A stretch of 63,668 nt of DNA, the filler included, from Pelomyxa schiedti (lineage: Eukaryota > Protista > Evosea): assembly GCA_020536535.1 (NCBI GenBank). It is 7 parts of 7 records of this genome, joined end to end, with 100 filler letters (N's around TTAATTAATTAA, not from the genome) between each part and the next. Parts side by side here need not be neighbours in the genome. Positions count along the whole stretch, not along the records: positions 11,256 to 34,088 come from JAHLWZ010001064.1; 6 more parts are not named here. One strand, written 5' to 3'. Below the pieces are notes generated by a model that saw nothing but the letters and a program-made list of their open reading frames with translations, was not told the origin of the DNA and did not search any database. This document shows positions 1-63,668 of the stretch, piece after piece. The position numbers were made by a program, and so were the translations under genes. Each line of letters begins with the position of its first letter. The stretch's first letter is position 1.

Positions 1-308
1 TCTGCCTGTTGGTGATCACGGACAGTTCGTGCTGCCCTTCCATCTGCTTGAATGGAAATGATTGTTTGTGTCCCCCTTCGGTTGTCATCCCGTGTTGGCG
101 TGTTTTTTTGGGCTGAATACACCAGCTCAGTTTGAAATCACAATTTCGAAAATATGGCATGGTGCTGGCTTCGTACTGGTACGGTTCGTTTTTGAAACGT
201 GAAGTCGTCGGTAGTGAATGGTTATGGTCCGGTTGTTGGAGACGATGTCTGGGATGAATGGAGCATTGGTGTTTGTCGTTTCGGCGAAGAGCAAACACAT
301 GTGGCTGA

Positions 309-474
309 ATAAAAAAAACACCAGACCGCCGATCCTGAGCTACGATAACGAAAAGTACAGCGTTCCGGTCCGTTGATTATTTTATTCAGCCATGTAGCGG
401 CATACAATAATCAACCGGAACGCTGTAATTTTCGTTCTCGTAGCTCAGGATACGCGGTCTGGTGTTTTTTTTAT
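309..474. repeat. Long imperfect inverted repeat (hairpin), ~70-bp arms; MITE-like or structured RNA
   Basis: Arm 309-381 (aaaaacaccagaccgccgatcctgagctacgataacgaaaagtacagcgttccgg...ttgattatt) pairs with arm 406-474 (aataatcaaccggaacgctgtaattttcgttctcgtagctcaggatacgcggtctggtgttttt) around a ~24-nt loop. Confidence 0.85.
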
Positions 475-870
475 ACCCCCATGTTTTGTTTTTCGTAAGT
501 TACCTTTAATGTCTTACGAGCACAGCCTGTGGGGTTTTCAGCTGTTTACCTTATAGGTATTGCCTTGAGCCAAGTTGAATGCTGATTCATACTTTAACTA
601 GGCTGGTATGAAAATAGCACTAAATTGCATTTAGACGCAAATTGTAAGCTGGTAAAACAATAAATACAAACGAAATGAATAAACTAATTGTAAAATGAAG
701 TTACAATAAGAGTCTCATGTTACATAGCTTTGGCTTTGGATTTGATCCAGCGATTTTCAGAGCTTCAAATATGGGTTTGTAGCATTGCCGCGCTTAATAG
801 AACGCTTGCTGGGTGTTGTAAGTATGATTCTCATGATTTCCGCACTAATCTCATTGCAGAGTGCAAATGA

Positions 871-947
871 CCGCTTCAGTGCCAAAATGTCCGCTTCCAT
901 GCCGTAAATGTCCGCTTCAGTGCCGGAAATATCCGCTTCAGAATGCC
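871..947. repeat. Degenerate 20-21-bp tandem repeat, ~3.7 copies
   Basis: Units begin ccgcttc at 871, 891, 912 and 933; consensus ccgcttcagtgccgnaaatgt. Confidence 0.75.
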
Positions 948-1969
948 ATTCCACAACATCACGATTGCAACATAATCGCGATTCCACCATGCCAGAACAC
1001 TCCTTGCCACAATGCCATCTTGTCAGGATACCTATGCAAGAATGCCATTATAAAGTAATGTGTGGTTTGGGAACAAGCAGAGGAATGAGCCTGCCGTTTC
1101 CTTCCATGGGTGTCCACACATATGTTGCTATCCCAAAGAAGAGAACCACTGTGTGAACAATGCCTCCCGCATGGAGAAATCCCACCATCACAGCCTTGGT
1201 TGGGTTCTTGTCTCACACAACCAACAAAGTTCAAAGCATAAAAAGAGGCCAACAACCCATAAGTACAGATTGCAGAAAAAACCTTGATTCAAAACATAGT
1301 CCTGTGTGAGAAAATTTGGGAACACAAACCCCCAAAGGTGGTTGCAAGTACATTGCATTGTGAAGATGTAAGACCCAATAAGGCTTTCTAATCAATGTCT
1401 CAATGACACTTGACCATATTTGGCTTAAAAAACATTAAAACATAAACACAGTTTTTGCCTTAAGAGTATTGAAAATGGCACCAGTGCCAACAGTAATAGC
1501 GATAACCAAGAGTCAATATACAACATAAATTAGCAAATCGGAATTAAAAAAAAAAAGGAAAAATGCGGTTAGATGCCATCAGGGACCGTCGCCGGTACCC
1601 GGCACGCCTGAGCCCTGCCAAGGGCAACGGGAAAGTTGTTTCATTGACGAAAACCCAACTGAGGGTCTGCAGCGCGGCCATCTGGTCCCGGGGCTGGCTG
1701 TGGGTTGCGCACTCACCAGACGCGGGGCTGCCAGCCTGCCACCGTCGACGGCACCAGGGAACAGCTGGGCACAGGCCCACGCGGCAGCTTCCCCCAATTG
1801 CTGATAAAGGACTGAAATTCAATCCCATCAACAACCACCATGATTGTATTTGTAATACACCATCATTTTTGTTTTGCTCCCTCTATGCTCAATTGCAAAT
1901 GGCACTGACTGTTCATGGATCAACAACCACCTTGATTTTTAGTTGTGCTAGTACCACAGTTTCCCACCA

Positions 1970-3225
1970 TCACAGCCTTGGTTGGGTGATTGTGATAGTG
2001 GAAATGTGTATGCCTGTGGTGGCATCATAGATGTTTACTGGCACTGTAGTTGGTGCTGTGGGAGAAGGTATTTGCAGAGCATAGATTCCCTCGTCTGTGG
2101 GGAAAATCCTTTCATCTTCAGAATGTTCAATTTGGCACCCAAATTGGGTCATGTCATAGGCACTGTAAACCTCTGTCAAGGTTGTGGATTCCCTTTGATT
2201 GGGGTCAGCTTGACTGAGAACAACTGCTGCAATGTGTGAAGGGAAAATGGATGCCAACTGCTTGTACTTTGTCCATGGGAACACCTTGAGCACACCAGTC
2301 TTTGTGTTGTAAACATAAAAATCACCACACACATGCATTGTGAGCACTGTGTCTGGTCCGGGCCAAACAAGGTCAATTGGGTGTGGTTTTGGCAGTGGAT
2401 ACTTCTTTGTAACAAAGGGAACACCAGCTTCAATGCTCTTGGCAAGGTCAAAACCTATAAGGCTGGAGTTCTCCTCATTGGATTCACAGTTCTCAACAGT
2501 TACAGCAACAAGCTCATCACTGCAAGGGTGGAAGGGTGAGAACCTTGCACCTCTTCCATAAATTGGGATAGTGCATTCCAGAGCAACACCAGGGACAAGC
2601 GGCATTCCTCCACTCATCTTCCACAAAACGAGGCTGGCGTTGTACGTTGCCTTGTCCACCCACACCAGCCACTTTCGATTTCCCACAAAGAAGCCAACCT
2701 TGCACGGCCCTGGTGTGCCAATCAAAGGTGCCACCACCTCCCCGCCGCTGTCAATCACCCAGGCACCTCCCCTTGGTTCAGTCACCACGAACCTGTCATC
2801 CCCCACACTGCCCCCAACCACAAGCCCCGGCCTGGCTTTCATCGTTCCCAACCCCGGGCCTCTGGTCCAGCACCTGCACCACACCACTCCCAGAGTGACA
2901 CTCAGCCCCATGAACACATGAACCCTCGAGGGCCCGCCAATCTCGCAGCCTATTCCCATGCCTTCCGGCAGAAACAGCGTGGCGCCGACTTGCCTCGCGC
3001 AGCCGACGACCCACAGCCGACCGAATTCGGCGAACAGCGCGGGGTTCGCCGACCGAATTCGGCGAACAGCGCGGGGTTCTCGCGGTGGAAAAAGCGGGCC
3101 GCGGGGCTGCGCCGGCCGCACCTGCCGATCGATGCGCACGCAAACGCGACGAACTGCGATCGCGCGTCAACGACCGCCTCGATCGAGGTAGTCGTGGCTG
3201 AGGGAGCGGTGGCGCTTGTAGCCAT
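1970..3225 (-). pseudogene. Lineage-specific DARxQFVA-family gene, frameshifted by a 32-bp tandem duplication
   Basis: N-terminus MATSAT...DARSQFVAFACASIGRCGRRSPAAR (ORF 2950-3231) continues in another frame as ORF 1970-3139. Exact duplication 3016-3047/3048-3079 sits at the switch. Homologous to 8346-9680 along its length. Confidence 0.7.
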
Positions 3226-3408
3226 CGACACCTTGATGAAAAAGAAGGCCCGCTCTACAGGGGCAGCGTTTTATGCCAATGGGGATGTTGTTGAGAGTGC
3301 ATGTGAGACTGTGGATTGGTTGTTATGGCAACCATTGGAAGGATCTAAGTCCCAACAAGGCTTCCTAATCGACTTTTCCTTCCCTGAATACCCACGTGGG
3401 GCTGGCTG

Positions 3409-4172
3409 ATGGACAGATCAACAATGATCGATGACGATGCCCATCGTCACCAATGCAGTGGCACAACTAGTGGCGGCATCGTGAAACTGAATGTTGGTGG
3501 GAGGGTGTTCACCACAACGAGGACGACACTTTCAATGCCATCTCATTGCGGCGGTGGTGGAGAGTGCTCGTCGTCTTTCTTCACTGTCCTGCTCTCTGGC
3601 AAGTTTTCAAGCACATTGTATGGTTTTCATGCCAAAACCATATCCTTCCACAAACAACACAAAACACAACACACAGGGATGAAACAGGAGCATTCTTCAT
3701 TGACAGGAACGGGGATCTGTTTGCACCCATCCTGGACTTCATGAGGACTGGACTGCTGTTCGTTCCTCCAACACTCAACCCTGATGCTGTTTACAACGAG
3801 GCTGAGTATTACCAGATACAACTCCCTGACAGGCCACCAGCACCAACAACAGCAGCACTCACTGAGCCGAGAGCCCCATTTGTGTATGACTTCATGGAGC
3901 TCAGGGTTACACAGGACACACGATGGAACGGTGCCACTTATGTGACATCTGCAGACTGCTACGTGACATTCAAGCCAGGCAGCAGCGATTTGCAGGAGCT
4001 GGTCACCAGGATACCAAAGGACGTGTTCGTTGCCAATGTGGTGACATTCATTGAGGCAAACAGTTGTTGGAGAGTGCTGAGTTGGAAAGAGAAGGCAATA
4101 CAAGGTGACTATAACTCACGTACTCATGGCCGCTTTGTGCAGGTCTACCTCTACAAACACGCTACTGCATGA
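3409..4172 (+). CDS. BTB/POZ (KCTD/T1-type) domain protein, copy 1
   Basis: VKLNVGGRVFTTTRTTL...FFIDRNGDLFAPILDFMRTG...EAEYYQI; GT-AG intron 3618-3676 joins the two ORFs in frame (STL|DETG). Confidence 0.92.
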
Positions 4173-4216
4173 AAAGGTTAAATCAAACTTAACTGTGGTT
4201 GGTTGTTGGTTGACAC

Positions 4217-4905
4217 TTATGAGGCCAAGGGTTTGTAGAGATACACGTGAGCTGATTGAGTGAATTTACATTCAGGATCCGTTTTTGCCTTCCAACTCTT
4301 CACTCTCCATGAGCTGTGTGCCTCGATCTCAGTGACCAGATTGGCGATGCTCTGCTCTCGTGGCAGCCTGTTGAGCAGTTCCTTCAAATCAGAGTTTGTT
4401 GGTTGTGTAATGATGCTCCAGTTTGGAACTGTCCCAAACTTGCAGGTAACACTATTCCAAGTCGTTTCCTCGATGACAACATAGTCATGAACAACTGGGG
4501 GCCTCTGCAGCAACAAAGACGGTGCAACCCTCTCAGGGAGTTGTATCTGGTAATACTCAGCCTCGTTGTAGACTGCATCAGTGTTGAGTGTCGGAGGAAC
4601 GAACAGCAGTCCAGTCCTCATGAAGTCAAGGATGGGTGCAAACAGCTTCCCATTCCTGTCAATGAAGAATGCTCCTGTTTCATCCCTGCAGTATTTGTGT
4701 TTGTTGTTTTAGTGGGATACTTTTTGCAAATTTGTGTGTCATGATACATTGTGCTTGGGAGTTTCCCTGAGAGCAAGACTGTGAAGAACGACGAAGAGGT
4801 ACTACTCCCAGATGTCATTGAGAGTGTTGTCCTCGTTGTGATGAATAGTTGGCCACCAACGTTCAGTCTCACCATGTCACTAGTCGTTCTTGTTGCGGTG
4901 TCCAT
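4217..4905 (-). CDS. BTB/POZ (KCTD/T1-type) domain protein, copy 2 (convergent paralog)
   Basis: VRLNVGGQLFITTRTTL...FFIDRNGKLFAPILDFMRTG; intron 4686-4747 at the same position as in copy 1. Confidence 0.92.
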
Positions 4906-5293
4906 CAGCAACCTGTTTGGTGATCGATTCCCAGAAGAAGTTAGGTGTTGGGAGTGTAGTGTAGACTGCCTGCAGCATAAGAAAGCAATCTCTCTCCTTT
5001 ACTGCACCACTTCTTCCATTGAAACTGACTGGAAGTTGGGCGGCAAAGAAGGCTCTCAGGCACTGTACACCTCTCTCAGATTTTCTGAGTACCCATCCTT
5101 CCCTCTCTGTCATGAATAGCCGCTGTCTTGGCTATCTACCAAGATCCAACTTAACCAAGAGGAAAACGAAAACCAACCGACAATTCCGAACTCCATGTTA
5201 CCTTGGCAAGGTGCAGCAGGAACAGCACCATACCGCTGTGCCTGCTGTTGATGCACCCGAGCTTGGTGTCCCACGAACTCGGAAACTGGGTGG

Positions 5294-5332
5294 TGTGGCG
5301 AATATCCGACCACCGACGTTCAGTTGCACCAG
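5294..5332 (-). pseudogene. Relic fragment of a third BTB gene
   Basis: Minus strand reads LVQLNVGGRIFAT, with an in-frame stop just upstream and no downstream BTB motifs. Confidence 0.5.
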
Positions 5333-5591
5333 TAGTGCCCATCATCCAGATAATTCGCAGAAATACCTCAGTTCCTTGGACTGTGTGGACGATCCCCTGG
5401 ATGATGGACTCTCCCACCTCTCGAAAGAAAACACTCAGCGGCAATCTCCCTACTAAGCATACAATCTATCGAATTCCCTAGTGAAATTGTTTGAACAGAT
5501 CCGCGCTTTCACAAGCACCCAAGCACGACAAGTAGTACCGCCGTTGTGGGGGGTTTTTAGGGGCGGGGAGTGAGCGGGGTGCAGCATAATA

Positions 5592-6396
<805 letters not shown>

Positions 6397-6513
6397 ACAC
6401 ACAACTAATTTGTAACATGTTCAAAACCTTTATCCACTAAATGGAATTGATTCCTGGTGAAAACAAAAAAGTTATTTGTTTTTGGCCAGTACAAGCTTAT
6501 TGGTTTTGTTTTT

Positions 6514-8265
6514 CTAAATGGGGGAGTCTTTAGGCTTGGCCAGCTGCTGTTGGTATTTCACATAACCATAATAAACTGACCCTGCACTGCTTATAAAAAG
6601 TCCCATCATTAGGAGTGCGGTCACTGTAACATCTTGTTGCAGTATTATAAGCCCCAAGAATGACCCAAGAACAGCCTTGATTTGTCCTGCCGGTGTTTAG
6701 TCGGAATTGCACAGAATCGCAGTTCACTTACCAGTAACGCTTGTTGTGAGTGGGGAATTTATGCTAGAGCATAAGAACATGAAGTAGTTCAAAAAGAACG
6801 CCTGAATGGCAGAGCCAAAGAAGAAAACCTTGTTGCGTGGGAATTAGTTTATTGTGACAGTAGAGGTAATGTTTACTAAGAAGCCAAAATTAAACAGGTA
6901 AGGGAATCTCAGAACGCCGTCAGAGTCAAGGAGAATAACCAAAACAATGACCAGTGGCAGCGATAGCAAGTTGTTGTATAGCATCACCTCGAATTCACTT
7001 ACTTTTACCTTTTCTTTCACTGCACCAATACGAAGCAGATACCTGTAAAAACTTTTAGCCCAATTGGGCAGACACAGATTCAACACACCACATACCCGGC
7101 AGTCATTGCACAACTCAGGAGTGTGAGGAAATAACCCCAGGCGTTGAAAATCCAATCACCAAAACCAACAATCAATGCTCCGAGCGCCATAAGCACCACA
7201 CTAATAACTTCATTGGTGGGCACTGCTTTCCTCATCACTCTGGGTTTGGAGTTGCTAAATAAAATTCCAAAAGAGAAGGTATGTTACAAGAACTCCCCAG
7301 CAATAACAAACAAAGTTGTCATCCTTTTCAAAGTTCTGGAAAGAGTGAGGGTCTTCAAGACACAGTGAAAATTACGTGTAAGCGGGAATATTCACGAATT
7401 TCAAGGCAGAGAGCCCCGATAGAACCATCCCACAGAAAAAAACGGCAAAAGGAGCCATCTACTTTCATGGTTATCACTTTATTTCACAAATAGTATGTAC
7501 TAGTTTTGCCCTAGAAAGGGACAAGCCACTGAATTCAATATAACCCATCCATCTCATCATGTATAGGAGTACAATTGCAAATAACATTTGAAACAATGCC
7601 AGTGTATTGCTCCAGTGGAATGCATAATATGTCAAGACTCCTTTGTTGAAGAAAACCATGGCTATTGATATAATTCCTGAAAAAGAGTTAATACGCTACC
7701 ATTAATTGTCCAAATATTAACAGTAGTTGCACCATTTAATGACAACCACAATGCAAAAAGCAAAAAGCAAAAAGCAAAAAGCAAAAAGCAAAAAGAAAAA
7801 AGCAAAAAGCAAAAAGCAAAAAGCAAAAAGCAAAAAGCAAAAAGCAAAAAGCAAAAAGCAAAAAGCAAAAAGCAAAAAGCAAAAAGCAAAAAGCAAAAAG
7901 CAACCACCGTAAGTTACAGCCACAGATATCCCCTTCCAATTTGGCTCCGCCCCCCCGCGTCCTCCCACAATCCCCGGCGGCTGCGGTGATCCCTGCAAAT
8001 ACGACGATCCTCCGCCTACGCAGCCGCCGCCGGCCGAGGCCGGGCCCGCCCCAGGGCGCAGCGGGGGCGACGACGGCGCGATCCCGATGCCCCCGACGCC
8101 CGTCCCCTCCCCGGTCACAAGCGGCGGCAGGTAGAACTCCCCCCCCGCGTCGGCCCCGCCCCCGCTTGGCGACGACGGCGGCGACACCGCCGACGATTTC
8201 ACCCCGCTCGCGCCTCCTCCCCCACCTCCTGAGGCTCCGACGTCTTCGCCCTCGGCTCGCAGCAT
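6514..8265 (-). CDS. Nucleotide-sugar transporter (SLC35D/TPT family), multi-exon
   Basis: Hydrophobic exons MVFFNKGVL...LALFQM, LKRMTTLFV, MLYNNLLSLP, FLCSSINSPLTTSVTG and C-terminal GSVYYGYVKY...DSPI*; Gly/Pro-rich N-terminus. Confidence 0.85.
7753..7903. repeat. (GCAAAAA)n heptanucleotide microsatellite, ~21 copies, in intron 1 of the transporter
   Basis: Read directly; one variant unit gaaaaaa. Confidence 0.97.
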
Positions 8266-8345
8266 GGATGCGGTGGTTGGTATTTTTCTCTCCTCCTCAA
8301 CGTTGAGTTTATGCTATGAGGATGGTGCAGCGAAATTGATTGGGT

Positions 8346-9680
8346 TTAGTAGTAGGTGGCCACGTGGGTGCGGGTGCATACGAACCTCGGGGGTCTGGAT
8401 TGTGGGATTGGTGGTGCGGGCCAAGGGGGCGAGGCTGGCCGTGGGAGATTCGGTGACTGTTTCTGCTCGGCTTCTTCTTCCTCCTCCTCACTTGCGACGA
8501 TGGCGTCCGGCCTCAGTTCGATCAGAACAGTGCGAGTCTCTGGATCGAGTACGCAACGGTGGCGGTTTCTGTTGTCATCTGGAGAGCTGGTCTCTGCTGA
8601 TTCCTGGGTTACGCCGGGAAGCTTCTTGTGAGTTCGATGAGGAAAGGGGCAACTATTGTGGAATAGTGGGGTGGCCAAATCCCGGGCAGAGTAAATGTCT
8701 ACACTGGAAGCGAACAAGGGAGCTGTAGCTGATGGATTGCGCATAACGCCAATGTGCGATGGTGGAATGAAGTACACGTTGTGTGGAAAAGTGGTGGACT
8801 GGCCTGTTGCGGTGTTGTACACAACGTGTGCCCTCGGTGTGCTGTGTAGTGTCAGAATAGCATGTGGTTGCAACAACCACAGCACGTCTTTGGCATCGGG
8901 ATGAGGCAGAGTCACGTGCCTGACGACATCCATCATTGAAGTCTCAAAACTGGATTGCAAATTTACAAACAATAGATCACTGTTACAGACAAGGGCCACT
9001 TCATCACGGCAATTAGGAGGGAACCTGACTTCTACAATTGACAAAAATATACTCCTACGCGCATCCAGCTTCACAAAAGTCCCACTGAGTGCTGGTAATC
9101 CACACTGAAGCCTCCACACTGTGATTCCGTTGTTGGAATTCAGAACCAGCCACTCCCCATTACTTGCAAAGTTCGTGAAGAACTCCGGCCGCACCTGGAA
9201 GTTCGGAATTCTGCCAACAAGCCTCCCAGAAGAGTTCATCACAAACACCGTGGTAATTGCTTCCGCGGAATGAAACATTGCCAGCCATTTGCCACAACCC
9301 AGGAAGCAACCAACAGTGAGCCAGCTTGTGGACCCCTGGCTCCCCCGCGGAACACTTGGGCCAGAGTACCCACCAAAGGCGCTCACAATCTCCCACACGA
9401 CCCCCATGGTATGTGACACACCAGCCGCGACGACCACACAGCACCTGGTGTAATGCGGGCAATCCGCGCTCCGCACAACCGCAGCCAACTCGCGGCACAC
9501 AGAAACGACCCACGCACGCCCGATTTCGTCGGCCAGGACGTGGGGGGATGCAGACAACAGCCTCGCGGGAGACGCGGGCCCGCACCTGTCAATCATGGAA
9601 CCGCACGCCAGAGCAACGAACTGAGCCCTCGCGTCCAACACCCGCTCGGCACAAAGAGGCAACGCCGCGCAAGACAGCAT
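8346..9680 (-). CDS. Lineage-specific DARxQFVA-family protein (444 aa, intronless; possibly beta-propeller-like)
   Basis: DARAQFVALACGSMIDRCGPASPARLL N-terminal motif; shares GVSxTxGVVW, KWL, LPxP..D.xW and VYNTxTG motifs with the 1970-3225 copy. Confidence 0.8.
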   Translation of the reverse strand: MLSCAALPLCAERVLDARAQFVALACGSMIDRCGPASPARLLSASPHVLADEIGRAWVVSVCRELAAVVRSADCPHYTRCCVVVAAGVSHTMGVVWEIVSAFGGYSGPSVPRGSQGSTSWLTVGCFLGCGKWLAMFHSAEAITTVFVMNSSGRLVGRIPNFQVRPEFFTNFASNGEWLVLNSNNGITVWRLQCGLPALSGTFVKLDARRSIFLSIVEVRFPPNCRDEVALVCNSDLLFVNLQSSFETSMMDVVRHVTLPHPDAKDVLWLLQPHAILTLHSTPRAHVVYNTATGQSTTFPHNVYFIPPSHIGVMRNPSATAPLFASSVDIYSARDLATPLFHNSCPFPHRTHKKLPGVTQESAETSSPDDNRNRHRCVLDPETRTVLIELRPDAIVASEEEEEEAEQKQSPNLPRPASPPWPAPPIPQSRPPRFVCTRTHVATYY

Positions 9681-10507
9681 GGCTCAATCAATAATTACGA
9701 AAGGGATTCCCTTAATTCCCGATTTCGTCTTTGTGTGAGTTTTAAAGTGTAAGTTTTACGGCTATTCAACAACAGATTCTGGGACACTGGTCTGTTTTTT
9801 TTTTTTTTACACTTAGGTGGTCAACTTGCCTGCCACTGCTGACATGACAACCACCAACAACCCAACCAACCCCAACTTCCCTAACCCACTCTCCCGCTTT
9901 TCCGCTTTCAACAACCACACTCATGGAAATAAATTTCCTAAATTATCCTACGTGAGAAAACGAAGAAAGAAGAAGCCACATACTGGTGGAAAGCTGCCGT
10001 AAATACTGGTGTAATGCGGAGACTTCTAATACAGGTTGAATGGAAAAAAGAACTGGAGGTGTAATAAAAACTATTTAATAATTTTAAATTTAATTATTAA
10101 TTAATAATTTAATTAATAAGAAAGAAGTTAATACATTGTGGCGTTGCGTCGTTAGTCGGCTCTGGTGTTGCCACAATCTCCACGCCACAAGGCTGATGCC
10201 TTTAGTGTAGAGTCGAGGTTAAAGAAAGAGTGGTTGGGGTGTTTTGAGTGCCGACAGTGTCGACACTTAATCTTTGTTTGTATTAAAGATTCGAAAAATG
10301 AAAAACGTTGGTTGGTTGGTATAAAAGTCCGCTACATACATTATTATTAATATTTAAAAATAAATTCGTTAAATAATAAAATCAAAAACACTCCGATAAA
10401 TAAAATAATAACAAGTTGTGGCGAAGAAGACAACAAAAAGCAAATGGGTTCTGCTTGTCCACTGCTTGATCCTCTTCACCACCTGGTGGCATGGCCTCCC
10501 CTCGTCG

Positions 10508-10627
10508 ATTTTTGTTGTGGTTCTAGCGATAATCAAAAGGCACAAGCCACTGAACAATCACCAAAGGCCGCGCAGCCGCGGCGAGACCCGATTCGGGTGC
10601 CGAGGCGTTGACACGCCCCCGGTGTAG
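10508..10627 (+). repeat. Dispersed repeat, copy 1
   Basis: 10508-10594 is near-identical to the reverse complement of 62316-62417; both copies also carry a downstream ccccggtgtag. Confidence 0.8.
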
Positions 10628-10901
10628 CCAAAACAAAAAAAAAGTGGGGGCTGGGGAAAAAAAAAACAGGTGGGTGCCGGGCAACAAAAAAAGAAAAGGC
10701 TTGGACGGAGGAGGGGTGCAGGGCAGAGAAGTGAGGCGGGATGGGGTGGGAGGGGAGAGTAGCAGAGAAGTGCTCTAACAACAAGGGTGGGGATGGGGAT
10801 TCTCCAGAAAAAAAAAAAAAAAAAAACAGTAACAACGAGTTTTTAAACAGTAAGTTTTTAATATTGATGCTATGAGGATGGTGCAGCGAAATTGATTGGG
10901 T

Positions 10902-11155
10902 TTAGTAGTAGGTGGCCACGTGGGTGCGGGTGCATACGAACCTCGGGGGTCTGGATTGTGAGATTGGTGGTGCGGGCCAAGGGGGCGAGGCTGGCCGTGG
11001 GAGATTCGGTGACTGGTGCCCTTCTTTTTCTTCTTCCTCACTTGTGATGATGGCTTCCTGCCTCAGTTGGATCAGAACAGTGCCAGTCGCTGGATCGAGC
11101 ACGCAAGCGTGGATGCTGTTGCCATCGCTGGTCTCTGCTGATTCCTGGGTTACGC
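10902..11155 (-). CDS. 3' fragment of a third DARxQFVA-family gene, truncated at the contig edge
   Basis: C-terminus LDPATGTVLIQLR...PRFVCTRTHVATYY* and the 3' flank are near-identical to 8309-8615. Confidence 0.8.
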
Positions 11156-11255
11156 NNNNNNNNNNNNNNNNNNNNNNNNNNNNNNNNNNNNNNNNNNNNT
11201 TAATTAATTAANNNNNNNNNNNNNNNNNNNNNNNNNNNNNNNNNNNNNNNNNNNN
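11156..11255. other. Artificial contig spacer (N44-TTAATTAATTAA-N44)
   Basis: 100-nt linker with stops in all six frames. The same spacer occurs at 34089-34188, 57190-57289, 59999-60098, 61162-61261 and 62418-62517. Confidence 0.97.
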
Positions 11256-11668
11256 TCCTTTTTCTTCCAGCACTCACACAACGCAGTCTGAGCAATGTAT
11301 CAATGCGTGCTATTCATCCTGACATAAGCCAAGAGTTCTCGGTTTCAAAGAACAACAACAAAAAAAACAGTGGCTGAGCCCTTTTATCCATCCCGCTCTA
11401 ACGGTTAGAAACAAGCAAGATGAATAATGTTTTTCTATTGACTTTGGCCACAATTAAACAATTTTGGTTCGGCTTAAGAGCGCGCGACTTTTCTCGTGCG
11501 GTGTTCTGCGGCTAACGTCGTTCGGTGACGCCGTCGTGGATTTCGCTGCTGTCTCGGCGCGATCCTTGATGTCGGTGCCGACGTGATCAATCTGTGGATT
11601 CCATTCCGCGCATTAGCTTCGCGGCCATCATGTTGATCATCTAAAGTTCTATTTCTATCCATACCGCT

Positions 11669-11814
11669 AACAGCCCTATTCAAAGGCTGCTTATCTGGGG
11701 GGGCATCTGGATCAAAGGGCGGCTGTTTTTTGGCCTGTCAAAATTCCTGTAAAAACAGCCGCCCCTTTTTTTGGGCGGCTGTCCTATTAAAACCATGTGC
11801 AAAACAGCCACCCC
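11669..11814. repeat. Cluster of direct and inverted ACAGCCGCCC-like motifs
   Basis: aaagggcggctgttttt (11714-11730), aaaaacagccgccccttt (11751-11768), gggcggctgt (11773-11782), aaaacagccacccc (11801-11814), aacagccc (11669). Confidence 0.7.
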
Positions 11815-14712
11815 ACATGGGCATGAAAGGGAAATGTGTCCCCTTGTGGGTGGAACTATCAAAACAGCACAGGAGCGTGATTAATCGGGTGTTTGTTCTG
11901 GCTGGAAAGTCACGGTTACAAACAACAGTGTAGTACAACAATAGGGGGAAGTAAAACGGGGCAGCAACAACAACAGTACTCTGCCTCAGTCTTCAGCAAC
12001 AGATTTTTCCAGTCTCCGTTTTTTCGTTTTAAAACGATCAGAAAAGGCTGTAGGTGTCGGTGTGGGTGTCGGCACCCACGTATGTGTAGGCGTCGAGCGG
12101 CGGTGTTGGGAACAACAGCAGCAACAGACAAGCGAAGGGGTGAAGGTTTACCCAACAGCGCCGGCGCCCACGCCATCAGCTGTGCCACTGAGGCCTACAA
12201 CGTTGGGTGGCACAATCAAAAAATATGCCTTGGGAGATTGCTTGGTGAGTGGTGTTTTGAATGAGGCATTCCAAGTTTGACTGGGGTGGTGTTGCTGTAG
12301 GTGAAGTGGAATGCAAAGGTTGTTGGAATTGATGTTTGGGTTTGATGATGGGTATTTCCTTTTGGAGCATTTTCAAATTGAGTTGTGAAGCCATTGGCAT
12401 CCAACAAATTGCAACTCTCCCCCGCACCGGACGTAGACAACAGCACGTTGGACATCCTGGACACCGAGCATCGACTGTTGAACAAACGAGCTGCTCCTCC
12501 CACCCCGACGCCTGCTCCCATAATCCCTGCCGAGCCGCCACCAGCACCCACGCCCCCACGACGGCGACGTTGTTGCCGTGGCTGCCGTCGTAGGCATTTG
12601 GTGCTGTCGCTGTCGCTACAAAAAAAATTCCTGTTCAAGTCCAATCAGCAAGGAGAGTGGGTGGCTTCTCTCCAAAGGAACTACCAGAGCGGAACATTCT
12701 GAGAGACAACCAGTCCATTTATCTTGGGAACTTCCCAAGTTGCCGAAAAAAATTGGGATCTTGGTTGTATAAGGACAGAGTGGAGATGAAAAACAACGCA
12801 CCGTGCGGAAGGACGGGGCTGATGCCAGAGCCCAGCAGAAGCAATCACGCTTGGTAGCGGTTCGAGGTCGACTGTACATTGGCAGGGGGGACATGGTGCC
12901 GGTGCCGGAGTGCGTGGGTTTCAGCAGCCACCAACCTGACTGATCAGCCGGTGTCGTCCACATCTGATTAGCCGGCGGCCTCGGGTGCGGGGACGCCCGC
13001 GAGCCCCCTACACCTTCTCAGTCTCACGCCTGGCGCGTGGGGCGTTGAGGGAGGCGGGGGCGGCACGGCAGGCCCGCGTGGGTCTGGGGTGCTGGGGTCG
13101 TGGTAGGGGCGTGTGGGCGCGGGGGCGTGCGGGGGGAGGGGCGGCCCGTTGGGGGACTGGCGCTGCTGACGCGGCGCTACACCCCCTCGGGGCTGCGCCG
13201 CCCCCTCCCTCCTCCTCGTCCTGCTCCCTCTCTGCTCCGACTCTGGCTCCTCTCTCCTCTCGTTCTTGTCGTGGCTCGACCGCTTTTCTAAGTGCTCGGT
13301 GCGGATGCCCCACAGGATGTCTCAAAGTTGTGTAATAATCGGGAGCTGTCCTGGTTTCCCCGCGCACCCCAACAAGCCCGTGCGATTCCCTCCCCTTTTC
13401 TGCCCTCCGCCCTCCTTTGGCCCAGCAGCATGCAAGCTGTTTGAAGCGTCCTCGCCGTCATCTCCCTGGGGGCGTCGGCCTCAGTGTCGGACTCTGTCGT
13501 GTCTGGGGCACTCGGGGAAGTTGGGCCCCTCGCCTCGTTGTTTGCTGTCTCTTGCTCCCCTCAGCCGGGCCTTGCGGCCCGGAGGTTGGGCTGCTTGGGG
13601 CACGCGGCTCGTGGCTTGGGGGCCCTCCGCCCTGGCTTCCCCTTCACCCACAGCCCGTTCTCGCCCTCGCGCTTTTTCACAGGAGTGGAGATGCTGCGCA
13701 TCATCCTCACTTCTAATCAAAAATCAAAACAGAAAAATCCTTCTCTTCCTGTGGTGATCGTTGGTTTGAACAAAAAGCAGTTGTTACAGAGGGGTCAGAT
13801 CTCAGCACAGCCATCCTGGCAGACGAGATTATGGGAAGTCTCATCTTTGGCATTTGTTGACATAAAAAGTGTCACATGCCAAAGCGGTGTGCCAAATATC
13901 TTGTCATTCTTAAATTCAACTCCAAGGGATCTTGTTGCAAATGCTTCTTCGTAGCAGATGCGGGCACCGGTGTACGAAGGCCTGCGACCACCACTGTGCT
14001 TTGTGTAGGGAGTTTTCACGGCAATTTGGTGGTGACAGCGAGCAAAGTCAGAGGGATGATGGTAGTAAAACCTGTTTTTTGTTTTCTGATGAGGGTAACA
14101 GGTTTGAATATGCACACTCCATGGGCTCTCAAGAAGGATGGCTCCGCAGCTGTATTATCAGTTTCCATAAAGAAAGATGATGGGGTTTTGGATTGTGGGT
14201 GTTTTGAAGATTGCAACAGGGCTCAAGTTCGCTTGGAGTGGGCCCACGACGACGTAAATGAGTATCGCATCTGCTTGAAAGTAAAGACCCCAGAGGAAGA
14301 CACCCCCGTCAACGTTGCGGTGATGACCTCCCCATTTTTGCCTTTTCCTCAATGTTCACAAGGTTACTACCAACCTCATCACAAAATCGGGCAGTGCCGT
14401 CAAGGTTCAGCACAGCCGCCTCACTTGCAACCCGTTTGGGTGGAAGGGAATCTTTCACGTCACAAGCCTCCCCAGTTTCCCCGCAGTTATCACCTTCCGC
14501 GTTGAACAGGAGGACTAGAACCCACCACCGTCTTCATCTGCATTTTGGGAATGGAAAAGATTTGTGCCTTTTTTGAACAACCAAAAATTCCACTGGGGAG
14601 AGGAAACGAATCGGTTTTAAATCGTTGGGAATCCCTATACGTACACTGTATAGGAAAGAACAAAGAACAAAAAAAAAAAAAAGAAAGCTACATAGTCCAC
14701 CAACAGAGACAA

Positions 14713-16382
14713 ATGAGTTACCGCAGAAAGAGAGGTGGTGTGGTTAGTGATAGTGATGGAGAGGATGAGAGGCCAAAGCTGCCAGATACAGATAGCAGGA
14801 GAAAGATCCGGAAGATATCACTGGAACGACTGCAAAAAGGAATGTCTGTGAAGGAGGTGAGAGGAAAAGTTGGGAAGAAGCAGGCAGATACCGTTCTCAA
14901 GCACAGTCCGCATCTAGTTGTGCACCCCAAATAATTCCCGCAACTGTGAGTGTAGTTCCGGCAGAGGGCGATGAGAACGGGCAGTGCGTGTACTACGGGG
15001 CAGTGATGTTGTTCAAGAATGTTCTGAAGTTCGCTATGAAACTCGCGATGGCGACCGGTAAGATTCTCTCGTACTTTTCTTGGCTTACGGCCGCAGGTAA
15101 TCTGTACTCGTACGGCCTGCCCTTTGTTGCTGCGGTTGTTTATGCTGACGGCCGCCGTCTTATTGCCAGTGACCACAACCTTACAATGGGTGTTAGTATA
15201 AGAAGCATAAAGGGGAAAGAGTCACTATATGACTTCCACACGATCGCGATGTACGATCTCTATGGGAAGGAGCAGTACGGGCACTTTAAGGTAATGGAGT
15301 CCCAGTGCGTGTGGTATGATGGCATAGTCTGGGCTTCACAGCAATCGGTTCACGTTCCAGGTTGTGCAGAACCTCTCCCCCTCAAGGTGTTCATAGTAGG
15401 CGATTGGGCCACTCTTTTGTCGCTCGTAAACAACGCACATGCTCCAGGGTACCCAGGCCCGGAAAGGATATGTATCAAGTGCCAATTCTCTGGAATAGAC
15501 ATGCTTGGCCGTTGGAGGCGCCGGCCTTGGCAGAATTGGCCCTCAGACCTGACCTGGGATCACGAGGATAAGGCCTTTGGGGTTCAGCCTTCGACTACCC
15601 ACTACGATATCCAACACGCCGCTGTGGCCATCCTAGTGAACCACTGCCAATATCTGAGCAATCCCATATTCACACTTCCAATCCGGACAGATAAAATGAC
15701 AGAAAAGTACATCAGCTGGACGGAGAGGTTCGAGGAAATCTACTGTAGCTACGCAAGTGGTGGAACAGGTGGAGGCAGACAAACATTCTGGGCATGCGAT
15801 CTGCCGAGGTTCTTCAGTGCGGGAGTGGCCGAGATAATGAACACCTTCAGTCATCCATACTACAAGGAGATTGGGATGATGCAAATGGCTTTTCAGATGA
15901 AAAATGGGAGGAAGATGAAGATGTCCTTCAAGGAGGCAGTGAGGAGGATTTTTGAGGCAGACGAGTTCACATACAACTGGCGATGTAAATCCAAAGTTAC
16001 CGAGAGGGATATCAGGCTGCATACTATGCACCGCGACCGGCTCATTGCGATAATGAACCACTTTGAGTGGCACATGCCGCAAGTCTTGCACTATTGGCAG
16101 AACCACATAGTTGAAGAGGGACTTGCTTGCTCACCGAAGCTCACAAGGCAAGACCAAGGCGAATCGTCTCACCAGATCAGCAACAGAGTCGTCAAGGGCG
16201 TGAAGAAAGACATCGCGGACGGGGAGGCAACGCAACCAGAGTGGGCTGAAACCCAGCCTCTGAGGCAATATCAGATAAGCGTTGTGAGGGCCTCCCCTCT
16301 TTGGGACTCCTCTTTGGACTGGGGTGAGGGGGAGTGCGACGACGCCGAGGAAGCCGAGGAAGACGAGCACGAACAGGACTAA
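14713..16382 (+). CDS. RAG1-core/Transib/Chapaev-type DDE transposase (~539 aa, one predicted intron 14857-14906)
   Basis: VYADG (D, 15147), FIVGDW (D, 15402), CIKC (15471/15480), DIQH (15615), WR (15978), LHYWQNH (16089/16104), QGESSHQ (E, 16161), acidic tail. A 50-nt GT..cacAG intron joins the basic exon 14713-14856 in frame. Confidence 0.8.
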
Positions 16383-16767
16383 TGAACTCATCCCCTCACC
16401 ACCAAAGACACCCTCACCCTGCCCATCTAACTTGTGGTGGGAGTTTTTTTATTTATTATGCAAGAACCCTAAGAGTGTACAGAATTGATGGGCTGTGAGG
16501 TTACTGAGAGGTGTCCCAATAGGGGAGATTGCAGTACAACGTGTGGGTCCGTGACAGTGTACGAATGTGAGTACATACCAAGCCAAACATGGAGCAATCC
16601 TCAGTACAGTGCACTGTGTACTCCACGATTTCTTCTTTAGACCTGCTCAATTCGTATTTTTTGTGGTTCTGTGTCATGGTGTTTTCGTGTGGGTCGTTCG
16701 ACAATTTTCACTGGACCACACAGACTTTTTCTTGATTTGAAATGAAAACCCACTTTGTTGGGAGTTC

Positions 16768-18546
16768 TTAGAACCCTATTTTGAAGTACTTGAGAGGGTC
16801 GGTGATACGGCCTTCGATGGCTGATGCAGCGAGAGTGGCGGGAGAGCACAGGAAAATCTGGCCAGTGGGTGATCCCATTCGACCCTTGAAGTTCCGGTTG
16901 GCTGTGGACAGGCACCTCTCTCCAGGGGCAAGGCATCCCTATGGGATTTCTTAGTTAGGAGTCGAGGGAGGTTTTGGGAAGCGTGGGTACTTGATGTGCG
17001 CCGAGGCAGGGACCGCATCCAGTGGGTAGCAATATTCCGCCGGCTTCGATTAGAGTTGTCAGGGTGCCGTCAGCCATGGCCTTGAGCATCTCAGTGCGGC
17101 TGGCAGCTCCAATAACGAGTCGGCTTGTTGGAGCAACATGGTGACCACGCAAAATGTCGGCGGCCATACGAAGGTCGGAGTACCTGAAATAAAAAAAAAG
17201 GGGGGGGAGTTGAGTCAATGTATCTCCTTTGTGAGGTTAAATTACCTTCCATTGGTGCAAGTGCCAAGGAAGAATTGGTCAATTGGGGTACCCTCAAGTG
17301 CGGTCGCAGGTACAACATTGTCCACTTCATGGGGTTTAGCAACAACTGGAACAAGTGCCCCCATGTCAATAACTACCTCCTGTTATTGGTGAGAAAAGTG
17401 AAAAATGGGAGGAAAAAAGGGTAAACCTTGGAGTAAACAGCATCAGGATCAGACCACTCAAAGTTAATGGTGGAGATATCAACTCCAGCGTTTTTAAGGT
17501 AGGCGAGGCAGATGTCGTCACAGGGGAAAACAGCGGCTGCGTAATTATTAGAGAAAGTCTTAGGCGAAGTCTACCTTTGGCATCCATCTCAACACCCATA
17601 TTGCAAATTGTTATTCTTTGATCCATTGTGAGGTTCTAGAGGTCACGTGAATAAAATGATGTTGGATCTGATATGTTACCTGAATGTCACCATGGAATTC
17701 CATACAAGAGTACGCGGCACCAGACACACTTATTGTCTTGGCAATTGTGAGGACTAAGTCTTTGGCAGTTACACCAGGGCGAAGAGCTCCAGTGAGAACT
17801 ATTTTGATTGAGGGTGGTACACGGAGCCACAACTCTCCTGTGAGAAGAAGAGATGCTGCCTCGGTGCGGTCAACACCTGAGAGTACGCTTTGAGGTGATG
17901 ACCACATCACATATCAACCACACCTGTAGCAAAGCACCCAACAGCGCCGTAAGTGCATGTATGTGAATCACTTCCAACAACAATTCCCATCGGAGGGGCA
18001 AGTCCATGCTCAACGACAACCTTTCATGTATGAGGTTGAGCCTTCATTAGCATTTAAATGTGTCTCACCTGATGGCAGACACCAGCACCAGCGTCAAAGA
18101 AATGTTTAACTCCAAACTTTCTGACAAAATTACGGACATCTTGGTGTCCCTTGGCAATTTTTTCATCCTGTTAGTAATTTAGTCTTATTCATACTCTAGT
18201 TTATTTTAATCTTATAAAATAAAACTCACTGAGGCAGGGATAACATGATCAAGAACAATAATGGGCAGTTCGGGGTTAACAAGACCGAACTCGTCAAGCT
18301 CTTTGGAAATCTGTGCATATCAACCACACCAGAATGTCAAAAACGGGGGGAAAAAAAAAGAGAACAAAATGCCGTTAGAATTGCGTCACAGAGAACTGAG
18401 AAACACACCTTCCCAATAATAGCGGAAGTGTTATCGTGAGTAAGAAGATGGTCGGGGGACAAAGTTACGATCTGGCCCACTTCCAACGTCGCTGTCGCAT
18501 TTCCTGCCTTGCGTGCAAGTACTTTCTGAGCAAACGATCTCCCCAT
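16768..18546 (-). CDS. leuC: 3-isopropylmalate dehydratase/homoaconitase large subunit (prokaryote-type LeuC/HacA), ~9 introns
   Basis: [76 protein letters not shown]; the protein ends without a swivel (LeuD) domain. Confidence 0.9.
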
Positions 18547-18831
18547 TGCTTGTTTGTTTGTTGATTCTCTCAATGCCTCCCCGGTGCGTGTTGCCAATGG
18601 GTTTTCTTTCTCTTTTCGTTCGATCAAGGAAAAAAATGCCGAATTGACCTTCGTTGATGTCCTGCCAGTGAGACTTTGGAGATGAAGACTGAGGACTGAG
18701 CGACATTTGTCCCTGCAATGAGACTGGGGATGGTTTCAGATTTCAGGTGCCGAGCGGCAGGCCAACCGACGTGACGTAAGACCAAATGAAAGAGGCATCA
18801 TTTCCCTGCCTTCGAAGTTTCTGGCTAGTAA

Positions 18832-20537
<1,706 letters not shown>

Positions 20538-20751
20538 ACACCCCCCAATCCCCCCATCTTCAAGTACAAGAATAAGAATAAGACCCAAATTAAACCGAGT
20601 CCCTTTTTGCAAGTTTGAATCTTCTTCATCTCACCCCCAGTCCCTGGACCAGTCCAATTCGTTTTGTGCTGTGACCTTCGCTGAATTTCCCTTGATGAAA
20701 TTTCAGTCGAGAAGATGCAAGGAACGAACAATCAACCAAAAGAGGGAGTAG

Positions 20752-23709
20752 ATGAAGAGTAACATGGAGGAGGACCAGGGCCCCAGCGTCACGCTGTCGT
20801 CATTGCCACCCACGCCGCCCCATAATTCTGTTCAAATCGCAGCTGCCACCACTACCACAACCACTACCCCGAGGAAGTCGTCAGTGTGCTCGGCCTCTTC
20901 CGGCAGCGACTTTTCCCTGAGCTCCCATAACTCGTATTCGGTGTCGTCGTCGGATGACGAGGGGGGCGAGCCCGGCGTATCGAGGCGAAGGAGCCGCAAA
21001 AAAAAACCTGCGTCGCCGCGCCCGCTGGTTGCAAAAATAGCACTCTCAATCTCGTTCATTGTTCTGGTTGTTTCAGTTGTATCTGCCCTTGGGCCTTCTG
21101 TGGCAGCCTGGGGCCTATCTGGACAGGGCCTGAGGACTCTGCAGACTCAAGCGATGGTAGATTCCATATCTGCCAGGTGCATCAACATCAAAACGTCGCT
21201 GCAGACGAATCTCAACAGCATGGAGATGCAGATGCTCGGAGCTGCCAACTTCGCAAACTCTGTTATCGCTTCAATTGTTCAGAAGGAAGCTACCGGCGGG
21301 AATTCCTCGGACTACTACACTTCGGCTCTAACTCTTGACATGCTGATGAGAGGGACAAAGACTTGCAGGCCTTTGCTGTCTGTTTATGCGGGATTCGTGG
21401 AAGTTCTGGCTGTTTTCCTTGACATTGGGATGTTCGCATTTGCACCAAAAAGCGTGGTGGGTTCTGTTCTGGCCCTGCAATATGGGTATTATATGTACAC
21501 TCTTCCCTTTAGTAAATTCATGACCTAAAAGATATGATGAAGCGTCATACAACTGCACATTATATCAGTATGACATTGCCAGTTACGAACCCAAATGGGA
21601 TGCCGTCTTACCACTTCGTCTTGCCCCATTCCGTCGGTTCGCCACTATATCCAATGAATCGTTGGCATCGCTTTCACGCAGCTCACTGGCCTGGGGAGAT
21701 GTGCAAGTCCCAAGAAACACTAGGAACCAAATCGCAGCTCTCTTTGCTGGTCTGTGGCTGCCCGGATCAGCAACAGTTTCTGGACTGTATTCCGCCTCTA
21801 TCAACGCAGCAGACTTTCTCTCAGTTTTTGGAGAGAATCCTCCAGAAGGGATTATCTGCACCTTTATTCAATATCCTAGCGGACAGATCCTGAGTAGTAC
21901 TTGTGAGGCAGCCACATACGTGGTAGATACCACTATGGTCACTGTGAGCACAAGTAACTCTACCATTTGGGAAGTAAGGGATTCCTCGTCTCTACTACTC
22001 AGTGCCCTCGCTGAAAGCAACAGTGATGTAGTTATATATCACAGACGCAATTATTCCGTTGGGTTTCTGCACATCCAGTCCAATAACGGTTTCAAGGCCA
22101 TAACAACTGTTATTGCAGGTAATGAAAAGTAAGCTTACTTGAAATTATAATACTTTTATCTGCTTGGTTCTTACTTCCCTCTCCTTCTAGAATCACAATA
22201 CTTCCGCCATTATTACAACGGCGTTCAGGGTGTAACTAAAAAGATGATTACGGCGAGCATAATCATTGCTGCTATTCTTGCTGGAACGCTTTCAGTATGC
22301 ACACTTGCAGGACAGCTTCGGGTTATCAAAAGGATAAAACAAATCAGTGAGACAAATATTACTGGAGACGCCCAATCTGCAAGTTTGCGCCCTTTTACCG
22401 CTGGGAGTGCAGTGGAACGTGGCAGTGTTGCAACACCTGCTCAAAATGTTTCGCCGACATCAACGCCTTCCAAGTGGCCTCTCATTGGAGTACTTCACAA
22501 GGTGAACATATTTAGTTACTTGACCGAGATTCAGTTAATCCTTGAAAAATTGGAGTGGCTCGAAGGGAAGGTTCAAATTGTCGCCGCATTTGTTCCTGTG
22601 ATTTCGAAGCTTGTGTGCAAGCAGCAATACTCTGACCTGGCAATATTAGAATCATCACTGGCCAGGAGAATGGGTTCATATCTCTTCTGTGACATTGAGA
22701 GTGAATTTCCCTACTTCCTTTTCCTGCACTGACAGCCCTCAGATTTCACACAACTCTGTGAATCGGTTTCGCCAAACACTGCCGCAGGCCTCCTAGAACT
22801 CTTTTATGACACTGTGGAAAAGGCTGCCAAAACTCAGAAATATAATTTACTTGTGAAGAGATTGGGTGATGGCGTTTTCCTGTCATGGGGCTTCCAGTTA
22901 GAGGTAAATCTCCCAGCCCTTCCCTTTTCTGTCTAACTGGCTCTTTTTTTTATGAAAAGCTCGAAAAGAGGAAATCAAGCAGCACACCACTACCGGCCCT
23001 GGCATACGCTGCCGCGCTCAGAATAGCTGAGTCCGTTATTGAACTTTCTGAAAGAACCAAGGCACTGATAGGAACAGAGGCGCCAGATTGGGAGTGCACA
23101 CTCCGAGTCGGTATCACCACGGGACCGGCACTCCACGGCCTTCTCAAAACAGACACCCTCATCAACCCTGACGTTGTCGGCGCTGCGGTATTTTGTCCTC
23201 ACACCGTTACGCTCACTCCCTAACTAATCATCAAGGTGAACCTTGCTGCAAGGTGTCAGTCTGTGGGCAAGATTGCGGAAGTGAAAGAGCTCTCCCTGCA
23301 GCAGCTTTCTTGTGACCCCACAGGGCCGGACCGAGTACTCTGTACTATCACAAGCGATATGGCCACTCACCAAGCCAACTCCAACCTCGCCGAACAATAC
23401 CTCAACAGTCCTCCTTCCCGGCCGGCAACAACACAAACACAACAGAATTCCACAGCAGAACCGGCACCTTCCGGAACCAATTCCACGAACACAAACACAG
23501 ACCCCCGGCCACCACCCACTCCATCCAACAGCCTCCATTATGCTGCCAAAGTGGCCAGCAAGAGCGTGAAGGCCTACCCGAGATACCTCGTGGAAGACAT
23601 TCCACTGCAGGGAATAGGCAAGACAAACCTCAGTGTCACCTTTGTGACCAGAAGTCAGGCCATGCATCATCAACTAGAACACTCAAGACCAACAACATCA
23701 ACCAATTAA
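20752..23709 (+). CDS. Receptor-type class III adenylate cyclase, paralog A (TM - extracellular sensor - TM - cyclase)
   Basis: Two hydrophobic helices flank a Cache-like region; cyclase motifs LFCDIE, VKRLGDG, LRVGITTG, PDVVGAA|VNLAAR, PLQGIG. Confidence 0.85.
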
Positions 23710-23846
23710 TGGACCACGTCCAGCTGTAATTATCTTACCACTATCACTTGTAGAGAGCCAACAGTACAATGTTAATTTTTTTACATACATATTCTACAAA
23801 ACAACTAAAATAAGTATCTTTTTACACATTGTATACAAATGTATCC

Positions 23847-26737
23847 TTAGCTTTGTAGTTTCTCTCGCGGTTGGATGAGCCTGTGAGTTGCTTTGTTGCG
23901 AGTGACGAAGGTGACACTGAGGTTTGTCTTGCCGATTCCCTGCAAGGGAACGTCTTCAACGAGATATCTCGTGTATGCCTCAACGCTCTGTGATGCAATC
24001 TTGGATGCGTGGACCATTTGAATCGGAGTTGTGTTGTTTCCAGTTGCGCTTGAGGATGTGAGTTGATCGGCGAGGTGTGTATTTGCTTGGTGTGTGGCCA
24101 TGTCGCTCGTGATCGTGCACACAACACGGTCATTGCAATCTCCCTCGCTTCCTGCTCCTCCTTCTGCTGTAGATGGTGGTGTTGATGGTGGTGGCGAGGT
24201 TGAAAGTTCGAGGCGGGAGAGTTCCTTGATGTTTGCGAGCTTCCCAACAGTTTGACACCGGGCTGCCAAGTTCACCTGTGATTGGTTGTAAACTTGGGAG
24301 TGATAGAACATAGGGGGCAATATTATACCGCAGCACCGACCACGTCGGGGTTGATGAGGGTGTCAGTCTTGAGCAGACCGTGCAGTGCCGGTCCCGTTGT
24401 GACTCCGATTCTGAGTGTGCAGTGCCAATCCGGTGCCTCCGATCCAACAAGTGCTTCAGCTTTCCGTGACAGTTCAACCACCGATTCCGCGATTCTGAGT
24501 GCTGCCGCGTATGCAAGTGCCGGGAACGGTGTGCTGCTTGATTTCTTCTTTTCAACCTGTGTGAGGCAGAATGAGTGGGGATAGTGGGTGGGATAGTGGA
24601 TAGGCAAACCTCCAATTGGAATCCCCACGTGAGGAAGATACCATCGCCGAGCCTCTTCACAAGCAAGTTGTGTTTGCGTGCCTTCGCGGCTCTTTCAACC
24701 GTGTCATAAAACAACTCGAGAAGCTTGGCTGCAATGTCCGGTGACACTGACTCACACAGCGGAGTGAAGTCTTTTGATGAAGTGAGTAGGAGGAAAATAG
24801 AAGGGTGCGAGCGTACTTTCGATGTCACAGAACAGGTAACACCCCATTCTCCTTGCCAAAGATGATTCCAGGATCGCCAAATCCGAGAATTGTTGTTTGC
24901 ACACAAGCTTGGAAACAACAGGAACGAATGCAACGACGATCCTCACTTTCCCTTCGAGCCATTCGAGTTTCTGAAGGATCAGTTGAACTTCTGTGAGCCG
25001 GGTGAATGCGTTGATCTTTTTCAGCCACCCTCCAACGCGCTCAGACAGCGACATCTTTGGTTCTTCTTCTGGAAGTTCACCAGGGTGCACCTTAGATCCT
25101 CCGAATTTGTGTCTGTGAGAGTCATTGGCCCCAACGCTGATATCGCTGATCTTTTTGATTCTGTGGATGATTTGAAGTTGCCCTCCAAGGGTGCACACTG
25201 AAAGAGTTCCGGCAAGAACAAGTGCCAAAAGAATACTGAGAGTGATGTAGTGCTCCGTCATATTTTGTATTTCGGAGTAAGTCTGCTGGAAATAGTCCGT
25301 GTCTGGAGGGAGGGGAGGGATTGTATGAGAATCGGTTTTCAGGGAATGGGAAAAAGTACCAGCAATGACTGTTGTAACTGCTGTGAATCCACCACTCGAC
25401 TTGATCTGCAGAAACGCAACCGTGTAATTCCGACCGTGGAAAATGAAAACCTCTGAAATGTTCCCAGCAAGTGCAGTGGCCAAGTGTGATGCGGAGTCCC
25501 TGACTTCCCAGATCGTCGAGTTGAGTGTGTTCACTGAAATAACTTCTGTTTCATTCATGTACGATGCCACCTCGCATGTGCTGCTGAGTATCATTCCGTT
25601 GAAGTTCTGGACGAACGTGCAAATGATTCCATCTTCGTTGTCTTGAGGCAAAAGGGAGATGAAGTGGCTCGCGGCAATTGCACCGCTGACAAATCCTGCG
25701 AGTTTATTTGCCGAACCTGGGAGGAAAAGTGGCGCACACAGCTCAGCGGATATTATTTCAGTTTTCCTGGCACCAACGCTTGTCCACATCAGGGAAGACG
25801 TTGAAGCCAGTGTGTCCCATTGTTCGTCCGAGAGTTCCGAGTGTCTTCCGAGGGGTATTATTGGTACGTTCAGGGGAACATCCCAGTTCGGCTCGTAGTC
25901 ATCAATGAGGTAAGGGTAGAGAACCGTAGAACAGTTTGAATCAAATCTAAACACACGGAGCAAAGCAACAGAGTTAGTTCCGCCGAACCGAGCTCAATCT
26001 ATCCCATACCCGTACTGGAACATCTGCACTGCGCCGACGACGCTGCGGGGTGCCACGATGTACATCCCCTCATCGACAAACACCCCGAACGAGTCCATGA
26101 TCCCGCCGTACACCTCCAGCATCGTCGTGAGCCGCACCGTCTCGTTGTACGCGACGCCGAGCGGGACCGACGCGGGGGCCGGGTCCCCGGCCTCGGCCAG
26201 CATCCTCTTGGCGATCATCCTGTTCACGAACGCCATCGAGCTGCCCATCTCCTGCTCGAAGTTCTCGATGTGGGTCACCATGGTGGCCTCGATCGAGAGG
26301 CACCTGGCCGAGATGGTCGACTCGAGCGACTCGTCCTGCAGCTTCTGGATGCCCCGCGACGACATCACCCAGATGATGTTGGTGGGCACGACCGCGGCGA
26401 GCAGCGCGATCACCAGCACGATGAACGAGATCGACAGCAGCACCCGCAGGACGATGGGCCTCCCTCGTTTCCGTCTCCGCTCTCGCCCTCGGGCCCTCTG
26501 GGGGGCCCCCTTCGTTCTGGGGTCATTGGACTCGTCATTGTCGTAGTCGTCGTCGCTGGGGGCGGCGGTAGAGGAAGAAGACAGGGACAGGGAGACTGAC
26601 GTGGAGGTGGAGGTTACGGAACCGGCGGCTTTGTCCAGAACCACCTTGGTGCGGAGGTTCACCACGATGGGGCTGGCAATTCCTGTTGTTGTGTGGGGTT
26701 CCACTGTTGGTGGTTGGTGTTGTTGGTGTGTGCTCAT
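23847..26737 (-). CDS. Receptor-type class III adenylate cyclase, paralog B
   Basis: Same exon structure and motifs as paralog A. Confidence 0.85.
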
Positions 26738-26951
26738 TTGGTTGGTGTCTCACGCGAAAACCACACGTGTTTTTTTCGTGTTAGTTCCTCCTTTCCTCGG
26801 ACATCCGTTTTTCGTTGTATTGTTTTTTCCCTGACACCACGTGATCAAATCAAACTCTCGTTTGAACTGATCTTTTCTTTTAGAAGGAGGTGCAGATTGT
26901 GTACAAAATAAATTATATTCAGCCTGTTTATTATACATTTGCGGTAATTCC

Positions 26952-29861
26952 TCAGCATTGGTTTGATGGGACTTGCTTCTTCAGCAGGAGCCTGTGGGTC
27001 GCCTTGTTGCGAGTGACGAAGGTGACACTGAGGTTTGTCTTGCCGATTCCCTGCAAGGGAACGTCTTCAACGAGATATCTCGTGTATGCCTCAACGCTCT
27101 GTGATGCAATCTTGGATGCGTGGACCATTTGTATTGATGGGTTGAGGTTGTTGGTGCTGTTACTGCTGCCGTTGCCGGTTGTTGTTGTTGTGTTTGTGTT
27201 TACAGTGGATGCGAGTTGATCGGCGAGGTGCGTGTTTGCTTGGTGTGTGGCCATGTCACTCGTGATCGTGCACACAACACGGTCATTGCAATCTCCCTCG
27301 CTTCCTCCTCCTTCTATTGCTGCTGGGGAAAGTTCTTGCCGGGAGAGTTCCTTGATGTTTGTAAGTTTCCCAACAGTTTGACACCGGGCTGCTAGGTTCA
27401 CCTGTGATTATTTAATTGTCAAATTGGAGTGATAGATGGAACAAGAGAGAGGGGACGATAATGATATACCGCAGCACCGACCACGTCGGGGTTGATGAGG
27501 GTGTCAGTCTTGAGCAGGCCGTGCAGTGCCGGTCCCGTGGTGATTCCGATTCTGAGTGTGCAGTGCCAATCCGGTGCCTCCGATCCAACAAGTGCTTCCG
27601 CTTTCCGTGACAGTTCAACCACCGATTCCGCGATTCTGAGTGCTGCTGCGTATGCAAGTGCCGGGAACGGTGTGCTGCTTGATTTCTTCTTTTCAACCTG
27701 TTTTTTGATGGTGAGCCGAAATGATTCACTCTTTTTGAAGTCATGCAAACCTCCAATTGGAATCCCCATGTGAAGAAAATTCCATCGCCGAGCCTCTTCA
27801 CAAGCAAGTTGTGTTTGCGTGCCTTCGCGGCTCTCTCAGCGGTGTCATAAAACAACTCGAGAAGCTTGGCTGCAATGTCCGGTGAAACTGACTCACACAG
27901 TGCTGTAAAATCTATTTATTTATTTTTTGGTGAGGAAGAAACCAAGAGGGGATCCAGGTACTTTCGATGTCACAGAACAAATAACATCCCATCCTCCTTG
28001 ACAAAGACGATTCCAGGATCGCCAAGTCCGAGAACTGTTGTTTGCACACAAGCTTTGAAATCACCGGCACAAACGCGGCAACGATTTGCACTTTTCCGTC
28101 GAGCCACTCGAGCTTCTGAAGTATCAGTTGAATCTCAGTCAGCCGGCTGAATGCGTTGATCTTTCTCAAGCACCCTCTGAAGCTCGTGGTCACTGCTCGT
28201 GATTTGTTTGGTTCTTCTTCAGGGTGCACCCTGGAACTGCTAAAATGCCGCGGGGTTGAGGAGACACTGGAACCAACACTCACTTCACTGATTCGCTTGA
28301 TCCTTTGGATGACTTGAAGTTGTCCTCCCAGTGTGAACACAGAAAGGGTGCCAGCAAGAACAATGGCAAGGATCATACTCAGCGAGATGAATTTTGCAGT
28401 GTTCCTCTGCACTTCATTGTAAGTCTTCTGGAAGTAGTTGGTGTCTGTTTGTAAATGTGTTATTTGTGGTTATGTTCGTTCATTATAAATTACCTGCAAT
28501 TACGGTTGTGATTGCAGTGAATCCATAAATCGATTCGATGTGTAGGAACGCGATAGTGTAATTCCGGCCGTGGAAGATGGAAACCTGCGAAAGGTTCCCG
28601 GCAAGCACCGTGGCCAGGTTTGATGAGGAGTCCCTGACTTCCCAGATAGTCGAGTTGAATGTGTTCACAGTTACCACTTGTGATCCAACCATGTATGACG
28701 CAACTTCGCATGTGCTGCTGAGTATCGTTCCGTTGTTGTTCTGGACGAACGTACAAATGATTCCATCCCGTTCGGTTTCTGACAAAAGGGATATAAAATG
28801 GCTTGCAGCAATGGAGCCAGCCAAAAAGCCGCCCATTTGGGATGACTCAGGAAGGAAAAGAGGGGCGTATAAGTCTGCAGTGATGACTTGGTTATTTTTT
28901 ACAACACCAACGCTTCCCCACATAAGGGTCTTCTCGGAGGTGAAAGTTTCCCATTGTTCATCTGAGAGTGTACTGTGTCTACGGAACTTTTCAGGGAAGA
29001 CAATGTTGTAAGGTGCCACCCAGTTTGGCTCATACTTATCAATCAAATAAGGGTAAACGACATTCGTGAAATTATCGCCAAACCTAGTAACGACGCGATC
29101 AGTTAGACCTTATCCAGTGAAAATATGTTTGCTCATACCCATACTGGAATATCTGAATAGCGCCGGCCCAACTATATGGTGCCACAATATACAAGCCTTC
29201 ATCGACAACAAGCCCGTATGATTCCATGACACCACCATATACAGTCATCATGCTAGTCAACTGCCTAGTCTCATTCCAAGCTATCCCAAGCGGAATCGAC
29301 GTGGAATTTACCGGAAGTGTCTCGGATATCATGCAATTCGCGAACTCAACGTAGCTCTTGAGCTGCTTCTCAAAGTTCCCGAGGTTCGTCTCCATTGTGG
29401 CCTTGATGTTGTAGCAGAGAGTAGATATGGTGTCGGTGAGGGACTGGTCCTGCAGGTCGTAGATTCCGTGCGAGGAAGTGGCCCAAATGGTCGCAGAAGG
29501 AACAACCGCCGCGACCACGGCGATTACCAGAACGATGAAGGAGATTGACATCATCACCCGGAGTACGGCTGGCCGGCTTTTTTTCCGCTCGCGTCGCCTA
29601 GGCCGCCGTTGTCCGCCGTCCTTGTTCCCATAATGCTCCTGCTCGTCGTCACTGGAGCAGTCTCCCCCTTTTTTATAGAAAAAAAAAAGCAAGGTTATTG
29701 ACCCTGTGTTTCAGTGTTTCAAAGTTGTATGTAGCGAATAATAAGGGAACAAAGGGAGTACTGGAGGATGAGGATGTCGTCAGGCTGTCGACGTTTGGTG
29801 ATGTGGAAGACAGGCCTGAGGACGACGTTCGTGGGGGTGTACTATTAGCTAACAGCGCCAT
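26952..29861 (-). CDS. Receptor-type class III adenylate cyclase, paralog C
   Basis: Same motifs; start inferred at ATG 29861 (MALLANS) with a first intron before the TM exon. Confidence 0.8.
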
Positions 29862-30183
29862 TTGGCACGACACACACAACAAGGGTAAAAAAAAGACACA
29901 ACAAGTAACTTGGGAACGGTGATGGGTGGAAGAATCTGCTTTAGGGAAAGTCCCGTAAGTCAACGATAGCGAAAAGGGTGGACTCGTGATTGTCCACGAA
30001 TTCCTCCTTTGATTTACCCGGAATGGAGGTGCAAACAATGAATTTTGGTTCCTGAAAGGTGCACCAATGGTGTTGGTTGGACTGGGTGACATGGTGTTTA
30101 ACTATAGTTACATTTGGAGAGCTCAACCCCACAGTTTGGGGTCCCTCCCAGTCACCCACCACCAGCCCAACTTCACTTTTGTT

Positions 30184-33100
30184 TCAGTTGAGGTTGGTTG
30201 TGGTTGTTTGCTGCTCCTGCTGCTGATGATGATGATGGCCTTGTCTTCGGTGTTCTTTATGTTGCCTCAGCCTCTGAGCCGCCTTGTTCCGAGTTACAAA
30301 GGTGACGCTGAGGTTGGTCTTGCCGATCCCCTGCAGTGGGACATCCTCGACCAGGTACCTCGTGTATGCCTCCACGCTCTTGCTTGCGACCACGGCCGCG
30401 TGCACCATCTGTACTGACGGGTTGGGTGTGTCCGACGAGAGCTGCTCGGCGAGGTGCGTGTTGGCTTGGTGCGTGGCCATGTCGCTCGTGATCGTGCACA
30501 CGACGCGGTCGGGCCCGTCGACCTCGTCGACGTTGTTTGTTGTTGTTGTTGCTGCTAATGACAGTGTAGGAAGTTCCTGCCGGGAGAGTTCCTTGATGTT
30601 TGCGAGCTTCCCGACGGTTTGACACCGGGCTGCAAAGTTCACCTGTGATTGGTTGTAAACTTGGGGGGAGTGATAGAACATAGGGAAAGAAATGACATAC
30701 CGCGGCGCCGACCACGTCGGGGTTGATGAGGGTGTCAGTCTTGAGCAGGCCGTGGAGCGCCGGTCCCGTGGTGATTCCGATTCTGAGTGTGCAGTGCCAA
30801 TCCGGTGCCTCCGATCCAACAAGTGCTTCAGCTTTCCGTGACAGTTCAACCACCGATTCCGCAATCCTGAGTGCTGCTGCGTATGCAAGTGCCGGGAGCG
30901 GTGTGCTGCTTGATTTCTTCTTTTCAACCTGTTTTTTGATGGTGAGCCGAAATGTTTCACATTGACGTTGAAGTAATGCGAACCTCCAATTGGAACCCCC
31001 ATGTGAAGAAAATTCCATCGCCGAGCCTCTTCACAAGCAAGTTGTGTTTGTGTGCCTTCGCGGCTCTCTCAGCGGTGTCATAAAACAACTCAAGAAGCTT
31101 GGCTGCAATGTCCGGTGAAACCGACTCGCACAATGCTGTGAAATCTTTTCGGTGTGAGGTATGAGCAAAGTAAAACAGATTTGGCGGAATCTACACACTT
31201 TCGATGTCACAGAACAAATAACATCCCATCCTCCTTGACAAAGACGATTCCAGGATCGCCAAGTCCGAGAATTGTTGCCTGCACACAAGCTTTGAAATCA
31301 CCGGCACAAACGCGGCAACGATTTGCACTTTTCCGTCGAGCCACTCGAGCTTCTCAAGTATCAGTTTGATTTCAGTCAGCCGGCTGAATGCGTTGATCTT
31401 TCTCAAGAACCCTCCGAGGTTCGTGGTCACTCCTCTGGATTTATCCAGTTCTTCTTCTGGGTGCACAGTGGAGCCATGAATACGCGGTTGGGTTGAAGCA
31501 CTGGAACCAACACTCACATCACTGATCTTCTTGATCCTTTGGATGACTTGAAGTTGTCCTCCCAGTGTGAACACAGAAAGGGTTCCAGCGAGAATAAGCG
31601 CAACGATCATGATGATAATAATGAATCTTTCGGTGTGATTTTGCACTCTGTTGTAAGTCTTCTGGAAGTAGTTGATGTCTATTTATAGAGCACATCAGAG
31701 AAAGTCGCAAATCGCAACGACATACCGCCAATTACAGTTGTGATTGCCGTGAACCCATAAATCGATTCGATGCGCTGGAACGCGACGATATAGCCCTTGC
31801 CTTGGAAAATGGAAACTTCTGAAAGGTTTCCAGCGAGCACAGCCGCAAGATGTGATGCGGAGTCCCTGACTTCCCAGATAGTCGAGTTGTCTGTGTTCAC
31901 TGTGACCACTTGTGATCCATTCTTGTATGAAGCATCTTCGCATGTGCTGCTGAGTATCGTTCCGTTGTAGTTCTGGACGAATGTGCAAATGATTCCATCC
32001 TGTTCGGAGTCTGTCATAAGGGATATAAAGCTGTCAGCAGCAATAGAGCAAGTAACAAAGCCACCCAATTCCGATGAATCGGGAAGGAAAAGAGGGGCGT
32101 ACAAGTCTGCAGTAATGATTTCATTGTTGTCAAATATACCAACGTTTCCCCACATAAGAGTGAGGTCAGAACTAAAAGTTGCCCATTGTTCATCTGAGAG
32201 TGAGGCATGCTCCCGGAATGGTACAATTGGGAAGGTTAGCGGAGTATCCCAGTTTGGTTCATACTTATCAATCAAGTAATAGTAGATTTCCATTGTGCAG
32301 TTAGACCCGTATCTTTAGAGAAGTGAGTAGAGACCAAAAAAGAAATTGGTTTTCATACCCACGTTGAAAGCCATGAACAGCCCCAGCCCAACTTTTTGGA
32401 GCAACGATATAGAGTCCCTCGGAAACCCAAACACCAAGAGATTCCACCACACCACCGTACACTGTCAGCATAGTAAGAATGTGCCTCGAAGCATTGTATG
32501 TAAGATCAAGTGGCAAAGATGTAGCGTTGGTTCCATCCAGCTTCTGTGATACCATTGTGTTTGCGAATCCCACGGAGCTTGCTACCTCCTTCTCAAAGTT
32601 TCCGAGCCTGGTCTCCATCATCACTTTTATGTTATTGCAGATTGCTGATATCTTGTCATTCATGGACTTGTCTTCCAAATCGGTGATTCCCTTGGACGCC
32701 TTAGCCCAGACTGTAGCAGAGGGGACAACTGCAGCAATAATAGCTATAATCAGCACAATAAAAGATATTGAAAACAGAATCTTCAGCACCAAAGGCCTCA
32801 CTCTTTTTCCCTTCTTCTTATTCTTGTCCTTGTGGCTCCTTGTCCCATAATCGCTCGCCGAGGCATCCACACTCTCCGCATCAGAGTCCAGTATCCCGGT
32901 TCTGATACTGACAGTGATGCTACTCGTTGTGCTTTCGCCGCCACTTGAACTTGCCCCTGACGAAAGAGTGACGCTACTAGCCACGCTCGTTGTTGTGACC
33001 GTGGAGATAGACCTGGCCCTGTCGGCCCGCGAACTTATGGGATCGTCTCGGTCCCCGCCAGACACTTGCACAACCTCGCTTGCGTTTTTGATGACGACCG

Positions 33101-33365
33101 TCCTTTTGCCGCCCCCTCCGCCGCCACTCGATGACCTGATTATGGGTTGCGGGTGCTGAGGTTGCGGCGGTGGGTTCTGTGAGTCATTCTTGTCGTGGAC
33201 CGTGTCGTGCCAACTGACGACCGGGCTTTTTCCTTCGCAACTACCAATGGCAGAGCGCGTAGGGGTACCGGCCGTTGTGACGTCACTAAGCTTAATGACA
33301 TGGTGAGTGCTGTTAGTGTCGCCCGGTTCTTGGGGTTTTTCTGGTTGTTGCTCCTTCTCGTCCAT
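30184..33365 (-). CDS. Receptor-type class III adenylate cyclase, paralog D
   Basis: Same motifs; long Ser/Thr-rich N-terminus starting MDEKEQQ. Confidence 0.85.
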
Positions 33366-33615
33366 GGAATGGTAAGTATCGAGTGTTGCTTTTGTTTTGT
33401 TGGTTTTTGGTTGGGGCTGGGCTCCTACGTCGTTTGGGTTTAATTTCCTTAACACTCGGAGTGTCCTTCACAGAAAGCGTCGTTGCGATGTTGATTGTGT
33501 AGAAGACATTGATGACTTACCCCCTAATCAACAACCATCTTGGTCCTTTCCCTTAAAAGTAGAAGGTTCACGGGGGCCGAATTTTGACACCACTGAAATC
33601 CGAAAGAACTGGTTG

Positions 33616-34088
33616 TTACGTTTCGGTAACGAGCACAGGTGACGTGTTGCCATTGTGCATCGAGGCACACACGACCGGGGTATTGCTGCTATCACGTCCA
33701 CATGGAGGTACGACAGCGAGGGAGTTCACCCAGTCCCCAAGTGGCTTAACCTGCAAATCACAAATCAATCAAATGTCTCCTAGAGAGTGGAGATTGTGGG
33801 ACCGGTACCGTGCTGTGGCCGTCGGCGCCGTGGAAAATGCGAAGTCCATCAAATGCACCACCGCATATAAGTAGGTCCTCAGTCTTTCCTCTTTTTTAAA
33901 AAAAAGAAGGGGGCAGGTTTAGCCATATATATAGAGTGAATAGGAGAGTTATTAGAACAAAAAAGGAACCTGTAGCAGCACATGGCGGATACCGGTTCAT
34001 TCACTGTGAAGGGTAGTCTGATTACTAATGAAGAACTTCCGTAGTCAACGGCATACATGAACCCGTCACAGCAACCAATAACAACAGT
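33616..34088 (-). CDS. 3' exons of a probable beta-propeller (WD40/FG-GAP-like) protein, truncated at the contig edge
   Basis: Spliceable exons VVIGCCDGFMYAVD..., DLLICGGAFDGLRIF..., KPLGDWVNSLAVV...VTET*. Confidence 0.45.
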
Positions 34089-34260
34089 NNNNNNNNNNNN
34101 NNNNNNNNNNNNNNNNNNNNNNNNNNNNNNNNTTAATTAATTAANNNNNNNNNNNNNNNNNNNNNNNNNNNNNNNNNNNNNNNNNNNNCTCGCATTAACG
34201 TGCATATTGCTTAATTAGCACAAACAATATTCCCGTTCCAAACACCCAAGCCCAGAAGTA

Positions 34261-34338
<78 letters not shown>

Positions 34339-34369
34339 AAAAGAAGAAACAGGATAATGATCCACATAC

Positions 34370-34489
34370 GGGAGGTGGCGCCGACGCAGCGGGAGGAGGC
34401 GGCGGTGGCGGCGGAGGCGGGGCGCCGCCCGATGAAGGTGGCGGTGGTGGCGGCGGCGCTGATTTACCTCCTCCTTTCTTTCCAAACAT
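34370..34489 (-). CDS. First exon of a polyproline-rich protein; the rest lies beyond the contig edge
   Basis: MFGKKGGGKSAPPPPPPP...APPP followed by a GTATGT donor and an intron with a 75-nt poly-T tract (poly-A at 34262-34336 on +). Confidence 0.55.
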
Positions 34490-34787
34490 TGACGTACTTA
34501 CTTAATTATACTGGGGGATTTGTTGTTGTTGTTGTGTTGTGCGTGGCGCGGCTCTTGGGCTTGTGCTTTTTGACTGTTAGGTTTTATCAGCTTTCCTTTG
34601 AAAAGGTTTTTGATTTTTTTTTTCGTAAGTTACGGCGTTTTCTTCTCTTTTTTTTTGTTGACGTCGGAGATCGGGGGATCTTCAAATGCAACCGATTCAC
34701 GCAAGGACCAACAGCCTCTCCGTGTGATTTGACGGCACACAAGAAGAATAACAAACATAATATCAAGTAGTTGCTTGTTTGCTCCGT

Positions 34788-37080
34788 ATGTCTCTGCGTG
34801 ATCTCGGTAGTTTAGTGTCTGCGTTCAACAATGCGAGGCTCATGCCATCCGGCCCTGAGCGCTCCAGATCCTGCGATTCCATCACTCGCGATGGTGCCTC
34901 ATGACTCATCTTTTTTTTTTTCCCCCTTTCTTCCGCCCCCTATTTGTTGTTTCAAACCTAGTTTGTCTTTTTGCTTTACTCCCTGTTTTATTAACTGTAA
35001 TATGGCCCTTCAGTTGAATCGCACCTTGATAAGGTACAGGCCAGCCAAGGGGGACAGTGGACAACACTGCATCACTCGGTCGTCGCCAGCCTAGCGTCGT
35101 ACCTATCATCTCCCACAATTGCAACTGGCTCTGCCACTACTTGCAGTGCTGCCACTTCTACTACAACTACAACTCCAACTGCAGCTAGCACTGCATCTCA
35201 GAGTGATGCGAGTGGGAGTGCTACCGTGGGTGAGGCTTCGAGTGCGGCTGCTACTGTTGTGTTTGATGGTTATGGGTTGACTGAGGGACACAGGCTGGTG
35301 GCTGCATTGTGGCATGCTATTTCTGCTCGGAAGGGGGAGGTGCCCACGGATGGAGCTGTGGCTGGAGTGGCTAAGATGGCGGAGAGCCAACCTCTGTTTC
35401 TGCAGAATGTTGCCAGATATTGCTTGAGAACTTGGATAGCACAGGATTGTCTTTCCTTGAAGCAGTGAGTCCCTCGATCTTGTTTGGGAACTGTATTTCG
35501 TTGGGAAAAACATTATCGCCGAACTAATAACCTTCTCAGGTGGCGATGTCTGGCAGATCATGTTGCAGTGATTAATAGCATGCCAAATGACAACGATACA
35601 CCCAAGAGGACAATGTGGCTGGAGAACTTTGGTGGTTACATCTCAGCCAGATGCAGTGGACCTAGTTTGAGCCAGGTATATTAACTTTCCTACTACCGGC
35701 AATCCTTTCTTAAGCAATTCTTTAGATAACAGGCTGCCTCATCGGGCAATGTGTTGGCGATGCCTTTGTGAGTTATTAGTTTTTTTCCCCCAATCCTGTT
35801 TCAATGCTCTCGGACATAAACCCACAACAGGGGTTTCCAGTTGAAGGCCAGTCCCGAGAATATACTACTCTCTACGCAAAAGAGTTTATTTATACGATTG
35901 ATCATGTTCCCACTCATGCTAGAGGGGACTTTGCGTTTGGCCAATTTACAGATGATAGCCAGGTGTGGTTTTCTCTTTCTACACTCTTATAAATCGGATC
36001 AACCAAAAGCTCGCGCGGGAATTGATGATAAGCCTCTGTGAAACGGGAGGAATCTTCAACCCACAGAACTATGCGAATAGTGTGTCTTTTTTCGTACATA
36101 TTAGTGGTCTGAATGTTATTAGGAATTGCTGGAATGTTCACACCTCCCCACTATAAAATTGTGGGACTGGGAAGAACTACAGAGCAAGCCGCTGCAAATG
36201 TTCTGTTGGGTGTACCATGGCACCAGTCAGGTATAGTTTTTCACCTCTCATTTTCTCTGATTTTTCTTTCCAGGGAGTAGAACAGGTCATGGAAATGGAA
36301 GTGCAATGCGGGCTGCACCTGTGGGACTATTTTTCCATTCCCACATTGAAGATCTAGTTCAGGCAGCAGTTGATCAGGTTTGTGGGTAATATGGAAATTT
36401 TACACCCACTGTAAAAAATCAGAGCCGGATCACACATGCCCTCTCTGTATGCAATGCTTCAGCTGTCGCGATCTCTGCTGCAACCAGACTTGCACTTCTG
36501 CCAAGTCCTGTGGACTCACATTTGTTCATCGCAAATTTAGCCCGTACTGTGGCTCCTGTATGCTTTCAGATGATAAATTAATCCTAACCTCTTTCAATTT
36601 GGTAGGTTGATTTCTCAGTCAGCAAAGCTATCTTGGCACTTGAAGAGTGCGTTAACCTTAGCATCGACCTGGCAATCCCTAAAGTATTGGCCTCGGGTGA
36701 AGCTTGTGGGGACAAAATTCGGTCTGACAGAAATGGCATATCCACAAGTGCCGTGGGTATGATAAAAATTTTCGACAGTTTCGGTACTAAAAACAAAAAA
36801 AGAGGCAATGCTCTGGGCACTTTACAGCTTCTTAAAGTCCCCAGATGATTACATCAATTGCATTGGGACAGCAATAAGTGGAGGTGGGGATGTGGACACC
36901 ACGGCGGCCATGGCCGGTGCTATCTGTGGTGCACATGTTGGTGTGGAGAAGATTCCACAACTGTGGAGGTCAAAAGTAAATGATCGTGGTGACTGGACCG
37001 AGGACAAACTCACAGCTCTGGCCACACGGGCCAACAGTGTCATACAGCACTTGCACACAGAGACACACTCAGAGCCATAA
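34788..37080 (+). CDS. ADP-ribosylglycohydrolase (DraG/ARH3 family) with an N-terminal extension, multi-exon
   Basis: GCLIGQCVGDAF|GFPVEG, FTDDSQ, GNGSAMRAAP, SRITH, GGGDVDTTAAMAGAICGA; upstream exons splice in frame from ATG 34788. Confidence 0.9.
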
Positions 37081-37145
37081 CCCACTAAACACAAGGATAA
37101 ACAAAAGACCAAAGAGGCATAATTTTCTGCCCATTTCATATCAAG

Positions 37146-38262
37146 TCACAGAAGGCCTGCAAAGAAGAACCCGCCGGAGGGACCTTGGCATTTGTAGTTC
37201 ACAGCACACTTGTTGAGGTCGTAGGATATGAACCCAATGCTGTTTGGGAATGATCCAGATATGAAGAGTGTGTCCCCAGCGTCACTTACAACAACACTGT
37301 CAAGGTAGTATGTCTCTGGGAGGGAGCACAACTTGGTGGCGAACCCACTGACTGGGTCCAGTGTTGATATGGTTGTGTCCGTGACATAGAGAATTCGTTT
37401 GTTGGTGTTGTCATATGATGTCATTCCATCCCAGTAGTCTGTGGCTACCTATTTCGTTTTGGGTTGAATGACTTTTGCAGTGTTGTGAGTGTCTGGTTGG
37501 AACCTGATTCAGAATGTTTCCTGTGGGTACATCCACTGTTATCAACTCTTGAACCCATTTAACACCCTCCCTGATATCCCAGACTTTAATATATTGCTGG
37601 TCAACTTGATTCCAACTGAATGAAATCAGCAACGGGTCAATGAATGAAACAAAACCTGGGGGAATAACCATAGTATTCCCAAGAAGATGCTATTGTGGAA
37701 ATAACATCGCAATATCCAGAGTCTTTATTGAGAGCGCACAGACTATACACCATAGCTGCTGTATCATTAACAGCGGACAAGTATCTTTGTTTGTAGTGTG
37801 AACTGCTAAAGTTCTGAGGGTGCTTTTTTTAAACAACATGTTTCCGGTGGCAGAGTCCCAAATAGGAGAATCATAGTATGAAACTTGAATTGGAACCTTG
37901 GTTAGTACTTGACCAGTATCCAGATCAATGCTCCACACTTGCTCCCTTTCATAGACAAAAATAAACATGTAGTAAATCTTTTCTCCAAAAAAGATTAGAG
38001 TGCCAGCAAGCGAAAACACCAAACTACTCTTTTCCTTCCCCCTTTGCAGTTAATTCCATACATGGTTTAGCCTGTCAACTACACCTGTAGTCACTTCTCC
38101 CGTAGTTCCAGTGCTGTACACCGGTGTCCACACACAACTCCCAGAGTCAGAGGCATTGAGCGTGTAGATAGTAGATGGCCAGCTGTTTCCAGCCAAAAGG
38201 GCACCTCCTGCAACACAACAGGCGTACAACGACACCGTGAAAAGAAGCAGGCCAGCAATCAT
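37146..38262 (-). CDS. Secreted hypothetical protein (signal peptide, beta-rich), multi-exon
   Basis: MIAGLLLFTVSLYACCVAG signal peptide; repeated xIDxxTG beta-hairpin-like motifs in successive exons. Confidence 0.6.
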
Positions 38263-38343
38263 CTCCCTTTGATGGTGTCGGTTGGAAATTTTTAAATTTT
38301 TTTTAAAAAAGCCACAAATTTTGATTAAGATCTGTGAATGTTT

Positions 38344-41300
38344 TCAGTGGTGATTTGTGGAGGGGATGCTTGTTGGTGCTACGTAGAGGGCTATTGTTGT
38401 CCAGCAGTGCAAAATGTGAGTCACTCTGATGGACTGAGGGAAAGCTGTGAAGCCCGCGCCGAGGTGCCCGGTGCTGGTCTGCTTCTCTTCCTCAATGTAG
38501 GTGGTGATCCACTGTTTGTTGGTCAGAAATGTTAAATGACACGTGCTATTCTTATATGAACGTGTTGTGGGAAAGGACTATATACCTCCTTAAGGGCAGA
38601 ATTCGTTGGTGTCTCGTACTCGCCTCCAACTTCAAACTTGAAAAGGGCCAGTTCTCGCAGTTCGGTCAGAATCGATATGAGGTCGACACAGGAACCGTGC
38701 ATGAAAGTGTTCAGATCTAACTGCACTCCCTTACTCATTTGTTCCCTGTAGGCTGGGGAAACATGTGGGAATGCAATCCGGGATAATTCAGAATGCGGGG
38801 CTGTGGAACATGCGTTGATCACAGAGAAGGTGGAGGCGAGATCAACCAAACCCCAGAGGGACGACAGGTGGTGGAATGTCAATTGGCGTCCATCACAGAG
38901 ACGTACAAGTGGGTCTTCTGTTGGAACCTTGAGGGTTTCTACAAAATAGCTACTGAGCAGAGTGCTATCTGGAGTTGTAGTTGCTGGGGAAATTGTTGAT
39001 CCTGTGACTCGCAAAAAGCACAAAGCTGTTTCTATAGCCTTGAGGGATGACGGAATAGTGCAGTACGTGAAGAGTGAGTTTAATATACTACCGCCAATAT
39101 GAGTTCCGATTCTTTCCTGTGGTTTTATTGTTTCTCGTATAGTTTGGACAGCTTTGATCACGCCTTGCTGATATGTGTTCCTACCATACGGAGATGAATG
39201 TGTTCCTAACTGACCGCAAAGAGGTCTTTTTCCAGCTTCAATTGAATTGGAGAGACATCGTTCAGCACAGTCCAAATCCCACGTTACTTGATCCCCCTCT
39301 CCATAATTCATTCCAATATCACTACATTTGAATACCAGATCTCGTAGTGTTGAAAACTTGAAGGAAACAATATGGTATTCAGTGACTAGCTCAAGTGGCA
39401 CAGGGGAATGTGGAATAGGGGTATGTCTTTGCGGAGATCTGCTCATCACACCTATAAATTCATTTTGGAGTCCCACCATAGCTAATATGAGCGCAGTACA
39501 AGCAACACCACGTTCGCATAGTGCTGGTGCGAATCGGTCAACTGAGGCAGTGTCAGAAAGGTAATCTGGATTCCACTCATTTTTTATGCTTGAGGATACA
39601 CTTTGGAGGAAAGAAGCTGGAAGGTAATGTGGGAAAAAAGCATACATAGCCTGGAATGCACGGTACACATTACGAATATGCTTCCGAGTGGGTATATTGT
39701 GCGTTTGCGCTAAATCAGAAATTGTAGTGGAAGGGTTTCGCTTCCAGCTTGCATGCAAGGACTCCACTTGTTTACGAACTTTCAGCACAGAGGGTAAATA
39801 TCTCAATACAAGAAGTTGTCTGTATTTAGTGCACATGTAAATTAGGCCAGAGTGGGTTGTATGACCAGTAGAAGTAAGTTGCTGAACATGGTTACACAGT
39901 GCCTCAAAGCTAGGAGTGGCACGATATCGCCAAAGGGAAAGTGGTTGAACAGATAAAAACTTCCCATTCTCATCAGTTATTTGCAGGGATGTCGAAGTCT
40001 CTTGAAGGGCGCAGCTCAGAGGCGACTGAGTAGCACTGGATTTGGAGATAAGTAATGTGGCTGCACGCAAGGAATTCGTCGGGTTCTCCAATTCTGGTGA
40101 AATGCACGTCTGGATAACAAAGTCTTCCCACGTGTCTCTCCCCTTGGCCGTTTTCCATTCAAATTCACTGGCGACATTGGCGATCATAGACAATCTTTTT
40201 AGAACCAAGTGCAGCAGGAGGATTATGTCTTCAGGTGAAATTCCCAAAGTCCTTACTGCAAGAGAAATCAAGTTCTCTAACACACCACATAGCTTCGAAC
40301 TTGAACTAATCAGAGTGTACCCAGAAAGTTGCGCGGCAAGCAGTGTGGCTATAATCAAAATCCGGAGAAGGGTGAGTTGGAGCTGACTGTGACCTCGTGT
40401 AACAGGAACTTGACTGTCAGGGTCAAACCTTGAGGGGGAAAGGTTAGTATCAAAGTACCATGGCTATTACGCACCCTCGTGCCGAGGTGTCAACGAAATT
40501 GTGAACCGCCTTCATGTTTGGTACGGGTGTGTGATTACTTCCTCCCACTAGCTGGCCACAGGTACACTTAGCTGTAGCCATAGGTTTACCACATTCTCCA
40601 ACAATCACATAGGCACCGCAACTGTTACACCTGAATACACCATGGGTTCCCATTGCAGTTGCCATTACTGATGCATACGCTTCATCGTGGGGCATTGTGG
40701 GGATATATAGATTGACTGTGACATGTGGAGTGGAAAAGAGAACAGAAAGGGGGGCAATAAGAGAAGATGTTGGCTTGGACACAACAGCTCCAACGTGAAG
40801 TACAAGCATAAGAATCGAAGAGTGAATCTTGGTTGCACTGGGCGGGAAGAGGGGGGGAGTTGGTGTAAAGCATCTTGTACAAAGTCGAATAGCAAAGTTC
40901 TTGACCAGAGGAGGATAGTTAGAAGACTCTATACACCTCACTAATCTGTTACTATTTTGGTGTTCATCACTGAAAAGAGATAAAATGGTGGGTGTGTCTC
41001 TCAAATCCGGAGGTGTCAGGGTCAGACTTTGGAGACCGCGTACTAGTCTGGAATAGTTCTCTCCATAAACTGAGAACACCTTGGTGGGTGCAGAGAAAAG
41101 GTAGTGTGAGTCACATTCGATCATCTGTTTCATCCAGGGAAATCTCTGTTGATGCTGAGAAGCAGCAGCAAGTAGAGCATCTTTGCCAAATTTCCGTACT
41201 ATTACTTTCATTAGGAAAAGCTTTCTGTATATATTATCAACGTCGGAGTGCATTACACAATATCGTGCAGTGTAGTCAAGCAGCCGAACTTGGGGTTCTG

Positions 41301-44300
41301 ACAAGCTGCTTGGGTTCGCCATGGCCATTTCCCCAGAAATTTGGAGGATAAGCCTCTCAACTGCCACGGTGAAGACTGTCACTTGGCTGCTGTAAAAATG
41401 CTGTATGACAAGCAAACTTTGTTTGCACATGCTTTCAACTTTCTGCTTTTGCACCAGGCAAAACAATGCATTTTGTATCACTGAGCTATAATCAACATTA
41501 CTGAGTAATGTAGTAATTTGTGAGTGAATTGCCCAATTCTTATTATTTGACACTTGAACTAGAAAATAAAGAAGCTCACTACAAAAGCCTACAGTGTTCT
41601 GGTTAGTTACCAGAGTGTTAATCAACTCGACAAGTGCGAGTAGAATGGCTTGGTCATTTTCCAAAAGGAAGTGGTCATGAAGAAGTGTGTTCACTATATC
41701 AATGACTACGGCACCACCTGTACGATAAAATTTGTCCCTCTCATTTTTTTCCGGCTTCAGCTCGGCGAGGTGATGAATGTGAGCACCGAGTGCAGAGATT
41801 ATCTTCCTGCAAATTGAATCTTGTTGTTTCAGGATACTACAAATAGTTTCTATAAAGACAGTATCCTTGTTCTGAAAGTGAAACCAGTAAATCGCAGAGA
41901 CTTCTGAACTTAGCCAGTAGTTGTGGCACTTATCCCTTGTTTCTGATGAATTTGCTAAGAGGACATCAAGAACCAGAGGCCGGATTCTCTGAGTAACAAA
42001 ATAACGACTTGTTTCAGCAAAGTTCTTTGACGCGATTGCCTTGAGCATCACTCTTAAAAGTTCCCCCTTTGAAAATTCACAAGGCAGCTGTGCTATTGTC
42101 TGTGGTTCCACCTCTGTAATTACATGCAAAATCGTGAATTCTGCTCTCAGTAAATGTAAGGTCTTGTGGACTACAATAAACATATGGGGTAAGGTATCAG
42201 CATCAGTTGCTTCATGAGTCAGGGCATCACGCAGAAGTATTAACCCCCAATCAAATTCCGCTCTTGTTATTTCTGCTGTCTGAGAGATGCCTACAATGTA
42301 CCTATACATAAAATGAAGGCTGTCTTTAATATAAGCTTGGCGCAATGCAAAAGCAGATTCGGAAAACTTTTCAGTGAGCAAGGCAGAGTTACGGAGACAC
42401 AATTCAAACTGGGTTTGAAGAGTTTGCTCAACGCAGTTTGGGCTAGTTTGTTCAGAAACTTCCCATAGCTGCTCTAGTAAAGTACATATAGCCCAACTGA
42501 ATGGGAACTCACCAGAATGGCTGGATACAAGACTTGGGTCCAACGTACTTGCTAGTGGTAATAGACACTTACCAAGTTCTATCCATAGCTGCTTTATACA
42601 CGAAGTGCCTTCATCATAGAGGAACAGCCCAGAGGATTCACGAAGAAACTCTACAATTGGAGCGCAGACCTCTTCACATTGTGTGATGGCACACTGTTGC
42701 GAAGCACTTAGTAAGGTAACGTGGCGTGAGACTAGTGCTATGTCTCCAGCAACAGAGTCTAGCCAGGTCCTTGGCAAGGAGGTGTTTTTGCTCTCCCATT
42801 CTTTCAGGTACTTTTTAACGAGAGAAAGAAAGAACTCAATAAAGCCTTTATCAGCTGTGAGTAATTTGGTAAGGACGTTCATCTCCTGAGGAGGGTCAAG
42901 AGCAATTTTTTTTTGTGAGATACGGGCATACACTCCTGCAACACATGACACGGTAACCACACCCCATAAGGCATGTTTTTCCATGATGTTAAAAAGACTG
43001 GGTTCTTCAAAGCTCACACAGGGCTGTGGGAAGAAAAATTGTTCCGGAAATAAGGTATCGATGTGAACTTGCATCCAACCCCTTCTCACAAGTGATGTTT
43101 GTCCTTCAAGAGGGGCTCTGGGGTAGTGAACCACAATGTAAAATTTCTTGCCAGAAGCAGAAGAGGTGCCATTTTCGATAAGATGTTGCACCTGTAAGAC
43201 CATGTCTACGGATACAAAAGGAAAGTTGGCCACGAAAATGCCAATACCATCACAAGAAAGGATTGACTGTATTGAAGCTGCAACTTCAGACGAGGTTTTG
43301 AATTCCTCAACAAGATGTACATGTGCGTTAGTAACATTTTTCTGAAACAATTGCACAGGAAATGCTTCTGAGTGTGTTGTGATGACGAGAAGGTTGTTTT
43401 TTCTGTCAGTGAAAGATGGAGTCACAACTAGATCGTAAAAGCTATGAAGGTATTGACAATTGAAGTACCAAATGATCCACTCTTTATTGCCACTTTGTAA
43501 TACACTCTCTGGAGACATCATTTGAAGAAGTAATTTAGTCACATAATTTATATCTTTGTGATCTAAAGTGCCAATTAACGCCTTCAAGTGAGCAAGAGTC
43601 CTGAATCCCACTACAAGGTGTCCTTGACTATTCATAACATCTAGGAGATAGCGCAGCTTATCCACAATCTTATGTTGCTCCTCTGAAAGCATTGTCTCTA
43701 CTGAAAGGTAATGCTTTTCAAGCCTGTTGACCAGTGGGACTGGGAAGTCCTGTAGTACACTGGACCGCTCTGCTGCAATCACAACACGGAATTCCGGATC
43801 TACACGGCATTGCACACGTTCATTTCCCAACCCCAGCTCAGTGAATCTGTGTCCTGCCCATTGAATCCAGTATTGGTTGAGAAGATCATATAAACTTTCA
43901 TATATGTGCATGGATCTCACAAGAACCACCGTTCTACCAACTTCCATGCACGTTTTTATCCTACTAATATCTTGACATACCTGAGCATATTCCTGGTCTT
44001 TGGGGAAGCAACTTCCATAAATAACCTCGCAATTACTCCTTACAAGTATATCCTTTTCAAAGAGAATATCAAGGCAAGAGAGAGATGCATCACTCATCAA
44101 CAACAGAAATCGACTGTCACCCTGTAAGCACTGTACAATACAGTCCAGAGTACGTTTAGCATTCAGTGGCAAGCTTCCACCGTCACAGCTACTTGGAAAG
44201 GGTGTAGCAGGGACTTGAAGAGATAATTCTTCATAGAAGATATTGAGGATTAATGAAGTGCTTTCTGTTGCAGAAAAAGACCGCCTGACCAATAAATCAA

Positions 44301-47300
44301 TTTCTTCTTGAGGCAATGCCTGTGAATCGGGATGTCTATGCAACCAACTGCACATCATTTTTAGAAGAGAGTAGTAGTCTCGCAATCCAAAGAAGTCAGA
44401 TCTGTATTCAGATGTGTTGGGCTAAACAGTGATGAGTGTAGATCATTACTTTCAGGCAAATACCTGCATCTTGTTGTAGACTTTCAAATATGCTCTAGCC
44501 ACAGGTACAATTACCTCACCCATTCGTTGCCCAACAGATGGACTGAAGGCGGAACAAATTCGTCTTGCAGTAAGTATTAATTCATCAATATCTGGAACAC
44601 GCACGGTGTGCCATAGTGCTCTGTTCATTTTAGCAGGATCTAATGCCCAGTTACTGATTCCTACTACGGACACTGATTTGTACTTCTCGCTGTCAAGGAG
44701 CATATGCAACACTTTCAGGGGAAGATGAGTACTGTCCTCAGCCAAGCCCACTTCATCCAAGAACACCACATACTTAGTGTTCATAATATTATCATCCCCC
44801 TGCAGATGAATTGCTTTTGCAAACGTTTCCACAAGCCGCTCTGATGTTGTTTGAGGGGAACACTGAAAGGAAATCACTCGAATATCTGGGAATGGTGTAA
44901 AAAACGGGCTGGGTGAAAATTTTCCATTCAGGTTTGCCTTGAGCACTGCTTTTGCTAGTGACTTCGATGTACCGGGTTTTCCAACAATGAACAATGGTAA
45001 ACGAAGTTCAATTGCCACCACCATCATAAAGAAATTTTCTATGAGTGCAGTATTCCTAGCTATGCCAGGGCTCAGTTCAAGGGAAGAGGAAAACAAGTCG
45101 AGCATAAGTTTGATCTCCCTTGTGTAATGCCCAATTTGTATTTTCAGGGCCTTACAAACAATGCTGCGGAACACGTCACTGTTGTCAAGTCTCGTTTCAT
45201 ACGCAACAAACAGTGCAAGAATGGAAGCACGGATAAAGTTGGAAACTGGTTCGTAGCGTTGCATTTCACAAAGAGATGCCAATCGGTTTGACAGATTTGG
45301 ACATCTGTCACTTTCGAATCTCATGAAATACCAGAAAACCTGTGTGGCACGATGCACATCTCTGAGGCTCACGAATCCAAGGTCGTCGTTCCGACCTCTC
45401 ATTGCCTGCTGCGCGGCAGAAAAAACATTGGCAAGACAGGCAGCATTTTCTGTAGTAAATCTGTATTTCCTACAATCCATATTTTCTGCACTTTTGGTGA
45501 TAATGCACTTGATGTAAGAACTCTCACTGTTCAGATCCAGAGAACCAAAGTCCCATACCAGTTCCAACATTTGGGGAGGTAATGGATTTACTCTATATAT
45601 AAGGTGCCGGACAGGAATATTGCAGATGGTCGTACAATTTCGCGAACTGAATCCAAGGCCATTGGATTCCATGCGCATGATTTGTTCTGGTGATCTTACA
45701 AGATATGGATTACATGCACCAATAAGACGCATATTGCTGGGTATCCTTTTTGTGGAGTCGATGAAACCATCTAAAAATAACGTTTTAAGGAAGTCCATGG
45801 CACTACAGGCATTCATTTCATCGATAAACTGATTTTTCATGTGAGTGTCGTTAAAAAGTGAGAGCTATACCAAAATCCTGGTTGTAGTTTCATCTTGTTC
45901 CGCCAGTTCAACAATTTCCAAGAGTCTCTTCCTTATCATATCCTCATCAACCCCACCATGTGCTGTCATTGTGTGCAATATTGCAAAGGGCATTATCGAT
46001 GACATGAAGGTGACCAAAGCTGTCTTACCACATCCAGTGTGTCCTGAAATGATCACCGGGATGCCAGATTCAAGCCGGAGTTTAATGGCAATAATTTTCC
46101 TCATGTTATCAGTTGTAAGTTCATAACAAGGATCCGGGTCATATGCCTCCTCCTCTAAAAGGCAAATGCCAAATGAAACGAATAAGATATGTAGCCGCTG
46201 TCTTCTTGTTAATGATTCATAGTTAGCATTAAAGTTCACCCCATTATGTGTAAGGATGGGTATTAAGTTAGGGTCAATAAGTTGCCCTTGCATTTCAGGG
46301 CTAAGACCAAGTCCAGGCTGCGTAATTGCACACCCGTTTCTATCAAGATTGAAACCGAAAAAGCGCAGCGAAGATTCAGAGAAGAAAATTGTTGGATGTT
46401 CGCTGTCATGCCACTTTTTACAGGGATTGAACCTGGTGATGTCATCACTCTTGAGCAATGCCTCAGTTTGACGTCGGCATGCAAAATCTCGTGATGTAGT
46501 GATAAGAAATTTCACAACAAATTTGGCAAATCCATGCCACTCTGTTATGACATCATCACAAAAAGGGCTGTTATCTATTGGTTGAGATTGAGTTGACAAG
46601 AATTTCCAGAAGAAGTCCAGGGCTCTCCATGAGGGGTTTGTAATACCACAATTCTCTAGCAGAATGGATACGCATTGATTTGGAGGCATTCTATCAGCTT
46701 GACTGGCCCAAACGTTTCTGCAATTTGGACCTTGGTGGCAATACAATAGTTTGCAGACACGTTGAAAAGCCGGTATACCCCATATCTCAGTATCTAAGCC
46801 ACTGCAGTCTGTGGGACTTGGAGCAGGTAGAGGACTCATCTTGGGAAGTAGTCCAAAGAAATAGTTGCCACTATTGCTTTCAAGAATGGCTGACAATGGG
46901 TAAGTGACTTCAATATAGACCTGCGCCATGGAAGGGATGTGACGGAGTGTGCCCCGCGGGCCACATATTTGTTTAAGTATCAATAGATTAAACAGAAAAC
47001 TGCCCAGAGGTCCCTGTGCAAAAAACCCAAGGTCGAGGTGGATATGCTCAGAGAGTGGGTGGTGTGGTAAGTGGGAGAAAACAGTAACTGAATTGGCGTT
47101 GTAAATTGGAATGTAGGAATAAGCACCTTTTCTCACTCTTCTTTGTATAGTTAGTGTCTTGCCACAGCCAGAAGGGCCTGCCACCACTACAGCAGAAAAA
47201 GAAGGAGTTGCAGTGCTTGGGTGTGTTATTCTTGGAAAGAAGAAGTCACGCAATTGCTCCACTGAAACTTCCGGAAGCTTTTTTATATTTCCAGAGAGAG

Positions 47301-50300
47301 CTGTGAAGGATGCGCACCTTTCATCCCCTATGATGACAAGGTTGACTGCAATAGAGCTGCATTGTTTAATGTACTTCATAATTTTGCTTTGCATTACCAC
47401 AGATAATTTTCCTATGTCACATAGACAGAATTGCATATATCTTTCTCTTCCTGGAAAATATGCTCGTTTAAGCAGAAGGGTTACATCTTCATCGGATGTT
47501 TCCTCAGTACAAAGCAGAAAAGTCTCTGCCGTTGGGGCTTGTTTTGCAACATAATAAACTGTCAAGGCAGTGTGAAAAATTGAACCCGTGAATGTGTGAA
47601 ATGCGAGGCAAGGAGGGGAAGATATCAAATTGGGGATAGATTGTGGTTTGAGGGCACAGAATAATCTCCATAGGCGCTCATATCTTTCAGTTGCCGATAT
47701 ATTGCTTAAAGTGTACTGTATTCTTTCAGAAGTGAGACTGTTAGATATCCTCTTGAGCAACTCGAATTCTTCAAAGTCCAAGTGGGTGAAATCACACACA
47801 TCGTGTATATTCACCAGTTGTACTGTGGTAAACAAGTTCAATTCATAAAATTCTGATCGGAAAGCTTTAACAAGTTGGCGCCATTTTTTCAATTCCATCT
47901 CACAGTTTATAATGTATTCTTGTAGTTTCCTTGCCCAAACTAGAACTCCGTCACCAAGTTCCACAGGCTTCTGTGGTTTCCCAGAAGAAAACATTGACCT
48001 ATGAAGATCTTGCAATTGATGAATCTTGCCTATGCACTCAGCAAATAAAGTTGATGACAGTTCCTCCTGTTGGGGTATCAGTAACAAAACTGCTTGCATG
48101 TCGTGCAAATCTTGCAAGCTCCAGAAATGTTCAGCATCGCAGTAGGCCCGCACTTGGTCATGTGATATCAACAGATGCCCTAGGTTCCAGAGACGCCGCA
48201 TTGCAGTTACAGTTCTCGCTCCTCGATCACCCATATTTTGTTGAAGCAGAGATTGTAACCAATCCACAGATTTAGAAAGCTCTATTATTTCTTTGGCAGT
48301 TGCTGAAGCATTCGGAATTCCCAGTAATGAGTGCAGTGCATTCAGTATGGGTGTGGCGTTCCTTCTAGCTTTCAGCAGTACCTCCAGATCTGTATTAACT
48401 TTCGCTAATGTTTTAATTTTGTCTTGGTCTTTGGTGTTTTCGGCTGCTATAGAAGCCAAGGCTATGTCATAGAAACTTCGAAATTCATTGAAAACACCAG
48501 GACTCGTCAAGAAGCCAAACAACTCACGCCCAGAGGAACTGGATAAATGGTGTAGTATTCGCAAATGTGACTCAGAGATTTGAGAAAGAGTGGCCATCAG
48601 AGATGTAACTTGGCTTGTAATAACCGAGAGAGGCAAGTTGCTTGTTTCACATTTGGCAATTTGTCCCATAAATGCCCAAGTTTCATCAGACACAAAACGC
48701 AAAGAAAGGCATTCTTGTAGGATACAGGTTGAATTGACAACAGCAGCAACCTTCACGATATTGCAACTGGCCACAACTTGGCTCTTAATGTCTTCTAGAG
48801 ATATGGAAACATGGGCTTCTTGTCTCATAGCGGCCAGTTCTAAGTCAAGTGTACTATCTGCTGCGTCACTGAAAAATTTGGCCACATTACTCACAGAAGC
48901 AGTTCGGGAGAAAATAGCAGCAGAAAGGGCAGTATACTCTGTGTGCGCTGGCTTGCAAACCTTTAGTACAATGTGAGAAAGTACAGATTCTTCACTGTGT
49001 TCAGCAGGGTAGCTTGTAAGAGCTTTCAGAGTTTGGTACCACATTTTTCTAAAAACCAAGGAGGAAAAAAGAGTTTCGAAGCAAACAAGCTCCTCTTTAA
49101 TGAGACTTGGGAGAACAGTAATTTGTTCCATCTTCGTGAAGTTAAGGGGATCAAGGGGTGCCATACGGCTAAGACACCAGCTTAGTACATTGTATAGGGG
49201 GTGCTTGGGTTCAAATTGGTCCCCCACAGCTTTGTGCAATGCTTTTACAATATGTTGAACATCAACTGCCTGGCTATGAACTTTCTGGTATAACTCAAGC
49301 TGGGAGACTATATTACATGGTTTCCTTAGGGAAGAGATTGGAAGGAACCCAACAAGCTCGCTTAATTTGACTGGTGCATTCAAAATAACCTGCACTTCAT
49401 GCCACAGTAGGAGACCTTTCATAACTTTATCTACTGTCGTATTGACAAGTGCTATGCACTCTGATAAAATAAAATGCGCCTCGGTTGTAAGACTTCTTGC
49501 AGTATACAACTCGAGATACTGTGGTAAAGGCACACAGCCAAGTACCATTTCTATATTAGCATGACGGAGCTCAGCAATAATCATTTCAGAAAAAATGTTC
49601 TGGGATTCTGAAAGTGAAAATATCTCTTTCGCTGATGACAAGATTTTTTCGAAAAAAGAATGCCTTGTTTCCCTGGATAGAGTAGAGTTTTTTGCATACT
49701 GGTGGAGGCAACTTTTCAGGTATTTGTGTAAAATTGGTGAGTGAACACTGGAAAGCATTGGATAATTCTTTACCACCATTAAGCCATTTAACTAGGTACA
49801 CATTAGTTTTGATAAAAAACCTGCTGCTTACATGGTGCACGGATAATATAGACTCCACCAAAGAATTGCTAGATGGGGGATCTGCTGGAACCCTTCTGCC
49901 TTGGAGGACTGCTGCAAGTACACAAGGGTCACATAGGGGCCAGCAGGCAATTGTATCCAGAAAATTAAATGCAGCCATAACTTCGTTTACGGAATTTTCT
50001 TGAATGCAAATCTGCTGGTATGCGTGGGTGGACAGTAAAGCCACCTGAGAAATCACTTCCTGAAGGTTGTTATGTAAGCTGGAAGCTGCGTGCACTACAG
50101 AACTGTTGGACACGCAGAGATAGTAGTTCATAATGAAACGGACAGCCTGGTTGTATTTGTTGAGAGCTGTTATATTTTCCCTAGTTCCCACAGAGTATGA
50201 CAAGTATTTTGAGAGAAGCTCCAAAGGTTTTTGTGGGCATATAGGAATTTTACTGATTTCCAAGGGAGTCTTGGTCAAAAATAGAGCAGTGAGTTCATCT

Positions 50301-52054
50301 GCGTGGATCCAACTCTTGGAGTTAGCTTCAAGGATCTCCATCATGGCAAAACATGCAAAGTCAATACCAAACCCAAGAGATAGACTCAAAACTCTTTCCC
50401 ATGTTGGGGCATGAAGGGATGCGGTCCTAGATGACACCTCACATTCTGAAATTCGGGCGAAGTTCACATCGAAGTGTTCATGAGAAGAGTCCACAGAAGC
50501 ATATGTGGCACTTGAGTGGCATATTGGAATTCCAGGTATTCTGATCACTCCGTAGTACAAAATAGACTGTGTAGAATTTGCACTTGCAATGAAAGGTAAA
50601 GCCAATAGCCAGCTGAAAGTATGCGGGGCATATGCTGAAACACACAGAGAAATAGCACCTTCAATGAGTCTGGAAGATTGTCCCACAGCCGAAGGAACAT
50701 TGGCACATGCGATGGGAGTTGTTGGAAACTGGTCAAGAAAGTACTCTATGATAGGGGGTTTAAGTATCTTATATAACTTCAATTGCTGAACAAGTAAAAG
50801 AATCAGTATTAATTTATTCAGGTCGATTGGCTTCTGTGAATTTTTAAGTCCATCAAGCCACGATTGTACCACTGGCTCCATAAATATGTGCTCATTTTTT
50901 TGTGCAGATTTCTTTGTCCGGGGATTGTGTATTTTAATCTGTTCGATTTCTCGAAATACGGAAAGCAAGTCTGCAACAGCAGAGGGAGGATTCACCTGGG
51001 CTCCGATGTTGGTCTCAAAGCCACCGTTCCACCACCAGGTTAAATAGGCTTGCAAGGTGGGTGAGGCAATTTCTCTGCTGTAAGCAAAAACAACCAAATC
51101 ATCGTGTATGACAAAGGACTGGCCATTGCATAGTTGAGATTGCTTGAACGGGCGCACGAGACGGTTAGAATAATCATAAAGAAACTCATACTCGAGCCTC
51201 CCATCAGATTTGGCATATTTGTATTGAATAGAACCTTCAGAAAGCTGTACCAAAATGTTGTCATCTACTGAGACGTTATATAGAAAGGATGAAGTATAAC
51301 AGTACCAAGTGGAATATAGAATGTCACTGAGGCAATAACCTTAGCACTTCGCTTAGACCCACTGTGCAGCTCTCTAGCCATTAGATGACCCTGGCCCCAT
51401 CCACCAAAAAAATCGTGCCCCACACTACGTATTTTAGAGAGGAATTCCATTGAACAAGGAGGCATAGTACCAAATGACTGTATCAGCAGCAAACCGTCTA
51501 TCAACCACGGCACAAAACTTGAGAGTAAAAAAAGCCTTGTCTGGTGCCACAGTGCAACGCCCAGAAACCCCAATTCCAGTTCCAGTTTCCTTTGTGTTTT
51601 CAGGTCTCCCATCATACGCACTCACGGCGCCAACAGAAAGCACAGCAGAGACAGCACTCGAGGCCACGGTCGTGACAGCAGACCCGATTTCCTTTACGGC
51701 AGAAAACATCCCATCCAAAACTCCTGTTATAACACCCCCATTGCCACCAACAGTGCTGTCCGCTGTCGCTTGTGCCGTTGTGCCGGGCCCAAGATCTCCT
51801 TTGGTCGTAGATCCGGTGTCGTCGACCGGTGCCGTGTCGGAAGGCGTGGCATTTTTTGGATTTTGTGTAGGTTTTTGCTCGACGTCGGCGTCGCTCGTGG
51901 TATCGTGATTGGGGCACGGGAGTGATGAAACTGTAGACAAGGAGGAACACGCTTGTGGGCTGTGCGCTTCCTCTTCTGGCGGGGGTTGTTTTTGTGCGGC
52001 TGCAAGCTCTTGAGCTTCCTTAGGTAACTCCCCTCCGTGTGCCTCCTGGGCCAT
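38344..52054 (-). CDS. RNF213: RNF213/mysterin-like giant AAA+ ATPase-E3 ligase (~4,400 aa, ~7 short introns)
   Basis: Walker A GPSGCGKT, GHTGCGKT and GKPGTSKS; Walker B FIDEMN and FLDEVGLAE; GACNPY, GISNWALDPAKMNR, YESLYDLLNQ, FPVPLVNRLEKH, FPFSW; RZ finger VGECGKPM...GGSNH; C-terminal FPQSI...HCW. The ORF breaks are bridged by GT-AG introns. Confidence 0.92.
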
Positions 52055-52364
52055 TTCCTCTTTTGTGGCACAATAATTTTGTACCGCTCGCACAAACGGC
52101 CGAGTCGAGTTTCAAAGAGTTTGGGAAAGTTTCCCAAAAACCAAGTTCCTTGTGTTGTTGTTTCAAACAACACAGAGACAAATCGAGAAACAAGTTGGCA
52201 CCACAGCAGGGCCTCTTATCAGTGCCATCAAACAAGAAGAACATAGCAGAGAGTATATAATTCCTGAATAGCTATTTTTTTTTTTCTTATTTCGATAAAA
52301 GTCGAAGAAAAAAACAAAGAAAAAACCAACACAGAAAAAATTATTCCCAAGGGCACGAAACTTC

Positions 52365-53980
52365 TCACAGTTCGTGCTTGTCGTGGTGATCCTCGACTTC
52401 GTCATCGTCGTCATCATCGTCATCATCCTCGTCTTCCTCGTCATCGTCGTCATCATCATCGTCATCGTCCTTCTTCTCCTCTTCTTCCTTCTTGCGCTCC
52501 TCCTCCATCTTCTTTCGGTCCTCTTCTTCCTGTTTGCGTCTCTTCTCCTCTTCGGCGTCAAACATGGACTTCTCTCCCTTCTTCATAACTGCCCACTTCT
52601 CGGCCCATTCCTTGGCCTCCGCAATGCTGTCAGTAACAATAATGTTGTCAAAGATTGTGCCAGACTTGACCTGTCGAGCTTTTAAGAAGGCAACATTGAC
52701 TGTGAGGGAAGTTTTTACCTGCCAGATTTCAATTCCTACGTGAGCGATACTGTCATATGCGTAGAGCTCTGGTTCTGGGGCGTACTTGGGGTTAGGAATG
52801 CGAGGCTGGACCCATGGACCCTTGTAGGCTGGGTTGGGGATGCGCTTTGCCTTCCATGGTCCCTTGTATGCTGGGTTATCAATCATGGGTGCCTCCCACT
52901 CTCCATCGGCATCGTCGTCCCAATCCTCGGGCTTGGCGGCTTCGGGATCCTTAATCTGCAAGCGCTTAGAACGGATATTACTACCCAAGGAAAGAATCAT
53001 ACGAGGGAAGGGATGTCATCATAACCCTCGGGTTTCTTGTCCTCTGGGTCATCCATCTGGGCATCATCAACCCAGTCCTGTGCAAAAGGTTAGGTTGAAG
53101 GCAACTAAATGAAGAGGATACCTCTGGTTTCCTGGCCTCGGGATCGGGGATTTCCTTTGGTGGAACCATATCCCAGTCATCCTCAAGAGAACCTTGCTGG
53201 ACCTTAGCATCATCAATGAGTACTTCGTATGTGTTGTCAGGGTGGACGATGAGGGTGTAAAGGTGAGTCATCTGATCGGTCTCGCACTTAACCTGTTCAC
53301 TTTTTAGATAAACTACCAAAAAAATTTGCTGCACACCTCCTTCTTGATGAGATGGTTAGTTCCCTGGTGATTGAAGATAACGTGGGTCTTGCGTGTTGAG
53401 GTACCGCAAATATCAGGGCCAAACATAATGCTGTCACAAACTAAGGGAATTGAAGATACAATCAAGGAAGATATACTTGTAGGTGGAGTCTGGGGAGAAG
53501 TTCTTTGGGTCGTCAAAAGACGAAGCGGGGAGGAGCTTAAGGTATCTGGTTGTTTGTTACAAGAGGGCGGGGGGAAGGAGCACACTTACCCTCCACCGCA
53601 GTCGATTTGTTGCTCGTGCTTAATGGTGTATTGAAGAACGAGATCTTTGCCCTTGTTGGAGAACTCCTCTATTGGTGCGGAAATGATGTAAAATCGGGCA
53701 TCATCGTCGGTCTTGAGTCCCTGGTCCTCCTTCTTGTCATTGTACCACTTCCCGGCAGACAATTTCCAGTTTCCAGAGGTGCCGTCGGCGTCCTTGACAA
53801 TGGACTTTGTCCATCTTGAGGTCCACGTGTCTGTGTTCGTGTTCGTAAGTTTACGTGTTTCGTCTATCACGGGGAAAAAAAGAAAAAAACGGCGATAGTA
53901 CCATCGTCGAAGGTCTCTTTGAAGTAGAGATGTGCGGTACAGGCCGCGACAAGAGCGGCAACAACGATAATGCTCTTCAT
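52365..53980 (-). CDS. CALR: Calreticulin
   Basis: Signal peptide, [35 protein letters not shown]-domain repeats, [12 protein letters not shown], acidic tail, C-terminal KHEL. Confidence 0.97.
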
Positions 53981-54228
53981 CACTCTCAACACTTGTGTGT
54001 CTTTTTCCGAAAGTATGGAAAAAATGCCAATGGGAAAAACTCTTGTAAAGACAGATCCAGAAAAAACGGCAATTGCTCGTCGAAAACTCGCTTTATTTTC
54101 ATCTAAAATCGGCCACGTGTCAGGGTGCAAAAATGGCTGACTGGTCGCTGGATAGAAAATAGAAATTTAACTCAGCTGGCCAAATGCATTCTTTGTTGTT
54201 TGTTTCGGGTTGTTGTGTGTTTCATGCA

Positions 54229-54839
54229 CTAAACGAAGTCTCTAAGGAAGATGGAGTGTTGGTTGCCTGCCAAGTTTCGCCTATGGACCTCGCACTTGTA
54301 ATCATCAGGATCCTGAAGTTTGTTGTGTTAGTATTTGTAAGGAATGTGGGAAGCATACTTCGACAACTTGTTCAAAGTACTCGTTGTGTGCGTTTATCAC
54401 CTTGACTTTACTCCTGCAAGATTTCTTTCCTAAAGTTATCGTGTTAGAAGCACAAGTTGATAAGTGTAAAAACAGCCAACAATATACCGTCATGCAGTTT
54501 CTTTGGTTCGAACTTGTGCTCCCCGCCACACTTTATCTCCACTTGTTCTTCCTCATCATCTTCGCGCCAGTTTTCTTCCCATTTGTCATTGTGGCCCTCC
54601 CGGTCGTTGCCGCGGTCCCCATGGTATCTCTCCTCCTCAGGCTTCTCCCTTCCCACATCGACGTCGTCGTACTTGAATATCACAGACGCAAGTAGTGTGG
54701 TGCATTCCTCATCCTCGCCACCAACGAAATTTCTCAGCGTTATTCCCCATTTCTTCCTCTGCGCGTTGCTCTCGTCACCGGCCCAAACCCCAGCCAAAGC
54801 CACCAGCACAAGTAGCAATGCAGATCTGAATGCACGCAT
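54229..54839 (-). CDS. Small secreted hypothetical protein, 2 introns
   Basis: MRAFRSALLLVLVALAGVWA signal peptide; exons splice to ...HSIFLRDFV*. Confidence 0.55.
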
Positions 54840-55162
54840 TGTATACTCTTGTTGTAAGATTCAGATGTTCGACAGGGAGTTACAGCAGAAACAGCACAAA
54901 ATGACACATAGGAATGCGCCCGCGAGTAGATCTTATGAAGCCGCAAAACACGACAAAAATTCCGGTGACACCACTGCCTCCATCACGTGCTGGAGCTTGT
55001 TCAAAAAAATTCGGAAAAATAAGAATTTTTTTTTTCATCGAATGAACAGAGACTGGGAGAAGTGCGTGAAGCAATCGACACAGGGGCGAGTGGTGTGAGT
55101 GCATACGGGGGTTTTTTTTTTGTTGGTTATGGCTCTTGGGGCTTGGGAGGAATTATGGTTGT

Positions 55163-57189
55163 TTAGGATTTGTTTGTGGAGTTAACCAAACTACTCACGG
55201 GTTCTGTATCTTGTTTCTGATGCTGCATCTTCATGGTTGCTAGTTCCCGTTGTAATGACAGTTTTTCCTTTTCTGCTTGGGCTCTCTTGACTTCGGATTC
55301 TTCAAAGGCTTTGCGGTAGAATTCTACTGATCCAGAGGAGGCACTTGAAGTAAGAGCATTGCCCTTTGCTGGTGCCATGCCAGTATTGACTTCGAGGGAA
55401 GTAGTGCATACAGAGTCCATTGGAACATCTAATGTTAGACGCAATTGATGCGAGGTAGAAATAACAAATAAGCAAAAGAATTACAATAGTGAAAAGAAAA
55501 ACCTTTGTGGTCTTTAACACCTTTCTGAGCAGTTGGCAGACAACACATTGGTTCTGATGCATCAGCCTCGCCCTCCCACTCTCCTTCCACCACACGTCCA
55601 TCATCAAATTTATGCTCCCCAAGGCCAAAGATAACTCCATCCTTCCAAGTTCCAGAATGGTAAGCTCCACTATTCCAGCGGAACGTTCCTTGCCCATGAA
55701 AGTTACCATTGAGAAAATCACCTACATACTTGTCCCCATTTGGCCAACTGTGCTCTCCCTTGCCAGTTCGTTGGCCTGCTTGCCAGTCGCCAGTATACAT
55801 TTCACCATTTGCCCATTTGAAAGAACCTTTGCCTTCCCTGATGCCATTCACCCAGTCACCAGCATAGTAAGAGCCATCCATAAAGTGTAGTTCACCCTGC
55901 CCAGAAGGGTTTCCATTCTTCCAGTAACCCTTGTACGTTGCATTGCCACAAATCAAAACTCCATGTCCCTCCCTTTTCCCTGCCACAAATTCACCCTCAT
56001 ACCACTCCCCACTCGGTATGAACTCTGTTCCATGTCCATGTGGGAGGCCGTGTGCGAATTCCCCACTGTAAAACTTGCCATCAGTTGAGAGAAGCGTGCC
56101 GTTTCCATGACTCTTCCCTTTCTCATACGACCCAATATAAACAGCTCCATTCTCCATGATTTCATGTCCCTTCCCAGACATAGCACCAGCAGCCCAAGTC
56201 CCAGTGTACACCCTGGCCAGTGGGTACGGGAATTGCACATTAGGCCCATTCGCAGCAGCAGCAGCACCACCACCACCATTAGCATTAGAATTAGAATTAG
56301 CAGGAGCAATAGCAGCACAAGAAGTTGTATTCCCACTAGGAGGACAAACAGCCGGAGTACCACAAGAAGCCTCATTTGCCACATTCCCAGCACCACCCTT
56401 GTCCTTTTCCTTTTCCTTGTCCTTGTCCTTGTCACTGTCCCTGAGAGTCCAAATCGCGGTGCCCCTGCCGTTCTTCTCGCCCTCCAGGAAGGTCCCGGTG
56501 TACAGCTCGCCGTCGGGCCTGACTTCCAGGCCGTGGCCGGTCCTCGCGTTGGAGTACCAGTCGCCGTCGTACTTCCTGCCGTCGGGCCACGTGTAGCAGC
56601 CGCGGCCGTGCTGCAGGCCCTCGCTGAACTGCCCCTGGTACACGGCGCCGTCGGGCCAGCGGTGCTTGCCGTAGCCCGACTCGGCGTCGTCCTTCCAGCT
56701 GCCCTTGTAGACGCCTTGGTCGGCCCAGGTGTAGACGCCGCGGCCGTGCTTGCGGTCGTGCAGGTAGTCGCCGCGGTAGACGTCGCCGTTGGGCCAGCGG
56801 TGGGTGCCGAGCCCCGTGCGGCGGTCGTTCTCCCAGTCGCCCTCGTAGACCCGGCCGTCGGGCCACGTGTACGTGCCCTTGCCGTGCCGCTTCTCCGCCT
56901 TCCACTCGCCTTCGTAGACCTCCCCCCCTTCGTAGGCCACGCGCCTGCTTGTAGTCGGCACCGTGGCCAACGGTGCGGCCGCGGCGGTGGTCGTGTTGTT
57001 GTTGTTGTTGTTGTTGTTGTCGGTCGCAGGAGAAGGAGTGGGGGAGGGGGTGGGCGCGGGGGACGGGGCCGCGGGCACCACGGGTGTGGGTGCAGTTGTG
57101 AGCGTTGACGCCGCGGTTGCCGGAGCGGGCGCCGGCGACGGCGGGGGAGGCGCGGGGCCAGGGGGAGGCGGAGGCGGGGGAACTGGGGG
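55163..57189 (-). CDS. MORN-repeat protein, 5' truncated at the contig edge
   Basis: Many YxGxWxxGxxxGxG repeats in ORF 55435-57081; coiled-coil last exon 55163-55433. Confidence 0.9.
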
Positions 57190-57412
57190 NNNNNNNNNNN
57201 NNNNNNNNNNNNNNNNNNNNNNNNNNNNNNNNNTTAATTAATTAANNNNNNNNNNNNNNNNNNNNNNNNNNNNNNNNNNNNNNNNNNNNCTGTTTGGTGG
57301 TGGTTTCTGGCAGCCAACCAGAAAGCAGGTTGCAGGTTTTTTTTTATATCTGGAATGAGTCATTCCGACGTGTGCTCAACAAAAGAAAAAGGTGGTTTTA
57401 ATGAATCATTTT

Positions 57413-58486
57413 CTATTCGAGATAAGGTGAGATTTGTGTGTGCATTGGTGAATCTCGTAGGGCTAGATTTGTAATGTGGGCAATTACAAAAAAAGCCTGG
57501 TTTAGACGAAAATAAGAGTGCCGCCAAACTTGACCAAGACACTGCCAATGCTTCAACCTGGCATTGGTATGTTCTATAATTATCCTAACAGAGGCATGGA
57601 CACGATTGAACATAACCTGCAACATGTAAGAGATGAAGATTTGCTTGCAGTGCACACCAAATCCAGACCCAGCATAGAGCTTCGCCCCTTAAAGGGAGTG
57701 ATAAGTTCTTTGGCCCCTTGATAGCCTTTATCGGCTATCCCAATCTCCCCTAGTGAATGTAAGTGATAGCAAGATGATTTGTAGAACCTGGTTGCAGTAG
57801 CGATGATGTCCGGTGTAGCTTCCATGCTGTAATATCCCCACAGCATCCCGGAAAGCCAAATTTGGGGCACTGAACAATAAGTCCATCACTGATACCTAAA
57901 ACAAAGTTAGACTTCAAAAGGAACTTGCTTTACTTACGAACTATAATCTGAAAATTAATAACATGCCTCTTCTTCTTGCCGGAATACAACATTCGCTGCA
58001 TAGCATAGTTCTTGGGCCGCGATATGGCAATGGCTGTACCATCCACAGCCCAGAGACAATTAGGAAAGAGACCCCCAATCGGCTGCTGCTCAAAACGATC
58101 CTCAAAGTGAATCTAGATTAATCTAAAACTCAAAAATATCAACAAAAATGGAAGGAAATACTTCATTGAAGTTATCATAAGCGAAACTGATTAGTTCCCA
58201 TAGGTGGATGCGGTACGTGTCAGGAGCCACATGCCAAAAGAGTGCCGCTTCTTCCTCAACAGGGTACCGCCGGAAAAAATGAAGCATCCAAAGCATCCAT
58301 TTTGGTTTGTAATAGCGCTCATAAAGAAAATATTTACGCCAAAGAAAGTCAACCTGGTTTGGCTTCAAACCAAATAACATCTAGCAAGACAATTAAGGAG
58401 TGAAAGAAGAATAACCACACGACCTGGAAACTAGATACTGAATAGCAGCAGCCTAAGCTTGCTGCTAAATGCCCAAAGTCTACCAT
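57413..58486 (-). CDS. Harbinger (HARBI1-like) DDE transposase, 5 introns
   Basis: Spliced product contains AVDGT, RP...YSGKKKRH, ADKGYQG, TPFK, FNRVHASVRIIIEH...LKHW; no internal stops after GT-AG splicing. Confidence 0.9.
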
Positions 58487-58726
58487 AGCTTCACCCCTAC
58501 GATTTTTTTGTTTGGTTTGGTTTTTTTAAAGAAAAGCTGTACCCCTTGCAGGAGATTCATGGAATTGGTTTGATATCAGAAAGTTTAACAGGCACAGATC
58601 TGTGAAAGCGTTAAGAACATGAAAGCGTTAAGAATGAAGAAAAAAACGTGAAAAGGCACAAGGAACAAACTCCGTAAGAAACAAACTTCACAAAAAATAA
58701 AAAAAAACAACACTAAACACACAAAA

Positions 58727-59820
58727 ATGCCAAAGACCAAAGGGCGATGGTCAGTTGAGGAGCACATGCTGCTGATGGATATAATCACAGAAATGGGTTT
58801 CGCTGACATAACTGACCCCACCACCGAAGATTCTGCACAAGTGGCACGGCGCTTCACTGGCCGGGATATAAAGTGAGTTGTTACTTTTTTTTTATTTAAC
58901 TTTGTTATTAATTAGTTTTTTTTGTGCTCTTGCCTTTTCTCTTTTTTTTTATGTTTAACTTCGCTATTGTTTAATTAATTAATTATATCAGTACTCTTAT
59001 TTGCCTTAGGCAAATAAGAGAACACTGGCAATATACAACTCGAAAGAAGAGAACACTGACACTGGGAGTGGACAACGAACCGACTGAGGATGATGTTCCA
59101 GACGAAGACCCACAGATACCAGAAAGCGAAATATCAGCACCAACAAGCTCAACAACAATGACAACAGTATCTCTTTCTTTGTTGAGTTTTTGTGCTCACT
59201 ACTAAACAGCGCACTGCTCAAGTGTTGGGATCGATGAGCGCCTTCGGAGGTATTATTTGTGATTGGTTTCTTCGTGTTCCAATCATTTTTCAGGGAATGG
59301 GACGAACCTGCGCTCATCACAGCACCACGAGTTCAGCCAAATGGTGTCTGCAGCCGCCAAGTTGCATGCAGCGATAAAAACTGAAAAACTTGACAAAGGA
59401 GCGTGCAGCAGTTGTGCCGTGAATTGTCCCCCCAGCCCAAGGCTTCTCCCTTTGAAGAGGCGGCCCCCTCAGAACCCCCTACCATTTGTCTTCCTTAGTG
59501 AAGACGCGGATGCATTCCATGTGAGGTTTCCTGTGTGTCCAGGTGTGCTTATTCTAAACTTTCCTCCGACTGAAACCTCCTAAGGTCACAGGTACCACTA
59601 TCATCTGACACCTGAGACCCTCCTCGTTGAGAGTGAAGTGGAACTGAAGCTTGGTGAGGCTGAGACCCTCCTGTGTCCACCACAAGCTTCCTTTGAATTC
59701 ACTCTGTTGTTTCCGGCTACTGTGTCTGTCTCTGGTAATCTGGACTCCCTGGAAAAGGTCACTGAAGGCTGGATCACGTTGACTTTGTGGAAGCAGAAAG
59801 CATGCCTTGACTTCCAGTGA
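58727..59820 (+). CDS. Harbinger accessory protein: Myb/SANT domain plus C-terminal alpha-crystallin/HSP20-like domain (275 aa, 4 introns)
   Basis: Exons 58727-58872, 59010-59166, 59210-59249, 59294-59542 and 59585-59820 total 828 nt in frame; KGRWSVEEHMLL...GRDIKQIREHW (Myb) and PFVFLSEDADAFHVRFPVCPG...SFEFTLLFPATV...EGWITLTLWK (ACD-like). Confidence 0.8.
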
Positions 59821-60339
59821 ATCAATCACTATCTTTCTCTTTTTATCCCTGGTTTTCGGCAAGATGTTGGACATTGGAATGATTCATTAAAACCACCTTT
59901 TTCTTTTGTTGAGCACACGTCGGAATGACTCATTCCAGATATAAAAAAAAACCTGCAACCTGCTTTCTGGTTGGCTGCCAGAAACCACCACCAAACAGNN
60001 NNNNNNNNNNNNNNNNNNNNNNNNNNNNNNNNNNNNNNNNNNTTAATTAATTAANNNNNNNNNNNNNNNNNNNNNNNNNNNNNNNNNNNNNNNNNNNNGG
60101 TGGTTCGTTTCCTCTGTCTGCACAACAACACCAACAGCAGGTTCTGTTCGTTCAGAAGAACAAGAAGAAGAATCACATGATGAGAGTAATCATAGTCACC
60201 TCCTCCTGCTATTTCTCTGGATGCTTTCCCAAAACAAAAGAGGATGTGCAGAGTGGCTCTTCCACAAGCTGAAATTCACTCTCCCCGATGTGTGTAGATT
60301 TCCTTTTTCTTTGGCACTCTCAAGTGTTTGTGTGACAGG

Positions 60340-60611
60340 TGAGGGGGAGGTTATTGGGATCTTCAGTTGACATTGACACTTGGAAGTTGATTCTGAGGCT
60401 TTTTCCAGACGTCACAAGGGATGTTGCCCTCAAGTACTTCATGTACATCATTGCATCCACACCACTTCATGCACAGTTCACCATCAACAACACCAATCTT
60501 GGAATCACACTTGATGACATCAAGGACTTCTGTTGCGGCAAGACCCACCTCCAAGTCATGCCAAGCTATCCTGACCTCTCTCAAACAAGGTGGTGGCTTG
60601 ACCACCTTTGA
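60340..60611 (+). CDS. Last exon of a hypothetical protein
   Basis: Acceptor at 60338, open frame to TGA at 60611; no recognised family. Confidence 0.4.
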
Positions 60612-60704
60612 TCTTGTGGAACACATCCGTGATTCGTTGAATCTCTTTTTCGCGGAAAACAATCAACAACAAACAACCGATCGCCTGAGAGCTCATTGTA
60701 GGGG

Positions 60705-61161
60705 ATGTCGTCATCAGTGTCGAACGTTGTAAATTACGTGGGTTCCCAGGGCACGTATACAGGCAGGGTCGTCAACAACCTGCTTGACGGCAAAGGCACC
60801 CTCACAACGCCAGACGGTGAAAAGCACGACGGAGAGTGGAGGGCCGGGGACAGGCACGGCCGAGGGGCCCACTCGTGGTCCTCCGGCCACACCTACGACG
60901 GCGAGTGGCACAACGGCCACATGGACGGGTGGGGTGTGTCCCACTTCCCCGGCGGGTGGTATGAGGGGCTGCTTAGGGGCGACAGGTGGAAGAGGGGGAC
61001 GTTGAAGGAAAAGAACGGGAACGTTAGGTCCGGTGAGTGGGCGTGGAATGCAAAAGAAGACGCGAATGAGATGCAAGGGTGGGGTGTGCAAAGGAGGACA
61101 AGCACGGGGCCCAGGGCAGTGGTGACAACGGTGTATGAGGGTGAGTGGGACAGGGGCCAGT
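60705..61161 (+). CDS. MORN-repeat protein, 3' truncated
   Basis: YTGRVVNNLLDGKG, HDGEWRAGDRHGRG, YDGEWHNGHMDGWG. Confidence 0.85.
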
Positions 61162-62202
61162 NNNNNNNNNNNNNNNNNNNNNNNNNNNNNNNNNNNNNNN
61201 NNNNNTTAATTAATTAANNNNNNNNNNNNNNNNNNNNNNNNNNNNNNNNNNNNNNNNNNNNGGGGTGCTTGGCGCTGTGCGCGCTCTGTGTGTCCCCCAC
61301 CGCGCTGGAATTTGGCGAGTTTAGCAAGTACCTCCCTTTGTTGCTGGAGGAGGTACGCCTCCGTCTCGGCCTCGGGTACGTTGTCGTGTTCCATCGCCGA
61401 ATTATTAGCCGAAACGCAACTGCTCTACAGATCTTGTGATTCCGGTGGGATCAATCAAGGCCCTCACCGTCAAACCGGCTGCAATCAACAACTCCCCTCG
61501 CTAGGCAAATGGCAACACGAGCAACGTGGTCCCTGTTCGTCACGGAGACCCTACCTGGCGGAGCGCGGCTACGCGTAACCGGGCCCCGAGTTCTACGTGG
61601 CCTCGCTCCCCGCGGCGGGGCTCCACGTGTTCCACATGCTGGACGACAACACACGGTGTGTGCAGGCAGGGCGGGGGCGTGGTGGACGCGGTGGGCCAAG
61701 GACGTGGTTGGGGCGATGGCGGGGGCCGCGGGCACGGGGAGGGTGCTGAGGTACTTTGGGATACAGGGGTGGGTTGGATATAGGTGAGGCTTCGGATACT
61801 TTCAGGCCAAGTGCGATAAGGACGATGACTTTGTAATATCCACATGCGGCCTCACTTATCTGGACACCGATCAAGAACATATTTTTGAACATAAGGCCAG
61901 TGATGATTCTTGTGGAGCAGTCTGAAATATATGTGCACTTTACAGCTTTACATGAACAGGAAATATATTTGGTTCAGGCTGCCATCTCGTTTCAAAAAAG
62001 AGTACGGCCCTTTGTCTGTTAGTGTGTATCCCCTCACACGTTATTTAACAATTGAAATTCCATGCCATGTATTGACTGCCCACACAGAATCAGTGTATGG
62101 TACCTGTACATTTATGGAAGTAGAAAACAGTGGTGAAGTGCACTACCTGGACTAGAACTCAATACATCCACCTTTGTTTGCTTTCTTGTCTTTATTTTTT
62201 CC

Positions 62203-62417
62203 CTACACCGGGGTGCAAGTCAAATGAGAAAAACAGAATTTTTTAGCCGGGATTTGTTGATGTTTTGTGCCGCGGGGCGGTTGGCGTGGCGGGCAGCGCG
62301 GCGTGTGTGTTCGTTGAATCGGGTCTCGCCGCGGCTGCGCGGCCTTGACATAAATGGGTTTTGGTGATTGTTCAGTGGCTTGTGTCTTTTGATTATCGCA
62401 AGAACCACAATAAAAAT
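62203..62417 (-). repeat. Dispersed repeat, copy 2
   Basis: Reverse-complement match to 10508-10627, with a ~14-nt insertion and a different internal segment. Confidence 0.8.
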
Positions 62418-62517
62418 NNNNNNNNNNNNNNNNNNNNNNNNNNNNNNNNNNNNNNNNNNNNTTAATTAATTAANNNNNNNNNNNNNNNNNNNNNNNNNNN
62501 NNNNNNNNNNNNNNNNN

Positions 62518-63057
62518 GGCAATCAGGAAGCAGCACACCAACTGTACAAGTCTGAATGTGGTCGTCCAGGGAGTCCCTCTTAACAGCGGTTTTGCACACA
62601 GGGCAGAAAACCTCAATTGTTGACAGCTTTGCCAGCACACTCTTTGCCGTGAGCGGCTTTGTGTTGCCTTCGATTTTCTCGTCACACACTGAGCACCTAC
62701 TCTCTCCACTCTATTCACACCAACATTATTTGACTGTTTTTTTTTGGCAGGCACACACAGCGTGGACACAGAAGGAGGAAACTTGTTATTGTGGGTGCGG
62801 CGTGGGGTGTGGTGGGAGGAACATCAACCTACATTGGAAGCACAAGCTAGGCAGAAGCAGGCAGCGCAGTCGTGCAGCACCGGGGCGTTGGCGGGGCGCC
62901 CGCACACCGCGCACATGTACCGCACGTCGCACTGGCACCCCCCCGCGTCCACGTACTCGAACTCGCTCCCGCGCCGCGCAGCCGCGGGGGGCTTCCGCCT
63001 GCCCACGCCCACGCCCACGCCCACGCCCTCCCCGGCCCCCGTCATCACCCCTGCCAT
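62518..63057 (-). CDS. RING-finger plus TRAF-type zinc-finger protein, 3' truncated
   Basis: FEYVD...CAVCGRPANAPVLHDCAACFCLAC, then LSTIEVFCPVC...LDDHIQTC. Confidence 0.75.
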
Positions 63058-63150
63058 CAGCCTTTTTCGAGGAAAAGGTAAAAAAAAGAGTAAACGGCTT
63101 GCAAATTAATTAGAGAACGGTGCTGTGGACAGACAGACTAGGTACTGGTG

Positions 63151-63636
63151 TCAGGGGTGGTGGTGGGTGATGTATGTGGAGGTGTAGGGGAGTGGTTGTG
63201 GCCTGCGCGGTGGTAGCGGCTGCTCAGCGGGTGACTGCCTGCTGCTGCTGCTGCTGATGCCAAGTGTTGGTGTTGGTAATAAGTTGGGTGCTGCTTGTGC
63301 TGCTGAAGGAACAGCGGTCATCACCACTGTCCCCTTGTGTTGTTGCGGTTGCAGCTGCAGTGATTCTTTTGTTGTGGTGGTAGGGGTGATTGTGTTAGTG
63401 GTGGTGGTGGGGGGTGGGTGGCTAGGTGACTGTGGTTGTGTTTGTGGTTGCAGTTGCAGTGGATATTGGCGGGTAGTATCACCAGGCCTGGATGGGGTGT
63501 GTGGCGGCTGCGGCTGCGGCTGCGGTTGCGGTTGCTGTGCCGATGTCTGTGCCAGTGCCGGTTCCGGTGCCGGTGTTATGGGTGTTATAGGTGTTAGTGT
63601 GTGACTCTGGTACCTGGCCGGGGCTTGCGACAGTAG
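63151..63636 (-). CDS. Probable last exon of a Pro/Thr/Gln-rich low-complexity protein
   Basis: Open minus frame QQPQPQPQPQPP...TTTT ending at TGA 63153-63151, preceded by a tacag acceptor. Confidence 0.4.
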   Translation of the reverse strand, partial: LLSQAPARYQSHTLTPITPITPAPEPALAQTSAQQPQPQPQPQPPHTPSRPGDTTRQYPLQLQPQTQPQSPSHPPPTTTTNTITPTTTTKESLQLQPQQHKGTVVMTAVPSAAQAAPNLLPTPTLGISSSSSRQSPAEQPLPPRRPQPLPYTSTYITHHHP

Positions 63637-63668
63637 CTGTATTTTAAGGGGTGTTTTTGGAGTGGTTG

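Follow-up and report, generated by a model that had tools for sequence, protein, structure and literature searches.

The window analysed here is a stretch of 63,668 nucleotides, of which positions 11256-34088 correspond to contig C1064 (22,833 bp; JAHLWZ010001064.1) of the Pelomyxa schiedti assembly. This anaerobic amoeba belongs to the Amoebozoa, in agreement with the amoebozoan-type host named in an earlier note on this DNA. The gene of interest, Pelo_15944, is annotated by NCBI as a hypothetical protein of 526 amino acids (KAH3742655.1). Its main open reading frame, as called by us, lies on the plus strand at 14946-16382 and encodes 478 amino acids. This stretch represents the predicted catalytic core, with putative equivalents of the pre-RNase H, RNase H, ZnC2 and ZnH2 elements of the RAG1 fold, and ends in an acidic C-terminal tail (16320-16379, plus strand) which is specific to Pelo_15944 and modeled with low confidence. 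The surrounding ORFs on the contig are ordinary. An upstream 209-residue ORF (13876-14505) was considered as a partner gene and rejected, being unrelated to the ORF2 found in the mobile elements described below and having weak paralogs elsewhere.

The 5' part of the gene can be modeled in two ways. An ATG at 14713 opens a first exon on the plus strand that covers 14713-14856 in the model of the earlier note and runs to 14905 in the NCBI model. This exon is rich in basic and acidic residues, carries the motif RRKRGG and contains a segment (ISLERLQKGMS) that aligns to the N-terminal KLQxNLS block of the family. Since the ATG at 14713 and the main ORF are in different frames, an intron is required between them. 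Two plus-strand candidates of 50 nt each compete, namely 14857-14906 (GTGAGA..CAG), proposed in the earlier note, and 14906-14955 (GTCCGC..TAG), used by NCBI. The former retains the residues SASSCAPQI, which align to the HSxWAxI block of the family, while the latter deletes this segment, and the family alignment weakly favors 14857-14906. Of the earlier proposal, the start codon and the basic exon are thus present, whereas the intron is plausible but unproven and differs from the NCBI annotation. The NCBI model includes a further in-frame intron of 39 nt (15058-15096, plus strand, GTAAGA..CAG), which is backed by homology because it removes a 13-residue insertion found in no relative. In one single-cell RNA run, two short contigs fall within the ORF, one of which skips positions 15180-15225. 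The GT..AG boundaries and the TACTAAC box of this 46-nt intron lie on the minus strand, and the contig is therefore antisense. It is the only spliced RNA observed at the locus in this run, and none of the run's contigs spans 14857-14906, 14906-14955 or 15058-15096.

The RAG1-core motif series reported in the earlier note, including its spacing and the acidic tail, was verified for every residue by script. The first catalytic aspartate D68 (YADG) is encoded at 15147-15149 and the second, D153 (VGDW), at 15402-15404, the latter within a conserved DW pair. They are followed by C176-x-x-C179 (ICIKC; 15471-15482), representing the ZnC2-type half of a predicted zinc site, D221-x-x-H224 (DIQH; 15606-15617), a [C/D](2)H-type motif within the YDPLH block of the family, and the W345-R346 pair. 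H382-x4-H387 (HYWQNH; 16089-16106) would supply the other, ZnH2-type half, and E406 (QGE; 16161-16163) the third catalytic residue, all on the plus strand. The distance between D153 and E406 is 253 residues. At the sequence level, a CxxC after the second aspartate and an HxxxxH before the glutamate match the C2H2 arrangement of RAG1 and Transib. The order D153, C176xxC179, H382xxxxH387 and E406 also agrees exactly with the motif order in Kojima's definition of the CMCT clade (2025; PMC12730594).

To assess conservation, we used an alignment of 14 family sequences (A3), some of which are gene fragments. The D68-G-R and D153-W motifs, H387 and E406 are present in every member covering these positions, with C176 and C179 invariant in 14/14 sequences and E406 kept in all six members that reach it. 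H224 is missing in one gene fragment and H382 in one degenerate fragment but both are otherwise kept, while position 345 is either W or F. Overall identity within the family is only 18-25%. Conservation of the key residues at this level of divergence exceeds chance by far, so the motif series is genuine and subject to constraint. This bears directly on whether the ORF of Pelo_15944 might be a non-functional leftover, still open by chance at a locus transcribed only in antisense. The antisense orientation of the sole spliced RNA contig fits such an explanation, as does the presence of other family copies in the genome that are fragments with stop codons. However, 478 intact codons and nine intact key residues at 18-25% paralog identity would be unlikely without selection, and we regard a chance leftover as improbable. 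Pelo_15944 itself departs from the family consensus in several blocks, reading HYWQNH in place of HYWLEH and having lost the C-terminal GR..SD..NTWEC block. This drift could reflect relaxed constraint.

Sequence-based searches did not connect the protein to any named family. Its exons were examined separately, by reference, in these searches. With a Pfam library lacking the newer RAG1 models PF26100, PF26101 and PF26104, hmmscan at E<=10 returned nothing relevant for the ORF, for exon 1 or for any family member, and at the same threshold the DUF1280, DUF1258, Transposase_21 and Plavaka models had no match on the family proteins. HMMER searches against all PDB sequences (phmmer and a family profile) recovered no RAG1 or Transib, nor did two sub-profiles, one for the D153-H224 block and one for the ZnH2-to-E block. 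Searching the P. schiedti genome with the Pfam models for RAG1 (PF12940), DUF1280 and Transposase_21 gave nothing; control genomes were likewise blank, so that this outcome means no more than the lack of a detectable match. A word-indexed homolog search with Pelo_15944 returned only its own record or P0006, a single further entry. The family is undetectable by sequence profiles for named families. The lack of any Pfam match is consistent with a distinct deep branch of the clan, as the earlier note had suggested.

Relatives were nevertheless found. Exhaustive phmmer comparison with 1.8 billion representative proteins yielded seven other relatives, one full-length and six fragments. The full-length relative, P0002, has 492 residues and is 25% identical to Pelo_15944 (E 1.6e-15); its host is not close to Pelomyxa, given that a neighboring gene is merely 33% identical. 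A few of the relatives come from other uncultured eukaryotes. Within P. schiedti, a profile search of the genome identified four intact ORFs, namely Pelo_15944 on C1064 and paralogs on C1768 (599 residues), C791 (488 residues) and C276 (467 residues), together with about ten fragmentary loci, some interrupted by stop codons. Judged by their sequences, the four intact paralogs are deeply diverged. As to the genome-wide copy number raised as a check in the earlier note, the DNA of Pelo_15944 is single-copy.

An AlphaFold (AF2) model of Pelo_15944 was built with the 14-sequence alignment A3. The model reached a pTM of 0.72 with pLDDT values of 80-97 across residues 110-400, compared with a pLDDT of 32 when Pelo_15944 was used alone as a single sequence. 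In the model, strand 61-68 ends at D68 and strand 144-152 lies just before D153, as expected for an RNase H arrangement, while E406 is found at the edge of the confident region. Foldseek comparison with the PDB placed RAG1, the amphioxus protein BbRAG1L and HzTransib at all of ranks 1-47 (best E 2.7e-7, probability 1.0), with the next families, Hermes and P element, at E > 0.02. Foldseek TM-scores were only 0.37-0.49 with an rmsd of around 10 A. A second fold search, independent of Foldseek and covering 48,161 chains, aligned 332 residues of the model to mouse RAG1 (4wwx_E, Z 15.4), superimposing model residues 31-411 on RAG1 534-967. BbRAG1L (Z 13.8), HzTransib (11.8), P element (10.7) and Hermes (6.6) scored lower. 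The end of the structural alignment agrees with a correspondence of E406 to RAG1 E962. Taken at the level of predicted structure, a RAG1/Transib-type fold is supported for the protein, and the assignment to the RAG clan made in the earlier note holds as far as the fold is concerned.

Like RAG1, BbRAG1L (ProtoRAG) and HzTransib, Pelo_15944 would combine pre-RNase H, RNase H, ZnC2 and ZnH2 elements. It shares with them the order D, D, CxxC, DxxH, W, HxxxxH, E and a distance of about 253 residues between the second aspartate and the glutamate, so that the DDE triad, the RAG1 order and spacing and, in the model, the RNase H fold are all found in one protein. Language-model features, which are independent of AlphaFold, also placed RAG1 clusters (0.93) among the nearest named neighbors of the ORF. 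For P0002, only 25% identical, RAG1 was the top-ranked feature hit (0.95, 178/256 features).

Do these similarities make the family a true early branch of the Transib/RAG1L lineage, similar to Subgroup I Transib and with RAG1-like D-to-E spacing? The ranking of solved structures (RAG1, then BbRAG1L, then HzTransib), the 253 residues from D153 to E406 and the first-ranked RAG1 hit of P0002 all speak for this placement. In contrast to these, PF12940 and HMMER comparisons with the RAG1 and Transib sequences of the PDB were blank. Pfam analysis of the N-terminus recognized neither a RING domain nor an NBD, the N-terminal 35 residues being modeled with low confidence, and Pfam detected no RAG2-like or Kelch partner in the neighboring ORFs. 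Pelo_15944 thus differs from RAG1 and Transib in having no similarity detectable by HMMER or Pfam and no recognized accessory parts of this kind. The mobile relatives described below further differ in their ends, which carry no heptamer/nonamer-type TIR and no 5-bp target site duplication (TSD). Overall, we consider membership in the Transib/RAG1L lineage itself rather unlikely.

A second placement takes the family to be a divergent member of the CMC group (Chapaev/Mirage/EnSpm/Plavaka-like). No structure of a Chapaev, Mirage or EnSpm transposase is, to our knowledge, available in the PDB, and the RAG1 likeness seen there might stem solely from this gap. Among Pfam families, DUF1280 corresponds to Chapaev, DUF1258 to Mirage and Transposase_21 to CACTA/EnSpm (Majorek et al. 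2014; PMC3985635). Among the predicted shapes of the ESM Atlas, the DUF1280 (Chapaev) cluster reached TM 0.53/0.76 compared with 0.48/0.51 for RAG1 fragments, and the Transposase_21 (TM 0.59) and Plavaka (TM 0.50/0.60) clusters likewise scored at least as high as RAG1. With TM values of about 0.50-0.61 to the DUF1280, Transposase_21 and Plavaka clusters, the model is CMC-like in fold; clusters from Mucoromycota and Rotifera scored in a similar range (TM 0.56-0.61). DUF1280 and Plavaka clusters also turned up in the feature searches, although RAG1 clusters ranked above DUF1280 in both. CMC elements and this family have C(2)C and H(3-4)H motifs in common, as well as 5'-CA..TG-3' termini (PMC12730594). 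That the mobile relatives carry such ends, and neither a CACNGTG heptamer nor a 5-bp TSD, speaks for this placement. Against it, the Pfam CMC models remained blank on protein and genome at E<=10 and the mobile relatives lack the 2-4-bp TSDs made by CMC elements. A CMC affiliation in this narrow sense therefore appears doubtful to us, if somewhat more credible than one within Transib/RAG1L.

Because predicted structures of Chapaev/Mirage/EnSpm and Plavaka transposases match the model as well as RAG1 does, Pelo_15944 is not assignable to RAG1/Transib over Chapaev/CMC. On the strength of the model, it is best described as a member of the wider CMCT clade and not of RAG1/Transib specifically. As defined by Kojima (2025), this clade includes 5'-CA..TG-3' termini and a 2-5-bp TSD (PMC12730594). 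The same study describes ESTA and Lanisha, which are likewise divergent and recognized mainly through remote or structural similarity to RAG1 or EnSpm. Both are set apart from our family by their description, ESTA being fungal with TA TSDs and Lanisha originating from moss.

DNA searches showed that the paralogs on C276 and C791 sit within multi-copy elements with sharp recurrent ends. The C791 element spans 4,095 bp (90181-94275 of that contig) and encodes the transposase and an upstream ORF2 of 289 residues on the same strand, for which the C276 element has a weakly similar counterpart (E 5e-7). Its terminal inverted repeats (TIRs) start CATAACTGGATCA, with the first 17-18 nt identical, while those of the C276 type are about 30 bp long and start CATATCTGGATCA. 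In case of P0002, a 3,745-bp segment with TIRs starting (T)CACATCTGGCTCC is 99.8% identical on two metagenome contigs with different flanks. The accessory ORFs carried there were considered as counterparts of ORF2 but are unrelated to that of the Pelomyxa elements. The mobile relatives terminate in CATATCTGG, CATAACTGG or CACATCTGG, and a terminal core CAYAWCTGG is common to the C276, C791 and P0002 elements, with TIRs of 18-30 bp in Pelomyxa. A count of this terminal pattern across the P. schiedti genome gave 105 occurrences, versus 0 for a reversed control. Several inverted pairs of termini lie 0.09-2 kb apart and represent internally deleted derivatives. Two such derivatives of 1,318 bp (C831:7075-8392 and C848:8368-9685) are 100% identical while their flanks are unrelated, which indicates very recent movement. 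Among the family are autonomous cut-and-paste elements with very recent movement.

Direct repeats of 1-5 bp were found at the flanks of 0/10 insertions (eight two-ended Pelomyxa copies, the 100% identical pair among them, and two P0002-element sites); an empty site was searched for one insertion and none was found. The mobile relatives thus apparently integrate without a TSD, unlike Transib (5 bp) or CMC elements (2-4 bp). Their ends, CAYAWCTGG and not CACNGTG, also set them apart from RAG1/Transib, where CAC(A/T)(A/G)TG heptamer TIRs and 5-bp TSDs are expected; neither feature is seen in the mobile relatives or at Pelo_15944. Relative to the CMCT clade, all three mobile relatives carry 5'-CA..TG-3' termini, whereas the 2-5-bp TSD is lacking at the 10 insertions; Pelo_15944 has no ends to compare. 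A precedent for a eukaryotic DDE cut-and-paste element without TSD is provided by Spy of the PHIS group (Han et al. 2014, as cited in PMC12730594), which belongs to an unrelated, PIF/Harbinger-IS5-like superfamily.

Taken together, we consider it likely that Pelo_15944 encodes a DDE recombinase/transposase of RAG1/Transib-Chapaev architecture, belonging to an unnamed, rare lineage with mobile members, and that the copy in the window is itself immobilized. In this architecture, an RNase H fold would carry D68, D153 and E406 and would be interrupted by a zinc module formed by CxxC (C176/C179) and HxxxxH (H382/H387), together with the DxxH motif (H224). By analogy with RAG1 and Transib, such an enzyme would bind DNA ends as a dimer, and metal-dependent nicking at the CA end would be followed by transesterification. 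In the mobile relatives, integration would presumably be blunt, with a 0-bp stagger.

The locus itself lacks the features of a mobile copy. A TIR search around Pelo_15944 gave only chance-level repeats and no convincing inverted repeats, and the terminal core CAYAWCTGG is absent from the whole of contig C1064. Only chance-level repeats were likewise found around the C1768 paralog. Further, Pelo_15944 seems to have acquired spliceosomal introns. Being single-copy, without ends, apparently intron-bearing and located among ordinary genes, it has most likely been immobilized, as a relic kept open or as a domesticated copy, with all catalytic residues and zinc ligands retained. Whether the second of these possibilities applies, so that Pelo_15944 is a domesticated host gene serving programmed DNA cleavage or DNA binding only and not a transposon relic, can be judged from several of the observations above. 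The single-copy, TIR-less state, the intact 478-residue frame with all catalytic residues, the probable spliceosomal introns (one of them homology-backed) and the ordinary ORFs around the gene are what a host gene would be expected to show. Opposed to these are the drift of several family-conserved blocks and the antisense orientation of the only spliced RNA observed. We therefore hold domestication to be a tentative reading, one with a real but smaller share of the probability than its alternatives combined. A more far-reaching proposal would combine a superfamily-level branch of RAG1/Transib-Chapaev, defined by CAYAWCTGG ends, lacking TSDs and still active, with a domesticated and catalytically competent Pelo_15944 that carries out programmed DNA cleavage for its host, in parallel to the domestication of RAG1. 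This proposal has little probability in our estimation. An immobilized copy from a lineage with mobile members remains our preferred reading.

The occurrence of such a gene outside animals, emphasized in the earlier note, is borne out by the protist host but is not novel as such, since Tao et al. (2022; PMC9435367) have described RAG1L/Transib sequences from fungi, plants and bacteria as well as from a pelagophyte alga. The supplement of that study does not mention Amoebozoa, and our literature search found no report on Pelomyxa transposons. Because non-animal RAG1L/Transib is already published, its direct bearing on how V(D)J recombination arose, also claimed earlier, is modest. What is new is an amoebozoan/protist lineage that is invisible to sequence profiles, has its own terminal motif, apparently lacks a TSD, bears signs of recent activity and has given rise to an intron-bearing single-copy derivative.

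In conclusion, the clade from which the V(D)J recombinase arose gains a deep, sequence-invisible branch with members in Amoebozoa and in at least one further protist. Lineages of this kind escape transposon surveys based on Pfam and HMMER but are recovered when structures are predicted from a small alignment. Should an empty site confirm that the mobile relatives leave no TSD, this would be unusual for the clade and imply a different strand-transfer geometry. Pelo_15944, as a single-copy, TIR-less and intron-bearing gene, may represent an independent case of transposase domestication, and the lineage as a whole can help in rooting and dating the divergence of RAG1/Transib from Chapaev/EnSpm.

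Two intact paralogs of the transposase-like gene (14946-16382, + strand) are each carried by an autonomous-looking transposon in the Pelomyxa schiedti genome, one at C791:90181-94275 (L035) and one on contig C276 from position 15918 (L020:2919 onward), the right end of the latter copy meeting a gap of Ns. In these two transposon families, the terminal inverted repeats (TIRs) start with CATAACTGGATCA and CATATCTGGATCA. Termini of this type were found 105 times in the genome and many internally deleted derivatives are present. A second open reading frame, ORF2, encoding ca. 285 residues, lies upstream of the transposase and on the same strand (L007:3320-4189 and L008:3358-4212, both − strand). 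ORF2 is weakly conserved across both element families (E 5e-7) and yielded no match in a Pfam search. The more distant full-length relative P0002 is likewise carried by an element, 3,745 bp long with TIRs beginning TCACATCTGGCTCC, which was found at two different sites in eukaryote metagenome contigs of ca. 40% GC (L003:2018-5762 and L004:3294-7031), without a target-site duplication at either.

Directly upstream of the gene in the window, and on the same strand, lies a 209-residue ORF (13876-14505, + strand). Considered as a possible partner gene, it proved unrelated to ORF2 of the mobile elements. No match was obtained for it in a Pfam search and it is absent from the public protein collection. 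Its paralogs elsewhere in the Pelomyxa schiedti genome (contigs C495 and C1129) are only weak. Further upstream, the region 12256-13755 has a GC content of 60-65% vs ca. 50% elsewhere, and long ORFs overlap there in several frames. On the other side, ORF pieces with TGCGPCLG and GTCTNGR-type motifs (16955-17910, − strand) belong to a putative intron-interrupted gene convergent with the transposase-like gene. These motifs presumably resemble those of the isopropylmalate isomerase large subunit or another aconitase-family enzyme.

Only two RNA contigs, both from one single-cell RNA run, map to the transposase-like gene (15151-15347 and 15717-15890). In one of them, positions 15180-15225 are spliced out; the GT..AG boundaries and a TACTAAC box of this intron lie on the minus strand and therefore indicate antisense transcription across the ORF. 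Such RNA could represent read-through from the convergent downstream gene.

One further TIR pair of 87 bp (C3792:453-619, L034) is flanked on both sides by sequences that are perfect reverse complements of one another. The symmetry of these flanks probably reflects whole-genome amplification, being a chimeric or palindromic artefact in the single-cell assembly. A deletion derivative of 1,318 bp sits at each of two different loci (C831:7075-8392, L030, and C848:8368-9685, L031), and both copies lack target-site duplications, possibly as a result of blunt integration. The two copies are 100% identical, which is evidence of very recent transposition.
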